Shown here piece after piece: positions 1 through 64,000 of a DNA stretch of 64,000 nt. The notes beneath the pieces were generated by a model that was not told where the DNA came from, ran no database searches, and saw nothing but the letters and a program-made list of their open reading frames with translations. The position numbers and the translations under genes were made by a program. Positions within the stretch are counted from its first letter, which is position 1. Every line of letters starts with the position of its first letter. The stretch comes from Promethearchaeota archaeon (GTDB lineage Archaea; Asgardarchaeota; Lokiarchaeia; Sigyniarchaeales; SOKP01), in the NCBI GenBank assembly GCA_048938025.1, contig JBHLMP010000007.1, forward strand, positions 19,881-83,880, given 5' to 3'.

Positions 1-1056
1 ATTTAACTCAGAATTTAGGTAAACAACTTCCTGTGCTGTTGAATCCATATATATTGGATCTTTTGACATCCGTTCAATATTATCAGCTAGCTCTAATTGT
101 AATCTGTCTATGATGTTGAAAAATCCAGGATTGAATTTTTTAATGTAATTAAATAATTTATAGATATCTTTTACTGAGAAATACCAAGCGCTTTCCATGA
201 ATACACCTTTCTCAACATCAAAATTATCTGAATTTACATCAATAATTTCTCTTAATTCTTGAATTAATTGTTCTTCTGATAAAACTTCCTGAAATTTCAG
301 ATAATAGAGAAATAGTAGCTTTTCAATAGCAAAAGTAATAGGTAATTCTTCCTCTTCTTGCTCTTTTACTTTTTGAATGAAATCGGGAGTTAAAATTTTA
401 TTTAATTCTGCTAAATATTCGTCCCATTTAAGAAATGTAACTGGATCTAAATGGTTTGATAGGATTTCTGCGAAAAAATTATCCAAAAATAAGGAATGAG
501 TTGTTGGCTTGTAAAAGTCTTGAAGACCATTTACATCATGGATATTGAGGTTTAAACTACGGATTAATATTGATAATCCTAAACCTACTAACGCAAAACC
601 AGCAGCAGCAAATCCTATGTCAAGAACATCAAGGGTTAACATAACTACAAATAATATTATTGCAGTAAAACAAATAAGCGAAATAAATTTTAATAAATTT
701 GTAACTCTTTTAACGCTGCTCGAAAGTAAGCCAAATCCATCAAGACTATCTATTGGTCTCCCCCTCTTTCGTTCAAACTTTAATCTCATTTTAAGAGAGC
801 TTTCGGTAGAACTTGCACCTAGTAATAACATAAAGGAGTTAAATCCATAAATGACTATAACTACTAGATAAATTACTTTTAATGTAAAATCAAGGGCCCC
901 AACTGCAAAAAAAGCAAGAAGTGTAATAATTAACAAGACTATAGGTAATGTGAATAGTAAGAGTTTCCCCACCTTAGAGATGTAACTTATCATTTTACCT
1001 TGAAATCTTTCTTTCTTGATAATTGCCTTTAAATCTCTTTCTAATACGGCTTCCAT
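1..1056 (-). CDS. Hypothetical integral membrane protein (about 4 N-terminal TM helices plus a soluble domain); runs off the window start
   Basis: Not in the ORF track. Hand translation from ATG at 1056 is open to position 1: MEAVLERDLKAIIKKERFQGKM...LLLFTLPIVLLIITLLAFFAVGAL...FISLICFTAIILFVVMLTL...GFAAAGFALVGLGLSILI... Confidence 0.8.
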   Translation of the reverse strand, partial: MEAVLERDLKAIIKKERFQGKMISYISKVGKLLLFTLPIVLLIITLLAFFAVGALDFTLKVIYLVVIVIYGFNSFMLLLGASSTESSLKMRLKFERKRGRPIDSLDGFGLLSSSVKRVTNLLKFISLICFTAIILFVVMLTLDVLDIGFAAAGFALVGLGLSILIRSLNLNIHDVNGLQDFYKPTTHSLFLDNFFAEILSNHLDPVTFLKWDEYLAELNKILTPDFIQKVKEQEEEELPITFAIEKLLFLYYLKFQEVLSEEQLIQELREIIDVNSDNFDVEKGVFMESAWYFSVKDIYKLFNYIKKFNPGFFNIIDRLQLELADNIERMSKDPIYMDSTAQEVVYLNSELN

Positions 1057-1397
1057 ACTATTATCACTTTTTTATGAAATTTGTTATTTGCATTATTACA
1101 GAATTTAAATTTAAATTTTTATAAACATTCTAATGATTTTTAAAATTTTCTATTTTCATCAAAAATTTCTTTAAAAATTTAGTATTCTAATAAATTACAA
1201 GAAAAAAAGTAGAAAAAGTGAAAAAAAAAGATTAAAAATGTTATTTTTTGATCACTTTTTCCTTGGCAGTTTTTGTTGATCTTACGACTTTTTTGTTATC
1301 ATTTTTTTAATAAGGTGAGGAATTAGTAAAAAATAGTGAGAAAAATGTCGATATTCAGTCAAAATGAGAAATGTAAAATCATGAAAAGGGGGAATAA

Positions 1398-1487
1398 TAC
1401 CCTATGAAGATACAAATTCCGGATTCCTTCATGAGAGTTCTTGAAAAAGTCAATCTTCTAAATTTTTGCCTGATAGGGTAAAATCCG
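1398..1487. ncRNA. Candidate structured small RNA (box C/D-like on +; shares motifs with 47502-47570)
   Basis: TACCCTAT (1398-1405) is complementary to ATAGGGTA (1473-1480), flanking ATGAAGA (1404-1410) and CTGA (1470-1473). CGGATT (1420-1425) is complementary to AATCCG (1482-1487). Confidence 0.4.
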
Positions 1488-1580
1488 TAAAGAATTTTAT
1501 CCCAATACATTTAAATATGAAATAGATCTAACTTAAGATAGAATTAAAAATATTAAAAATTAGAAAAAAAACAAATAAAA

Positions 1581-1934
1581 GTGAAAAATATGGAAATGCT
1601 AAAAATTAAAGAAAAAGTAATGGCATTAACTGATGAAAAAATTAAAGAGATATATTCATATGCAAATAAGGTTAGTATGGATACAATAGAAGATTTGGCA
1701 CCTGGTTTATTAAAGATTTGTTTAACTGCTGAAAAGGGAGAATTAAAGAATGAACTAGGTAGAGTTATTTTCCATTTACAAAAAAATGAGCGCCTTGATA
1801 CTAGAATTGGTCTTGAAAAACTATTGGATGGTGCTTTAAGAGTTAATGCTGAAAAAGTATTTACACTCCTTGAATCCTCTGAACCTGATGCTCAAGGATT
1901 AGCTAAAGATATAAAAGGAATTTTAAAGGAATAA
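1581..1934 (+). CDS. Hypothetical helical protein
   Basis: 117-aa ORF of normal composition, followed by a T9 run. Confidence 0.7.
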   Translation: MKNMEMLKIKEKVMALTDEKIKEIYSYANKVSMDTIEDLAPGLLKICLTAEKGELKNELGRVIFHLQKNERLDTRIGLEKLLDGALRVNAEKVFTLLESSEPDAQGLAKDIKGILKE

Positions 1935-1935
1935 G

Positions 1936-1944
1936 TTTTTTTTT
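1936..1944 (+). terminator. Putative archaeal oligo-T terminator
   Basis: T9 directly after the stop at 1934. Confidence 0.35.
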
Positions 1945-1965
1945 ATTACTTCATTTTATTTTTAT

Positions 1966-2247
1966 ATGTCAGAATTCAAAAGCGAATCTGATATAGATAA
2001 AGCTTGGGAATACTACGAAAAAATTAGAGATGCACTAAACGGACTCTTTGAGATTTTAAGCATGAGTTTAGATGAGGATAATATTTTTTATCAGTTTGGT
2101 GTAGATAATTTAGTAAACTTAAAAGAAACGATAATTGATTTATTAAAACAGGATTATAATCCTGCTGAAATAAAAAGAAAGTTGAGAGATTTAGAATTTG
2201 ATATAAAGAAAGGGCTTTTTTTTGATAAAAGTCAAGAAGAACTATAA
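1966..2247 (+). CDS. Hypothetical acidic helical protein
   Basis: 93-aa ORF co-oriented with its neighbours. Confidence 0.7.
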   Translation: MSEFKSESDIDKAWEYYEKIRDALNGLFEILSMSLDEDNIFYQFGVDNLVNLKETIIDLLKQDYNPAEIKRKLRDLEFDIKKGLFFDKSQEEL

Positions 2248-2409
2248 ATTAAGTAGTAAATTTCTTTTGACGCTTAAATAATGGACTATATATAATTTTC
2301 ATTAAGAAGAATTTTTATCTACAGTAAGGTTATAAAATTAAAAGTTATCCAAATATAGATTCTATATTGATTAATTTCAATTTGATATGATCAATTTAAA
2401 GCTGGTATT

Positions 2410-3381
2410 ATGAGCGAAATAGAAGATTCTGTAATGATTGAGATTAAAGATCTTAAAAAGCATTTTAGAGAAGTGAAAGCTGTTAATGGTGTATCATTGA
2501 AAATTAAGAAGGGGGAATTATTTAGTATACTTGGTCCTAATGGTGCAGGAAAGACAACATTGGTCCGGATGTTAACAACTGTTTTGACACCTACCTCTGG
2601 AGATGCCATAATTAAGGGATATAGCATTTTAAAAGGAAAAAATGAGATTGTTAAAATTATTGGTGTATGTCCTCAAGAAATTACGATCTATGAAGTATTA
2701 AGAGCTGAAGAGAATGTTGAATTTGTTGCTAGTATGCATGGAATCTCACGTAAAGAAGCAAGAGAGAAGGCAAAAAAATTATTGGGAAAATTTGGGATAG
2801 CAGGGAGGAAAGATTGGTCAAGAAACTTCTCAGGTGGTATGCAAAGACGTTTAAATCTCGCAATGGCTTTGGTATTCGATCCTGAGATTTTATTCCTTGA
2901 TGAACCTACAGCTGGCCTTGATCCTCAAGCAAGACGGCTTGTTTGGGACTTCATACAAGATTTGAAGAAAGAGGATATTACTATTATTTTAATGACGCAT
3001 GATATGGTTGAAGCTGATTCTCTTAGTGATCGAGTTGCGATATTAGACCAGGGAAAAGTTATTGCTTTAGGCACTCCTACTGAACTTAAAGAGAAATATG
3101 GAAGTGATAATGTGCTAGAAGTATCTTTTTTTGAACAGGATGATCTTGAAATGGCAAAAAAAAATCTAGAGCAAATTTCATTAGCTACCAATTGGACAGA
3201 AATTAGTAGGAAGGAAAGAAACATATTATTAATTTCTTTTCAAGGTGGCTTAAAAAATCTTGTTCAAATCCTTCAACAAGGAATTATAAACAATATTAAT
3301 GAGGTTGAAAATATGAAATTTCGGCAAAATTCCCTTGAAGATGTATTTTTAAATTTAACTGGAAGGAGGTTAAGAGATTAA
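2410..3381 (+). CDS. ABC exporter ATP-binding subunit (DrrA/NodI-like)
   Basis: Walker A GPNGAGKT, signature FSGGMQRR, Walker B LFLDEPT, H-loop TH, C-terminal SLEDVFL. Confidence 0.95.
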   Translation: MSEIEDSVMIEIKDLKKHFREVKAVNGVSLKIKKGELFSILGPNGAGKTTLVRMLTTVLTPTSGDAIIKGYSILKGKNEIVKIIGVCPQEITIYEVLRAEENVEFVASMHGISRKEAREKAKKLLGKFGIAGRKDWSRNFSGGMQRRLNLAMALVFDPEILFLDEPTAGLDPQARRLVWDFIQDLKKEDITIILMTHDMVEADSLSDRVAILDQGKVIALGTPTELKEKYGSDNVLEVSFFEQDDLEMAKKNLEQISLATNWTEISRKERNILLISFQGGLKNLVQILQQGIINNINEVENMKFRQNSLEDVFLNLTGRRLRD

Positions 3382-3382
3382 T

Positions 3383-4183
3383 TTGACTTTATTAGATAAT
3401 AAAGCAATTCAAATATCTATAAAGAATTTAAAAGATAAATTACGACATTGGCAATTTTTATTCTTTTCACTTTTACTTCCGATCATGTTTACAGTTATGT
3501 TTTATTTTATGCTTGGTAATGAAGAGGATCCTACTGGCAGAACTGGTTTTGATTATGGTTTTCCAGGTATGATAATGTATGCCGTCGGTATAGGAACTAT
3601 GAATGCTGCTATTATGTTTGCTCAAGATAAGAAATCAGGTATGCTAAGTCGTTTAGATACAATGCCTACTGGTAGGAAAAATATGTTTTTAGGGGCACTT
3701 ATCTCTGAATCTCTCTACTTGATGCTTCAGATTCTTATAATGTTTATTATAGGGTATGCAATTCTTGGCTTGTATTTTGTAAACCCATTAGCTCTATTTA
3801 TTGGGTTTTTAATTACTGTTGTATTTGGGATTTCTTCGGTTGGAATGGGGATAATGATTGCAAGTGTATCAAAAACTGTTGAAATAGCTAATGCGTTTTC
3901 GTTAGTAGTATATATGGTACTAATTTTTCTTTCTGGAAGCTTGATGCCTTTTGAAAGTCCTATAGTATATTTTTTACCACCATATTGGGCAAAACAATTA
4001 TTTCTACAAATCACTGTTATGGGCGATGGGTTTAGTGATAATTTATATAGTAGTTCATTGATAGGCCAAGGAGCGAAAGCTATTCCAATTACTCTATGGG
4101 GTGGACTTTTAATTGTATGTGCATTTACTATTGCCTTCACATTATTGGGTGTTTTACTATTTCAGAAAAAGACAAAATTTTAG
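3383..4183 (+). CDS. ABC-2 type permease
   Basis: About 6 hydrophobic segments, RLDTMP motif, starts 1 nt after the ATPase stop. Confidence 0.9.
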   Translation: MTLLDNKAIQISIKNLKDKLRHWQFLFFSLLLPIMFTVMFYFMLGNEEDPTGRTGFDYGFPGMIMYAVGIGTMNAAIMFAQDKKSGMLSRLDTMPTGRKNMFLGALISESLYLMLQILIMFIIGYAILGLYFVNPLALFIGFLITVVFGISSVGMGIMIASVSKTVEIANAFSLVVYMVLIFLSGSLMPFESPIVYFLPPYWAKQLFLQITVMGDGFSDNLYSSSLIGQGAKAIPITLWGGLLIVCAFTIAFTLLGVLLFQKKTKF

Positions 4184-4281
4184 AAATTTTTTCTATATTA
4201 TTACTTATTTTTTTGATATCGTAAAATAGAAATTGCTTAGAAATTTTCCTTATTAAAGCAAAAAAATGATATGGTAATAAA

Positions 4282-5304
4282 TTGTATAACTTTAAATTCG
4301 AAGTAACTGAAATCGAAGGAGTCTTTCAATTTAAAATTGACGTTCCATTTGCGGTTAAATTTGTATGCCTTTATCTCTTCAAATTAGACGAAAAAGTAAT
4401 TCTAATTGACGCAGGCTTAAATATGGGTAATTGGAAAAGATTATTTTTTAAAGCTTTAAAAGAGGTAAATCTATCGATTAATGATATTGATTATTGTTTT
4501 ATAACCCATATCCATTTGGATCATATGGGTTTAGCAAAAACCTTGAAAAGAAAAAATCCAAATCTTAAGATTCTAATGCATGATATTACCAATCAATTAA
4601 TGAAATGGGAGACTGACCAAGCAGATTTTAAAGAGTTAGAGCAAGAAGCTATAAAAGTTTCTAATGAATTGATAAGATATGGAATTAGCGAAGAACAAGG
4701 AAAAAAAGTTATTCAATTTTTCACATATTGGCCAAAATTTCTGCAATATCAAGAGCCAGATATTGTTTTACATGATGGAGATAAACTCTTAAACAATTTA
4801 AAAATTATTTGGACACCAGGCCATAGCTTCGGTCATATTTGTATTTTTGATGAAAATAAGCGATTTTTGTTTTCTGGTGACCATATTCTTTCCAGAATCA
4901 CTCCTCATATTGGAAATTTTGTAGTTCCTTCTGATCTGGCAGAAAAGTATAAAGAATACAATTTTAATAATATTTTAAAGCACTATTTAGAGTCCTTGGA
5001 TAGAATAGATAAATTGAATCCAGAAATAATTTTCCCTGCACACCAAGAGATAATATATAACCCCCATGAAAGAATTTTAGCAATTAAAGAACATCATAAA
5101 AATAGGTTATTTGAGATTTCAAGTGTAATTAAAAATAATCCGCGCACACCTTTTGAAATCTCTAAAATTCACTTTGGTGAGGATTTGGATGACATGAATT
5201 CATTTATGGCACTAAGTGAAGTTTTAGGTCATTTGTTTTATCTCGAAAATGAAGGGAAAATCCAGAAAATTGAAAAAAATGGAAAGCTCTATTATAAGAG
5301 TTAA
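4282..5304 (+). CDS. Metallo-beta-lactamase fold hydrolase with C-terminal winged helix
   Basis: THIHLDHMG, TPGHS, SGDH and PAH motifs. Confidence 0.9.
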   Translation: MYNFKFEVTEIEGVFQFKIDVPFAVKFVCLYLFKLDEKVILIDAGLNMGNWKRLFFKALKEVNLSINDIDYCFITHIHLDHMGLAKTLKRKNPNLKILMHDITNQLMKWETDQADFKELEQEAIKVSNELIRYGISEEQGKKVIQFFTYWPKFLQYQEPDIVLHDGDKLLNNLKIIWTPGHSFGHICIFDENKRFLFSGDHILSRITPHIGNFVVPSDLAEKYKEYNFNNILKHYLESLDRIDKLNPEIIFPAHQEIIYNPHERILAIKEHHKNRLFEISSVIKNNPRTPFEISKIHFGEDLDDMNSFMALSEVLGHLFYLENEGKIQKIEKNGKLYYKS

Positions 5305-5342
5305 AAAATTATATTATAAATAATAAAATGTAAGTGGATTAA

Positions 5343-5461
5343 ATGATATCATGGATAAATTTCATTGTAATGACACTTTCTAGTTTATTATGTAGTTTTT
5401 TTATATTAAAAGTGTACAACCGGCAGCTCTGGAGAAGAAGAATAAAATTTGTTTAAGATAA
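5343..5461 (+). pseudogene. 5' relic of a membrane-protein gene (possibly isoprenylcysteine carboxylmethyltransferase family), frameshifted and truncated
   Basis: MISWINFIVMTLSSLLCSFF, then a -1 shift in the T7 run at 5396-5402 gives YIKSVQPAALEKK before a stop at 5459-5461. Family recalled from memory only. Confidence 0.4.
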
Positions 5462-5932
5462 TTATATACTTTTATTACCATTTTTAATGGTTTTAAGACA
5501 AACACAAACCCTCTCAACACTTTTCACATCGCTTCTACCTCGAAAGTTTTCTATTAGCGCGTCAAGTTCTGTTATCTCTGGAACATTAACTTTTATTAAA
5601 ATCCCACATTCTCCAGCTAAAAAATATACTTCTTCACATTGAGGTATTAGTTGAGTTTCTCTGATCAATTCTTTTAATTCGGACTGATTCTTAGGTATTA
5701 AAGTTATAAACGCATAAATACACCTCTCTTCTTCACGGCACACTTTTATAGTAAATTTTTCTATCACTCCATCTTCTTGAAGTTTTACAATTCTTTTTCT
5801 TACTGTGGATTCTGATAAAGGTATTCCTTCTTCTGCTAATAATTCTGCTATATCTTTATAAGGTCTTCGTGAATCCTCTATAAGCATTTCTAATATTCTT
5901 TTATCTTTCTCATCCAGATTTTTCATAATCAA
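5462..5932 (-). CDS. Lrp/AsnC family transcriptional regulator
   Basis: LDEKDKRILEML...SESTVRKRIVKL..DGVI HTH plus RAM domain. Confidence 0.92.
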   Translation of the reverse strand: MIMKNLDEKDKRILEMLIEDSRRPYKDIAELLAEEGIPLSESTVRKRIVKLQEDGVIEKFTIKVCREEERCIYAFITLIPKNQSELKELIRETQLIPQCEEVYFLAGECGILIKVNVPEITELDALIENFRGRSDVKSVERVCVCLKTIKNGNKSI

Positions 5933-6036
5933 CCCTCTTTAATAATGATCAATTATTTATAATTCCAATGCAATTTATAAAAAAATTTATTTTTTAATAT
6001 AAAAAAATTGTTTCTGTTAGATAATATCACCATTTT

Positions 6037-6975
6037 TCAGAAATCTTTAAGTAAGGGTCCAAATAATCTCTCATATTCTACAGCCATACAATGTATTCCT
6101 GCTGCTTTAGTGTTCTTCTTAATCTCCTTAATGAATGGTTCAAAGTACTCAAGATTTATTTTATCGATTGCAGCATATTTCGCTGACTTATTTCCTTTAT
6201 TTTCTTTTTCTGCAGTTTTTAGTGATTTAAGTAGATCTTTCGGAACAGAAACGCCTGGTATGAATTGATCAAAATACCAAGCTATCCCATATGATTTTAA
6301 AGGGAAAACACCAAGTAATACGGGTACATTGAATTGCTCCAAGTCCTTTAGGAAATCCTTTGCTTCATCAACTTCAAAGGCAGTTTGGGTTTGGATAAAA
6401 TCAATACCTTGTTCTACTTTACGCCCAACCTTTAGGATTTCCGGTTCTCTAGGATTGCTATTGGGATTGGCAACACATCCAAAATTCATTTCTATTTTAC
6501 CTCCTTCAAGTTCATTACCTTCATAATCAGTACCTTCATCTATCATTATAGAAAGCATCTCTGCAAACTGTGTACTATCAATATCATACACTGGTCGACT
6601 TCGTTTATGATCTCCTAATGCTGTGTGGTCTCCAGTGAGTGTTAGGATATTTTTTAACCCTAAAACAGCTCCTGCTATTACATCTCCAAAGAGTGCAATA
6701 CGATTACGATCACGAACAGTTACTTGCCATACTGCTTCCATACCTACCTTTTCTTGAACCAAATAGCTTGGTACTAATGATGACATATATGCATCGCCTT
6801 GGGGTCCATCTGTTACATTTGCAGCTACTATCTTACCAGTTTTCTTCATTTCTTCAGCAGAATGTAAGATTTCACTTAAATCCAAGATCTTTTTAGGTTC
6901 CAACTCACCAGTGAACACAAATTTTCCTTTTTCAATAGCTTTGCATAAATTACTATATGCTGGTCTTTTTGCCAT
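6037..6975 (-). CDS. metF: Methylenetetrahydrofolate reductase, flavin subunit MetF
   Basis: TGELEP, NVTD, RDRNRIAL, LTGDH, FIQTQ and GIHCM motifs. Confidence 0.9.
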   Translation of the reverse strand: MAKRPAYSNLCKAIEKGKFVFTGELEPKKILDLSEILHSAEEMKKTGKIVAANVTDGPQGDAYMSSLVPSYLVQEKVGMEAVWQVTVRDRNRIALFGDVIAGAVLGLKNILTLTGDHTALGDHKRSRPVYDIDSTQFAEMLSIMIDEGTDYEGNELEGGKIEMNFGCVANPNSNPREPEILKVGRKVEQGIDFIQTQTAFEVDEAKDFLKDLEQFNVPVLLGVFPLKSYGIAWYFDQFIPGVSVPKDLLKSLKTAEKENKGNKSAKYAAIDKINLEYFEPFIKEIKKNTKAAGIHCMAVEYERLFGPLLKDF

Positions 6976-7674
6976 TTATACTTCCCCCTCCTTTTTTTCC
7001 TCTTCTTCATTGGTATATTCCTTATAAATTTCCATATATCCTGGACTTGTCGATAACCGGAAATCTCTTGGACCTCTATATTTTTTAAACAGATCAAGTC
7101 TATTAAATTCTTTCAACCTTTCCCACATTCGAACCCATGCACAAGGTATTGTATATCCTCCTACTTCACACATACCATCAACCATACCACCACATGGACC
7201 ATTGCTCAAATGTTTTGCACATCCAGCACGTGGACATATTCCACCTGTCTCTCCAATTATACATTCTCCACAAGTTTCACACATTTCAATGAAGTTATTT
7301 TCGCTATTGTACTGAGTACCTCCGAAGTGACTATTTTGAGCTGGAAATGTAAGAATACTAGTTAGGATTTTATTCATCATTACAACTCCAAGACCACACG
7401 CCAATGAAACAATAGCTTCATATTCGTCTACAAAAGGTCTTGTTGTTGTTGCAGCAATTCTATCATCACATTGTCTGAGGACAGTTATGGCTTTCCATTT
7501 TAGATCTTTCCCTTCAGTACGTGCTTTTAATTCTAAGAGTTGGCCTAAAAGCTTTGCTTCATTAATAGAACGTGGAGGTTGGCAACAGCCATCACACCCT
7601 GCAATTAAAATTTTATTATATGGTTTTATCATTTCGTATATTTCGTTTATATCCTTTAGTTGTGTAATTATCAT
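6976..7674 (-). CDS. metV: MetV (MTHFR-associated Fe-S/Zn subunit)
   Basis: GCDGC, RQCD, SLACGLG, CETCGEC..TGGICP..CAK.LSNGPCGG...CEV...CAW; abuts metF. Confidence 0.88.
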   Translation of the reverse strand: MIITQLKDINEIYEMIKPYNKILIAGCDGCCQPPRSINEAKLLGQLLELKARTEGKDLKWKAITVLRQCDDRIAATTTRPFVDEYEAIVSLACGLGVVMMNKILTSILTFPAQNSHFGGTQYNSENNFIEMCETCGECIIGETGGICPRAGCAKHLSNGPCGGMVDGMCEVGGYTIPCAWVRMWERLKEFNRLDLFKKYRGPRDFRLSTSPGYMEIYKEYTNEEEEKKEGEV

Positions 7675-7761
7675 CTTACAAAACTCCTATTTTTTCCATA
7701 TTTCTTTTTTTTCTTAAATTTGATTCTTTAAATAACTTAAAAATTTTAAAAATCACATTAA

Positions 7762-8643
7762 TTAGGTAGTTAATTTTTCAATTAACTTAGTTGGTTTAAC
7801 ACTTCTATTTTTCAGATTGAGCTCTTCTAATTCTATACCTAAAGCAATCGCCATCAGTTCTGGTAAATAAAGAACTGGAATATCCAAGTCTTTATCTGTT
7901 CTACGTGAGATTATTTTCTCCTTTCTATCATATTGCGTTACGCAAGCGGGGCAAACTGCAATTAATGCATCAATATCTTCTTCAAGTTCACATAATTCTG
8001 TCATTTTATCTTCAACTAATTTTTCTCCTATTTCATCTTGTAGTCGAGCACAATAACCACAGCACTCAAGTTTACTAGCAAAATCAATTGTTTTGGCACC
8101 AAGAGTTTTAAGTATGAGATCAATTTTTTCAGGTTTTTCTGGATGATCAAATCTCATTATTTTACTTGGCCTAATTAAGTGGCAGCCATAGTGTACAGCA
8201 AGGGTTAAATCATCTAACGGTTTGACGACTAAGCTTTTTATCTTTTCAAGCCAATCTGGTTGCGTAAATACTTCAACAAAATGATATACTTTAGTTTTTC
8301 CAGCATAATTATAATTTATCTTCTTTAAGATGCCATTTATTTTTTCTAAGTACTCTCTATCTTCTTCCAATAGGACGCTAACTGTTTTTAGCGTTTCATA
8401 ACAACCAGAACAGATTGTTAAAACATCTAAACCCATTTTCTCTGCAATTGATAAGTTTCTAGCTCCAAGAGTCATCCATGTGTCTATATTTAACGATTGC
8501 ATTGCCACAGGCTCTGGGCAGCAGCTTACACCTTCCATCTCCTTTAACTTTACATTTAAGATATTAGCAACTTGTCGAAAAGCTTTTTCAAAATGTGGAA
8601 GCTTTAAAGGGATTGTACATCCTAAAAACATAGCAAACTCCAT
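7762..8643 (-). CDS. hdrB: Heterodisulfide reductase subunit B
   Basis: FLGC, SCCP, CSGC, HYGCH, CCG and CPAC cysteine motifs. Confidence 0.92.
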   Translation of the reverse strand: MEFAMFLGCTIPLKLPHFEKAFRQVANILNVKLKEMEGVSCCPEPVAMQSLNIDTWMTLGARNLSIAEKMGLDVLTICSGCYETLKTVSVLLEEDREYLEKINGILKKINYNYAGKTKVYHFVEVFTQPDWLEKIKSLVVKPLDDLTLAVHYGCHLIRPSKIMRFDHPEKPEKIDLILKTLGAKTIDFASKLECCGYCARLQDEIGEKLVEDKMTELCELEEDIDALIAVCPACVTQYDRKEKIISRRTDKDLDIPVLYLPELMAIALGIELEELNLKNRSVKPTKLIEKLTT

Positions 8644-8645
8644 TG

Positions 8646-9176
8646 TTAATCATCCTCCTTTTTTTTTACGAGGTCTCCTAATCCCGTTTCTTCAATAATA
8701 AATCTAATTTCATCTAGGTTTGGCGGAACAATTTCTGGTAAGCCCATTCTATTTCTTCTTTTATTGATGTTATCTTTTAATCCTCCGGTGTAAGGAACAA
8801 CAAAGCCGTTGTCATAGAGAACCTCAACCGTACCGGAATACTCTTTAGGTATTTTACCCTCCTTAACTGCCATATTTCGCAAAAGAGCCAAAATAAAGGA
8901 ATAATCCACATTTTTTGGGCATCTTTCAGTACATCTATGACATAAGGAACACGTCCAGATTGCTTGACTTGATAGTACTTCCTTCCTTAAACCTAAGAGA
9001 CATGAAGCAACAACTCTGTGGGGTTGCATGTCTACATATTCAGTAACTGTGCAACCAGAACTGCATACTCCACATTGTATGCATTTTAATAGGGATTTAG
9101 CACCTACTTTTTCACTAATTTCGTAGCGAAAATTCCTATCTAAATCGCTGGCATTTTTTTTAATCATTTCAGTCAT
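8646..9176 (-). CDS. hdrC: Heterodisulfide reductase subunit C
   Basis: CIQCGVCSSGC and CSLCHRCTERCP 2x[4Fe-4S] motifs. Confidence 0.92.
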   Translation of the reverse strand: MTEMIKKNASDLDRNFRYEISEKVGAKSLLKCIQCGVCSSGCTVTEYVDMQPHRVVASCLLGLRKEVLSSQAIWTCSLCHRCTERCPKNVDYSFILALLRNMAVKEGKIPKEYSGTVEVLYDNGFVVPYTGGLKDNINKRRNRMGLPEIVPPNLDEIRFIIEETGLGDLVKKKEDD

Positions 9177-9178
9177 TT

Positions 9179-12100
9179 TTAGACACCCTCCTTAGCCTTT
9201 TCTTTTTTTGGTCCAATTTTATCTCCTCTTTTAGATAAAGGACCTAATTCTTTTATTTTATTTACAAATTCAGTGACTACTTCAGAAAATCTTTTTCCTT
9301 CGCTTGCAGACACCCATTCAAGACGATAGCGTCTGGGATTAATTCCAACTTTCTCTAGAATCTCATGAATTTCATTATATCGCCTTAACATGTCATAATT
9401 ACCTTCTAAATAATGACAATCTCCTATATGACATCCTCCAACAAATACTCCGTCTGCACCCTCCAAAAATGCTTGCAAAATAAAACTTTTTGGAATTCTT
9501 CCTGTACACATAACCCTAATAGGTCTGATATTGGTAGGATATTGGAATCGGCTTACACCACACGTATCAGCACCAGCATAACTACACCAGTTGCATAGAA
9601 AAGCAACAATTCTGGGTCTTTCATCAATAAAATCCCCTTTAAGTGCCTCTGAAATCATAGGATAAATTTGATCATCAGCAAAATGACTCATTGTAATTGC
9701 TCCTGCAGGACAAGCTGCCGAACAATCTCCACATCCTTTACACAGTAAAGGATTTGATTGAGATACTAATATATCAAGATCAAAATTTACTCCAATTGCT
9801 CCAAAATTACATACTTCCTCGCATTTCTGACAAGCTATACATAATGCAGGATCCACTACAGATACTAAAGGTTCATTCTCAACCTCACCTGAGATAAGTG
9901 GTATTAATGCATGAGCTGCGGCTCCTCGTGCTTGAGAAATCGCATCAGCAATTCCTTTTGGACCATGACAGGTTCCTGCAAGATAAATTCCATCAGTAGC
10001 AAAATCAACAGGCCTTAATTTAATATGAGCTTCTAAGAAAAAGCCATTTTGATCTCTTGCACACTTTATTAATTCACCAAGTAGTTTAGTGTCATATGGT
10101 ACTAAGGGTGTAGAAAGAACAACTTTATCTGCCTTAATAGTAAGATCTATTTGAGTTAGAATATCATTAACATTAACTTTAAGCTTGTCATTAGCAATAT
10201 CTACTGTTGGATAATCATTAAATCTTATATAGTTAATACTTTCGCGTGCTTTCCAATAATAAGGTTCCTCATCAGTTCCTACTCTAATATCTCGATATAA
10301 GACATAAATATTAGAATTTGGATAATTTTCTTTTACATATAATGCATGCCTAATAGATTCAGAACAACAGATTAACGAACAATAAGTAAATCCATTACCT
10401 CCTTCTGGCTGTCTTGAACCTACACAATGAATAAAAACAAGGGTTTCACCATCTTTTAACTCATTATTCTTAAGTTTTTCAGATAATTCAAGTTGAGTTA
10501 TTACATTTTCATTCTCACCATAATGATACCAACCCTCAGGTTTATACTCATAAGCACCTGTAGCAGTAATAATAACCCCCACATTCAATTTAGTCTCTAT
10601 ATTTTCTGAATTCTTTTTAACTTTAATTTTAAAATCACCAATTGATCCCTTAACGTCCACCACTTCGGATTGTAAATATATTATAATATTTTTCAACTTA
10701 TTATATTCTTTTAATTTTTCCTCTAAAAATTGCTTCGAATCTATCTTGTCAAAATTAATTTTGTAAATTAGGTTCAATTGGCCTCCCAATTTATCTGATT
10801 TTTCTATAAGGTGAACTTTAAAACCTTTTCCAGCTATTTCTATAGCCGCACTCATTCCAGAAATTCCACCACCTATGACCAATGCTTCAGGAACAACATG
10901 CCCTCTAATTTTAAATTCAGGTTTTTGCTTTCTAACTCGAGCTACACCCATCCTGATTAAATCTTTTGCTTTATCGGTTGCTTTTGGATTATCATTCATA
11001 TGCACCCATGAATCTAATTCTCGGATACTTACGAAATTAAAAAGATACTCATTTAAACCTGCTTCTCTTATAGTTTTTTGGAATAAAGGCTCGTGAGTTC
11101 TGGGGGTGCATGCTGCAACTACGACTCTATTTAAATCAAGTTCTTCAATTTTTTCTTTAATAATATCTTGAGTTAATTGTGAACAACTATACTTATTTTC
11201 CATAGCATATACTACGTTTGGAAGAGTCTTAGCATAATCTACCAAGGTTGGTACATCCATGTAACCAGCAATATTGATACCACATCTACAAATAAATACA
11301 CCAATTCTAGGTTCTTCATCTGGTTTAATATCTTTCAATTGTGGAAGTTCAACTTTTTGTTCCTCTTCACTCATTGGTATGGCATGCGTAGCAGCAAGTG
11401 TCGCTGAACCTCCTGCTTTTGCTACAGAATTAGCAATATCATCAGGTGATTGACATGAACCTGTGACATATATTCCTTCACGTGTAGAACGTAGATCTTC
11501 TGTAGAGTCTTTAGTTTTGAAGAATCCAAGCTCATTCCGTTCAATCCCTAAGATATTTGCTAATTTATCAGCATCCTTTCGAGGAATCACAGCGTTTGCG
11601 AGCACTACAAGATCAAATTCACTTACCTCGACTTCACCAGTATCGAGGTTTGCATGCTTAACATAAAGATTATGATTTTCTGGATTTTCACGGATATCTC
11701 CGGGAATGCCTCTATAGTAAACAAGACCATACTCTTCTTTAGCTCTCTCAATAAATTCTTCTTGATTCTTTCCTATTACTCTTATATCATTAAAGAAAAT
11801 AGTAACATTTGTATCAGGAGCATGCTCTCTGGTAACTACACCTTCCTTCGTTTGATACATACAACAAAATTTAGAACAATAGGCACAAAGATCTTCATTA
11901 CGAGACCCAACGCAGCTTATGAATGCAATTTTATGAGCATGTTCATTATCTGAAGGTCGTAAGAGCTCTCCTCCTGTAGGACCTGAGGCACTTAATAACC
12001 GCTCATATTGCATAGCTGTAACAACATTGGGATACTCTCCATAGTGATATCTGTCTAAAACTGAAGGATCTAATTGATCATAACCTGTAGCCACAATAAT

Positions 12101-12676
12101 CGAAGCAACATTATATTCCACGACCTCATCTTTATCATCCCAATTAATTGCTCCTGCTTCACATTCTTTCTCGCAAAGCTGGCAAGCTTCTTTAGTGAGA
12201 TAAAGACATTTCTCAGCATCAATAACTGCTTTCCTCGGAACAGCTTGTGGAAATGGAATGTATATAGCAGTTCTATTCCCCATTCCCTCCTCAAACTCGG
12301 AAGGTATCTTTTTCATGGGACACTTTTCAGAGCAAGCTCCACACCCAGTACATTTTTCCCAGTCTACATACCTTGCTTTTTTCAATACTTTTACGGTAAA
12401 ATCTCCAGCTTCACCAGATATGTCTTGAACTTCAGAATACGCAAGAAGTTCAATGTTAGGATGTCTGGAACTTTCTACCATTTTTGGTGCTAGTATACAT
12501 ATACTACAATCCAAAGTAGGGAAGGTTTTATCAAGTTGAGCCATTCTACCCCCTACTGAGGAGGTTCTTTCCACGAGGATCACTTTATATCCTTGGTCTG
12601 CTAATGTGAGGCTAGCTTCAATTCCACTAATACCTCCACCGATAACCATCACTGAACTTAATCTATTTTTCACCAT
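9179..12676 (-). CDS. hdrA: Double-FAD-domain HdrA with C-terminal fused MvhD
   Basis: Two GGGISG FAD motifs, KTFPTLDCSIC, ferredoxin inserts, internal PRIGVFICRCG, C-terminal FLCNWCSYAGAD...MCTGR...GCHIGDCHY (MvhD). Confidence 0.93.
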   Translation of the reverse strand: MVKNRLSSVMVIGGGISGIEASLTLADQGYKVILVERTSSVGGRMAQLDKTFPTLDCSICILAPKMVESSRHPNIELLAYSEVQDISGEAGDFTVKVLKKARYVDWEKCTGCGACSEKCPMKKIPSEFEEGMGNRTAIYIPFPQAVPRKAVIDAEKCLYLTKEACQLCEKECEAGAINWDDKDEVVEYNVASIIVATGYDQLDPSVLDRYHYGEYPNVVTAMQYERLLSASGPTGGELLRPSDNEHAHKIAFISCVGSRNEDLCAYCSKFCCMYQTKEGVVTREHAPDTNVTIFFNDIRVIGKNQEEFIERAKEEYGLVYYRGIPGDIRENPENHNLYVKHANLDTGEVEVSEFDLVVLANAVIPRKDADKLANILGIERNELGFFKTKDSTEDLRSTREGIYVTGSCQSPDDIANSVAKAGGSATLAATHAIPMSEEEQKVELPQLKDIKPDEEPRIGVFICRCGINIAGYMDVPTLVDYAKTLPNVVYAMENKYSCSQLTQDIIKEKIEELDLNRVVVAACTPRTHEPLFQKTIREAGLNEYLFNFVSIRELDSWVHMNDNPKATDKAKDLIRMGVARVRKQKPEFKIRGHVVPEALVIGGGISGMSAAIEIAGKGFKVHLIEKSDKLGGQLNLIYKINFDKIDSKQFLEEKLKEYNKLKNIIIYLQSEVVDVKGSIGDFKIKVKKNSENIETKLNVGVIITATGAYEYKPEGWYHYGENENVITQLELSEKLKNNELKDGETLVFIHCVGSRQPEGGNGFTYCSLICCSESIRHALYVKENYPNSNIYVLYRDIRVGTDEEPYYWKARESINYIRFNDYPTVDIANDKLKVNVNDILTQIDLTIKADKVVLSTPLVPYDTKLLGELIKCARDQNGFFLEAHIKLRPVDFATDGIYLAGTCHGPKGIADAISQARGAAAHALIPLISGEVENEPLVSVVDPALCIACQKCEEVCNFGAIGVNFDLDILVSQSNPLLCKGCGDCSAACPAGAITMSHFADDQIYPMISEALKGDFIDERPRIVAFLCNWCSYAGADTCGVSRFQYPTNIRPIRVMCTGRIPKSFILQAFLEGADGVFVGGCHIGDCHYLEGNYDMLRRYNEIHEILEKVGINPRRYRLEWVSASEGKRFSEVVTEFVNKIKELGPLSKRGDKIGPKKEKAKEGV

Positions 12677-13215
12677 ATTTTTTCAATTTTCGTAATTTTT
12701 TATTTAAATTTTAGCAATTTCAGATATTTATTCAAAATTTTTGGTTATTTTTGAAAATTTTTATTAATTTAAATAAGAGAAAGAATTTTGATGATCATTA
12801 ATAGACAAAAATCTATATAAAACTTTGTATAAACTTACAAAAAAATGAAAAATATTATTGAAAAAGGTCATAAAAAGTTAATGAAGAATCGGGAAATTCT
12901 ATAATTGCTGAGTAATAGTAATTTTAATATTAAATTTTACAACTTTCAAAAAATAATTTTTCTGTCAAATTCAAAGTAAAAGAGATTAAGTGATAAATGA
13001 AATTAAAAAAAACAAATAAATAACACATATCGTAGAAATTTACTTCATTCTAAAAAAAGATAGAACATTTAAATTTGTCGAATCTATTAGATTGTTAGAT
13101 GTTAACAAAGTACTAATAAAAAAAGTATTATATTTCAATATATTACATTACTTTAAATATAAAAATAAGTAGTTGATAAATAAAAATAGCATTTTGGTGA
13201 TACAATATAAAAATT

Positions 13216-13887
13216 GTGGTCTCTGGTCCTCTTAGTAGCGGAAAGTCCAGTTTCATTAGGTACTTAGATGAAAATGCACTGAATGTTGAAGCTAAAGGCA
13301 TAGATGACAGATATTACACTGTAGGAATGGATTTGGGTAGCATTAAGTTAAATGGTTTTGATGTATTTTTATTTGGGACTCCAGGATTATTAAGATTCAA
13401 TGTTATGAGAGATGTAGTTGTTAAAGGTACAGATGGAGTTATTTTTATCTTTGATGCGGCTCATCCAGAAAAAGATGAGGATGCTATTGTTATTTTAAAT
13501 GCTATTAGAAAAGTTATCCCTGCTGATACACCAATAATATACTTGGCTAATAAACAAGATATTGAGGATGCTCGAACTTCTGAGGTCGTGCGATCACAAA
13601 ATTACCTACCGCAAAATGCAAAATTTTTTCCCACTAGTACTAAAACTGGAGACAATGTAGAAGAATCCTTAAAATATATTGTAAATCAGGTTTTTGATAA
13701 TTATTCCTCTCTCCTTCAGACTCTTCAAATATATGAAAAAGATATAGAAGGATTAGCAAAAGAACTAAATAAAGATAAGTTTGAAATGAGAGATTTCTTG
13801 AATAACCTTGAGATAAAGCGTTTTATTGATATTGATAGGTTAAATAAGACTTATAAAGTCAAAAAAGGATTAAAACTTCTAATGTAA
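13216..13887 (+). CDS. MglA/CvnD-like small GTPase with C-terminal winged-helix-like domain; true start probably upstream (13194 or 13207)
   Basis: GPLSSGKS, TVGMDLG, LFGTPGL, NKQD, STK. Confidence 0.85.
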   Translation: MVSGPLSSGKSSFIRYLDENALNVEAKGIDDRYYTVGMDLGSIKLNGFDVFLFGTPGLLRFNVMRDVVVKGTDGVIFIFDAAHPEKDEDAIVILNAIRKVIPADTPIIYLANKQDIEDARTSEVVRSQNYLPQNAKFFPTSTKTGDNVEESLKYIVNQVFDNYSSLLQTLQIYEKDIEGLAKELNKDKFEMRDFLNNLEIKRFIDIDRLNKTYKVKKGLKLLM

Positions 13888-13907
13888 ACACATATATTAA
13901 ACAAGTT

Positions 13908-15782
13908 TTATAATTCAAAGGGAGAAATTACATCCTTATTATACTTTTTACTAAGGGTTAACAATTCAGATCTTTCTATTTCCAAAACCCTCCAAAAGAA
14001 ATCTGGTATTTCTTTTTCTTTCTTGTACATTGCTTCAACTCTGTCTAATTTTTCAAGCAGATATTGAATTCTAATTGAAAATTGTTCTATATAATCATTT
14101 TCTGAATACTCTTTATTCAAATAAATCTTAAAAATTTCTTTCAAGTCTTTATATTGAGGAATGAAACCAATAGGTGTATTTATTGCATCATAATCTCCAT
14201 TTGTTCTTCCTTCAGCCCATATCACCCAACATAGTTTATCTAATATACCATTTAGATACTTTCCATTCCGAGGATTTTTGAGAAAATAATTTGTGGCAAA
14301 AACTCTTGGAGGATATTTTAATCTACTCCCAAATTTCTGGTGGTTTTTTAAATATTTTCCTAAGGGAACAACTATAAAATCTAAATTTGCCATTGGTTGT
14401 TGGGATCGTACACCCTCTGCACCTAGTGTCGCAGAGGTTGTTTCAGACTCGATAGAAGCTCCAAGGAAGACTCCATGCTCCCAATTAAGGCATTCTAATA
14501 CTGGAGGCATTGTATCGCTATCTCGACCTCCATAAAAAATACCATGAACGGGTACTCCGTCTGGATTATGTAAATTAGGATCTACATTATCTAATTCTTC
14601 AATCCTAATAGTATATCTAGCATTGGGATGAGCATGAGGGATTTCTTTACCGTCCTTATCTTTCTTCCCGATGTTCCATTTGCCTGAGTAGTTTAAACCC
14701 TCATTGGGAATATCTCTTCCATCCCCAAGCCAATAAGGTGTCCCGTTAGAGATTAATACATTAGAAAAAATAGTTTCTCGAGGAGTGGTAAGAGCTTCAA
14801 AAATGACAGGATCATCTTCAGCATTTACATCCTTAATAATTCCAAAGATTCCTCGTTCGATGTTAGCAGCATGTGCATAACCATCCTCCCAAACTCGAAG
14901 ATATGCAATATCATCCCCTACAATCGTTTGTCCTGGGAGCATTGCAGTACTAGTTTTACCACAGGCACTAGGAAAAGCTCCACAAAAATATGATACACGG
15001 TCTTTTCCTTTGGGATCTACACCCATAATAAAGTAATGTTCTGCCAACCAATCCTCATTGTTAGCTTTGTAGATAGCTAACCTAAGTGCAAGTTTTTTTA
15101 GTCCCAATGAATTTCCAGCATATTGATTATTAACTGAAAGAACTCTAGCTTCTTGTAGATCTACATAGATCCTGCGTTTTTCAAGATTCTTGGTAACAGG
15201 AGTGTCTCCAATTAATTCTCCCGAGGAATGGATAAAATAAAAAAAATCATTAGAGCCATTTAGTCTTTTAAATTCCTCATAACCTGTTCTATAAAGAAGA
15301 TCCTCGGAATGGGCAACATAAAATGAATCGGTTAATTGAAGTGCTAGTATAGAAAATTTAGAATTTTTTGGACCTAAGCAAAAAAATCTTATTATACACT
15401 CATGACCTTCCATGCATCCATCCATAATTTCTAAAATTTCATTTAAACCTTTTTCTCTTTCCATTGTATTTATCCAAGGGTAAGAACCCTTTTCTTTTTT
15501 AGATACTAAAATCTGAGTATTTGTCTTGTCCCTTGCTTGATCATGATTAGACATTGTTAAGAAGCCATCATAATGGATCGTATGACCCTCGAGAGTTAGA
15601 TTTTCTTCCTCTTTTACCTCAATAGCTCTTCTTCTTACATAGTCTATATCTTCTTTACTATCAGTTATAACTGTAACTTTACTCGGTTTACATAGATTAA
15701 TAAATTCCTTTACTATCCCTAAAACATTTTTATTATTGAGAGCATTTAGTTTTTCAAGATTTGGTTGACTTATTACTTCCAT
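13908..15782 (-). CDS. pckG: Phosphoenolpyruvate carboxykinase (GTP)
   Basis: YAGNSLGLKK, WLAEH, AFPSACGKT, VGDDIAY, HPNARY. Confidence 0.95.
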   Translation of the reverse strand: MEVISQPNLEKLNALNNKNVLGIVKEFINLCKPSKVTVITDSKEDIDYVRRRAIEVKEEENLTLEGHTIHYDGFLTMSNHDQARDKTNTQILVSKKEKGSYPWINTMEREKGLNEILEIMDGCMEGHECIIRFFCLGPKNSKFSILALQLTDSFYVAHSEDLLYRTGYEEFKRLNGSNDFFYFIHSSGELIGDTPVTKNLEKRRIYVDLQEARVLSVNNQYAGNSLGLKKLALRLAIYKANNEDWLAEHYFIMGVDPKGKDRVSYFCGAFPSACGKTSTAMLPGQTIVGDDIAYLRVWEDGYAHAANIERGIFGIIKDVNAEDDPVIFEALTTPRETIFSNVLISNGTPYWLGDGRDIPNEGLNYSGKWNIGKKDKDGKEIPHAHPNARYTIRIEELDNVDPNLHNPDGVPVHGIFYGGRDSDTMPPVLECLNWEHGVFLGASIESETTSATLGAEGVRSQQPMANLDFIVVPLGKYLKNHQKFGSRLKYPPRVFATNYFLKNPRNGKYLNGILDKLCWVIWAEGRTNGDYDAINTPIGFIPQYKDLKEIFKIYLNKEYSENDYIEQFSIRIQYLLEKLDRVEAMYKKEKEIPDFFWRVLEIERSELLTLSKKYNKDVISPFEL

Positions 15783-15931
15783 AGCGATAAATTTCCTGTA
15801 ATTTTATTAGAAAATTAATTTAATTGATAAAGATGTTACAAGAAAATTATTTCAACTCTTTTAATTTTATCTAAATACTTTTCAAGAAATTGAATAAAAA
15901 AATAAAGAAAAAAATTAAACAAAAATATTTA

Positions 15932-17521
15932 TTACTTCTCTTTAGAACCTTTAGAGCTAATAATACGATCTATCCTAAGTATCAAATTTGCGAGTTCGCT
16001 TCCAGCTTTAATTATATGATTAATTAGAGCAGCAGGTTCAACTATTCCTTTTTGAAAATTATCTCCAATTGAATTAGTAATAGTATCAATCCCAATCCAT
16101 TTATTTGCCTCTGTTTTATGTGCTGCTCTTAATTCAGTCATTTTTTCTATTTCTTCCAAGCCAGCGTTTTTTATTAGTGTTTTAGGAATTTCTTCTAGTG
16201 CCAATGCAAAGGCAGAAACAGCAAGCTGTTCTTTTCCACCAATCTCATTAGCATAAGTTCTCAATCTTTTAGCTAATTCTATATAAACTGCCCCTCCCCC
16301 TGCTACAACTGTTTGTGTATCCATAATTTTGGCGATGACAGATAATACATCATGTAATGAGACTTCTGCTGTATTTAATATTTTTTCAAGACCACCCTTT
16401 AGTAAAATTGACACTGATTTTGGATTTTTACATCCAGAAAATAACGTATATTCGTCATCTCCAATTTTTTCAAAGTGTATTTTTTGAGCAAATCCTAAAT
16501 CATCTTCAGTTAATGAAGTTAAATCATCTACAAGCTTAGCACCAACCGCTTTTAGAATAGATTTATAATCGCTTTCACCAACACTTTTAATAGCTGCAAT
16601 TCCCTCCTTTGCTAAATATGCACCAAATTTATCAGAGATATCACTATTATTTACAACCATAGTAACTCCTAAATCTTTAAAATTTTTCATGTAATTTTGT
16701 AGTATTTGATCTTCTTGGTTAAGGAATTTTTGAATCTCTGAAGGGCTCGAAATTCTGATCTGAGCATCAAATTCAGTTTTTTTAACATCTAATTTTCTTC
16801 TTATAACAGCTATTTTTGCATTTCTTAATGTCTCTGGCATCCCAGGATGGACTTTCTCTTTTTGAATATATACCCCATTTATTAATTGTGAATCACTTAG
16901 TGCTTTTCCAGCAGCTTTAACAATTTTAATATCCCCTACTTTTGTAAATGTGTTTCCATCGTCATCTTCTATATGTTTCACTGCTTTTAAAGTCAATTCT
17001 GAAAAAAAATCTTTTAGTGGAGCAATATCTTTTGAGTTCATTGCAGTTTTAGCTGCACTTTTGAGGATTTTATCATCATCCTTAGATATTTTAAATGCAA
17101 GTTCGTTTAATATTTGAAGTGCTTTATCTGCTGCTAATTTATAACCATGGGTAATGGGTTTAGGATGGATGTCTTGCTCAATTAGTTCTAATGCATTTCT
17201 TAATAACGAAGCTGAAAAAATTACTACAGAAGTCGTTCCATCTCCGATGTCATCATCAATAGATTTTGCCACATTTACCATCATATTCGCAGAAATGTTT
17301 TCAATGTCTAAATTTTTGAGGATCTCAGCCCCATCATTTGTAATTGTCACGTCACCTAGCGAATCTACAAGCATTTTAGACATACCCTTTGGACCGAGGG
17401 TTGAGCGGACTGTTTCGGCTATAGCAACCATTGCATTAATATTTTGCTTTCTTGCTTCATTCTCTCGAACTTCTTCAGTACCTTCTTTAAGAATTATTAT
17501 TGGTACATTTCCAAATGACAT
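15932..17521 (-). CDS. ths: Thermosome / group II chaperonin subunit
   Basis: STLGPKGM, ITNDGA, GDGTTS, VAGGGA, ILRID. Confidence 0.95.
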   Translation of the reverse strand: MSFGNVPIIILKEGTEEVRENEARKQNINAMVAIAETVRSTLGPKGMSKMLVDSLGDVTITNDGAEILKNLDIENISANMMVNVAKSIDDDIGDGTTSVVIFSASLLRNALELIEQDIHPKPITHGYKLAADKALQILNELAFKISKDDDKILKSAAKTAMNSKDIAPLKDFFSELTLKAVKHIEDDDGNTFTKVGDIKIVKAAGKALSDSQLINGVYIQKEKVHPGMPETLRNAKIAVIRRKLDVKKTEFDAQIRISSPSEIQKFLNQEDQILQNYMKNFKDLGVTMVVNNSDISDKFGAYLAKEGIAAIKSVGESDYKSILKAVGAKLVDDLTSLTEDDLGFAQKIHFEKIGDDEYTLFSGCKNPKSVSILLKGGLEKILNTAEVSLHDVLSVIAKIMDTQTVVAGGGAVYIELAKRLRTYANEIGGKEQLAVSAFALALEEIPKTLIKNAGLEEIEKMTELRAAHKTEANKWIGIDTITNSIGDNFQKGIVEPAALINHIIKAGSELANLILRIDRIISSKGSKEK

Positions 17522-17659
17522 TCATTTTCACTTCCTAAGTACTATTTGAATTATAATCCGATTTTATTTTTTGTTTATTTATAAAGATCTCTATGTCATA
17601 AAATTAAAAAACTTTGTTATTTCAAGTGAATAAAGAAATAAGAGTTTTTAAGAGAAATT

Positions 17660-18142
17660 CTAAGTTTTTTTTGCCTTTTCGACTTCTTTGAAGTCGATAA
17701 AGCTAGTATTTTTATACTCCTTAAGGATCATATTTGAGTTAGTTCGCACGATATATTCTTTTTTATTCAATTCTCTGATAAAATTATGAACATCCTCAGA
17801 TTCTTTAAATCTGCATATTAGTGCGGCTGATTGTTCTCCTGTTGTATGGAAAACTGAACAAACTTCAGGGATCTCAGCGATCTCACCTAGGATATCTTCT
17901 GTATGTTTACCATCAATATTAATACGAATTAAAAAAGTTAATTTATAACCCAATTTTTCATTGTTGAGTTTTAGAGTATAACCTTCAATAATTTGATTAT
18001 CTTTAAGTTTAGAGATTCGATTATGGATTGTTCCAATTGAAATTTTCAATTGATTTTGAATTTCTCGGTAAGACGTACGAGCATTATTTTGCAATATTCT
18101 TATGATTTCCTTATCAATATCGTCAAGTTGTTCTTTTTTCAT
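17660..18142 (-). CDS. Lrp/AsnC family transcriptional regulator
   Basis: LDDIDKEIIRILQNNARTSY...IEGY HTH; TG motif in the RAM domain. Confidence 0.92.
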   Translation of the reverse strand: MKKEQLDDIDKEIIRILQNNARTSYREIQNQLKISIGTIHNRISKLKDNQIIEGYTLKLNNEKLGYKLTFLIRINIDGKHTEDILGEIAEIPEVCSVFHTTGEQSAALICRFKESEDVHNFIRELNKKEYIVRTNSNMILKEYKNTSFIDFKEVEKAKKT

Positions 18143-18446
18143 TGAAAATCTTACCTACATATTCTAACAAATAGTTAATTAAATTTTTAAAAACCAATAT
18201 AAAATATTTTGAAGACTATTTATAATTTTATAAAATTTAAACAAAAAACAATCAATTTTTGAAAATTGTTTAAATATCATTTTATAAATATTAATGGATT
18301 AGGTATTAGCTCTTCATTTATTTTCGAATAGTTAAAGATTTATATCTTCCTTTATTTGTTCTTTGGAAAAATTCTTCATATGTATCAAAATTTTTTATTT
18401 AGATTATCCTTTTATTATTAACTATAAAACTAAAAAGGAAATTAAA

Positions 18447-19532
18447 ATGCCTAATATTGACCCATGGGGTTCCACTCCTATTGAAGAGGAAGATTATGAT
18501 AGAATAAAAAAGGAGTTCGGAATTGAAGAAATAAGCGAAAGTTTGCGTCAAAAATTAATTAAAAATCGTTTTATTAGAAGAAAGATAATTTTTGGACACC
18601 GTGATATACTAGATATTTTAAAAGCTATAGAGAGAGGGAAGCCATGGGCTGTTATGAGTGGAATCAAACCATCAGGACCATTTCATTTAGGAACACTTAC
18701 AACAGCACTCGAAATTGTAGAATTTCAAAAAATGGGTGGAAAAGCGTATTATGGTATTGCCGATATTGAAACTTGGGAAGATAATGGATTGACTTATGAA
18801 GAATCAGAAGAATTCGCTATAGATAATCTGGCTGATATTTTAGCGTCAGGCTTAGATCCTGATAAAGCTTATATTTGGAGACAGTCAAAAGAGCCAATAG
18901 TGAAAGATGTATGTTTCAAAGTTAGTAGATTAGTAACACAGAATATGTTAAATGCCATTTATGGCGAGAAAACATTTGGACTTTACTTATCAGCACTGAT
19001 ACAAGTGGGTGATATTGTATTACCTCAAATCATGGAAAATCCACAACCAACAGTAGTACCAGTTGGAATTGATCAAGATCCTCACATAAGACTTACAAGG
19101 GATTTAACTCGTAGATATTATAAAGGCTTTTTTTTACCTGGGGCGACTTACCATTATTTACTAGCTGGAATAGATGGTTCAGATAAAATGGCAAAAAGGA
19201 ATCCTAATAGCTACTTTACATTTAATGAGCCCTTAGAATCGATAGAAAAGAAAATTATGGGCGCCCTTACAGGAGGAAGAAAAAATAAAAAGGAACAACA
19301 AAAACTAGGGGGAGAACCTCAAAAGTGCATGATTTATAAAATGTTGATGTATACTTTTGAGGAAGACGATGAAAAGTTAGCCAGCGATTTTGAAAGTTGT
19401 ATTAAGGGAGAATTAATGTGTGGAGATCATAAACGAGAATGCGTTGAGAAAGTATTGAAATTTATAGAAAATCATAGAAAGAAAAAAGAAAAATTATTAA
19501 ATAAAGCTAGAAAACTTTTGATTATTGATTAA
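18447..19532 (+). CDS. trpS: Tryptophanyl-tRNA synthetase (archaeal/eukaryotic type)
   Basis: IDPWG, RRKIIFGHRD, GIKPSGPFHLG, VPVGIDQDPH, ALTGGR, LGG.P..C. Start moved from 18363 to the ATG at 18447 (MPNIDPWG). Confidence 0.93.
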   Translation: MPNIDPWGSTPIEEEDYDRIKKEFGIEEISESLRQKLIKNRFIRRKIIFGHRDILDILKAIERGKPWAVMSGIKPSGPFHLGTLTTALEIVEFQKMGGKAYYGIADIETWEDNGLTYEESEEFAIDNLADILASGLDPDKAYIWRQSKEPIVKDVCFKVSRLVTQNMLNAIYGEKTFGLYLSALIQVGDIVLPQIMENPQPTVVPVGIDQDPHIRLTRDLTRRYYKGFFLPGATYHYLLAGIDGSDKMAKRNPNSYFTFNEPLESIEKKIMGALTGGRKNKKEQQKLGGEPQKCMIYKMLMYTFEEDDEKLASDFESCIKGELMCGDHKRECVEKVLKFIENHRKKKEKLLNKARKLLIID

Positions 19533-19577
19533 TCCTTTTTATATTGCTATTTCTTGAATTTTTTTAGATATATCAAA

Positions 19578-20504
19578 TTAGATTAATTCGTTTAAAATTT
19601 TCGTTAAATCTTCAAGAAAATCGGGAAATTTATCTAAAAAATCCTCCTTTTGATTTTCTTTAATTACAACTGAAGCAAAAAATATCTCTGATTTAATCTT
19701 CAATCTGTGAAGATATGTTAGAAGTTTATCTTCAATTGTGAAAAAATTATGATTTTCATCATATGATTCCTCTTGCATTCTTTTGAGCAAAAATAGATGC
19801 TCCTTTATTGATTCTAAAAGCTCAATATAAGTATCTGTCTCTATTTCCTCGCTATAATATTCTGAAATAATTATTCCATTTCTATCAAACACAATAAGAG
19901 CTTGACTATTAAACTGTTCCAAATAATTCTCTAACAATTCAGAAAGTTCAAAAAATTTCTCATCAAAAACAGAAAGCCCATATGAAACTAATTGTATAAC
20001 AGAAATAATATCATATATAGAACTTCGTTGAAATAATACCTTAAATGTTGAATATTTGTTACAAATCATTTCTCTTAATTTTTCAATATTGACTAATATT
20101 GTTTCATCATTCTTCAAATCAGGGTCATATTTATGAAAAGTAACAATAATTGGTACATTCATATCACTTTCTTTAAAAAATTGTAAAATAGAGTTCAAAT
20201 ATTCAAGAGAGTTATCAAATCTGTTTGGATCTTGAATATCAATTACATAAATAAGCAAGTCGGTCCCATCAAAATATACATCCTGATTCTTTTGATAGAT
20301 TTCTCTATAGATTTCTTGTCCTCCCATGTCCCAAAAATTTACTAATGTCGTTAGAAAATTCATTTTATGATATTCGACTCTAATGGTTGGCTTTAGTTCC
20401 ATGATATCTCTTTGAAAATCATATTTTTTATCTAAAGCGGTTAAAATTGACGTCTTACCTGCATTATCAAGCCCTGAGACCACAATTTTTTTTAAGCTTT
20501 CCAT
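19578..20504 (-). CDS. Small GTPase (Arf/Rag-like) with C-terminal roadblock/longin-like domain
   Basis: GLDNAGKT, KPT, WDMGGQ, HKYD, SSIYD; C-terminal ALIVFDRNGIIISE. Confidence 0.88.
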   Translation of the reverse strand: MESLKKIVVSGLDNAGKTSILTALDKKYDFQRDIMELKPTIRVEYHKMNFLTTLVNFWDMGGQEIYREIYQKNQDVYFDGTDLLIYVIDIQDPNRFDNSLEYLNSILQFFKESDMNVPIIVTFHKYDPDLKNDETILVNIEKLREMICNKYSTFKVLFQRSSIYDIISVIQLVSYGLSVFDEKFFELSELLENYLEQFNSQALIVFDRNGIIISEYYSEEIETDTYIELLESIKEHLFLLKRMQEESYDENHNFFTIEDKLLTYLHRLKIKSEIFFASVVIKENQKEDFLDKFPDFLEDLTKILNELI

Positions 20505-20886
20505 TTAAATCCCACTTGTTCTATTTAGCTATTTTTTGAGTTTAATAAATATTATTTTCAACGAATATTCTTTATAGATATTTATTAATTTTAATAAAAA
20601 AAAAGATTTATTTAAATTACTATTATTTTTAGTTTTATTTCAATATACGGAACATAACTAATTCTTTTTGACTTTCTTATTTTTATTATATTTATTTGGA
20701 TATTGTAAAAAATTTATCTGGATATTATCTATATATTCTATAACTTTTTTATACGTTAAAGGCGTGTTAAAACGCCTAGTTTTAATGCTGTTTTAATAAC
20801 ATAAGTATGATATACCTATTTTTTAACGGGGATAGAGTGTTTTCTATCAATTATTAATAAAATGTAATTTTAAGAAGGTGTATTAA

Positions 20887-21087
20887 TTGATTGATTTGGA
20901 AAACAAATTTTTGGAAAATTTACATTTTCGTATTACTCTGAAGAAACAAACCATTAAACCATTTAAAAAATTCCCCGTTTTTACATCAGAATTAGAAAAA
21001 AGTGAAGAAGAATTAGTAAATATTCACGTACGAGATAAATACCAAATAATAATAGAAGAATTGGATAACCTAATGAAAAAATCCTAA
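20887..21087 (+). CDS. Small hypothetical protein
   Basis: 66-aa ORF preceded by an AAGGTG SD-like motif. Confidence 0.55.
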   Translation: MIDLENKFLENLHFRITLKKQTIKPFKKFPVFTSELEKSEEELVNIHVRDKYQIIIEELDNLMKKS

Positions 21088-21121
21088 TAAATAATTATTT
21101 TTTTCTACTATTTTAGATAAT

Positions 21122-21544
21122 CTACTCCCCCACAATAGTACAATAAATCGTTCTAGATCGCGGTTTTTCATCACATTCAATAAAAATAATTTGTTGCCAT
21201 GTTCCTAGGATTAACTGTTGGTTTTTAAAAGGAAAAGTTTGGGAAGTCTTGAGAAGAAAACTTCTAAGATGTCCTGCTCCGTTATTATCACCCCAAGTTT
21301 GATGATGTTTATAGTTCTTATCGTAAGGAATAACTCTTTCTAGAAATTCCTTTATGTCATGTTGGACTAATCCTGGTTCAAATTCAACAGTAGAAATAGC
21401 TCCAGTGGAACCTCCAATATGCACATTAACCAACCCATCTTTAATTCCACTTTTTTTTACTGAATTCCAAACATGTGAAGTTATATTGATAACGTCACAA
21501 TATGCTTTAGAATTTAATTTAAATGATTTGAAAATCACAGCCAT
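21122..21544 (-). CDS. yjbQ: YjbQ / UPF0047 family protein
   Basis: GSTGA..VEFEPGL, YKH...GDNNGAGHL, LGTWQQI. Confidence 0.92.
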   Translation of the reverse strand: MAVIFKSFKLNSKAYCDVINITSHVWNSVKKSGIKDGLVNVHIGGSTGAISTVEFEPGLVQHDIKEFLERVIPYDKNYKHHQTWGDNNGAGHLRSFLLKTSQTFPFKNQQLILGTWQQIIFIECDEKPRSRTIYCTIVGE

Positions 21545-21545
21545 T

Positions 21546-22604
21546 TTACTTCAATTCTAATTTATTACATATATTTATTCTTTTAATTTGCTTTAATACC
21601 GATTTAGGTAATATTGTTTCATTACCTTCCAATAATGCAAAAATTTTTGACAAAATAAGAAGTTCATCTTGGTTAAATCCCTTAATATTACTCCAACCAT
21701 GTGATCCTGATTCTGCTTCAATACAAATAAAAAATGGTGCTTTTTTATATTTTAAACATTTTTTATCTTTGCATTTTTCGCAGACAATAGGAAAATAATA
21801 CACATTGCCATTTTTAAGATAAATAGAGAACGTGCCAAAGTTTTTATTCTTTATTCGAATCCAATTCTGATATTTATCTTCAACTTTAATCCCAATTTTG
21901 GATAGAAAATTGGTTAAAGCATTTATATTAATTTTTTTATATATTTTTTCGCCATGAGGCTGCGGTTCATAATAATCATTACAATTATCTCTAACTCCAG
22001 AATGATTAATTAGTGATTGTAAAGGAATTAGATTAATAATATAACAATTTTCCATTTCTTTTCTTTTTATCTTACTTAAGCTGATTGAGCAGATTTGGTC
22101 TAAAATTTCAAAAGGTTCTGAAATTTCATTAATTTGAATATTATTATTTTTTACTAAAAATCTAAAATCTTCATTTTCAAATTGAGCATTGACAATCTCT
22201 TCTTTTGAAAATTTTTCAAGAATTACGCAAAAAATTATCGTTATTGCTGGCATTCTAAGTCTAATTTCACTAAAGTAATGATAAATTTGATCTATTTTTG
22301 AATCTGATATAAAAACTAGCATTGCTTCAGCTCCATTGTAAAAAACAGTCCGTAAGAAAGACCGCCGTTGCCTGCAATCTATATTCCATAAAAGAAACTC
22401 AAATTTTTGATGTCTTTTAGTTAATTGATAGAAATATTCAATTCTGCTTATATTTACACCAATGTTCTCCTTATTTTCTATAGGAAGACAATTTGAACTT
22501 ATTTTTTTCTGAAATTCATTTTTATATAACTCAGTTCCCCCTAGAAGACAAATTTTCTTTTTAAGGTAATGTTCAATAGGTTCAAGAAGTTCACATGAAT
22601 TCAA
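21546..22604 (-). CDS. Degenerate Rab/Ras-like GTPase fold fused to a Cys-rich C-terminal domain
   Basis: KKICLLG, NIGV, FLLWN, FLRTVFYNGA; P-loop GK[ST] and DxxGQ are missing; CEKC..KKC..FICIE in the tail. Confidence 0.7.
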   Translation of the reverse strand: MNSCELLEPIEHYLKKKICLLGGTELYKNEFQKKISSNCLPIENKENIGVNISRIEYFYQLTKRHQKFEFLLWNIDCRQRRSFLRTVFYNGAEAMLVFISDSKIDQIYHYFSEIRLRMPAITIIFCVILEKFSKEEIVNAQFENEDFRFLVKNNNIQINEISEPFEILDQICSISLSKIKRKEMENCYIINLIPLQSLINHSGVRDNCNDYYEPQPHGEKIYKKININALTNFLSKIGIKVEDKYQNWIRIKNKNFGTFSIYLKNGNVYYFPIVCEKCKDKKCLKYKKAPFFICIEAESGSHGWSNIKGFNQDELLILSKIFALLEGNETILPKSVLKQIKRINICNKLELK

Positions 22605-22725
22605 TGTAACACCTCTAGATGTAATAGAACTTTTTTATTAAAAAATTTTTTTAAAAAGTTTTTTTATTAATTCTAATTTATCCATTTTAATAAGATATGC
22701 TACAATCAAATTTTATGATTTAATA

Positions 22726-23148
22726 ATGAGCGAGAAATTAAAGGATTTCTTGAAAAAAATTCATGATCCTAAAAATAAGATTCCAGAATATGCTTCTATA
22801 ATAGTTCGCCCTGGAAAAAAATTGATTGATATTAAAATTCGTAAGGAAGATGCTAATATTTTGAAAGTGTCTGCTCATGATGATCAATCATCTGGTTGGT
22901 TTTTACACTCTGTTCATATTCCTATTAAAAACTTAGGCATACCAGAGGATTCTAAAGATAAGAATATATTAGAGTTTTTATCCAATCCTAATAAAATTAC
23001 AAGTAATAAGCAAACTAAGGAATATATTGAAGATTTATTGAGAAAATACGTTGAAATCTTACCAGAAAAAAAGAAGCACTTTTTCAAAACGGAAAGATTT
23101 AAGAAAAAGAAAGAATTTAAAGTAGGGACCCAACTCAAGGGATTTTAA
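22726..23148 (+). CDS. Hypothetical basic protein
   Basis: 140-aa ORF with ATG start filling an otherwise empty gap. Confidence 0.7.
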   Translation: MSEKLKDFLKKIHDPKNKIPEYASIIVRPGKKLIDIKIRKEDANILKVSAHDDQSSGWFLHSVHIPIKNLGIPEDSKDKNILEFLSNPNKITSNKQTKEYIEDLLRKYVEILPEKKKHFFKTERFKKKKEFKVGTQLKGF

Positions 23149-23484
23149 CTATTTAATTTTACAACCTGGAGGAATAGATCTCCTTCTTTCATCAATTTTG
23201 AGTAAATACGGCTCACTTTTAAAGTCAGCTGCGAGTAGCATACCCTGGCTTTCAATACCCATAATTTTTTTGGTTTTTAAATTAGTTAATACGACAATCT
23301 TTTCATTAACTAGTTCTTTAGGTGAATAATATAATGAAATTCCTGTCAGAATTTGTCTAAGATTTTTTTCACCGCAATCCACCATCAATTTATAGAGATT
23401 TCGGGATTTAGGGATATTTTCACAACTCTTTATTAGTCCAACTCTTATATCTAATTTAATAAAATCTTTATACTCAATTTCCAT
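23149..23484 (-). CDS. tRNA-binding OB-fold protein (Trbp111/CsaA/MetRS C-terminal-like)
   Basis: DFIKLDIRVG, RQILTGI, NL..KKIMGIESQGMLLAA. Confidence 0.92.
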   Translation of the reverse strand: MEIEYKDFIKLDIRVGLIKSCENIPKSRNLYKLMVDCGEKNLRQILTGISLYYSPKELVNEKIVVLTNLKTKKIMGIESQGMLLAADFKSEPYLLKIDERRRSIPPGCKIK

Positions 23485-23491
23485 AAAATTC

Positions 23492-24358
23492 TCAACTTCT
23501 TAATGGCATTCCATTCAAATTAACATATTCTTTCATTTTTGGCTTTATTTCTCGATATGGATTTTTAACATTTTTAATTTTTCTTCCAAAAGTCAAGTAT
23601 CCTGTATGACCGATCATTCTTACTTCTGGACGTGTTGCATTTTCTTTAACTTGTATTCTTCTTTTCAGTAATTCATATGTATTTATTTCAACAAAATCAT
23701 TATTTCTTAATGCGAAAGTAGTTTTTTTTACCTGCTCAATTGTAGGGGAAAAGGAAACCAATATCCCACTTAATTTTAAATAATTTTTAACTTTCTCCAC
23801 GGCTTTCCATGGTGTTGCTATATCTAAAATAATAGCATCGATATCTTTATGATCATTTATATCAGTTAATATGTCTCCATATTGTACAGTAATAACATCT
23901 TGTAAGTTAGCTTTTAGGATGTTCTTTTTTGCTCTTTTAAGAGATTTTTCACGAATATCATATGAATAGACATGTCCACTTGGTTTTACATAATTTCCTA
24001 AAATACAAGTTAAACCTCCAGAACCACAGCCCGCTTCAATAACAATACTTCCAGGTCCAATTCCTGAGTAAATTATAATTAATCCAGCATCTTCTGGATA
24101 AATAATTTGTGTTTTTCTGGTCATATGAAGAACATAATCAGAAGGTATAGGTTTTAAAACTAAAAATCTATATCCTTGACTTTCATAAGGTTTGGAGAAA
24201 ATCACAGACCCAAAAGGTTTTCCAATAATATTATCAAATTCAATAATTCCTCTATGTGTGTGAAAACTACCTCCTGCTTTTGCTTGAATTAACCATCTTC
24301 TTCTATCATCAAGGATTAAGAAGATTAAATCATTTTCTTTTATTATATTTGCGTTCAT
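23492..24358 (-). CDS. trmI: tRNA (adenine-N1)-methyltransferase TrmI
   Basis: RKTQIIYPED, EAGCGSG, LDIATPW, FSPTIEQV, RP..RMIGHTGYL. Confidence 0.94.
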   Translation of the reverse strand: MNANIIKENDLIFLILDDRRRWLIQAKAGGSFHTHRGIIEFDNIIGKPFGSVIFSKPYESQGYRFLVLKPIPSDYVLHMTRKTQIIYPEDAGLIIIYSGIGPGSIVIEAGCGSGGLTCILGNYVKPSGHVYSYDIREKSLKRAKKNILKANLQDVITVQYGDILTDINDHKDIDAIILDIATPWKAVEKVKNYLKLSGILVSFSPTIEQVKKTTFALRNNDFVEINTYELLKRRIQVKENATRPEVRMIGHTGYLTFGRKIKNVKNPYREIKPKMKEYVNLNGMPLRS

Positions 24359-24538
24359 AATATCTTTTAAACTACTTTTTCATTTATTTCTATAATATTT
24401 ACATATCTTTAATTTTTTACCATATAATTCCTTATATTATTAGCTTCTTTACAAAAAATATATAAAAAATATTATATTTTCACACATAACTAAATTTATA
24501 AAATTCTTTTTTATAAATATTCATTAATGAATTAATTT

Positions 24539-25444
24539 ATGAGCAAGGATAAAACCCATAATTCTCAAAACTATAGAATATCCTTTAGGGACCTCCAACA
24601 TCAAATTGAAGACTTTAGACAAAAAAGAGACGAATTAAATGTAAAAACAAAGGATTATATCAATACTTTACAAGAAATTGAGATAGATATCAATAATACT
24701 TTAAAAATTGCGAAGGAAAAATATAGAAAAAAAAGAGATTATTGGAATAATAAAGTAAAGAAATTAAAAGAGAAAAAAATAGAGTATAAGACCCTATTGG
24801 ACAATTTTATAGAGGAAAAGAAAAAAATTCAAAAATCTACTAATGATGGTAAAGCTTCAAAAAGTTTTATTTCTATTAAACAGATTGAACGTAAAATTGA
24901 TAATTTAGAAAGAAAAATAGAAACTGAAAATCTCAATATTGCTGAAGAAAATGCTATTATTGATGATATCAGAAAATTAGCTGAAATGAAGCAAGAATTT
25001 TTAGGTGAACGTCAAAATAGTGATCTCTTTAAACTTGAACGTAAAATTGAGATAGTAAAAATCAATCTAAATAAAATCTATGAGCAATTAAATAAATGGT
25101 CAAATAAATCACAAGAGAATCATGCTAAAATGCAAGATCTCTTCCAAAGAGTAAATACCTTAAAAGAAAAAAAGAAAAAAATGGAGGAAGTGTTAATAGA
25201 AAATAAAAAAACAGCTGATCATTATCATGAACAGTTTTTGAAATTAATGAATCAAAGAAGAAAATTTTCTAAAGGTAAACGACCTTATTATACAAGTAAA
25301 AAACCTACTCCAAGTACTAAAAAGAATGAGTTGCTTGAAAAATTAAAGCAAGATAAATTAGAAAAAGCGTTAGAAAAACAGAAAGCTGGTAAAAAATTAA
25401 ATTTATATGAAGCAAGATTAATTTTAGAAAAATCAAAAGGATAA
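24539..25444 (+). CDS. Archaeal coiled-coil protein (COG1340-like)
   Basis: K/E-rich heptads, KRDELN, LERKIET..L...EE, C-terminal GKKLNLYE. Confidence 0.8.
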   Translation: MSKDKTHNSQNYRISFRDLQHQIEDFRQKRDELNVKTKDYINTLQEIEIDINNTLKIAKEKYRKKRDYWNNKVKKLKEKKIEYKTLLDNFIEEKKKIQKSTNDGKASKSFISIKQIERKIDNLERKIETENLNIAEENAIIDDIRKLAEMKQEFLGERQNSDLFKLERKIEIVKINLNKIYEQLNKWSNKSQENHAKMQDLFQRVNTLKEKKKKMEEVLIENKKTADHYHEQFLKLMNQRRKFSKGKRPYYTSKKPTPSTKKNELLEKLKQDKLEKALEKQKAGKKLNLYEARLILEKSKG

Positions 25445-25650
25445 TTTGATAAAATTACTGCTTAAAATTTTATCAATTCTTATAAAAAGACTTTATTGTT
25501 TTTGAATTATCTTAATATTTGAATTAATTGATAAATTTAGAACATAATAGTAGAGCTTAAAATTCGAATTTTTGACATAAGATTTAAAAAAATTGAAAAT
25601 TTATTATTTTATTAAGATTTAAAATAAAATAAAAAAGGATTTGAGTAAAT

Positions 25651-26979
25651 TTGAGTAAGAAACTAAGTGAAATCCGAAAACTTTTGATGGAGCATCATGA
25701 ATGGTTTAAAAATAGTATTCCATTAATCGCTTCGGAAAACATTACAAGTCCAGCTGTAGATGAAGCTTGTTGTTGTGATTTTAGTCATCGGTATGCAGAA
25801 GGATGGAGTGGACAACGTGTTTATGCGGGGTGTAGGTATATTGACCAAGTGGAAGATATTTGTATGGACCTTGCTAAAGAGTATTTTGATTGTATTCACG
25901 CGGATGTTCGTCCAGTTTCCGGAGTTGTAGCAAATTTAGTTATGTACAATGCCTTTACTTTAGATAATAATGGGAAAATGTGTTGTATGTCAATTGTTCG
26001 GGGGGGTCATATTTCACATGGTCCGCGATTTGCCAAAAGTGGAAGAGAGATCTTTGGTACAGCTGGAACTACAAGAGGATTAAATGTAGAATATCTTGCT
26101 TTTGATAATGATGAAATGAATCTTGACATTGATGCTTCCGCAAAAATTATAAGAGAATTTGAACCAAATTTAGTACTATTTGGTGGATCAGTTTTCCTAT
26201 TTCCACATCCGGTAAAAGAACTTGGTGAAGTTGCAAAAGAAGTTGGAGCTTCTGTAGGTTATGATGGTGCTCATGTTGCAGGATTGATTGGTTCAGGCTT
26301 TTTTCAAGATCCTCTAAGAGAGGGTGCTGATGCAATGACAATGAGTACACATAAGACACTTCCAGGTCCTCAGCATGGTGCTCTAGTATCGAATAGAGAA
26401 GATCTAATTGAGACATTAAGATCTTGCGCTTTTCCAGCTTTATTATCTAATCATCATCTCCATAATGTTGCGGGATTAGCCATAGCGCTAACCGAAATGC
26501 TCGAGTTCGGTAAAGAATATCATAAAAACGTCATCGAAAATGCTAAAGCTTTAGGAGCCGCTTTGCATGAACGAGGATTAAAAGTGTTAATGGAACATAA
26601 GGACTTTACGGAATCCCATCAGATTGTTGTGGATATCACCGATTATGAGAAAACTATTGGGTTAGGAGGAGATATCGAAAAATTATTAGAAGAAGCAAAT
26701 ATTATAATCAATCGTAATCTTTTACCCTACGATATCGCAGAAGGTCGGCATTATCAAAATCCAGGAGGATTAAGATTAGGAACATCTGAAGTTACAAGAC
26801 TCGGCATGGGTAAAAGTGAAATGATAGATATTGCTGAGTTTTTCAAAAATTTGATAATAGATAAAAAAGATCCAAAAAAGGTTAAAGATGAGGTAGCTGA
26901 TTTTAGAAAAAACTATCAAGAGATTAAATATTGCTTTCAAACTCCAAATAAAGCTTATGAGTATCTTAAGTTTTTTTAA
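25651..26979 (+). CDS. glyA: Serine hydroxymethyltransferase (archaeal type)
   Basis: LIASEN, HRYAEG, GGHISH, YDGAH, STHKTLPGP, GLRLGT. Confidence 0.96.
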   Translation: MSKKLSEIRKLLMEHHEWFKNSIPLIASENITSPAVDEACCCDFSHRYAEGWSGQRVYAGCRYIDQVEDICMDLAKEYFDCIHADVRPVSGVVANLVMYNAFTLDNNGKMCCMSIVRGGHISHGPRFAKSGREIFGTAGTTRGLNVEYLAFDNDEMNLDIDASAKIIREFEPNLVLFGGSVFLFPHPVKELGEVAKEVGASVGYDGAHVAGLIGSGFFQDPLREGADAMTMSTHKTLPGPQHGALVSNREDLIETLRSCAFPALLSNHHLHNVAGLAIALTEMLEFGKEYHKNVIENAKALGAALHERGLKVLMEHKDFTESHQIVVDITDYEKTIGLGGDIEKLLEEANIIINRNLLPYDIAEGRHYQNPGGLRLGTSEVTRLGMGKSEMIDIAEFFKNLIIDKKDPKKVKDEVADFRKNYQEIKYCFQTPNKAYEYLKFF

Positions 26980-27085
26980 TACTTAATTATCTTCTTTTTT
27001 AATTAGAATAATAAAACTTATCTAAAATGATAGATTCTCTAGTTTATTCGAATTTTATAAAGAAAATTAAAATATTCAAATCATT

Positions 27086-27919
27086 ATGGATCTCGAAGTT
27101 CTTGAAAAAAGTGATCATAAGTTAACCTTTGTTGTTGAAGGATTGTCGATTGAAATGGCTAATGCCATTAGGAGAATAGTTCTCGCCGAAATTCCAGTTA
27201 TGGCTATAGATGAAGTAATTATTCTTAAAAATGACAGCCCACTATATGACGAAATTGTATCTCATCGATTAGGCATGATACCTCTTAAGACTGATTTAAA
27301 AGCGTATAATCTGCCAAGGGACTGTACTTGTAAGGGATTTGGGTGCCCATTGTGTCAGGTTTCCTTAACCTGTGAGGTCACTAATACTACAAATATGCCT
27401 TTAGATATATATTCTGGTGATTTGAAATCAAATGATCCAAAAATTATACCTGTTGATCCAAAGATTCCAATTGCAAAAATCGATAAAAATGACAAAGTTA
27501 TATTAGAGGCTTACGCAATTTTAGGGTTAGCTAAAGATCATGTAAAATGGCAAGCAGTTTCAAATATTTTTTATCGATTTTATCCAATTATTGATTTTGA
27601 TGATACTAATTGTATAAAATGTCCTGATAAATGTATTGTATCTAGAATGTGCCCAGAGAAATTATATGACTTCTCAGACAAAAAAACACCTAAATTAGTA
27701 GAAGATTACTGGAAATTATGTACACTATGTAATTCTTGTCAACAAGTTTGTCCAGAAGGAGCCATAAAAGTGAGTTGGAAAGAAAATACTTATATTTTTT
27801 CAATCGAATCAGACGGTGTTTTACCTTTTAACATACTTATTGAGAAAGTTTTTGAAATATTTTTAGGTAAAATTGATGAATTTACTGAAAGGCTTGGAGA
27901 TATTGAAATAGAATCGTAA
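27086..27919 (+). CDS. rpoD: DNA-directed RNA polymerase subunit D (Rpo3)
   Basis: ANAIRR..LAEIP, YDE..SHRLGMIPL, KDHVKWQ, IESDG. Confidence 0.95.
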   Translation: MDLEVLEKSDHKLTFVVEGLSIEMANAIRRIVLAEIPVMAIDEVIILKNDSPLYDEIVSHRLGMIPLKTDLKAYNLPRDCTCKGFGCPLCQVSLTCEVTNTTNMPLDIYSGDLKSNDPKIIPVDPKIPIAKIDKNDKVILEAYAILGLAKDHVKWQAVSNIFYRFYPIIDFDDTNCIKCPDKCIVSRMCPEKLYDFSDKKTPKLVEDYWKLCTLCNSCQQVCPEGAIKVSWKENTYIFSIESDGVLPFNILIEKVFEIFLGKIDEFTERLGDIEIES

Positions 27920-27986
27920 TGTATAAAAAATTTATTAAAATATTAAGAATTTTAAAAATCACATTTTAAAAAAGTGTTTTACTCTT

Positions 27987-28343
27987 ATGTCTCATAAAAT
28001 AACTGGTCCAAGCAACTATTATCATAGGAAATTAATAAGAGATCTATGGAAGACACAAATTAAAATTTGGAGAACAATCTCGAAAAAAATAAGTGGTTCA
28101 AGAAAAAATAGGGTTAAAGCGAATTTGTATCGTATTAATAAAAAAACAAGAAAGAATGATACTATAGTAATTCCAGGAAAAGTTTTAGGGATTGGTAATC
28201 TGGATCATACTTTAACAATTGCCTGTTTAGAATATTCGAAATCTGTTAAAAAGAAAATAGAAGCTTCGGGAAGCAAACTGATGTCGATTGAAGAATTATT
28301 AGAACAAAATCCAAAAGGGACAGGTGTAAAAATTTTTTATTAA
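27987..28343 (+). CDS. rpl18e: 50S ribosomal protein L18e
   Basis: IW..I, NL.RINK, VIPGKVLG.G, NPKG. Confidence 0.93.
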   Translation: MSHKITGPSNYYHRKLIRDLWKTQIKIWRTISKKISGSRKNRVKANLYRINKKTRKNDTIVIPGKVLGIGNLDHTLTIACLEYSKSVKKKIEASGSKLMSIEELLEQNPKGTGVKIFY

Positions 28344-28378
28344 CAAGAGGGAAATCAACTGGATAAAGTGTTAAATCT

Positions 28379-28852
28379 ATGGTTATTGATTATCAATTAT
28401 TAGATGCTAAGGATAAGATCTTAGGGAGATTTTGCAGTCAAGTTGCCAAAAAAGCGTTATTGGGTGAATATATAGTAATTATTAATGCTAAAGATGCCAT
28501 TATAAGTGGAAATAAAAAAGATATTCAAGAAAAATATTTAGCCAAACTTAATATTAGTACAGCTACAAATCCAAGGAGAGGTCCATTTTGGCCAAGAAGA
28601 CCAGATAATTTTATGAGAAATGTAATTAAAAAGATGCTCCCTAGAAAGAAAATACGTGGCAAGGAAGCTTTTAAAAGAGTCCATGTTTATATCTCAGATA
28701 TTCCTGAACGTTTTAAGAAACAGTATCAAAAGTTAACTCCTATTGATATTTCCCACTCAGATAAAAAACGTTTGTCATACTATAATAAATATATAACACT
28801 AGAAACCTTATGCCATCGAATCGGTTGGAAAAAACAAATTGTTGAGGTTTAA
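28379..28852 (+). CDS. rpl13: 50S ribosomal protein L13
   Basis: DA...ILGR.S.VAK..L.G, GPFWPRRPD, MLPRK. Confidence 0.94.
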   Translation: MVIDYQLLDAKDKILGRFCSQVAKKALLGEYIVIINAKDAIISGNKKDIQEKYLAKLNISTATNPRRGPFWPRRPDNFMRNVIKKMLPRKKIRGKEAFKRVHVYISDIPERFKKQYQKLTPIDISHSDKKRLSYYNKYITLETLCHRIGWKKQIVEV

Positions 28853-28857
28853 TTAAT

Positions 28858-29268
28858 ATGTCAATGAAAATAATTCAATCATCAGGAAAAAGAAAAACAG
28901 CAATAGCAAGAGCTGTTCTATCACATCCCGCAAAAGGACAAATTAAAATTAATAATGTTCCCTTAGAATTATATAACCCCGAGATAGCAAGATTTAGAAT
29001 TCAAGAAGTATTAGAGATTGCTAGTCATCCAAAATTGAACAAGTGTGATATTAGTATAAAAGTAAAGGGTGGTGGTACAATGAGTCAAACCGAAGCTGTA
29101 CGCATAGCAATTGCTAAAGCTATTAACAAGTTTATTGGAACTAAAACTATCGAACGAAATTTTAGAGAATATGATGATTCATTATTGAGTGGCGATTCAA
29201 GAAGAACGGAGCCAAAAAAATTCGGAGGGAAAAAAGCTAGAAAGAGAAGACAAAAATCTTTCAGATAA
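28858..29268 (+). CDS. rps9: 30S ribosomal protein S9
   Basis: SGKRKTAIARA, VKGGG, D.RRTEPKKFGG..AR...QKSFR. Confidence 0.96.
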   Translation: MSMKIIQSSGKRKTAIARAVLSHPAKGQIKINNVPLELYNPEIARFRIQEVLEIASHPKLNKCDISIKVKGGGTMSQTEAVRIAIAKAINKFIGTKTIERNFREYDDSLLSGDSRRTEPKKFGGKKARKRRQKSFR

Positions 29269-29275
29269 ATAAATT

Positions 29276-29287
29276 AAAAAAAAAAAA
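29276..29287 (-). terminator. Putative oligo-T terminator of aroA
   Basis: A12 on + (T12 on -) just past the aroA stop in a convergent gap. Confidence 0.35.
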
Positions 29288-29295
29288 CACTATTT

Positions 29296-30606
29296 TTAGT
29301 TAAATTTAACCCCTAACTTTTTCAAATCATCAATAAAATGAGGATATGAATCTCTAACTATCTCAATATTTTTAACTTTTGATATTGAATTAGTATATAA
29401 AGCAGCAATAACGCATGCCATTGCTATTCTATGATCATTTTCATGATCGATAAGTGATCCCTTTAAATTTTTACAATGATACACAATTAATTTATCTACT
29501 TCCTCTATAACCTTTACTCCCATTTTACTTAATTCTCTGGCAATTACAGACATCCTATTACTCTCCTTCAAACGTACATTTGAAGCATTATAAAGTACTG
29601 TTTTTCCTTTAGCAAAAGCACCAAGAACAGATAAAACTGGAAATAAATCAGGTATTTCTTGACAATCTACTTCTATCCCTTTTAACGGATATTTATTAAG
29701 ACTCCCATTAATGATGATTTGATTATTTTCTTCATTATATTCAATATTTGCACCCATTTGTTTTAAAATTTCAATAATCCTTTTATCTCCTTGAGAATTG
29801 TGAACATTTAAGTTATTGATTATTACATGTGAAGAATTGCGAGATATTATAGCTGCGACCATAATAAATGCTGCAGAAGAAAAATCTCCTGGAATTTCAT
29901 ATAATTGAGGTCTATATTTTTGCCTACATAATACAGTGAATTTTCTATTCTTGATATCTTCTTGTATATTAATCCCAAATGCATTTAAAACATCAAGAGT
30001 AATCCTAACATAAGGATAAGGAATTATAGGAGTAGTTAGTTCTATATCAATATAATTTCTTTTTTCACAATTTAATAAAGGACATACAATTAATAAAGCT
30101 GTAATGAACTGTGAACTTATATCTCCACGAATTTTTATTGATTGACATGTTTGTTTTTCTCGTTTTATCTGAATTTGATTTTCTAATATTTTAAAATTTC
30201 CTCCTAAAGATTTTAAAGCATTTAGAAGTGGAAGAATTGGGCGCTTACGCTCCAAAAATTCTCCTGTTAGTGAAAGACCTCCCTCTATTATTAATCCCAA
30301 AGAGCTGAAGATTCTTATTGTAGTTCCTGAATTTTTACAGTCAATAGATCCCTCAATAGGTTTGAAAGATTCGTTGATCTTTTTAACAGTAAAGGAGTTA
30401 GCATTTACTTTTATTATTTTTACACCTAAAGATTTTAAAGCATTCATAGTAATTTCGACATCTCCAGTTGTCAAGGGTTTTTTGATTATTGAGATTCCGT
30501 CAGCAAGACCAGCTGCTATAAATGCTCTATGAGAGTAACTTTTTGAACCGGGTGCTATAATTTCACCCTGTAAACCGGTTATTATTGGATTTATTGTTAT
30601 ATCCAT
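29296..30606 (-). CDS. aroA: 3-phosphoshikimate 1-carboxyvinyltransferase (EPSP synthase)
   Basis: PGSKSYSHR, NSGTT.R, SSQFITALL, GDFSSA, KESNR, DHRIAMA. Confidence 0.96.
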   Translation of the reverse strand: MDITINPIITGLQGEIIAPGSKSYSHRAFIAAGLADGISIIKKPLTTGDVEITMNALKSLGVKIIKVNANSFTVKKINESFKPIEGSIDCKNSGTTIRIFSSLGLIIEGGLSLTGEFLERKRPILPLLNALKSLGGNFKILENQIQIKREKQTCQSIKIRGDISSQFITALLIVCPLLNCEKRNYIDIELTTPIIPYPYVRITLDVLNAFGINIQEDIKNRKFTVLCRQKYRPQLYEIPGDFSSAAFIMVAAIISRNSSHVIINNLNVHNSQGDKRIIEILKQMGANIEYNEENNQIIINGSLNKYPLKGIEVDCQEIPDLFPVLSVLGAFAKGKTVLYNASNVRLKESNRMSVIARELSKMGVKVIEEVDKLIVYHCKNLKGSLIDHENDHRIAMACVIAALYTNSISKVKNIEIVRDSYPHFIDDLKKLGVKFN

Positions 30607-30693
30607 TAAATGATAAATAGAAAGTTATAGATATAATATTAATTAATAATATTGTAGAATATTGAATAATTATTTTGAAAAGATGTAATTAAA

Positions 30694-31803
30694 GTGGGAG
30701 AGAATACTTTTGGTGAACGTTTTAAAATAACATCATTTGGAGAGAGTCATGGAGATTTAGTGGGGATTATTGTAGATGGAGTACCAGCAGGCTTAGATAT
30801 TGATACAAATTTTATACAACATGAATTAGATATGAGAAAACCAGGACAGTCTACCCTAACAACATCGCGTATGGAACCCGATAAAGTGATATTATTATCC
30901 GGTATTTTTGATAACAAAACAACTGGAGCCCCAATTTGTTTGATTATTGAAAATAAAGATAAAAACTCCTCTAAATATATAAATAATAAAAATATTTTAA
31001 GACCATCTCATGTAGATTTTACTATTTTAAAAAAATATGGTGGCTATGCAGATTATAGAGGTTCTGGAAGATTTTCTGGCAGAATTACGGCAGGATTCGT
31101 AATGGCGGGTGCGATAGCTAAACAAATTTTAAGAAAGTACAATATTACTGTTTTTGCATATACTAAAAGTATAGGAAATGTTGTAGATGGAGAGAATTAC
31201 GATATCGATAATTTTGAAAAATTCATTATTTTGAGAGAAAAAACACTTGTGAGAGCAATTAGTACCGAAAAAGCAAAAGTAATGGAGGAATTAATAAAAA
31301 AAGTTAAAACTCAAAAAAATTCTATAGGGGGAAGTATTAAATGTATTGTAAATAATTTTCCAGCAGGGATAGGTGCTCCCATATTTAATAGTATTGAATC
31401 TAAGATAAGCCATGCAATCTTTTCAATTCCATCAATAAAAGGTATAGAATTTGGAGCAGGGTTTAGAGCCGCGAAAATGAAAGGATCTGAGCATAATGAC
31501 CCTTGGATAATAAAGGAAGGTAAAATACAAACGGAAAAAAATGATTCTGGTGGAATAATTGGTGGAATCTCCTCTGGAATGCCAATTGAATTTACAGTTG
31601 CTGTTAAACCTACAGCTACAATAGGTATTCCTCAAAAAACAGTAAATATAGAAACAATGAAGAGTGTAGAGATTGAATTTCATGAAAGACATGATCCTTG
31701 TATCGTGCCTAGAGTAATATCGGTAGTTGAAGCTATGACTGCTATTGTTCTTATTGATTTTTTGTTAATTGAAGGAATAATTCCTACTGTATTTAAACCT
31801 TAA
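30694..31803 (+). CDS. aroC: Chorismate synthase
   Basis: FGESHG, RPSH.D, GRFSGR.T, GGI.GGIS, RHDPC. Confidence 0.96.
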   Translation: MGENTFGERFKITSFGESHGDLVGIIVDGVPAGLDIDTNFIQHELDMRKPGQSTLTTSRMEPDKVILLSGIFDNKTTGAPICLIIENKDKNSSKYINNKNILRPSHVDFTILKKYGGYADYRGSGRFSGRITAGFVMAGAIAKQILRKYNITVFAYTKSIGNVVDGENYDIDNFEKFIILREKTLVRAISTEKAKVMEELIKKVKTQKNSIGGSIKCIVNNFPAGIGAPIFNSIESKISHAIFSIPSIKGIEFGAGFRAAKMKGSEHNDPWIIKEGKIQTEKNDSGGIIGGISSGMPIEFTVAVKPTATIGIPQKTVNIETMKSVEIEFHERHDPCIVPRVISVVEAMTAIVLIDFLLIEGIIPTVFKP

Positions 31804-31904
31804 GGTATAATTAACGCCCTATTTAAAAAAGAGTAATTAATTATTTCATATATTCATTTAAATACAAATAAGAAGTACTATTAATTAACAATGAAAAATA
31901 CATT

Positions 31905-32153
31905 TTGAAAACTAAGTTAATGTCATCCAAAGAAGATTTTATTAAAAAGATTATTAAAATCATTGATAGATGGTCATTCGAACAATGTGCCTTTTGCGAT
32001 GGTGGAGCAATGAGTTCACTAGATGGTATGCTTGACTTTAGATGTAATAAATGTGGGAAATCAATGGACCCTATTATTTATTTAGGAGAGATTGCTAAAG
32101 CTGTCTTTAATTATAGAAAACAACAAGAAAATAACAAAGAAGGAATAATATAA
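31905..32153 (+). CDS. Small zinc-ribbon protein
   Basis: CAFC...CNKCG. Confidence 0.7.
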   Translation: MKTKLMSSKEDFIKKIIKIIDRWSFEQCAFCDGGAMSSLDGMLDFRCNKCGKSMDPIIYLGEIAKAVFNYRKQQENNKEGII

Positions 32154-32201
32154 TAGTAAGGTCTTTTTTTAATTCAATATTGAATGACAAATATATTTTG
32201 A

Positions 32202-32339
32202 CTTTTTAATATTTATCAACTCAATTATAATGATTCTTCTCTTGAGAGTCATTTAATGGCTTTTGCTGCCCATAAATCTCGCTTGAATAATTGTATAATT
32301 GATATGAAAGAATTTCGAGAGCAAGTTGATATGTTATAA
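32202..32339 (+). pseudogene. 3' relic resembling the C-terminus of a Gfo/Idh/MocA oxidoreductase
   Basis: Open frame ...NDSSLESHLMAFAAHKSRLNNCIIDMKEFREQVDML* with an upstream in-frame TGA and no N-terminal domains. Confidence 0.55.
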
Positions 32340-32361
32340 ACTTTTTAAAAAGTTCTAAGTA

Positions 32362-33459
32362 CTAATATTCATTATCCAAATCAACAATATTGATGAAATC
32401 ATCTCTTCCTTTAGCCAGACGAGTTATATTTTCAATAACTTCATCCCATCTCATTAAATCGTTAAATGGGGAATATCCTCTATGTGGAGATAAAATAATA
32501 TTATCGAGAGTATGGAAGGGAAAGGAAAAAGGGTATTTTTTGCCCTTTTCGTCACTTTTGGGATGATAATTATACCAAACATCAATTGCCGCACCAGTGA
32601 TAATTTTATCTCTTAAAGCGATAAATAAACTCTCTTCATCAATAATTTCGCCTCGACTAACATTAATCACCAATCCATTAGAACCTAAGAGTGTTAATTC
32701 TTGCCTTGCAATCATACCCTTTGTTAAATAAGTAAGAGGGAGGGCTACAATTAAAACATCAATTTCTTTAAGAAAATCATGAAATTGTGAATATTCATAT
32801 TTTTTGCTCGGAGTTGGTAGTTGATTTTTTTGTTTTGCCCAATCATAACGAAGAATGGAAAATTCCACGTCAAAACCCTGCAAAAATCGATGTACTTTTT
32901 GGTTAATATGACCATAACCTAGGAGACCTATTTTTCGATACCTTAATGGCATCGAAGCAGCTTCTTTATCCCCAGTTCTCCAATTTCCTGAACTCATCCA
33001 AAGATGATGCTCTAATACCTTATTCATCATTGTTAAAAGAAGAGCAACGGCATGTTGAGCAACAAAGTAGGAATTTCCATGCCCATTAACTAGTAATACT
33101 TTTCTAGATCTATTAATCTCTCTAAATAATTGGATTAAGTGAGATACTCCCGCCCCTGGGTTAATATATAATTTCAACTTTGAAGACTTTTTTAATAACA
33201 ACCTTGAAGGACGCCAACCAACAATAATGTCTGCTTCGGGTACTATTCCGATTAAAGATTTTTCTGATACATCAATTGGAAATATTAAATTAACTTGAGG
33301 TAAATTTTTTAATTGCTTTTCCAAGTAATTTTTCAAACGTTCAGATACATCGAATGTAAAACAGACTACAATTTTTTGATCGGTTAAATCATTAATATGT
33401 TTAAATTCGGGCAAAAAAAGTTCATCCAACTCTTTTAGATTAAATTTATTTAAGCTCAA
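32362..33459 (-). CDS. D-2-hydroxyacid dehydrogenase family protein
   Basis: GAGV, VAQHA, GLLGYGHI, LPLT..T.G, INVSRG, DVW, SPH. Confidence 0.9.
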   Translation of the reverse strand: MSLNKFNLKELDELFLPEFKHINDLTDQKIVVCFTFDVSERLKNYLEKQLKNLPQVNLIFPIDVSEKSLIGIVPEADIIVGWRPSRLLLKKSSKLKLYINPGAGVSHLIQLFREINRSRKVLLVNGHGNSYFVAQHAVALLLTMMNKVLEHHLWMSSGNWRTGDKEAASMPLRYRKIGLLGYGHINQKVHRFLQGFDVEFSILRYDWAKQKNQLPTPSKKYEYSQFHDFLKEIDVLIVALPLTYLTKGMIARQELTLLGSNGLVINVSRGEIIDEESLFIALRDKIITGAAIDVWYNYHPKSDEKGKKYPFSFPFHTLDNIILSPHRGYSPFNDLMRWDEVIENITRLAKGRDDFINIVDLDNEY

Positions 33460-33623
33460 ATGAGTTATATAATTTTAAAATCAATAAAAGTGTCTATACT
33501 TTTTGAAAATTATAAAGTGGTTTTGAAAATCTTCTCTATTTAACATTTTTTAGATAATTTTAATATAGTAAAGAACATAAATTATTATATATTTGAAATT
33601 AAAAATTTTCCCATTAAGAAATT

Positions 33624-33851
33624 ATGGATAAAAAAATTGACACATCTGAACAATTCATAGAATTCTATAAAAAGAAGGGAGATTATCTTGTATCACTCTC
33701 TGAAAATCATTTTAAGAACATAGAATATCGGAAATGTCTTGAATTATTGAATCAAGCATATAGTATGTATATGAAAGGAAATTATACTGAACTTGCGGAA
33801 AAAACTAAACAAAGATTTATGGAGATTAAAGAGAAATTTTTTAAAAAATGA
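33624..33851 (+). CDS. Small helical (TPR/MIT-like) protein
   Basis: 75 aa with amphipathic pattern Y..C.ELL..AY..Y......AE. Confidence 0.65.
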   Translation: MDKKIDTSEQFIEFYKKKGDYLVSLSENHFKNIEYRKCLELLNQAYSMYMKGNYTELAEKTKQRFMEIKEKFFKK

Positions 33852-33856
33852 TATTT

Positions 33857-34345
33857 TCAATCTAATTTATTCTTTAATTTTGATATAATATCTATAATAT
33901 GAGTTCCATACCAATAAATTTTCTTGCATTGTAAATTTATACACTGAAAAAATTCATCATAATGATTAAATGTATTTTTTAATACTAATTCCCTAATTAA
34001 TTCTTTTTCTTCAATTTTTTTTAATCGTGAATTACATATAGAACATCTTGCTTTTTCAATATTAAACTTAAAATCCAAACTTAGCTTCTCTTTAAGTTGT
34101 ATTAGATAATTGTATACTCCTTCTCCTTCTAAATATATACTTTTTTCAAAGAAACTCTTATATAATGGGTAATCTTTTGTAAGGATTATCCTATCATTTT
34201 TCTTAGCATATTCTATTAATTTTTCATCGGGTACAGGATTAACATGAAAAAATTCTTCTAAATCATTCGCATAGATAGTATCATAACCAAAAATTCTAAG
34301 AAATCGAGATAATTTGCCTAACATTCCATCGGTTAAAAATTTCAT
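33857..34345 (-). CDS. Mut7-C family PIN-like RNase domain protein
   Basis: KFLTDGMLGKL.RFLR..GYD, RIILTKD, RCSICN, C...CKKIYW.G.H. Confidence 0.92.
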   Translation of the reverse strand: MKFLTDGMLGKLSRFLRIFGYDTIYANDLEEFFHVNPVPDEKLIEYAKKNDRIILTKDYPLYKSFFEKSIYLEGEGVYNYLIQLKEKLSLDFKFNIEKARCSICNSRLKKIEEKELIRELVLKNTFNHYDEFFQCINLQCKKIYWYGTHIIDIISKLKNKLD

Positions 34346-34461
34346 ATTAGTAAAATATGATAATAAATATCAATTAAATCATTCTATAAATTATATAATT
34401 AATTCATCATTATATAAAACATCAAATTTTTATTTTTCTAAAACTTATAATTTGAGTACAA

Positions 34462-34992
34462 ATGGAAACTAAAGACCTAATGGAAAAAGCCGTACGGTTT
34501 CATGGGCACATCTGTCCTGGCTTAGCAATGGGTGTTTTAGCGGCTAAGTATGTTTTAGCACATGGTTTTAAATATTCGCATGATGAAGAATTAGTTGTTG
34601 TAGTTGAAAATGATAATTGTAGTGTTGACGCACTCCAAGTAATTTTAGGAACTACTTATGGTAAGGGTAATCTTATTCATAATGATTATGGAAAAAATAA
34701 TTATAACTTCTACGATCGAAATAACAAAAAAGCTGTAAAACTAGCACTAAAAGCGAGTATTTTTAAAAATAAAAAGTCAACTAGAGACGAGAAAATTCAA
34801 ATTTTGATGAATTCAAAACCGGAGGATATTTTTAATATATATGACATTGAATTTGATCCTCCTGGAATGGCAGAATCGGAAGATTCATCGCCCTGCGAGA
34901 TCTGTGGAGAACTAACAATGTCATCACGCCTTATGTTTTATAACGATATGGATATATGTGTTCCATGTTATAAGAAACTTCGTTCAGAATAA
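34462..34992 (+). CDS. fmdE: FmdE family protein with C-terminal zinc finger
   Basis: FHGHICPG, END.C.VDA.Q, GKGNL, CEICGE...CVPC. Confidence 0.9.
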   Translation: METKDLMEKAVRFHGHICPGLAMGVLAAKYVLAHGFKYSHDEELVVVVENDNCSVDALQVILGTTYGKGNLIHNDYGKNNYNFYDRNNKKAVKLALKASIFKNKKSTRDEKIQILMNSKPEDIFNIYDIEFDPPGMAESEDSSPCEICGELTMSSRLMFYNDMDICVPCYKKLRSE

Positions 34993-35060
34993 TAATCTTA
35001 AATGATATCTTTCCTCAATATGTATTAAATTTGGAATAATCTCTCTTGTTGTGAAGTAAT

Positions 35061-35825
35061 TTGGAAAAAATTAATTCAAAAATCTTACCTGGTGCTGGAC
35101 CTTTTTATTTTGATGGAAATAAAATAGGGATTTTAATGATACATGGTGGGGGTGGAGGAACATGTGCAGATTTGAAACCATTAGCAGAAGACTTGAATAA
35201 ATCAAGGGGGTACACGATTTATATTCCCTTATTACCCGGATTTGGAACCTCACCAGAAGAATTAAGAAAGACATCAATACGCGCATGGAAGACCGCATTA
35301 GAAAAAGAAATAAATAAAATTAAAGAGAAATGCGGAAATATAATCGTTGGAGGTCATAGTATGGGCGGGATCCTCACATTAATTATGGCGACTTACCACG
35401 ATTTTGATGGAATCTTCACAATTTGTGCCCCAACGGGTATTCAGAGATTTGGATTTAAACTTGTACCCCTTGCCAAGTTATTCATGAAATATCATTCCAT
35501 TACATCGGATAAATTTCGAGAGGAAACAAATAATCATTGGGTGGGTTATGATAAAATTCCAATTAATATTGCGATAAAGATAAAAAAATTGATGAAGGAG
35601 ATGAATGAGAATCTATTTAGAATAAATTGTCCTACTATATTATTTCAAGGTAGGTTAGATTCTGAGATAAAAAAAGATAGTATGGATTATATTTATGACA
35701 ACATTAAATCCAAGAATAAAAAAAAAATTTGGCTTGAACATAACGCACATTCAATATTAGATAGTCTAGATCATCACATAATTGTATCGGAGCTTCTAAA
35801 ATTCATTAATGAGATTTACCCTTAA
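35061..35825 (+). CDS. Alpha/beta hydrolase (carboxylesterase)
   Basis: LPGFG, GHSMGG, QG..D and a C-terminal His. Confidence 0.88.
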   Translation: MEKINSKILPGAGPFYFDGNKIGILMIHGGGGGTCADLKPLAEDLNKSRGYTIYIPLLPGFGTSPEELRKTSIRAWKTALEKEINKIKEKCGNIIVGGHSMGGILTLIMATYHDFDGIFTICAPTGIQRFGFKLVPLAKLFMKYHSITSDKFREETNNHWVGYDKIPINIAIKIKKLMKEMNENLFRINCPTILFQGRLDSEIKKDSMDYIYDNIKSKNKKKIWLEHNAHSILDSLDHHIIVSELLKFINEIYP

Positions 35826-35890
35826 AATATAAATTATTGTTTTAATTATTAGAATATTATATTTAAGATACTTTCATTTTTAAAAACAAC

Positions 35891-36337
35891 ATGAACATAA
35901 TAATTAGAGAATTTACTGAACAAGATATTGATGAAATTACAGTTTTGATGAAATATCTTTGTTCTTTAAGGAATCAAGAATTTGACGAAGAAGCATGGAG
36001 AAGCGACTTAGAATTAAAAATGAAAGAAGATTTAAATTCAGAAGTAATTGTTGCATTTGAAAAAATTACAAATCAAGTTATTGGAATGGGACTTTGTTCT
36101 ATTAAAACCTCAAACAATGGCAGATTCGGATATATTTCTAATTTAATTGTAAAAGAAGAGAAAAGAAGAACAGGTATTGGAGAAAAATTAATTAGACATA
36201 TGATTGATTATTTTCGAAGGAATCATATTCAATCAATTAGATTAGCATTAAAACCAAATTTAGATGAAGCTGCCAATTTGTTATTTACAAAATTGGGTTT
36301 TCAAGAAATCTTACGCTTTTATGAATTAATTATATAA
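35891..36337 (+). CDS. GNAT family N-acetyltransferase
   Basis: IIIRE, LIV...RRTGIG..L, LF.KLGF. Confidence 0.9.
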   Translation: MNIIIREFTEQDIDEITVLMKYLCSLRNQEFDEEAWRSDLELKMKEDLNSEVIVAFEKITNQVIGMGLCSIKTSNNGRFGYISNLIVKEEKRRTGIGEKLIRHMIDYFRRNHIQSIRLALKPNLDEAANLLFTKLGFQEILRFYELII

Positions 36338-36434
36338 TGCATATTAAAGAGAATGATGCTAAATCCTAATTCAATAAAGACTATAATGATAAAACAATAT
36401 TTTTAAATAATTTAAAACATAAGATTATTAACTT

Positions 36435-37670
36435 ATGATAAAGAAGATAAATAAAGGGCACACATTATTAGTAAAAGGACCTACAAGAGTTACTTTATTA
36501 GAAGGTAAAATAGACGTTTTTGGAAAGCTTTTTATACCAATAAAAGAAGTTTCTGGTAAAAATATATCATTTAGTGAAAGTCAAGATGTTTTAATAGTAC
36601 CCAGTGCCCATAATTATCCTCTTTATGCATTAGAGAATTCAAAATTAGAAATATTTACTAATTTAGAAGAAAATCTTGAATTAATAGAAGAAAATTCAAT
36701 AAGTTATAAATGGAAAGAAGTTAAAGATTCAATTTTAGATGATTTGAAAAAAAACAATAGAGAATCACCTTTAAAAATAATGGTGTTAGGGATTAGCAGT
36801 GGTAAAACTACACTCATTAAATATCTAGCAAACAATTTTTTTAAGGAAGGATTGAAAGGAGGATATCTTGATTCTGATCTAGGACAACAAATTATATATC
36901 TTCCAACTACTATTAACATTGGCAAATTAAATGATTATATTATATCAAGTGATAATATCGATTCTGAGAACACTTTATTTATTGGAAGTACTTTCCCTAA
37001 GGGAAATTACAAATTTATCGTTTCCGTATTATGCAGAGAATTAATTAACAATTATTTAGTAAATAATAAAAACACAGATTTTTTATTAATTGATACAGAT
37101 GGATGGATAAAAACAGAAGCAGGGATTATTTATAAGAATTTTTTTATTAAGACTGTTGATCCTGATGTATTAATCGTATTTCATGATGAAACTATCGAAG
37201 AACTAAAGAAGATTGAAAAAATAACATCAAGTCAAAGAAAAGATAGGAAATTATATCTTATCAAGGAAAAAAACAAATATTTTTATGAAAAAAGTAAAGA
37301 TGAAAGAAGATTTTTAAGGCAAAGTCAATTTTCTAAGATATTTGAGAATTTTAGAAAAATGTCAATCCCCTTAAATAATATGAAATTTATAAAAACCGAT
37401 TATGATAAAGATAACGAGAGAATTATTGAGATAGAAATTAAAGTTAATGATTTAATTAATCTCCCATACCATTATGTTATTATAGCATTATGTACTGAAA
37501 ACTCTGAGTTGATAGAAATAGGACTTCTTTTTACTATCAATGTTGAGAAAAATTATATATTATTATTTTCCAACTTAACCTATAAGCAACAACTTGATAT
37601 AAAGAAAATTCTTTTAGGAAGTCTTAGACTTAGTACTAAAGGCAATCATCAAGGATATCTTTATCTATAA
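36435..37670 (+). CDS. Clp1/Grc3/Nol9-like polynucleotide 5'-hydroxyl kinase
   Basis: N-terminal TLLVKGP..V.LLEG..VFG, GISSGKTT, DSDLGQ, IDTDGW, ERR..R lid. Confidence 0.82.
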   Translation: MIKKINKGHTLLVKGPTRVTLLEGKIDVFGKLFIPIKEVSGKNISFSESQDVLIVPSAHNYPLYALENSKLEIFTNLEENLELIEENSISYKWKEVKDSILDDLKKNNRESPLKIMVLGISSGKTTLIKYLANNFFKEGLKGGYLDSDLGQQIIYLPTTINIGKLNDYIISSDNIDSENTLFIGSTFPKGNYKFIVSVLCRELINNYLVNNKNTDFLLIDTDGWIKTEAGIIYKNFFIKTVDPDVLIVFHDETIEELKKIEKITSSQRKDRKLYLIKEKNKYFYEKSKDERRFLRQSQFSKIFENFRKMSIPLNNMKFIKTDYDKDNERIIEIEIKVNDLINLPYHYVIIALCTENSELIEIGLLFTINVEKNYILLFSNLTYKQQLDIKKILLGSLRLSTKGNHQGYLYL

Positions 37671-37789
37671 TGAGATGTTTATCGACAATACCTTGAATAA
37701 TTTCTTTTACCTATATAAATATATAAAATAAAAAAGAATTGTTGTATAATGATAATATTATTTAACTTAATTACTAATGAACGATCTTT

Positions 37790-39229
37790 ATGGAGACGGA
37801 TCTACTAACTAAATTTTTAAAATTAATGTCAAAAAGCATTACAAATTCGGATTTAGAATTAATAAACTTAGGGAGATCACTTGGATTAGACTTGGTTTCA
37901 TTTGCAGAATTAAGAGCTTCACAGAAGGATAGATTTGTAGATATAGTAAGAAAAAAAGCTTTATATAAAATGGAAAAAGATAAAGATAATTATTTATCTG
38001 AGAAAGACTCCTTCTATGCAGGAAGCATTGATTTTATGGTTTCGGATGAACCTGAAGGAAAAAAATTTTTTTTACTAGAAACCAATGGAGGATCTCATAG
38101 GGGACTCTCAATTATCACAAAAAAGCAACAAACTATTTTGTATGATGGATATTATGAAGCTATTATTCAAGCAAGAAAATTAAATAAGAGAAATGATAAT
38201 AAAACCTTAATTTTAATTGGAGTGCCATATAATGATGCTTTAATTCATGAAAAAGTTATAATGGTGGAATATTTCAGAAGAAAAGTAAAAGAGCAAGGAT
38301 ATTCAGTTAAAATTTTTAATACAGCTAACTATAATAAAGATTTTAAAGCAGATTTTGTGTTCTTAATAGCTGATTATAAACAACTTTCTACTTATTTAAC
38401 ATTTTCTGATAATTGGGTTAAATACCAAGATGAAAATGCAAGTGTTTTAATAGGGGATGGAATTGCTCGCCGCCTTAATAATGAAGAGTTTATTAGATTA
38501 ATTAAGGAAGATTTTCATAAAATAAATACTATAATTGTAAATCCAATTTTTAAAGTTACTGACGATAAATCTCTAACATATTTAGCAAGTTATTTTAGTA
38601 AAGATATCCTCGAAAAGTATAATTTAAGATACCTCTTATTTACTAAAGCATATAATGAAGAAGATTTAATAAATAAGTTGGTATTTGCCATAAGAAGATA
38701 TAAAAAATCTTTTATCATTAAACCTAGTGGTGGTTCGGGAGGAGCTGGAGTTATGCCAATATCGAAAGATGAAGATCCGGTGAATATAAAAAATATCATT
38801 AAAGAGAGTGAAAAAGAGTTTTTTGCTAAATTCATGAAAAGTAGAAATCCTTATCCTTATACTATTCAAGAAATGGCAGATTTTAGTTTAATTCAATGGA
38901 AAAATGGTAAACATACATTTGATATGAGGATTTATTTAGCTCAGAAAATGGGAAAAATAATTCCTATTGGCGGTTTGGCTAGAATTGCTCGAGGAATATA
39001 TAGTGGAAGTTTAAATAAGCAAGAATTCGTTGTAAATCTATCTGGGTATAATGGACAAATAGAAGTTGAACGTGGACGAGCTATCTCAAAACAAGATGGT
39101 AAACTTTTAAACTTAACTGTTGATGATTTTGTTAATATGTTTTGTATAGGATGTGTTCTTTTCAAAAGTATTGTTGAACATTATAAAAAAATTATTAATT
39201 TTTCAGATTGGGATAAATTACTTGACTGA
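37790..39229 (+). CDS. Circularly permuted ATP-grasp amide/peptide ligase
   Basis: IDF...LLETN near the N-terminus; later DDK, IIKPSGGSGGAGV, TIQE, FDMRIY, GGLAR, VVNLS. Confidence 0.8.
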   Translation: METDLLTKFLKLMSKSITNSDLELINLGRSLGLDLVSFAELRASQKDRFVDIVRKKALYKMEKDKDNYLSEKDSFYAGSIDFMVSDEPEGKKFFLLETNGGSHRGLSIITKKQQTILYDGYYEAIIQARKLNKRNDNKTLILIGVPYNDALIHEKVIMVEYFRRKVKEQGYSVKIFNTANYNKDFKADFVFLIADYKQLSTYLTFSDNWVKYQDENASVLIGDGIARRLNNEEFIRLIKEDFHKINTIIVNPIFKVTDDKSLTYLASYFSKDILEKYNLRYLLFTKAYNEEDLINKLVFAIRRYKKSFIIKPSGGSGGAGVMPISKDEDPVNIKNIIKESEKEFFAKFMKSRNPYPYTIQEMADFSLIQWKNGKHTFDMRIYLAQKMGKIIPIGGLARIARGIYSGSLNKQEFVVNLSGYNGQIEVERGRAISKQDGKLLNLTVDDFVNMFCIGCVLFKSIVEHYKKIINFSDWDKLLD

Positions 39230-39235
39230 AATGAA

Positions 39236-40396
39236 ATGAATCTTGAAAATTTAAAAAAGTTATTGAATATCTCTGATAGAAAAACATTATATGATGAAAT
39301 CTTAAAAAATTTGCAGAGTTTTAATAATTTAGAACATGTTCAATATAATGAATATGAAATTTCTGATGGTATAATCCCAGTTTTAACAATCACTAAAAAT
39401 TTAGATATGAATCAGATTAAAAATGTAAAATTATTCATAGGGGCACAGCATAACGAGTATAATGGTCTGTTTGGGATATTAGAATTTTTTAAAATTCTTC
39501 AAGAAGGAGAAATTAAAACTAGTGATGTTTTACAAAATAAACAAATATTGATTTTCATGCCTTTAATGAATCCATATGGGTTTCTAAACCCTCAAAAAAG
39601 TAATAAATCTGGATATTATCTAAAAAACGGGGAAAATCTTAATAGATTCTGGCGAAGAGCTTTTGTACCCGAATTTAAGAATGAAACGGAGGATTTAGAT
39701 GAATATCATCATCCTGAACAAATAAAAATTGTTAAAGATTTACTTGATAATTTTTGGAAAAACGAGACAATACCAATATATATATTAGATTTTCATGAAA
39801 CTTCCTTAATTGAGAGATTTCCAATTGAATTAAATAAAAATCTTTCACCATATTATAAATTTGATCACTGGCTCAAGGAAGTAATTATATTTAATATTAT
39901 TAAACTGTATAATATACACTATTCTAGAAAACCTTTATTTTTTAAATGTAATCCTTCAGCTGATCATACTCATATAAATTTAACCTATAAACAAATAGAA
40001 ACCGTATCTGAGGCATTGCAAGAATATATGTCTGAAAATTTTGGACTAGGTAAGTTACCTTTTTACTTCTGTTATAACAGTAAAAGTAAAGGTTATTGCA
40101 GAAGATTGGCTAATATTGTTTATAATAAACTAAAAAGTAAATTATGGGAAACCTATTTTCCTGCTCTTAATCACTGTTTCATAAATCATGGTTGCTTTAT
40201 AAACATGAGCGATGCTACAACCAGAGAAAAAGTTATTTCTATGGAGTTGGAATCTCAAAAACAATTCTTTAACATTTTTGATGAGATTGAAAAATCAAAA
40301 TCAGAGTCAAATTATTTTGAAAAAAAATTGGATTTAATCAATTTGAGTATAGAATTAACTCTAGAAACCATAAAAGAAATGATAAATTTAATTTAA
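39236..40396 (+). CDS. M14-type zinc carboxypeptidase / AstE-AspA-like deacylase
   Basis: GAQHNE, MPLMNPYG, NLNR, LDFHE, late SMELE. Confidence 0.82.
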   Translation: MNLENLKKLLNISDRKTLYDEILKNLQSFNNLEHVQYNEYEISDGIIPVLTITKNLDMNQIKNVKLFIGAQHNEYNGLFGILEFFKILQEGEIKTSDVLQNKQILIFMPLMNPYGFLNPQKSNKSGYYLKNGENLNRFWRRAFVPEFKNETEDLDEYHHPEQIKIVKDLLDNFWKNETIPIYILDFHETSLIERFPIELNKNLSPYYKFDHWLKEVIIFNIIKLYNIHYSRKPLFFKCNPSADHTHINLTYKQIETVSEALQEYMSENFGLGKLPFYFCYNSKSKGYCRRLANIVYNKLKSKLWETYFPALNHCFINHGCFINMSDATTREKVISMELESQKQFFNIFDEIEKSKSESNYFEKKLDLINLSIELTLETIKEMINLI

Positions 40397-40427
40397 AACT
40401 TCTGTAAATTATATTAATTTCATTCTT

Positions 40428-40610
40428 TTAATTAATTGGAGCTATTAGTTTTTGTTTAGAGTGTTTTTTTCCATTTAGACAATCAATATGGTAATATATA
40501 GTCTCTTCCCCATAAAACTTTCCATTTATAGTATTTCCTAAGGTAAAATGAAAGACTTCTTTTAAATTTTTAATTCCAATTTTCACTCCGCAAATCTTAC
40601 AATTGGCCAT
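40428..40610 (-). CDS. Stand-alone CxxC...HxxC zinc finger protein (PARP-type-like)
   Basis: CKICGVKI...YYHIDC. Confidence 0.65.
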   Translation of the reverse strand: MANCKICGVKIGIKNLKEVFHFTLGNTINGKFYGEETIYYHIDCLNGKKHSKQKLIAPIN

Positions 40611-40695
40611 TTTGTTACTTATTTAATTCCTTTTGATATTAGTTTAAAGTGAATTATTTAAACTAAACAGATAAAAGAATTAAACAACAAATTAT

Positions 40696-41712
40696 CTATG
40701 ATTCAAAAAAATTCAATGTTGCTCCAACTAAGGCTAACTCATTCTTTTTCTGAGTATGACCCCCTTTCCTTAAAATTAATTGATGGTTTTCTTGGGTTTC
40801 TAATAACAATTTATTTTGAGTAAAATTTTTCAATTTAATTATTCTATCATTTCTTGTATGAATTAACATGACTTTTTGAGAAAAATTTCTCCATTCTTCA
40901 GTTGAAAGTTTATTTTTTACAGCCTCTATAACCAAATATGGAGATAATTTTACGTCTTCATTTTTTTTAGGAAATAATTTGACTCCTTTAATAAGATAGC
41001 TGAAAATCACTAAAGGATTGTGTTTTGGGATGTTTTGCTTATAGTATGACATTGAAGATATCGCAACAATTTTCTTGATTTTTTGATTAGGAAACCCTCC
41101 ACATAATACAGTTATAGCTCCAATGCTAAATCCAACACAGTATATTTTCATTTGGGCAAATTTCTTATTTGATTGTATCCAATCAACAATTTTTTCAAAA
41201 TCGTTAATTCTTCTCAAAAATTGGCTTCTTTTTCCCGCTTTTTTAGATTCTCCAATCCCTCTTGCATCATAAGCAAGAATAATATAACCATTGTAAGCTA
41301 AAGGAAAATAGTAGTATTGGAGTGTTATTTTTGTATCAGAAAAACCGTGAGAAATAATTATAATAGTATTTTTTGATTTAATTGCTTCTCGGTTTTTCGG
41401 AATGATTAAATCAGCTGATAGAAATCTGTTCTTTTTCTTACTTTTGTTATTAATTTCAATTCTTACTTCCGAAATCTCAAGATCATTCAGGTAAAGTGGC
41501 GCCCATCTTTTAAACCATATATCTCTAAAGCTAAAATAGATCTCAAATGGAGTAAATATAATTAGAAATGTTGTTGTTGATAAATTAAGACATGTTTGAA
41601 ATGTATTGCCAAAGATATTATCGTTAACATGCCAGATATAGGCACTAACTATGAAAGATACAATTATTACTATTATACGTTTTTGATTCTTGGATAGTAT
41701 AGTCTTCACCAC
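40696..41712 (-). CDS. Membrane-anchored alpha/beta hydrolase
   Basis: Two N-terminal hydrophobic helices, HGF, YDARGIGES, GFSIG, D..I, GGH. Confidence 0.85.
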   Translation of the reverse strand: MVKTILSKNQKRIIVIIVSFIVSAYIWHVNDNIFGNTFQTCLNLSTTTFLIIFTPFEIYFSFRDIWFKRWAPLYLNDLEISEVRIEINNKSKKKNRFLSADLIIPKNREAIKSKNTIIIISHGFSDTKITLQYYYFPLAYNGYIILAYDARGIGESKKAGKRSQFLRRINDFEKIVDWIQSNKKFAQMKIYCVGFSIGAITVLCGGFPNQKIKKIVAISSMSYYKQNIPKHNPLVIFSYLIKGVKLFPKKNEDVKLSPYLVIEAVKNKLSTEEWRNFSQKVMLIHTRNDRIIKLKNFTQNKLLLETQENHQLILRKGGHTQKKNELALVGATLNFFES

Positions 41713-41821
41713 CTAAAAAATGCAACAAGAGTTACTAAGATTGAATAAAAAAAAAAATGAAATAAAGATATTGAATAAAATAAATTTTCGGCTAAAAAAT
41801 GCCTATAGTTTTCGAGATCTT

Positions 41822-42142
41822 TTATTTTTTAGCTTTGTCTGGAGGACATCCAAAATCATCCCTGATTTTACACTCGTGTTTACTTGAACTACCTGGACAA
41901 GGTTCACATTTAACTTTTCGTAATATTTTTTCTACTTCCTCTATTTCTTGTCCAAATCCTTCTTCCTCGGTCTCATCAGCTAACATTTCATCTTCAATAT
42001 GGTTAAGATCATACTCAAGATCCTCTTCTAAATCATCTTTCTCAGAATACAAGTCTATAATTTCATCTCCTTCATCATCTACTTTTCCCTCAGGAATTTC
42101 ATCAATCTCAGATTCTACAGGTGTAATTTTTTTCTTTGCCAT
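41822..42142 (-). CDS. Highly acidic protein with a C-terminal four-cysteine motif
   Basis: D/E-rich stretch followed by CEPCP..C..C; start taken at MAKKK. Confidence 0.75.
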   Translation of the reverse strand: MAKKKITPVESEIDEIPEGKVDDEGDEIIDLYSEKDDLEEDLEYDLNHIEDEMLADETEEEGFGQEIEEVEKILRKVKCEPCPGSSSKHECKIRDDFGCPPDKAKK

Positions 42143-42254
42143 TTTACACACAAATTATTTTATATGAATTTTAACTTTTCATTATTTTAACTATATAATA
42201 CTTGTTAAAATTTAATTTTATTATATTTTTAATTAAATAATATGCTAAATAATC

Positions 42255-44384
42255 TCAAACTGAAAAAGATCTTTTTATCCTTTCTAAAGATAAATTTTTA
42301 TAAGAAACCTTTTCCATCTGATTTAATATTTTATCATTTTGATTCAATTCCTTATAGAAATTATTTATTGCGGAGAATATAGAATTTAACTCATTATTCT
42401 GGTAAGTTTTAAAGTTATGTAAATTAAATCGCGGTAAAATATATTTGAATTGAATATTTGGAATATGATCCTTACTATAAAGTAACTCATTTAATAAGTT
42501 GAACCGGATATTAGATTTTGAGTAGATCTCTTTAAAGTATAATATATTAACTAAAATGTTGGTTAATTTTTTATAAAATTTTAAATTTGTATTAATTTCT
42601 GGGGAAAATTTATCTTTAAATTGATTTAATTCTGAATTTTTGAATATTTTTAATTCAATAGAATTTAAATCATATTGTAATTGGGAAAGAATTTGATTAA
42701 TCTTCCCTAAATAAGATAATGATAAAGGAATTTCTTTGGGTAAAGGTAATCTCCTAATAAAACTCCCGTTAAATCTTAAATATCCACCTGACATGTGTAG
42801 AGAACTAAATAAAGATTTGAAAGATAAATTTATTGTATTTGAATTCATAATTGCTAGTAAACTGAATAACTGATCAGTTGAAAAAGAAGGGATAGATAAA
42901 GAATACAATCCTGTAATATTTGTATATAAACCGGGATCATAAACCCAAGTGAGATCTTTAGCAATTTCTCTAAAGATTAATTTTTCAGTTATGAGAATGT
43001 TCCAGATATTTTCAAAACGGGGAATAAATTTGAAGTATGAGATTTTTAAATCTTTTTTGGCAATTCTGATATGTTTATCAAACTTAATGTGATATTTTCC
43101 TACATTTCCAGTTCCAATTAATAAGAGATCATTGTCTGTTTCTTTCATTTCACAAGTATTATCAAAATATTTGGAATAATTTAAAAATCCAAATGGCCTA
43201 TACATAATTTTTAAATCATCAATCACTATAGCCATTGGTTTAAAATTATCATATAGATAATTTAATAAATTTATTTTACCGAATATTGGAATTGCTTTAG
43301 CAGGAAGGCTTTTTATTGAAAATTGAGGCAAAATTTTTGAATCACTGAGATTATTTTTATGCATATCCAGCAAACTGTCGAATTTTTTAATTAAAACTGA
43401 ATTATCATTACTAGGCTTCTTTTTTAGAAAAGAAATTATGATTGGATACGCCGATATCTTTTTGAAGATAGGTAATGAAGAAATATTGACTATTTCCTTA
43501 AGTGTAGTATTATTTACGAGTATTTCTCTAATTTTAATTCCATAATCGGCTGATAAGAATTTGTTTGTAGTCAAAAAAGAAAGGCAACCTACATTTTGTT
43601 TTAATAATTCTAAAGATTTCTCTATAAAAACTATAGAAATATCAAATAATCGATAAGCTGATTTGAATTTCTTAATTAATTTCCTCTTATAATTACTATT
43701 TTTTACTTTTTTATTTTCAATATAGGGTGGGTTTCCAATAATTATATCAAATTGATTTGAATTATATTCAAAAAGAAAATCTAAATTATAGATATTTAAT
43801 TTGAGATTAAAGCCATCAATAATTTTATCTAAATTCTCATACTTTAAATTTTCAATATTTATTTTATTAGAAGTGAAATTGGTTATATTCTTAGAAAAAA
43901 GCCATAAAACTAAGCTCAATTTTGAGATAGTATAAGCAGATTTTTCAATTTCGATTCCAAAAAGATGTTTCTCAATTATTTCTCTTCTTAAATCAAAATT
44001 TTTCTTTTCTGGATTAAGAATTTTATAAATATCATACAGTTTGTCTGCAGCAGAAACTAGAAATCTTCCAGAACCACATGCAGGATCCAAAATTTTTATG
44101 TTTTTAATTCTCTCTCTTAATTCTTTCTTTAAATTTTGATTTTTATTTAAAATATAATTCAAAGATTCAAGATTAAATCCATTTTGGATTAAATTTTTAG
44201 TATTTATCGATTCTTCAAAAAATATTCTTAGAACATTAGATACAATATAATCAACAACTTGGTTTGGTGTGTAAATTATTCCAAGATTCCGATTAACCTC
44301 TTTTCCAAAAATTTTATTATGTTCAAATGATTGAATTAGTCTTCCTGCAAATGATAAAAATTTTTGAATTGGCTGTTTTTGCAT
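42255..44384 (-). CDS. N6-adenine DNA methyltransferase (TaqI/Eco57I-like, gamma class), apparently orphan
   Basis: YTP, ILDPACGSGRFL, IIGNPPY, C-terminal TRD-like region. Confidence 0.88.
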   Translation of the reverse strand: MQKQPIQKFLSFAGRLIQSFEHNKIFGKEVNRNLGIIYTPNQVVDYIVSNVLRIFFEESINTKNLIQNGFNLESLNYILNKNQNLKKELRERIKNIKILDPACGSGRFLVSAADKLYDIYKILNPEKKNFDLRREIIEKHLFGIEIEKSAYTISKLSLVLWLFSKNITNFTSNKINIENLKYENLDKIIDGFNLKLNIYNLDFLFEYNSNQFDIIIGNPPYIENKKVKNSNYKRKLIKKFKSAYRLFDISIVFIEKSLELLKQNVGCLSFLTTNKFLSADYGIKIREILVNNTTLKEIVNISSLPIFKKISAYPIIISFLKKKPSNDNSVLIKKFDSLLDMHKNNLSDSKILPQFSIKSLPAKAIPIFGKINLLNYLYDNFKPMAIVIDDLKIMYRPFGFLNYSKYFDNTCEMKETDNDLLLIGTGNVGKYHIKFDKHIRIAKKDLKISYFKFIPRFENIWNILITEKLIFREIAKDLTWVYDPGLYTNITGLYSLSIPSFSTDQLFSLLAIMNSNTINLSFKSLFSSLHMSGGYLRFNGSFIRRLPLPKEIPLSLSYLGKINQILSQLQYDLNSIELKIFKNSELNQFKDKFSPEINTNLKFYKKLTNILVNILYFKEIYSKSNIRFNLLNELLYSKDHIPNIQFKYILPRFNLHNFKTYQNNELNSIFSAINNFYKELNQNDKILNQMEKVSYKNLSLERIKRSFSV

Positions 44385-44510
44385 TGAATTTTTAATCCTA
44401 TTTATATAATTATTAATTCTGTTTATGTTTATTTTTATTTTAAATTCCCTTATTTATAAAAATATTAGGAACTTTAATAAAAATAAGAAAGTTAAGAATT
44501 TTTTTAAAAA

Positions 44511-45413
44511 TTGATTGACAATAATTTTTTACAAAGTTTAATAGAAAAGCCTCAAAAAATTTCTAATTTAAAATTTGAGGATATTTCAAAAATTTTAAAG
44601 GAAGCAAAAGACATTTTTATAGAAGAAAGTCTATTATTAGAATTTCAATTTCTTGATAACAATGAAGAAGTTTATGTTATTGGAGATATCCATGGTAATT
44701 TACATAGTTTATTAAATATAATCGAGATTATTAAAAAAAATAAGCCAAAAATTATCATTTTTTTAGGAGATATAGTAGATCGTGGAATAAGACAATTAGA
44801 ATGTCTAATAATTATTTTAGCATTGAAAATCCTTAACCCTAATCGAGTTTTTCTTTTAAAAGGGAATCATGAAACCTTGGAAATGAATCAATATTATGGT
44901 TTTTTTCAAGAATTTGTGCAAAAATTTAATGATCAAGAAAAATTTAAAGAGATCTTAGAAGTTTATTATGTTCTTCCTTTTTGTGCCATAATTAACGGCA
45001 TAACTTTATGCTTACATGGTGGGATTCCTGAAGATATAGAAATCTTAAAAAAATTAAAAGGTTTAAAACATGGAAAAATTAATTCAGTATTTAAATCAGT
45101 TGTAGAAGGTTTATATCAGATTATATGGAATGATCCTAAAGAAAGACTCAAAGGATTCACTGAAAGTTTCAGAGGTCCGGGTATTAAATTTTTTGGGGAA
45201 GATGTGTTTAATAATTTTTTGACATCAAATAATCTTAAATATCTTATTAGAGCACATGAATGTTTTCCAGAAGGATATAGATGGTTTTTTAATAATCGCT
45301 TACTATCTATATTTTCTTCAGCAAATTATAGAGGATTTTATTCACCAAATCCTGCCTCATATGCTATAGTTAGAAATGATAAGATATTCCCAATTAATAT
45401 TGAGGTATCATAA
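44511..45413 (+). CDS. PPP-family Ser/Thr protein phosphatase
   Basis: GDIHG, GDIVDRG, GNHE, HGG, WNDP, RAHE, IFSSANY. Confidence 0.94.
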   Translation: MIDNNFLQSLIEKPQKISNLKFEDISKILKEAKDIFIEESLLLEFQFLDNNEEVYVIGDIHGNLHSLLNIIEIIKKNKPKIIIFLGDIVDRGIRQLECLIIILALKILNPNRVFLLKGNHETLEMNQYYGFFQEFVQKFNDQEKFKEILEVYYVLPFCAIINGITLCLHGGIPEDIEILKKLKGLKHGKINSVFKSVVEGLYQIIWNDPKERLKGFTESFRGPGIKFFGEDVFNNFLTSNNLKYLIRAHECFPEGYRWFFNNRLLSIFSSANYRGFYSPNPASYAIVRNDKIFPINIEVS

Positions 45414-45465
45414 GGTTAATTAAGAAGATATCTTATTCAATTATTGAAATGAGATTTATTCTAGT

Positions 45466-45726
45466 TTAAGTAATTTGAGAAGCATCAGGTTTAATAAAGA
45501 GAAGATTATTACCACGAATAAATATCTCATTATATTTAGCCACAGGTGATCCGTCCATAATTTCTGTGCAATTTTCTAAGATTAAGTTCATATAAGCATC
45601 AATTTCTTTTAATAATCCCTTATATTCTGTCCCATCCTTCAATCTTAATATAATCACACTATTCTGTGCATTCTGAAGTATGGTTAAAGGACTTTTAGAT
45701 TTTTGTTGGTTGTTATTTCTTGACAT
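45466..45726 (-). CDS. Sm/Lsm RNA-binding protein
   Basis: Sm1 Y.G.L...DAYMNL.L and Sm2 FIRGNN. Confidence 0.93.
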   Translation of the reverse strand: MSRNNNQQKSKSPLTILQNAQNSVIILRLKDGTEYKGLLKEIDAYMNLILENCTEIMDGSPVAKYNEIFIRGNNLLFIKPDASQIT

Positions 45727-45858
45727 TCTTTTAGTACCTTAATTAAAAAATATGATTTAATATTTGAAAAGATAATTTAAAGATAAATTTTTTTGAATTA
45801 AAACCTTTTTATTGGTTATTGAGTATTGGTAGATTAAAACTTTTTTTGGTTATTTTTT

Positions 45859-46458
45859 TTGAAAAATTTGAATAAGACCATTGGTAAAAAAAAGAAGATT
45901 ATAAGTAATTATAATAAAACAGCATCTTTTTACGACAATCGATATAGAGAAATTCAAGAACAAAAATATAAAATTATTTTAAAAAATTATCAATTCAAGT
46001 CCAAACTAATTTTAGATGCTGGATGTGGTACTGGACTCTTCATTGAATTTATAATCGCGCTAACAAATCAAAAAGATTTCATTCCTTTTATTTACGTTGG
46101 TACTGATATCTCTTTAAATATGTTAGATAAATTCAGATTTAAACTTCAAAAGTTAAAATTGAAATATGAATTTAATTTGATCTTATCAGATATAGAGAAC
46201 TTACCTTTTAGAGAAAATGTTTTTCAATGTATATTCTCTCTTACATCTTTTCAGAATCTGCCTAATATTGATGAAGGAGTTAGAAATCTGTATAGAGTAG
46301 GAAGAGATAAGGCAGATTTAAATCTTTCAATCTTAAAGAAGAATTGTAATTTGATAGAATTAATGAAATCGTTAAAACCATTGGTAAAGAATCTTAAGAC
46401 AAATAATAAGGAAAATTTAGAGGATATTATTATTCACGGGAAAATTTTAAAAAGATAA
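45859..46458 (+). CDS. Class I SAM-dependent methyltransferase
   Basis: Y...A..YD.RY, ILDAGCGTG, DIS..ML, D.ENLPF. Confidence 0.88.
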   Translation: MKNLNKTIGKKKKIISNYNKTASFYDNRYREIQEQKYKIILKNYQFKSKLILDAGCGTGLFIEFIIALTNQKDFIPFIYVGTDISLNMLDKFRFKLQKLKLKYEFNLILSDIENLPFRENVFQCIFSLTSFQNLPNIDEGVRNLYRVGRDKADLNLSILKKNCNLIELMKSLKPLVKNLKTNNKENLEDIIIHGKILKR

Positions 46459-46468
46459 TATAAAGAAT

Positions 46469-47347
46469 CTAATTTTTATAAAAAGATGTAATTATCTTAT
46501 TTACATCACTTTCAACCTTATATTTCTTTTGAAAGTAATTACATATGTTTCTAATATCCCTTTCCAAAACTGAGGCTGCATTTGGATGATCACTAAGAAT
46601 CCACTGTAACCAATCTATGATTAGGATATTTCCTTCCTCATCTAATACAATATTAAATTCTCCTAAATCTCCATGGATCAAATTAGCTTTTTTATAAATT
46701 ATTTCCATTTGTTTTATGATTTCATAAAAAATTTTTTCAGGGTTTTTAATACTTTTATAATAAACTAACTCTTTACCCCTTAAATAAGACATCACAACAA
46801 TATGTCTATTATATCCTATTGGTTTAGGAGTATTTAAATTAAGCTTATGTATCATTTTTAAAGCTTCAAATTCTTTTTTAGCAGCAAGTCTATTTATATA
46901 TAACCAAGAAAGATGGCTTCTTTCACCTATTAGATCCCTAAAACGCTTAATACTTTTAAAACTCGTTCTACCCATTCGATATATTTTTAATGCATATATA
47001 TTTGCATTATCATCCATACAACTGTATACGTCTGATTCTTTTCCTTTTCCTATAAGAGGTCCTAATTGACTAATAATATTTTTTTCTACTAAAGTATGTA
47101 GAGCTAATAGATCATAAGATATTGAATTGAGTGTATATCCTATTTCATATTTTGAGGAATCTCTGATAATTAAATCAAGTTTATGAACTTTATTCAAGCG
47201 AAATAGCGTCTCTTCCAACTTATATCTGGAATAAAATCTAATATTGTTAATAGTTACATATTCAGATCTTTTCATCCCAATTTCAATTGCCATTAATATT
47301 CTTAAATCCTCTTTTTCAAGGTCAGGGAGAAGTTTTGCTGCTTCCAC
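46469..47347 (-). CDS. rio2: RIO2 atypical kinase
   Basis: N-terminal wHTH (D.RIL.AIE.GM...EYV), GKGKESDVY, GRTSF, IHGDL.EFN, IIDW.Q. Confidence 0.93.
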   Translation of the reverse strand: MEAAKLLPDLEKEDLRILMAIEIGMKRSEYVTINNIRFYSRYKLEETLFRLNKVHKLDLIIRDSSKYEIGYTLNSISYDLLALHTLVEKNIISQLGPLIGKGKESDVYSCMDDNANIYALKIYRMGRTSFKSIKRFRDLIGERSHLSWLYINRLAAKKEFEALKMIHKLNLNTPKPIGYNRHIVVMSYLRGKELVYYKSIKNPEKIFYEIIKQMEIIYKKANLIHGDLGEFNIVLDEEGNILIIDWLQWILSDHPNAASVLERDIRNICNYFQKKYKVESDVNKIITSFYKN

Positions 47348-47501
47348 ATACTAAATTTCTTTTTTTAATTTAAAAGATTTATTAATTTGCAGTAATAAAT
47401 TGCTTATCTTCTATATTTTGTAATGATTAAATGATTTTTTATACAAAAAAATGGATTTAGAAAAATATAAAAAAAAAGACAAAATAGTAATAATTTTTTA
47501 C

Positions 47502-47570
47502 CAGATTCCTCATATTCAATTATTTAATAAAAATTCTCCATGTAAAAGTCAATCTTAAGGAGTGAATCTG
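47502..47570. ncRNA. Candidate structured element related to 1420-1487
   Basis: CAGATTC/GAATCTG closing stem; CTCC/GGAG inner stem whose loop contains AAAAGTCAATCTT. Confidence 0.3.
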
Positions 47571-47665
47571 CCATAGCTAAAACAGATCGATATAACAATA
47601 AAAAGATTAAAAAAATTAGAAATAAATTAAGAAAATATTGGAGTTGGAGTTATTTCACATTTATT

Positions 47666-48448
47666 CTAAAATATGAATTTTCCATAAGTCTTTAGAAAAG
47701 TTATGAATTTATATAAATTTGGTATTTCAAACAAGAAAATTGCGGTTAAGTTTGAAATTAAAAATATTAAAGCATCTTTTATTCGTATTAAATAATTAGT
47801 TAAGGTGGATCCTTCTTGAAATTTAAATAAGAATATCCCTTGATTTAAAAATAATAATATTCCTATACAAATGATAAAGCTAGAAATGTTAAAAACTATA
47901 ACTTGATGTTCTTGTTCAAAAATTCCAATTGTTACATTGATGCCTAGGATTATTAAGGTAATGATTACAATAGTTCTAGAGAAAATTATCATATAATCAT
48001 ATATACTTGCGCTTACTATACAAATATTACCTGAAATATGCCAAAATAGGGAAGAATATAAATTTAATATTAAAAAAATAGGTAAAATAACTGAGATCAT
48101 AGAAAAAGTGAAAAATAATTTTATGGTTATTAATCTACTAAAAAGTAGTTTACCTTTCTCTTCTCCTTTTCTTACAGATTCCAACATTGTACTAATTTTA
48201 ATTTGGATTTCTTCTGGAATTTCCTTTTTAAGCACTTTTAATTGAAAAGTTGAATCGGGATAATTTGAGATCAAATTTTCAACCGAATTATAACCATTCT
48301 TGAATTTTCGTTTAGAACCCTTTGGACCCTTCCATATATAGATAATCTTGTTTTCATCATCTAAAAATGCGCAAATATCGTGTAATAATAAATTTGTTTC
48401 TTCAATCCATGCATATTTATCTTCATAAAACACATAGCTTCTAAGCAT
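47666..48448 (-). CDS. Gelsolin-like domain fused to four transmembrane helices
   Basis: LLLHDICAFLDDENKIIYIWKGPKGSKRKF in residues 20-50; four hydrophobic segments from about residue 109. Confidence 0.7.
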   Translation of the reverse strand: MLRSYVFYEDKYAWIEETNLLLHDICAFLDDENKIIYIWKGPKGSKRKFKNGYNSVENLISNYPDSTFQLKVLKKEIPEEIQIKISTMLESVRKGEEKGKLLFSRLITIKLFFTFSMISVILPIFLILNLYSSLFWHISGNICIVSASIYDYMIIFSRTIVIITLIILGINVTIGIFEQEHQVIVFNISSFIICIGILLFLNQGIFLFKFQEGSTLTNYLIRIKDALIFLISNLTAIFLFEIPNLYKFITFLKTYGKFIF

Positions 48449-48555
48449 AATCTGTCATTTAATCTTAAATATCATTGATTTTTATTTTTTCCTACATTTT
48501 TTAGAAAAGAGATAAATTTATTTAAAAGTATGAAAAAAACTTATTGCTTTTAATT

Positions 48556-49458
48556 TTATTCTTGGCTTTCAATTCTTTTCTTTATTTCTTGCCACATATC
48601 ATTGATGTAAGTTTTATAAATTTCAATTTCTTTGACACTTAGAGTTTTAAATCTTTTCTGTACGCTTAGATATTCCTCTATAGGTTTTCTTTTAGAAGGA
48701 TCTAGATACTTACTGCTTGGTTTTGATAAAATAAATTTGCCGTTAATCACTTCATATAAAGGCCAGAATCCAGTCTGTACGGCAAGTCTACCTATCAATA
48801 TTGTATCCTTAGGTTCATATCCCCAACCAGGTGGGCAGGGTGAAAGGATATGGAAATATTTCGTTCCAAATATATCTCTTGCCTTTTTAAATTTTTCAAA
48901 TAAATCAAGTGGATAAGATACAATACCCGTAGTCACGTAAGGAATACCATGAGCTTCTAAAATCTTTGGCATATTTTTCTTATGCCCTAATTTACCTTCA
49001 GGTGTAGTTGTAGTTCTTACTCCTAATGGTGTAGAGCCACTTCGTTGAACACCTGTATTCATATAAGCTTCATTATCATAACATGCAAAGATAAAATTTG
49101 TACCTCTTTCAGCAGCACCACTTAATGCCTGTATTCCTATATCAGTTGTCCCACCATCTCCTGCGAATGCAAGTACACAAATTTCTTCATCTAATCCCTT
49201 ATCTTCTAAGGAAGCTCTTATTCCAGAGGCAGAAGCTCCTGTTGTTGCAAAAGGTGTGTGATAAACAGATATTTTTGTTGAGCAAAAGCCTTGCATCCCA
49301 TGTAGTACTGTTAGACAAGAGGCGGGTACTGTTATTATAGTTTTAGAACCTAGTGCTTTTAGAGCAATTCTGTAAATTAGAGCCATCCCACATCCTGCAC
49401 AAGCTCGTGTACCGGGATAAATATATTCTTCTTCAGGAAGATCCATAACATTTACCAT
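48556..49458 (-). CDS. porB: Pyruvate/2-oxoacid:ferredoxin oxidoreductase beta subunit
   Basis: ACAGC, GDGGT.DIG.Q.LSG..ER, YDNEAYMNTG, SPCPPGW. Confidence 0.92.
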   Translation of the reverse strand: MVNVMDLPEEEYIYPGTRACAGCGMALIYRIALKALGSKTIITVPASCLTVLHGMQGFCSTKISVYHTPFATTGASASGIRASLEDKGLDEEICVLAFAGDGGTTDIGIQALSGAAERGTNFIFACYDNEAYMNTGVQRSGSTPLGVRTTTTPEGKLGHKKNMPKILEAHGIPYVTTGIVSYPLDLFEKFKKARDIFGTKYFHILSPCPPGWGYEPKDTILIGRLAVQTGFWPLYEVINGKFILSKPSSKYLDPSKRKPIEEYLSVQKRFKTLSVKEIEIYKTYINDMWQEIKKRIESQE

Positions 49459-49464
49459 TTTTTC

Positions 49465-50757
49465 TTATCCTCCTTTGAAATACGTTGATTCATCATAATC
49501 TTTTAATTCTTCCAAATTTAAACCTAAAAAGTCTGTTTTATTGGTAAATCCTCCTTCTTTAAATGCATCTAAAGCTTTATAAACACCAGATATAATATGT
49601 TCTGTTTTAACATCTCTTCCACCTAAACCAACAATAAATCCTTTAATATTTGGTCGATTTTTTAATCCATAAAGTGCAGCTTTTAATTCATAAGATAAAA
49701 CACCTTCATAACCATAACCTATATCTCTGTCAAATACAATGATATTTTCTTTATCTTTAAAGAATTCTCTCAATTCTTCAGCAGGATAGGGTCTAAATAA
49801 TTTTAAACTCACCAATCCAACCTTGAGTCCTTCATTTCTAAGTTTTTCAATTGCAATCCTTCCTTGAGATGCTACTGAACCTATTGCAAAGATTATAGTA
49901 TTTGCATCGTTTGTATCAACTGTTTTATAAATTCCATTTCCATAAGATCTGCCAAATTTCCTGAAATATTCATCATGAACTTCTTTAATTATATTAATTG
50001 AATTTTCTAAAGCTTTTTGCAAAGTATATCGATATTCATAATATCCTGGCGCGGTTCCTTCCGCTCGTTTGATAATATTAGGAGTTGTAACGGGATCAAT
50101 CCCCTTTACATTTGATATATCCGATAAATTGATATGATGTTTAAGAGGTGGTAAGAACCCATCAATATCTTCTTGATTCTCTAATTTAACAGGCATCATT
50201 GTATGACTAAGTATATATCCATCATATGCAACTATAGCGGGTAGAAAAACACGGGGATCCTCAGCAATTTTAAAAGCTTGGAGATTGGTGTCATAGATTT
50301 CTTGATTATTTTCGCATATAAATTGAATCCATCCAACATCTCTTATCGTTATAAAATCTTGATGATCAGTCCAAACACTCCAAGGGGCACCTAAGGATCT
50401 AGTTGCTAAATTAATAATTATAGGTAATCTATTTCCTGAAGCCCAGGGTAGCATTTCATACATAAATTCTAACCCATGAGCAGACGTTGCTGTGCCAACT
50501 CTAGAGCCTGTAGCAGAAGCAGCACAACATACTGCAAGTGCGGAATGCTCAGACTCGACTTTTACAAACCTAGCTTTCAATTTTCCTTCTGAAACAAATT
50601 CAGCGATTTTTTCTACTACAGGACTTTGAGGTGTTATTGGATATGCTGAGATAACGCCAACTTTTGCTTGTCTAAAAGCATGCGCAGCGGCATGATTACC
50701 TGTTAAAATCATTAAGTTTTCATCAGTAAGTTCTTCTTTCTCATTAGATACAGTCAC
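49465..50757 (-). CDS. porA: Pyruvate/2-oxoacid:ferredoxin oxidoreductase alpha subunit
   Basis: GN.A.A, AYPITP, VESEHSA, DG..LSH, FRP.P, GLGGRD. Confidence 0.92.
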   Translation of the reverse strand: MTVSNEKEELTDENLMILTGNHAAAHAFRQAKVGVISAYPITPQSPVVEKIAEFVSEGKLKARFVKVESEHSALAVCCAASATGSRVGTATSAHGLEFMYEMLPWASGNRLPIIINLATRSLGAPWSVWTDHQDFITIRDVGWIQFICENNQEIYDTNLQAFKIAEDPRVFLPAIVAYDGYILSHTMMPVKLENQEDIDGFLPPLKHHINLSDISNVKGIDPVTTPNIIKRAEGTAPGYYEYRYTLQKALENSINIIKEVHDEYFRKFGRSYGNGIYKTVDTNDANTIIFAIGSVASQGRIAIEKLRNEGLKVGLVSLKLFRPYPAEELREFFKDKENIIVFDRDIGYGYEGVLSYELKAALYGLKNRPNIKGFIVGLGGRDVKTEHIISGVYKALDAFKEGGFTNKTDFLGLNLEELKDYDESTYFKGG

Positions 50758-51053
50758 TCATATTTCACCTCTTCCATTGAAATAGCTTTTACTGGACATT
50801 CCTCCATACAGATTCCACATCCCTTACAATAATCTAAGTCAATTTTAGGAGGAATTACTCTTGATATCACTGCTTCAGGGCAATATAACCAACAAGTAAA
50901 ACAACTGGGTTTTCCAGATTTTGCGGGGATGCATTTACTTAAATCAATTACAGGTATCCATTTTGCCCATGAACCAGTTTTACCAGCTTCTCCTTTAACA
51001 GGTTTTTGGACAGAACCAAGAATTTTTTGATAGTCTTTTTTTGATTCATTCAT
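50754..51053 (-). CDS. porD: Pyruvate/2-oxoacid:ferredoxin oxidoreductase delta subunit
   Basis: KTGSW...PVID, C..CW.YCPE, DYCKGCGIC..ECP; overlaps porA by 4 nt. Confidence 0.92.
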   Translation of the reverse strand: MNESKKDYQKILGSVQKPVKGEAGKTGSWAKWIPVIDLSKCIPAKSGKPSCFTCWLYCPEAVISRVIPPKIDLDYCKGCGICMEECPVKAISMEEVKYE

Positions 51054-51330
51054 AAAAACACCAAATTTAGATTAAATTTAAAGCCTTGTATAAAATCAAA
51101 CGCAAATAAATTTTTAATTCTTACCATTTAGAATAAAAACGAATAAGGCTAAATTTTAATTAAATTATTAGTTTTTCGGTTAATACTAGATTAATTTTCT
51201 TATGGGAAAAATAAAGACATAAATATTACTTATTTTATTATTCACTTTAGATAACGTATTAGGCTCCTAAAATAGTAGTATAATTTTTTAAATTTTTAAC
51301 ATATGGAGAAATATTGAAAAATAACAGTAG

Positions 51331-54300
51331 TTGAGGTTAACGTTGGACACTTCACCCGATACGCTTAAATTAATTACTGAAATGGAAAAATATAAGAGTA
51401 TAATTGATAACATAAAAGAATGCTATTTCGAAGTTGATCTAAAAGGTAATTTTACATTTTTCAATGACTCTGTATTGAAACTTTTGGATTATTCGCAAGA
51501 TGAACTTTTAGGATTAAATTATAAGTATCTTGCAGATGAAGAAACCAGAGGTAAAGTCTTTAAAGGATTTAATATGGTTTATGAAACTGGTAAGCCACTA
51601 ACAGATTTTCAATACCAATTTAGAAACAAAAAAGGTGAGAAAATAGTTGGTGAAACATCTGTATATTTAAAATATGATGCGAAAGGAAATAAAATTGGTT
51701 TCTGTGGTTTATTTCGCGATATAACTAAAAGAAAGGAAGAAGAGCAAATATTTAAAGAAGAATTAGAAAATAAAGTACGTTTAAGGACTAAAGAATTAAG
51801 AGAATCCGAAGAAAAGTATAGTAATCTTTTCCACCATTCTAATGATGCTATTTTTTTACATGATTTGAATGGAACGATTATAGATGTTAATCAAAGAGTA
51901 TTGGAACAATTCGGATATACTAGATCAGAGATTCTAAAACTTAAAATTCCAGACCTTCATCCAATAGAGGAACATGAATCATCTAAGAAAGCATTCGAAG
52001 AAGTTTCAAATAAAGGAGTTGTAAGATTTGAAATTAACTTTAAAAAGAAAAGCGGAGAAAAATTTTTAGCTGAAGTGTCATCCAGTTTATTTGATATAGG
52101 CGGAAAAAAAGTTATTCAAGGTATTGTAAGAGATATAACTGAACGTGTTTTAACAGAACAAAAATTAAGAATATCGGAAGAAAAGTATCGACTTATTACT
52201 GAAAATGCTAATGATATGATAGCTATTATTAATAAGCAATTTAAATTAGAATTTACTAATGAAAATACAGTTAAAAAGAAATTAGGATATTCAAATGATG
52301 AGATATTAGATAAATATATATTGGATTTTGTACATCCTGATGATATTCAAAAAGCAATTAAATCATATAAAGTAGGAGAAAAGAAAGGTGAAAATGTAGC
52401 AGATTTACGATTCAAACATAAGGATGGTAATTATATATGGTTAGAAATTACAGGAAAAAGATTTGTAACTCCAGATGGAGAATATAAAGGTATCCTAATT
52501 TCAAGGATCATTACTGAAAAAAAAGAAATAGAAAACAAATTAAAAGAATCAGAGGAAAAGTATAGATTGATTTCAGAAAATGCTAATGATTTAATTAGTA
52601 TTACAGATGATAAGATGAATTTAGAATATGTTAATGAACAAGTTCATAATAAAATAATGGGATATCTTAAGGAAGATCTTATAGGAATAAATGGTATAGA
52701 ACTAATTCATCCTGAAGATCGTGAAAATGTATTACAGGTATTTAAATTAGTCTTAATATCAGGAGAAGGATATGTAGAAGCAAGAATTAAACATAAAGAT
52801 GGTCATTATTTATGGACTGGAACCAATGGTTCAGTATATATTGACAGAAATGGGAAGCCAAAGGTTCTTTTAATTACGAGAGACATAACCGAACGTAAGT
52901 TGGCTGAGCAGAAATTAAAGGATTCTGAAGAAAAACACCGAAACATGATTAATAATCTTGATTTAGGATTTTATCAGTTAAGTTGGGATGGAATATTATT
53001 AAATCATAATCCAGCTTTTAGCAAAATATTAGGGTTCCATCCATCTGAAAATTTAATCGATAAGAACATCCATGATTTTTGGCAAAATCCTGAAGAACGG
53101 ATAACATATTTAGATGAATTAAAAAAGTTAGGCTATGTTAAGAATTATTTAGTTCATGCAAAAAAGAAAAACGATGAAAAAATAGTTTTACACCTCAATT
53201 CTCATATTTTGGAAAAAACTAAAGGGAGTCCCAATATAATTCAAGGATTAATAACAGATATTACAGAAAAATTCAAATTAGAACAGAAATTAAAGGAATC
53301 CGAGCAAAGATATCGAAATCTTTTTGAATCTATGCCTTTTTCTATAGCACTTCTTGATCAAAAAGGAAGGGTGATTTATACTAATCCTGCTTCTGAAAAA
53401 TTATTTGGATATAGTATGGAAGATTTACTTGGTGAAGAGTTTAGAAATCTTTCAATCATTCATCCTCAATATTTACCTCTAATGTTAAAAAGATTTAAAA
53501 AGACCCTTAAAGGTGAAAATCTATCGCCAATAGAGATTCAAATATATAAGAAAAATGGTAATTTAACTTGGATAAACTATCAGACATCATTAGTAAATCT
53601 AGGTAATGAATCATTGATGCAAGTTATTATAAATGATATTTCAGAGCAAAAAAAAGCTGAACTTCTTATCAAAGAAGAAGTGAAAAAGTTAAAAGAATTA
53701 GATCAAATCAGGAAAGATCTTATTTCTAGAGTCTCCCACGAGTTAAAAACACCACTCGTATCTGTGTGCGGAGGATCTGAACTTATTTTGGAAATATATA
53801 AAGGAAATTTGGATTCAGATGTTTTAGAGTTATTAGAACTCATAGAAAAGGGTGGAAAGCGCTTAAAATATTTGGTTGATAATCTACTTGATATAACTCG
53901 AATAGAATATAATAAACTCAAACTAAATAAAGAATTAAGTGATTTGAGTAAAATTATTAAAGATTGCGTTAAAGAATTACAATATTTAGCCAGACAAAGA
54001 GAATTAAATTTGGATTTAAAATTAGTAGATCACTTATATTTAGAGATAGATAAAATTAGATTAGAACAGGTAATTATTAATTTATTATCAAATGCCATAA
54101 AAAATACCCCACCTTTGGGAAATATAACAATAAAATTACAAAAAAAGGAAGATTGGGCAGAAATCTCAGTTAAAGATACAGGGATTGGATTAACGAAAGG
54201 AGAAATGGATATCCTATTCACAAGATTTGGCAAAATTGAACGATATGGAGAAGGGTTAGAATATATAGATATTCAAGGTTCTGGATTAGGGTTATATATC

Positions 54301-54399
54301 TCTAAAGAAATTGTTGATTTACATGGCGGCCAGATAAGGGCAGAATCAGCAGGAAGGAATAAGGGAAGTACATTTATTGTGAAATTACCAATTAATTAA
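51331..54399 (+). CDS. Soluble histidine kinase with six PAS domains
   Basis: Six PAS/PAC units with SEEKYR-type linkers; H-box SHELKTPL, N-box NLLSNAIK, DTGIG, GSGLGL. Confidence 0.93.
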   Translation: MRLTLDTSPDTLKLITEMEKYKSIIDNIKECYFEVDLKGNFTFFNDSVLKLLDYSQDELLGLNYKYLADEETRGKVFKGFNMVYETGKPLTDFQYQFRNKKGEKIVGETSVYLKYDAKGNKIGFCGLFRDITKRKEEEQIFKEELENKVRLRTKELRESEEKYSNLFHHSNDAIFLHDLNGTIIDVNQRVLEQFGYTRSEILKLKIPDLHPIEEHESSKKAFEEVSNKGVVRFEINFKKKSGEKFLAEVSSSLFDIGGKKVIQGIVRDITERVLTEQKLRISEEKYRLITENANDMIAIINKQFKLEFTNENTVKKKLGYSNDEILDKYILDFVHPDDIQKAIKSYKVGEKKGENVADLRFKHKDGNYIWLEITGKRFVTPDGEYKGILISRIITEKKEIENKLKESEEKYRLISENANDLISITDDKMNLEYVNEQVHNKIMGYLKEDLIGINGIELIHPEDRENVLQVFKLVLISGEGYVEARIKHKDGHYLWTGTNGSVYIDRNGKPKVLLITRDITERKLAEQKLKDSEEKHRNMINNLDLGFYQLSWDGILLNHNPAFSKILGFHPSENLIDKNIHDFWQNPEERITYLDELKKLGYVKNYLVHAKKKNDEKIVLHLNSHILEKTKGSPNIIQGLITDITEKFKLEQKLKESEQRYRNLFESMPFSIALLDQKGRVIYTNPASEKLFGYSMEDLLGEEFRNLSIIHPQYLPLMLKRFKKTLKGENLSPIEIQIYKKNGNLTWINYQTSLVNLGNESLMQVIINDISEQKKAELLIKEEVKKLKELDQIRKDLISRVSHELKTPLVSVCGGSELILEIYKGNLDSDVLELLELIEKGGKRLKYLVDNLLDITRIEYNKLKLNKELSDLSKIIKDCVKELQYLARQRELNLDLKLVDHLYLEIDKIRLEQVIINLLSNAIKNTPPLGNITIKLQKKEDWAEISVKDTGIGLTKGEMDILFTRFGKIERYGEGLEYIDIQGSGLGLYISKEIVDLHGGQIRAESAGRNKGSTFIVKLPIN

Positions 54400-54452
54400 T
54401 TTATAATAAATAATTAAAAATTTTTTTATTTAAGTACAATTTATAGAAAAAA

Positions 54453-56708
54453 ATGAAGTATAACAAGGAAGAAATAAGAGAAAAGTTTAAAGATCTATTT
54501 GAAAATTCTTTAGATTTAATTTATGTTAATGATCTAAAAGGTAATATTCTTGATGCTAATGATATTGCTTTAAAGTCTCTTGGATATAAAAAGGAAGAAA
54601 TGTTAGACATTTCTTTCATAAATTTAGTTGATCAAGAGAATTTGCTTAAAGCAATAAAGGTAACTAAAGAAATAGTGGAAAAAGGAAGGCAAACAGAACG
54701 TAGTGAATATAAACTTAAAAAAAAGGATGGGAATTTTATTTATATTGAGACATATGCAATTCCTTTAAAAAAGAATGATAAAATTTATGCGATTTTAGGA
54801 ATTGGAACTGATATTACTGAACGTAAAATTGCTGAGCAAAAGCTAAAAGAATCCAAAGAAAAGTATCGACATCTATTTGAAAATTCTCCTGATTTTGTAG
54901 GGTTAGTAGATTTAAAAGGAAATTTGATAGACTGTAATAATCGAGTTGAAGATTTTCTTTCAATCCATAAGAAAGAAGATATTATTGGAAAAAATTTCAA
55001 AGAAATTTTCTCAATTAATGAAAAAAACAAGTATGCTATACCTCTATTTGAAGAAATTTATAAAAATATACTTAAAGGTGAAATTCCAGAACCTATTGAA
55101 TTTAAATTATATAGAACAATAGGGAGATTTTTATGGCTAAATCTCCGAGGTTCTTTAATAGATATTGAAGGAAAAAAATTAATTCAATTTATAATTCAAA
55201 ATATTACAGAGAAAAAAGAAGCAGTCCAAAAATTAAAAGATTCCGAAGAAAAGTACAAGAACTTAGTAGAAAATGGTCAAGAAGGTGTTTGGGCAGTGGA
55301 TGAAAATGATAATACAATCTTTGTAAATCCAAAAATATGTGAAATGCTTGGATATAATAAAAATGAAATGATGGGTAAAAATTTAGATTTATTTTTAGAG
55401 GACTCAATGATGGAATTGATCAATAGCTACCGAAAACGTAGAGAAAAAGGTTTGAAAGATACTTATGAACTTGAATTCTTAAAAAAGGATGGAACTATAA
55501 TACAGACAAGTGTAAAAGCTGCTCCAATCTTAAAAGAAAATGGAGAGTTTAAAGGTTCATTTGCATATATTAATGATATTTCAAATAAAAAAATAGCGGA
55601 AAAAAAATTAAGAGAATCTGAAAAAAAATTCAGATCAATTTTTGAAGCTATACCAGATCTCTATTTTCTCGTTGATAATAATACAACAATCTTAGATTAT
55701 AAAGGGAAAGAGGAAGATTTATATTTACCTCCAGATCTATTTCTTGGAAAAAAATTAACAGATGTTATACCTATAGAAATAAAAGATTTATCACTAAATG
55801 CTGTAAAGAACACTATAAAAACACAAAAACCACAATTGATGGAATATGCTCTTCCTATAAAAGATATAACTCGATATTTTGAAGCTCGTCATCTTTTTTT
55901 CTCTGAAGAACGTGTTGGTATATTTATACGGGAAATTACAGATCGGAAAAAAGCTGAATTTCTCATCAAAGAAGAAGTTAATAAATTGAAAGAATTAGAT
56001 CAAATTAGAAAAGATCTTATTTCTAGAGTCTCGCATGAGTTAAAAACACCACTTGTTTCTGTTATCGGCGGATCCGAACTTCTTCTTAATAATTATAAAG
56101 AAAAAATGAAGGATGAAGAATTAGAGCTATTAGAGATTATTCAAAAAGGAGGGAAAAGATTAAAGCACCTTATTGAAAATCTACTTGATATTACTCGAAT
56201 AGAATATAATAAATTTAATTTAGAAAAAAAAGAAGACGATCTAAGCGAAATTATTAAAGATATATCAAATGAAATGAAGTATTTACTAAAGGAACGTAAT
56301 ATCATATTAAATATAGAACAACCTGAGAGCTTGCGCTTATATATAGATAGGATTAGAATTGAACAAGTTATAACAAACTTATTGTTAAATGCTATCAAAA
56401 ATACTCCAGCTATGGGAAATATAACGCTAAAATTACAAAAAAATAAAGATTGGGCAGAAATTTTGGTAAGTGATACTGGAGTAGGGTTAACTAAAGAAGA
56501 AATGAATATTATTTTTACTAGATTTGGAAAGATAGAAAGATATGGACAAGGTTTGGAATATATTGATATTCAAGGTTCTGGACTAGGATTATTTATATCA
56601 AAAGAAATTGTTGATTTACATGGGGGTTATATTAGAGCAGAGTCAGAAGGTAGAAATAAAGGGAGTACTTTTATAGTAAAATTACCAATTCAAAATAGGT
56701 ATAAATGA
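54453..56708 (+). CDS. Soluble histidine kinase with four PAS domains
   Basis: Four PAS units plus the same transmitter motifs. Confidence 0.93.
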   Translation: MKYNKEEIREKFKDLFENSLDLIYVNDLKGNILDANDIALKSLGYKKEEMLDISFINLVDQENLLKAIKVTKEIVEKGRQTERSEYKLKKKDGNFIYIETYAIPLKKNDKIYAILGIGTDITERKIAEQKLKESKEKYRHLFENSPDFVGLVDLKGNLIDCNNRVEDFLSIHKKEDIIGKNFKEIFSINEKNKYAIPLFEEIYKNILKGEIPEPIEFKLYRTIGRFLWLNLRGSLIDIEGKKLIQFIIQNITEKKEAVQKLKDSEEKYKNLVENGQEGVWAVDENDNTIFVNPKICEMLGYNKNEMMGKNLDLFLEDSMMELINSYRKRREKGLKDTYELEFLKKDGTIIQTSVKAAPILKENGEFKGSFAYINDISNKKIAEKKLRESEKKFRSIFEAIPDLYFLVDNNTTILDYKGKEEDLYLPPDLFLGKKLTDVIPIEIKDLSLNAVKNTIKTQKPQLMEYALPIKDITRYFEARHLFFSEERVGIFIREITDRKKAEFLIKEEVNKLKELDQIRKDLISRVSHELKTPLVSVIGGSELLLNNYKEKMKDEELELLEIIQKGGKRLKHLIENLLDITRIEYNKFNLEKKEDDLSEIIKDISNEMKYLLKERNIILNIEQPESLRLYIDRIRIEQVITNLLLNAIKNTPAMGNITLKLQKNKDWAEILVSDTGVGLTKEEMNIIFTRFGKIERYGQGLEYIDIQGSGLGLFISKEIVDLHGGYIRAESEGRNKGSTFIVKLPIQNRYK

Positions 56709-56746
56709 ATTTTATATTTATTATAGAACTGATTTGAAGTTTAAAA

Positions 56747-58258
56747 ATGAAATATAATAGAGAGAATATCGAAGAGAAATACCAAGATTTATTTGAATAT
56801 TCTCTAGATATGATTTATGTTAATGATCTAAAAGGAAATTTTCTTGATGCTAATGATATTGCATTAAAGAAGCTAGGATTTAACCGAGAAGATATTCCTG
56901 ATCTTTCATTTATAGATTTAATTGACAAGGAGGATTTAATAAAGGCTTTAAAAGTTGTAAAGGAAATAAAAGAAACTGGAAAACAATCGAAACATCGACA
57001 ATATAAACTCAAAACTAAAGAATGTGGTTTCATCTATGTAGAAACCTTTGCTATACCTTTAAGAAAAAAGGGTAAGATTTACGCCGTTTTAGGGATTGCA
57101 AATGATATTACAGAGAGTAAGTTAGGAGAACAAAAACTAAAGGATTCAGAAGAGAAGTACCGAATTCTTTTTGAAGATTCACCATTTTCTATCGTTTTAA
57201 TTGACTCAAAAGGAAATATTATTGATTGTAATCCAGCAACAGAAGAACTATTAGGATATAAGAAAGAAGAAGTAATACGTAAAAAATTTATGAATCTTGA
57301 AATATTCCCAACTGATTTTCTACCTGTTATTCTTGATCTTTTTACAAGATTTTTAAAAGGAGAAGAATTGCATCGAATGGATGTAAAAATGTATAAGAAA
57401 GATGGAGGTTTGATCTGGGCAAATCTGCAAGCTTCTTTAGTAAAATTAGATGGTGAAACATTTGTACAAGCAATATTTCATGATATCACGAATCAAAAAA
57501 AAGCTAACTTGCTTATTAAAGAAGAAATTAAAAAATTAAAAGAATTAGATCAAATTAGAAAAGATCTTATTTCCAGAGTTTCCCATGAGTTAAAAACTCC
57601 TCTGGTATCTATATATGGAGGATCTGAACTTCTGTTAAGAGTTTTTAAAGATCGATTAGATATAGATAAGATAGAATTAATAGAATTAATTCAAAAAGGA
57701 GGCAAAAGGTTAAAACATTTAGTTAATAATTTACTTGATATTACTCGAATAGAATATGATAAATTCAAATTAGAAAAGGAAAAATATAATTTAAGTGAAA
57801 TAATTAAAGAAATCTCAAAAGAAATGAGATATTTAATAAAAGAAAGGAATCTTGTATTAAATTTAGAATTATCAGATGAATTATATTTGGAATTAGATAG
57901 AATTAGAATTGAACAAGTTCTTACAAACTTATTGTTAAATGCTATAAAAAATACTCCACCTTGGGGAAATATAAAGATAAAATTACAAAAAAAGGAAGAT
58001 TGGGCAGAATTTTCAGTTAAAGATACAGGAGTTGGATTAACTAAAGAAGAAATGAATCTTATTTTCACTAGATTTGGAAAGATAGAAAGATATGGAGAAG
58101 GGTTAGAATATATAGATATTCAAGGTTCTGGACTTGGATTATTTATATCAAAAGAGATAGTTGATTTACATAAGGGTTATATTAGGGCAGAATCAGAAGG
58201 TAGAAATAAAGGAAGCACCTTTATAGTACAACTACCAATTCAAAATAGACATAAATGA
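56747..58258 (+). CDS. Soluble histidine kinase with two PAS domains
   Basis: Two PAS units plus the same transmitter motifs. Confidence 0.93.
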   Translation: MKYNRENIEEKYQDLFEYSLDMIYVNDLKGNFLDANDIALKKLGFNREDIPDLSFIDLIDKEDLIKALKVVKEIKETGKQSKHRQYKLKTKECGFIYVETFAIPLRKKGKIYAVLGIANDITESKLGEQKLKDSEEKYRILFEDSPFSIVLIDSKGNIIDCNPATEELLGYKKEEVIRKKFMNLEIFPTDFLPVILDLFTRFLKGEELHRMDVKMYKKDGGLIWANLQASLVKLDGETFVQAIFHDITNQKKANLLIKEEIKKLKELDQIRKDLISRVSHELKTPLVSIYGGSELLLRVFKDRLDIDKIELIELIQKGGKRLKHLVNNLLDITRIEYDKFKLEKEKYNLSEIIKEISKEMRYLIKERNLVLNLELSDELYLELDRIRIEQVLTNLLLNAIKNTPPWGNIKIKLQKKEDWAEFSVKDTGVGLTKEEMNLIFTRFGKIERYGEGLEYIDIQGSGLGLFISKEIVDLHKGYIRAESEGRNKGSTFIVQLPIQNRHK

Positions 58259-58270
58259 ATTTTTTATTCG

Positions 58271-58855
58271 TTATAAAATCTTAGCAAGATTAAATCCCTG
58301 TTCAATCAGTTCAATATTTTGATGGGCTAAATTCTCCCCCATTCTTTTTGAAATTACTCTTTTAAGGTTTTCTAAGCTTAATTCTGGAAGAACTTTTGAA
58401 AGTAAACCTAATATTGGAGTATTGATTACAGGAACTCCGTCAATAGTAAGATCTTTTTCTAGAGATAATTTGCTTATGTCAGCTAGAACTAATTTAACAC
58501 CTTTAAGGTTAAATTTTTTAACGAAATAATCAGGATCTTTTTCAGAGTTTATTATAAAAATTCCCCCTTCTTTAATAGATGATGCGATTTCTTGATTTAA
58601 TACTGTCTCATCAAAAACAATTAAAACATTTGGATTTTCAATCTGAGCACGATCCCATATAATTTCAGTTCTAGAGAGTTTAGCATATGCCTGAACAGGC
58701 GCGCCTCTTCTTTCTGCCCCAAAAGAAGGATAGGCATGAACATCAACAAAACTACCACTCATAAATGCTGCTTCTGCTATTATCTCACAGGCGGTAACAG
58801 CTCCCTGTCCGCCTCTTCCATGTATAATAATTTCTACATTCTCTTTTTCAATCAT
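58271..58855 (-). CDS. porG: Pyruvate/2-oxoacid:ferredoxin oxidoreductase gamma subunit
   Basis: HGRGGQGAVTA, PSFGAERRGAPV, INT..LG. Confidence 0.93.
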   Translation of the reverse strand: MIEKENVEIIIHGRGGQGAVTACEIIAEAAFMSGSFVDVHAYPSFGAERRGAPVQAYAKLSRTEIIWDRAQIENPNVLIVFDETVLNQEIASSIKEGGIFIINSEKDPDYFVKKFNLKGVKLVLADISKLSLEKDLTIDGVPVINTPILGLLSKVLPELSLENLKRVISKRMGENLAHQNIELIEQGFNLAKIL

Positions 58856-59082
58856 AGAAAAACCTAATTACAAGAATTAATTATTGATCATTACTAGAAT
58901 AACAGAATTGATATTTTTTAATATGAATTATATGCAAAAATTAAAAACTTTACCTTGTTTTGAATAATATGAACTACATTTTTTCCCCGATTTAACCTTT
59001 GAAAATTTTAACTAAATATTAATAATGATAAAAAATCAAATCATATTATAATGGATTTACATAAAAAACAAGACTTTATATT

Positions 59083-59940
59083 GTGATAAATATGAAAAAT
59101 GATACTGGTTATTTCGAAGGAAGAGAAACCAAAAAATTATTCTATCAATATTGGTTACCAGATTCGGAAGAAATTAAAGCATATATCATAGCTATCCACG
59201 GATGGGGGACACATTCAGATAGAATGAAGATTCCTGCTGAATATTTCACAGAAAAAGGATATGCAGTTTATTCATTTGATTTAAGAGGACATTGGAGGAA
59301 TATTGGTGATTTTCCAGGACATATTGATAGTATCGATCATATCCAAAAGGATATAGTACTTTTTATGGACCTTATCCGAGAAGTAGCAGATGAGAAAAAG
59401 ATCTTTCTTATGGGACACTCATTTGGAGGGTTAGTAAGTTTAATTTATGCTATAAATCATCCTGGTTTACCAGGTGTGCTTATTTCCTCACCATTATTAG
59501 GTGTTTTTTTGAAACTATCAATTGGTAAAAAAGTTGTTAAAACTGTTTCAAAAACAATAGCAAAATTATCACCAAATAAAATTTTAAATAATAATATTGA
59601 CCAAAACCAATTAACTAGCGATTTGAAAATATTAAAACAACATATTGCAGATAAAAATAAAACTGATGTAATTACAGTGAAATCAACATCAGAAATTTAT
59701 AAATACTCTAAATGGGCTATGGAAAATGCATCCAACTTAATTTGTCCTACATTAATCATGCAAGCTGGTAATGATAAAATAATTGATAAAAATAAGACTA
59801 AAGTTTTTTTTAATAAAGTAAAAAGTGAAGATAAAACGTATAAAGAGTACCCTGGCTTTTTGCATGAGTTATGGAATGAAAAAGGAAGAGCTCAAGTATA
59901 TCAAGATATGTTTGTATGGCTTGAAAAGCATTTAAAATAA
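59083..59940 (+). CDS. Lysophospholipase / monoacylglycerol lipase-like hydrolase
   Basis: HGWG.H, FDLRGH, GHSFGG, D.II, YPG..HEL.NE. Confidence 0.9.
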   Translation: MINMKNDTGYFEGRETKKLFYQYWLPDSEEIKAYIIAIHGWGTHSDRMKIPAEYFTEKGYAVYSFDLRGHWRNIGDFPGHIDSIDHIQKDIVLFMDLIREVADEKKIFLMGHSFGGLVSLIYAINHPGLPGVLISSPLLGVFLKLSIGKKVVKTVSKTIAKLSPNKILNNNIDQNQLTSDLKILKQHIADKNKTDVITVKSTSEIYKYSKWAMENASNLICPTLIMQAGNDKIIDKNKTKVFFNKVKSEDKTYKEYPGFLHELWNEKGRAQVYQDMFVWLEKHLK

Positions 59941-60115
59941 ACTTTAGTTATTTAAAATGAAAAAATTCAATTTCTAGTTTAATCAATCTCTAGATATTAC
60001 TCCTTGGATTTAAATAGAGAATTCGAATTATTAAATTTATAATAAATATAATTAATTTCTATTAAAAACTAATACCCTTGTAGTATTTAATTCTAAATTA
60101 AGACGTAATATTATA

Positions 60116-63004
60116 ATGTCTCAAAAAAAACCTTTTGAAGAGATCAAATTTAAGGATCTTACTCCAATGATGAAACATTGGTATTCTGTTAAAAAGAAAT
60201 ATCCTAAATACTTGCTCGCCTATCGAATGGGTGATTTTTTTGAGTTCTTCTATGATGATGCTGAGAAAGTCTCAAAACTCTTAGGTATAACACTTACTAA
60301 ACGAAAAATAGGAAATGATGCCTATCCTTTAGCTGGAATTCCACATCATTCAGGTCATAATTATTTTAATAATCTCATGAGCCTTGGTGAAACTTTGGTA
60401 ATAGTCGATCAATTAGAAGACCCTGCAACTGTGAAAGGAAGAATTGTTAAACGAGGTGTAACTCGAATATTATCTCCAGGTACAATTATTGAACCAAATA
60501 TGTTGAAATATAATGAAAATAACTATATTGCTTCGATGGTTAAGGAGAGAAAAGGTTTTGGCGTCGCGTTTGCCGATATATCTACTGCTGAGTTTATAGC
60601 AACTGAATTTTCAATAAAAGATCAAGATCCTCAAGAAAAAATGCTTAGCCTATTTTCTCAGTATGATCCTGTAGAATTAATAATACCTCCTGAAATTAAA
60701 AAAGATGAGAGGTTATTTATTTTATTAACTGATCTAACAGAAGCCATAATTAAATCATATGAGGAACATGTATTTTACTATGATGAAGCATACACTTTAC
60801 TTACTCGACATTTTAATATTTCTAATTTAAAAAGCTTCGGATTAGAGAATAATCAAATGGCTATTCAAGCAGCTGGTGGTTTACTGGCCTTTTTAAAAGA
60901 TACCCAAAGAGATATAATTCCTAATATCTTCAAAATCAACATCATTCAGGAAAAAGATATTCTACACTTAGACTATATTACACAAAGAAATTTAGAGTTA
61001 ATTAATTCTTTATGGGAAAAAGCAAAGGATGCTACATTATATTCTATTTTTAATCTTACCCATACACCTATGGGAGCACGTTTGTTAAAAAAATTTATTC
61101 TACAACCATTAACTAACATTGAAGAAGTAAATCAAAGACTAAATATTGTTCAAAAATTCAAAGATGATGTCTTTTTAAGATCTGATTTAAGGGAAGAATT
61201 AAAGGTTGTAGGTGATCTTGAGAGATTTATTAACAGGATTAATTATATTGGCCGTACAAATGCCAGAGATTTAATAAATATCAAAAACTCTTTAGAAAAA
61301 ATCCCTAGGATTAAACAACTATTAGAAAAAGCAGGTATTCCTGAAATTTCAAAGTTTGTCGAAAAAATTAATACGTTTGATAAAATTAAACTCCTAATTG
61401 AAGTAGCAATTAAAGATAATCCACCAACAACAGTTAGAGAAGGCAATATTATTAAGGATAATTACAATGATGAAGTTGATGAGCTTAGAGATATGATACA
61501 TAATGGAAAGGAATATGTGTTGCAATATGAACAAGAACAGAAAAAGAGGTGGAATTTAACTACAGGATTAAAAGTTGGGCATAACAATATCCTTGGATAT
61601 TATATCGAAATTACCTTACGAACTCTTAAATTCATCAAAAATGTACCAGAGGAGTATGTAGAAAGAGCAACTCTTAAAAATGCTAAAAGATATACAACTA
61701 AAAAATTAAAAGAACTCGAAGAAAAAATTGTTAATGCTGAAGAAAAAATCAATGATTTAGAATACGAAATTTTTAATACTATTCGTGAAAGTGTCGAAAA
61801 AGAGACTAAAAATATCCTTGAAACCGCAAAAAATATTGCTATAGTTGATGTTCTCGTATGTTTTGCTGAAGTTGCAGAACAATACAATTATTGCAGACCA
61901 ATTATTAATAATGACAACAAAATCATAATTAAAGAAGGTAGGCATCCTGTAGTTGAACAGATAAATTTGGATGAGCAATTTATTCCAAATGATTGTTATT
62001 TAGATAATGAAAATGACCAATTATTAATTATAACTGGTCCTAATATGGCAGGAAAAAGCACTTATCTAAGGCAAGTAGCTTTGATATGCATTATTGCACA
62101 AATGGGATGTTTTGTTCCAGCAAAATCCGCCACTCTTGGAATAATTGATCAAATTTTCACACGAATCGGTGCCTCAGATGACCTTGCTAGAAAATTAAGT
62201 ACTTTTATGATAGAAATGACAGAAACGGCAAAAATTCTTAATTATGCTACACCAAATAGTCTTGTTATAATAGATGAGTTAGGCAGAGGTACCAGTACCA
62301 GTGATGGTCAAAGTATAGCAATGGCAACTTTAGAAAAACTTCATGAAGTACAGGTTAAAACTCTTTTTAGTACTCATTATCATCAATTAACAGAAATTAG
62401 TTTACCACGAGTGAAAAATTATCACTTAGACATTATCGAAAATGATGATGGAAGTATTAACTTTGTGAGGAAATTAAGACCTGGAAGCACAGATAAATCA
62501 TATGGAATACATGTTGCTAAGTTAGCAGGAATTCCTGATGAAGTGATTATAAGAGCATTTGAGATTTTAGAACAAATAGAAGAAAAGGATTCTTTTAAAA
62601 AAACGGTTAAAGAAAATGGGAATGATTTATCTATTAAACACCATGATAAAATAATCAGCGAAAAAAGAAATGTGTTAGAAAAATTAAACAGGCAATTAGA
62701 GAATAAGAAGGATGAATTAACTAAATGTGAAGCATTGTTAAGTGAAAAAGAAAAAGTAATCAATAACAAGAATTTTGAAATAGAAAAACTGAATAAAAAC
62801 CTAGAGAAATACACCGATAAAAAACAAAGAACTAAGAAAAAATTTGTTCAGACTACTTTCTTTAAACCAACAGTGTTAAAAGAAGAAGTAATAGATGAAA
62901 ATTTAAAAGAGGTAATGGATTTATTAAAAGAACTTGATATAAATTCTCTTTCTCCTATTGAAGCGCTCAAGAAATTAAGTGATCTTAAGGATATGTTACT
63001 ATAA
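60116..63004 (+). CDS. mutS: DNA mismatch repair protein MutS (MutS1, bacterial type)
   Basis: TPMM, RMGDFFEFF, ITGPNMAGKSTY, FM.EM.E, DELGRGT, STHYH, SYGIHVA. Confidence 0.95.
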   Translation: MSQKKPFEEIKFKDLTPMMKHWYSVKKKYPKYLLAYRMGDFFEFFYDDAEKVSKLLGITLTKRKIGNDAYPLAGIPHHSGHNYFNNLMSLGETLVIVDQLEDPATVKGRIVKRGVTRILSPGTIIEPNMLKYNENNYIASMVKERKGFGVAFADISTAEFIATEFSIKDQDPQEKMLSLFSQYDPVELIIPPEIKKDERLFILLTDLTEAIIKSYEEHVFYYDEAYTLLTRHFNISNLKSFGLENNQMAIQAAGGLLAFLKDTQRDIIPNIFKINIIQEKDILHLDYITQRNLELINSLWEKAKDATLYSIFNLTHTPMGARLLKKFILQPLTNIEEVNQRLNIVQKFKDDVFLRSDLREELKVVGDLERFINRINYIGRTNARDLINIKNSLEKIPRIKQLLEKAGIPEISKFVEKINTFDKIKLLIEVAIKDNPPTTVREGNIIKDNYNDEVDELRDMIHNGKEYVLQYEQEQKKRWNLTTGLKVGHNNILGYYIEITLRTLKFIKNVPEEYVERATLKNAKRYTTKKLKELEEKIVNAEEKINDLEYEIFNTIRESVEKETKNILETAKNIAIVDVLVCFAEVAEQYNYCRPIINNDNKIIIKEGRHPVVEQINLDEQFIPNDCYLDNENDQLLIITGPNMAGKSTYLRQVALICIIAQMGCFVPAKSATLGIIDQIFTRIGASDDLARKLSTFMIEMTETAKILNYATPNSLVIIDELGRGTSTSDGQSIAMATLEKLHEVQVKTLFSTHYHQLTEISLPRVKNYHLDIIENDDGSINFVRKLRPGSTDKSYGIHVAKLAGIPDEVIIRAFEILEQIEEKDSFKKTVKENGNDLSIKHHDKIISEKRNVLEKLNRQLENKKDELTKCEALLSEKEKVINNKNFEIEKLNKNLEKYTDKKQRTKKKFVQTTFFKPTVLKEEVIDENLKEVMDLLKELDINSLSPIEALKKLSDLKDMLL

Positions 63005-63010
63005 TTTAAA

Positions 63011-63916
63011 TTAATCTAAGACAACAGGTATAATAAAAACTATAATTGTGAGATAAACATAATAAACAGTTATAATTGATACAAGTATGGTTCTATAAAT
63101 CTTTTTCCTCTTTTCATCTTTAATATTTTCAATAAATATTATTAATAACAATCCTATGAACATCAAATGGGATGGTTGTAAAGCCTTCCATAAAATTGAA
63201 TCGATTAATAATAAACCTTTAATTTCAGCATCACTGTGACCCCAATTCTTTACCATTTGAAAAAAGTAATCTGGGAAAATCATATAAGGAATACAAATAA
63301 GAGCGAAAGGAATTAAAAAATATATAAGATCCTTAAATCTTAGCTTTTTAACTATAAGCAATACAGGAAGAAATAATATAGCAGTTATCTTAAATGTCGC
63401 AAGTGTGAATAAAATTCCTGCATTCCATTTTTTATCTTTTTCTAGGAAATAGTATGACATAAACAAGAAAAAAGCTATCAAAAAGTTTACATTATTATAA
63501 TAAGCATCTATACTATACCCAATTGTGCCTAGTATGTAAAAAATTAGTAAATTCTTTTTTTCCTTGAATAATTTCGGGGATTCTTTTATTATTACTATTG
63601 ATAATATAAGCCTTAAAATATCCCATACGTACACCCCAACAATTAAAGGAAACAAATAAATGGGGAAAAATAGGAAATACCAAAAATAAAGATAATAAGG
63701 AGGCCAATCAGAAATTTCAATTGGATCATAAAAATTAATCAATCCATTATCCATTCCTTCTAAAAGAATTTTGAAATCAATATCCTTTGTCTCTTTAATC
63801 CAAGCAGAAATATCAATAAAGTATAACAGAATTCTTAAAATGATTAGCGAACTTGTAATAATTATTAGGATATAAACAAAATATGTATGTAATGGATAGT
63901 TTTTCTGGTTATTCAT
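63011..63916 (-). CDS. GT87/DUF2029-like membrane glycosyltransferase (GT-C fold)
   Basis: Multiple TM helices, DF motif, PPYYLY, NNVN, LA.FK. Confidence 0.65.
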   Translation of the reverse strand: MNNQKNYPLHTYFVYILIIITSSLIILRILLYFIDISAWIKETKDIDFKILLEGMDNGLINFYDPIEISDWPPYYLYFWYFLFFPIYLFPLIVGVYVWDILRLILSIVIIKESPKLFKEKKNLLIFYILGTIGYSIDAYYNNVNFLIAFFLFMSYYFLEKDKKWNAGILFTLATFKITAILFLPVLLIVKKLRFKDLIYFLIPFALICIPYMIFPDYFFQMVKNWGHSDAEIKGLLLIDSILWKALQPSHLMFIGLLLIIFIENIKDEKRKKIYRTILVSIITVYYVYLTIIVFIIPVVLD

Positions 63917-64000
63917 TATAGTTTATGGTTCATAATTCACATTATAAAATAGATTAATATTAAGTATTAAAGGAACTTTAAAAGAGTTACTTAGGTAAAA

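Follow-up and report, generated by a model that had tools for sequence, protein, structure and literature searches.

Three architectures of gelsolin-type actin regulators, ProGel, 1DGelX and 2DGel, are distinguished in Asgard archaea in the available text of Akil et al. (PMC7444086). According to the same text, the crystal structure of ProGel with actin (PDB 7c2f; Akil et al. 2020, PMC7444086) shows it at the site used by gelsolin G1 and cofilin; ProGel has a weak interaction with G-actin, forms F-actin bundles when its concentration is high, and is described there as having neither the type I nor the type II Ca2+ site. Domain X of 1DGelX is a predicted coiled coil in that account, which also describes the use of 1DGelX as a soluble reagent. 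Actin-filled protrusions allow cultured Asgard archaea to move and to change shape, as reported in the available text of a paper on crawling motility (PMC13716822); the Asgard actin regulators that appear there and in the available text of its preprint version (bioRxiv 10.1101/2025.11.30.690169) are soluble gelsolins and profilins, and the former names no connector between Lokiactin and the membrane in the same portion. The authors of the preprint state in the accessible part that their Co-IP under-represents membrane proteins (bioRxiv 10.1101/2025.11.30.690169). The word "transmembrane" is absent from the available text of PMC7444086, PMC9433394 and PMC13716822, and gelsolin occurs in that of PMC12962969 in the reference list only. 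The original prediction knew of no described integral-membrane gelsolin, and full-text literature searches likewise found none described, with the proviso that supplementary lists could hold members under another label.

The locus considered here lies in a 64,000-nucleotide stretch of a Promethearchaeota archaeon contig (JBHLMP010000007.1), the whole of which was analysed and is called the window below. The minus strand of the window carries an ORF (47666..48448) that opens with ATG and, up to its stop codon, specifies a protein of 260 amino acids. As a coding sequence (47666..48448, minus strand), delimited by the ORF and backed by 52 homologues and dN/dS values, it joins a gelsolin-homology (GH) head, a linker helix and a domain of four transmembrane (TM) helices. 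What is new at this locus is a domain of the gelsolin/cofilin superfamily that is built into an integral membrane protein and conserved in Asgard archaea.

The original prediction had read the core-strand motif of gelsolin repeats, L...D...LD....IYIWKG..S.R.F, in the N-terminal part of the protein, and this motif is present as NLLLHDICAFLDDENKIIYIWKGPKGSKRKF at residues 19-49. Taken as a single sequence, the protein provides only marginal evidence of gelsolin homology. A Pfam search returned PF25466 (MPK1_gelsolin_C) at E 0.084 with 13.5 bits, compared to a cut-off of 27, and no match of PF00626 to the 260-residue protein at E<=1; phmmer with the single query against PDB sequences reached 7c2f_B, the ProGel of Thorarchaeota, at E 0.053. 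A scan of the genome for PF00626 at E<=1 identified four other places and not ORF 47666..48448. When 35 relatives were compared with PF00626, for which the Pfam cut-off is 21 bits, 11 gave sub-threshold matches (the best 20.7 bits) and 24 gave none, so that neither the window protein nor any of these relatives reached the 21 bits that mark membership.

A family profile made from 29 sequences (alignment A1) yielded 30 matches at E<=10 among PDB sequences, of which 27 belong to the gelsolin family. Villin (1.2e-4), ProGel 7c2f_B (4.1e-4) and horse gelsolin (7.8e-4) were at the top, CapG, adseverin and Asgard 2DGels were among the further matches, and the three non-gelsolin matches comprised two RbcX proteins and one de novo designed protein. 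Alignment of A1 by hhalign with a Thor-type ProGel-like ORF from another Asgard genome (L105) gave a probability of 92%, E 6.5e-7 and 35% identity over 48 columns. Residues D30, W39 and G41 are invariant in A1 (29/29 sequences), although W39 is at times replaced by Y or F in distant paralogues. This D...W.G pattern fits the "DWG motif" that the available text of PMC7444086 names for gelsolin, ProGel and 2DGel. The similarity to soluble GH proteins of the same genome is weak by the same method, with hhalign probabilities of 8% for its own ProGel-like ORF, 10.7% for its own 2DGel-like protein and 61% for a 1DGelX-like protein that was aligned over just 26 columns of the GH core. The resemblance of the family to gelsolin is beyond chance.

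Structure prediction led to the same assignment. The AF2 model computed on A1 (mean pLDDT 88.3) showed residues 1-100 as β-β-β-β-α-β-α. The GH core, defined from the AF2 model, Foldseek, VIA and the invariant columns, covers residues 1-78 (48215..48448, minus strand) with strands at 2-8, 13-16, 25-30 and 35-40, a long helix at 46-61 and a strand at 69-72. The segment that follows, residues 79-105 (48134..48214, minus strand), was assigned from the AF2 model and its K+R content and holds the second head helix (79-100) with a basic flank, after which the helix is briefly interrupted before TM1 begins; the pLDDT of the model dips to 63 in the block 91-100. The β-sheet of the model is enclosed between the long helix and the second helix, which is the arrangement expected of a GH fold. 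A Foldseek search of the model against the PDB placed ProGel chain 7c2f_B first (E 6.3e-5, TMt 0.68, rmsd 3.2, 87 columns, 21% identity) as the sole match at E<=0.001, and among the matches listed, to rank 50, all chains were of the gelsolin family. VIA aligned 84 of 88 residues with ProGel 7c2f_D at Z 10.1 and rmsd 2.7 Å, and a second look with VIA gave Z 10.1 for adseverin 3fg6_H, 10.1 for gelsolin 6jeh_B and 10.0 for 7c2f_B; over the ProGel, adseverin and gelsolin domains the values were Z 10.0-10.1 and rmsd 2.7-3.0 Å for 83-90 residues. The gelsolin-like fold foreseen for the N-terminus thus held up against the A1 profile, Foldseek and VIA alike: residues 1 to about 78 are a gelsolin-homology domain that is homologous to ProGel and gelsolin. 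Because the pTM of the model was just 0.60, the orientation of the head relative to the membrane domain is not defined by it.

The C-terminal part contains the hydrophobic segments. Kyte-Doolittle averages over 19-residue windows were at least 1.6 across residues 103-138, 148-179, 180-211 and 225-245, and the long helices of the AF2 model span 106-135, 147-177, 181-201 and 223-259; both sets are close to the four hydrophobic segments (109-131, 153-177, 183-201 and 226-243) that had been proposed from the sequence. On the basis of hydropathy and the AF2 models, TM helix 1 was placed at residues 106-135 (48044..48133), TM helix 2 at 147-177 (47918..48010) and TM helix 3 at 181-201 (47846..47908), whereas the last helix, residues 223-259 (47672..47782), was delimited from the AF2 model and K+R counts as TM helix 4 with a basic, amphipathic C-terminal extension of the helix that is predicted to be cytoplasmic; all of these features are on the minus strand, as are the loops between them. 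Loop 1 (residues 136-146, 48011..48043), predicted to be outside from its K+R content, forms a β-hairpin with strands at 137-139 and 142-146. Loop 2 (residues 178-182, 47903..47917) is short, acidic and predicted to be cytoplasmic, and column counts showed E178 in 29/29, E180 in 26/29 and Q182 in 28/29 sequences. Loop 3 (residues 202-222, 47783..47845), delimited from column counts and the models, is predicted to be outside and carries the motif GIFLFxFQEGST, the most conserved of the family, in which G204, I205, L207, F208, F210, Q211, S214 and T215 are kept in at least 27 of the 29 sequences; in the models its strand 218-222 pairs with the hairpin of loop 1 to give a small β-sheet. The same picture was obtained when the membrane part was modelled alone (residues 101-260; alignment A4 of 29 in-frame partial translations), with pLDDT 91.1 and pTM 0.83.

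Foldseek with the TM-only model gave no match at E<=0.001. Its best rows were cornichon, TARP and connexin chains (E>=0.3, rmsd 6-12 Å), with a cornichon at E 0.3 and rmsd 8.2 Å as the best. A wide VIA search with the whole model was led by designed helical bundles at Z 16.1, a range that is flagged as common for helical bundles. A claudin-like membrane domain, an idea suggested by the outer-loop β-sheet, was considered and received no support from Foldseek or VIA. In the ESM Atlas the sole match to residues 100-260 was a Promethearchaeota cluster (0.84), which is probably the protein's own family. The membrane domain is therefore best described as a predicted four-TM bundle that matched no specific known fold in these searches.

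The genome from which the window derives has actin. It contains a Lokiactin-type actin gene that the end of a contig truncates to 290 aa; over this length the full-length Lokiactin of a genome of the same genus (G012, L079:1228-2370, 381 aa) is 100% identical. Three further actin-family genes or matches are present as well. The genome also encodes a 2DGel-like protein with the sequence TLLKDV, four soluble GH-plus-X (1DGelX-like) proteins of 317, 339, 281 and 246 aa, and a separate ProGel-like ORF of 102 aa. The product of ORF 47666..48448 is the sole GH protein found in the genome that has transmembrane helices. In some paralogues from other genomes, the C-terminal tail, which is predicted to be cytoplasmic, contains [ST][ILV]L[RKQ]D after residue 240 (11/97 full-length members, compared to 0/97 before residue 240), with the fuller form [KR]P[ST]IL[RQ]D in these 11 members; the window protein has no such motif. 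The paralogue tail resembles the WH2-like LKDV motif of Asgard archaea, which is named in the available text of bioRxiv 10.1101/2025.11.30.690169 and occurs as TLLKDV in the 2DGel-like protein mentioned above, and we take the resemblance as a lead only.

The original prediction had put forward a direct actin-to-membrane tether or a capping or nucleating factor localised at the membrane. We propose that this gelsolin-fold membrane protein binds Lokiactin on the cytoplasmic side of the membrane and tethers filaments or filament ends, a reading to which we give an even chance. Actin binding, the binding mode and the tethering role are inferred by analogy with ProGel, the closest characterised relative; the presence of actin in the genome and the WH2-like tails of the paralogues point in the same direction. 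In the proposed mechanism, a cytoplasmic head of the ProGel type, a single cofilin-like domain, would be held on the four-TM bundle by a helix of about 22 residues and would bind Lokiactin at the inner membrane face, so securing filaments or their ends there. One head alone would hold actin weakly, with avidity supplied by numerous copies side by side in the membrane plane; on the other side, the two outward loops of the bundle are predicted to form a small, highly conserved β-sheet. A broader form of this idea is decidedly more tentative. It would make the protein the first integral-membrane member of the gelsolin/cofilin superfamily, a coupler of Lokiactin to the membrane that anchors or caps filaments, with the outside β-sheet acting as an integrin-like link to surface proteins or substrate and with the head and tail of the paralogues nucleating actin on the membrane.

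The main alternative, which we consider possible but rather doubtful, holds that the gelsolin fold of the head lost actin binding or never had it, and that the head serves as a cytoplasmic regulatory or interaction module of a protein acting in the membrane or at the surface, such as a channel or transporter subunit, a scaffold or an anchor for surface proteins. Conservation is about equal in the head (56% over residues 1-75) and the membrane region with its outside loops (52% over residues 106-260), so that the membrane could be where the protein chiefly acts. The location of the strongest family motif, GIFLFxFQEGST, in an outward loop would also suit such a role, as would the precedent of Sec23a, a gelsolin-like fold without known actin binding according to the available text of PMC7444086 (Fig. 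4H legend). Moreover, the G083 genome, which belongs to another Asgard family, has part of the head together with its linker in front of an EamA-like protein of ten TM helices, as if the module were portable; however, strands one to four of the head are missing from this fusion, which could be a remnant. Against the alternative, residues 1-93 matched actin-binding domains of the gelsolin family in every Foldseek row listed and in the best VIA alignments, chains of Sec23/24 are absent among the Foldseek matches listed, and the closest match, ProGel, was crystallised on actin (available text of PMC7444086). In addition, the membrane domain matched no channel or transporter family in the Foldseek search described above (none at E<=0.001, the best at 0.3). 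The proposal of Lokiactin binding has, for its part, to accommodate the missed PF00626 threshold, the weak similarity to the GH proteins of its own genome (a point that also favours the non-actin module), neighbouring genes that are not cytoskeletal and the absence of the tail motif from the window protein, as well as the weak G-actin affinity of ProGel itself, as given in the available text of PMC7444086.

The N-terminal Kyte-Doolittle windows have a maximum of 0.51 and include no hydrophobic segment, and since none exceeds this value there is no signal-peptide-like segment, in line with the original prediction. Averaged over 29 sequences, K+R was 3.97 in the flank before TM1 (residues 90-106) and 3.48 at the C-terminus (246-260), compared to 0.62 in loop 1 (132-150), 1.38 in loop 3 and 0.14 in loop 2, where D+E averaged 2.0. 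By the positive-inside rule, this bias assigns the C-terminus, like the head, to the cytoplasmic side and the small β-sheet to the exterior, which supports an N-in/C-in topology, as predicted from charge distribution, and bears out the earlier assignment of the head to the cytoplasm. The converse arrangement, in which a gelsolin-fold head would be outside the cell (N-out) and act on its surface, could draw on the basic residues of loop 3 and the acidic character of loop 2, but the lack of a signal peptide or hydrophobic N-terminal segment, the folded head of about 100 residues ahead of TM1 and the concentration of basic residues in the pre-TM1 flank and the C-terminus make it very improbable.

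The family was traced in other genomes by several routes. A word-indexed search identified 52 proteins at E<=0.01 among 1728 candidates, of which 47 span 100% of the query with identities of 39-97%; the named ones are all called "hypothetical protein" and come from MAGs labelled Promethearchaeota, Hodarchaeota or Odinarchaeota. An exhaustive search of cluster representatives gave 70 proteins at E<=0.001, of which 44 passed E<=1e-10 and 25 passed E<=1e-30; full-length relatives of 270-321 aa with 23-31% identity were among them. The full-length architecture is retained down to 17-28% identity in 27 distant relatives, and a cluster look-up of 10 distant relatives returned "hypothetical protein" as the sole name. 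The pattern [QF]GI[FY]LFxFQ was found at 69 loci in species-representative genomes; those with a phylum name are all Asgard except one Nanopelagicaceae (L055), and the others are labelled "uncultured archaeon".

The spread within Asgard archaea was assessed by searching 400 genomes of the phylum with a profile widened to take in distant members (A3). At E<=1e-5, 185 of the 400 genomes matched, and strong matches were found in 135 of the 153 genomes of the order to which the window belongs (116/134 in family f1, 14/14 in f2, 1/1 in f3 and 4/4 in f4). Strong matches were confined to this order, with the exception of the G083 genome (family f16), which reached 2e-19; among the matches listed, those from elsewhere (families f10, f20, f27 and f31) were mostly weak, at about 1e-6 to 1e-7. 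In four of five genomes inspected, the weak outside matches were short open frames of 93-104 aa (one of 219 aa) that matched profile positions 22-72 alone, and one of these frames, the 104-aa L105, is ProGel-like. On the evidence of these profile matches, the integral-membrane GH architecture is restricted to one Asgard order. Some genera carry two to four paralogues, and the genome of the window has one copy.

The genes around the ORF are also conserved. Downstream and on the same strand lies a RIO2-type kinase gene (46469..47347, minus strand; PF01163 1.6e-51, PF09202 1.4e-19), which is present at 68 of the 69 related loci, on the same strand in all 68 and at a gap of at most 60 nt in 39 of them; in the window the gap is 318 nt. 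Upstream, again on the minus strand, are the beta (48556-49458; PF02775) and alpha (49465-50757; PF01855 and PF17147) genes of a 2-oxoacid:ferredoxin oxidoreductase. The related loci have the beta gene in 67/69 cases, the alpha gene in 66/69 and a methyltransferase gene in 64/69, in the same order. Synteny across the order extends to the whole block of nine genes, and for this reason we read this neighbourhood as conserved gene order and not as a clue to function; the conserved oxidoreductase and RIO2 kinase genes have no cytoskeletal link.

Substitution patterns were examined by the Nei-Gojobori method against three gapless orthologues. Overall dN/dS was 0.24, 0.21 and 0.23. For the head alone the ratio was 0.16-0.17, with no ratio obtained against L009, where zero synonymous changes were present, and for the membrane part it was 0.21-0.26. 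The ORF is a protein-coding gene with purifying selection on both halves. The 20 sequencing runs listed for 46400-49500 of the window are all DNA runs, with no RNA run among them. That the motif is instead a chance resemblance in an AT-rich ORF that is not a gene, as the GC content of 0.23-0.36 along the window of an AT-rich genome and the marginal single-sequence matches (Pfam and phmmer) might suggest, is scarcely credible in view of the 52 homologues and 70 representative clusters, the gene order common to the 69 loci carrying the gene, the dN/dS of about 0.2 and the confident models (pLDDT 88.3 and 91.1).

A conserved membrane-embedded protein with a gelsolin fold is a concrete and cheaply testable candidate for the link between Lokiactin and the membrane. 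If the proposal is true, actin regulators were being coupled to membranes by direct fusion before eukaryotes arose. Were the head unable to bind actin, the protein would still be a clean case of a gelsolin fold taken up into a membrane protein.

In its proposed function, the window protein may be set beside ponticulin of Dictyostelium, a eukaryotic integral-membrane protein that binds actin filaments directly at its cytoplasmic face; the analogy is one of proposed function alone, with no relationship of sequence or fold expected. The membrane domain recalls cornichon, TARP/claudin and connexin proteins, which likewise have four TM helices, N- and C-termini that share a side, and β structure in the outside loops, although the structural matches to cornichon, TARP and connexin were non-significant. 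In domain order the nearest counterpart is 1DGelX, which shares the plan of one GH domain followed by a non-gelsolin C-terminal part; that part is the coiled-coil domain X in 1DGelX and a set of four hydrophobic helices in the window protein.

The head itself is most like ProGel, which also consists of a single domain of the gelsolin/cofilin type, was the best Foldseek match and the second-best A1 profile match among PDB sequences, and shares the D...W.G positions. ProGel is a soluble, stand-alone protein of about 90-105 aa, whereas the window protein has 260 aa, with the domain leading through a helix into four TM helices. Actin binding, demonstrated for ProGel, is carried over to the window protein by analogy. 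Eukaryotic gelsolin, villin, adseverin and CapG have the same domain fold and detectable homology (villin 1.2e-4, gelsolin 7.8e-4), and VIA gave Z values of 9.3-10.1 with gelsolin G2, adseverin and severin domains. The eukaryotic gelsolins combine three to six such domains in tandem and are soluble or peripheral and regulated by Ca2+; the window protein, in contrast, has one domain that is part of an integral membrane protein.

The gene for the gelsolin-homology membrane protein (window 47666..48448, minus strand) is separated from the RIO2 kinase gene by 318 nt (window 47348-47665). Among 68 related loci, the corresponding gap measures no more than 60 nt at 39 and ∼2 kb at three; thus, the local gene spacing has been altered in this lineage. 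The window also encodes a 709-amino-acid protein with Eco57I/MmeI-type DNA methyltransferase domains (42255-44384, minus strand), homologues of which were found at 46 of the 69 species-representative loci carrying the studied gene. Just upstream of the oxidoreductase genes lie three consecutive, PAS-rich cytoplasmic histidine kinases of 1022, 751, and 503 amino acids (51331-58258, plus strand); the first two have homologues at 52/69 of these loci. One related locus, L055 (DATKTW010000096.1), is labelled 'Candidatus Nanopelagicaceae bacterium' and possesses the studied gene together with the entire Asgard-type gene block (i.e., oxidoreductase, RIO2 kinase, and methyltransferase). The occurrence of an Asgard-type block on a contig with this label suggests that the record was mis-binned or mislabelled.

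Elsewhere in the genome to which the window belongs (G000), the Lokiactin-type actin gene (locus L005, G000:C25:3-872, minus strand) ends at the contig edge after 290 residues, and an identical stretch of 290 residues is included in the full 381-amino-acid actin gene of the same-genus genome G012. An additional weak match (E 5.9e-4), resembling the soluble single-domain Asgard gelsolin ProGel, was detected at G000:C45:36191-36322 (plus strand), within a 74-amino-acid open frame. In G083, a genome from another Asgard family, a single ORF (L103:646-1782, minus strand) joins a partial gelsolin-homology head of this family and its linker helix to an EamA-like multi-transmembrane protein, with a second EamA-like gene located directly 3′ of it. 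The head portion comprises the back two-thirds of the domain, beginning YIWNGPKSS. Because the first four head strands are not encoded in frame upstream of this ORF, it may be left over from recombination and not a functional fusion.

The C-terminal tail differs between groups of distant paralogues within the family. One group has a tail with the pattern IS.KEWK..K..., and another carries a conserved motif, ...[LM]R.x[ST][KR]P[ST]IL[RQ]D..., on the cytoplasmic C-terminal tail at residues ∼250-285 (P0087, P0092, P0095, P0097, P0098, P0101, P0104, P0108, P0111, P0112, and P0115). When the 97 full-length family members were considered, this motif was present past residue 240 in 11 and ahead of residue 240 in none. 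The motif resembles the WH2-like LKDV motif of Asgard proteins.
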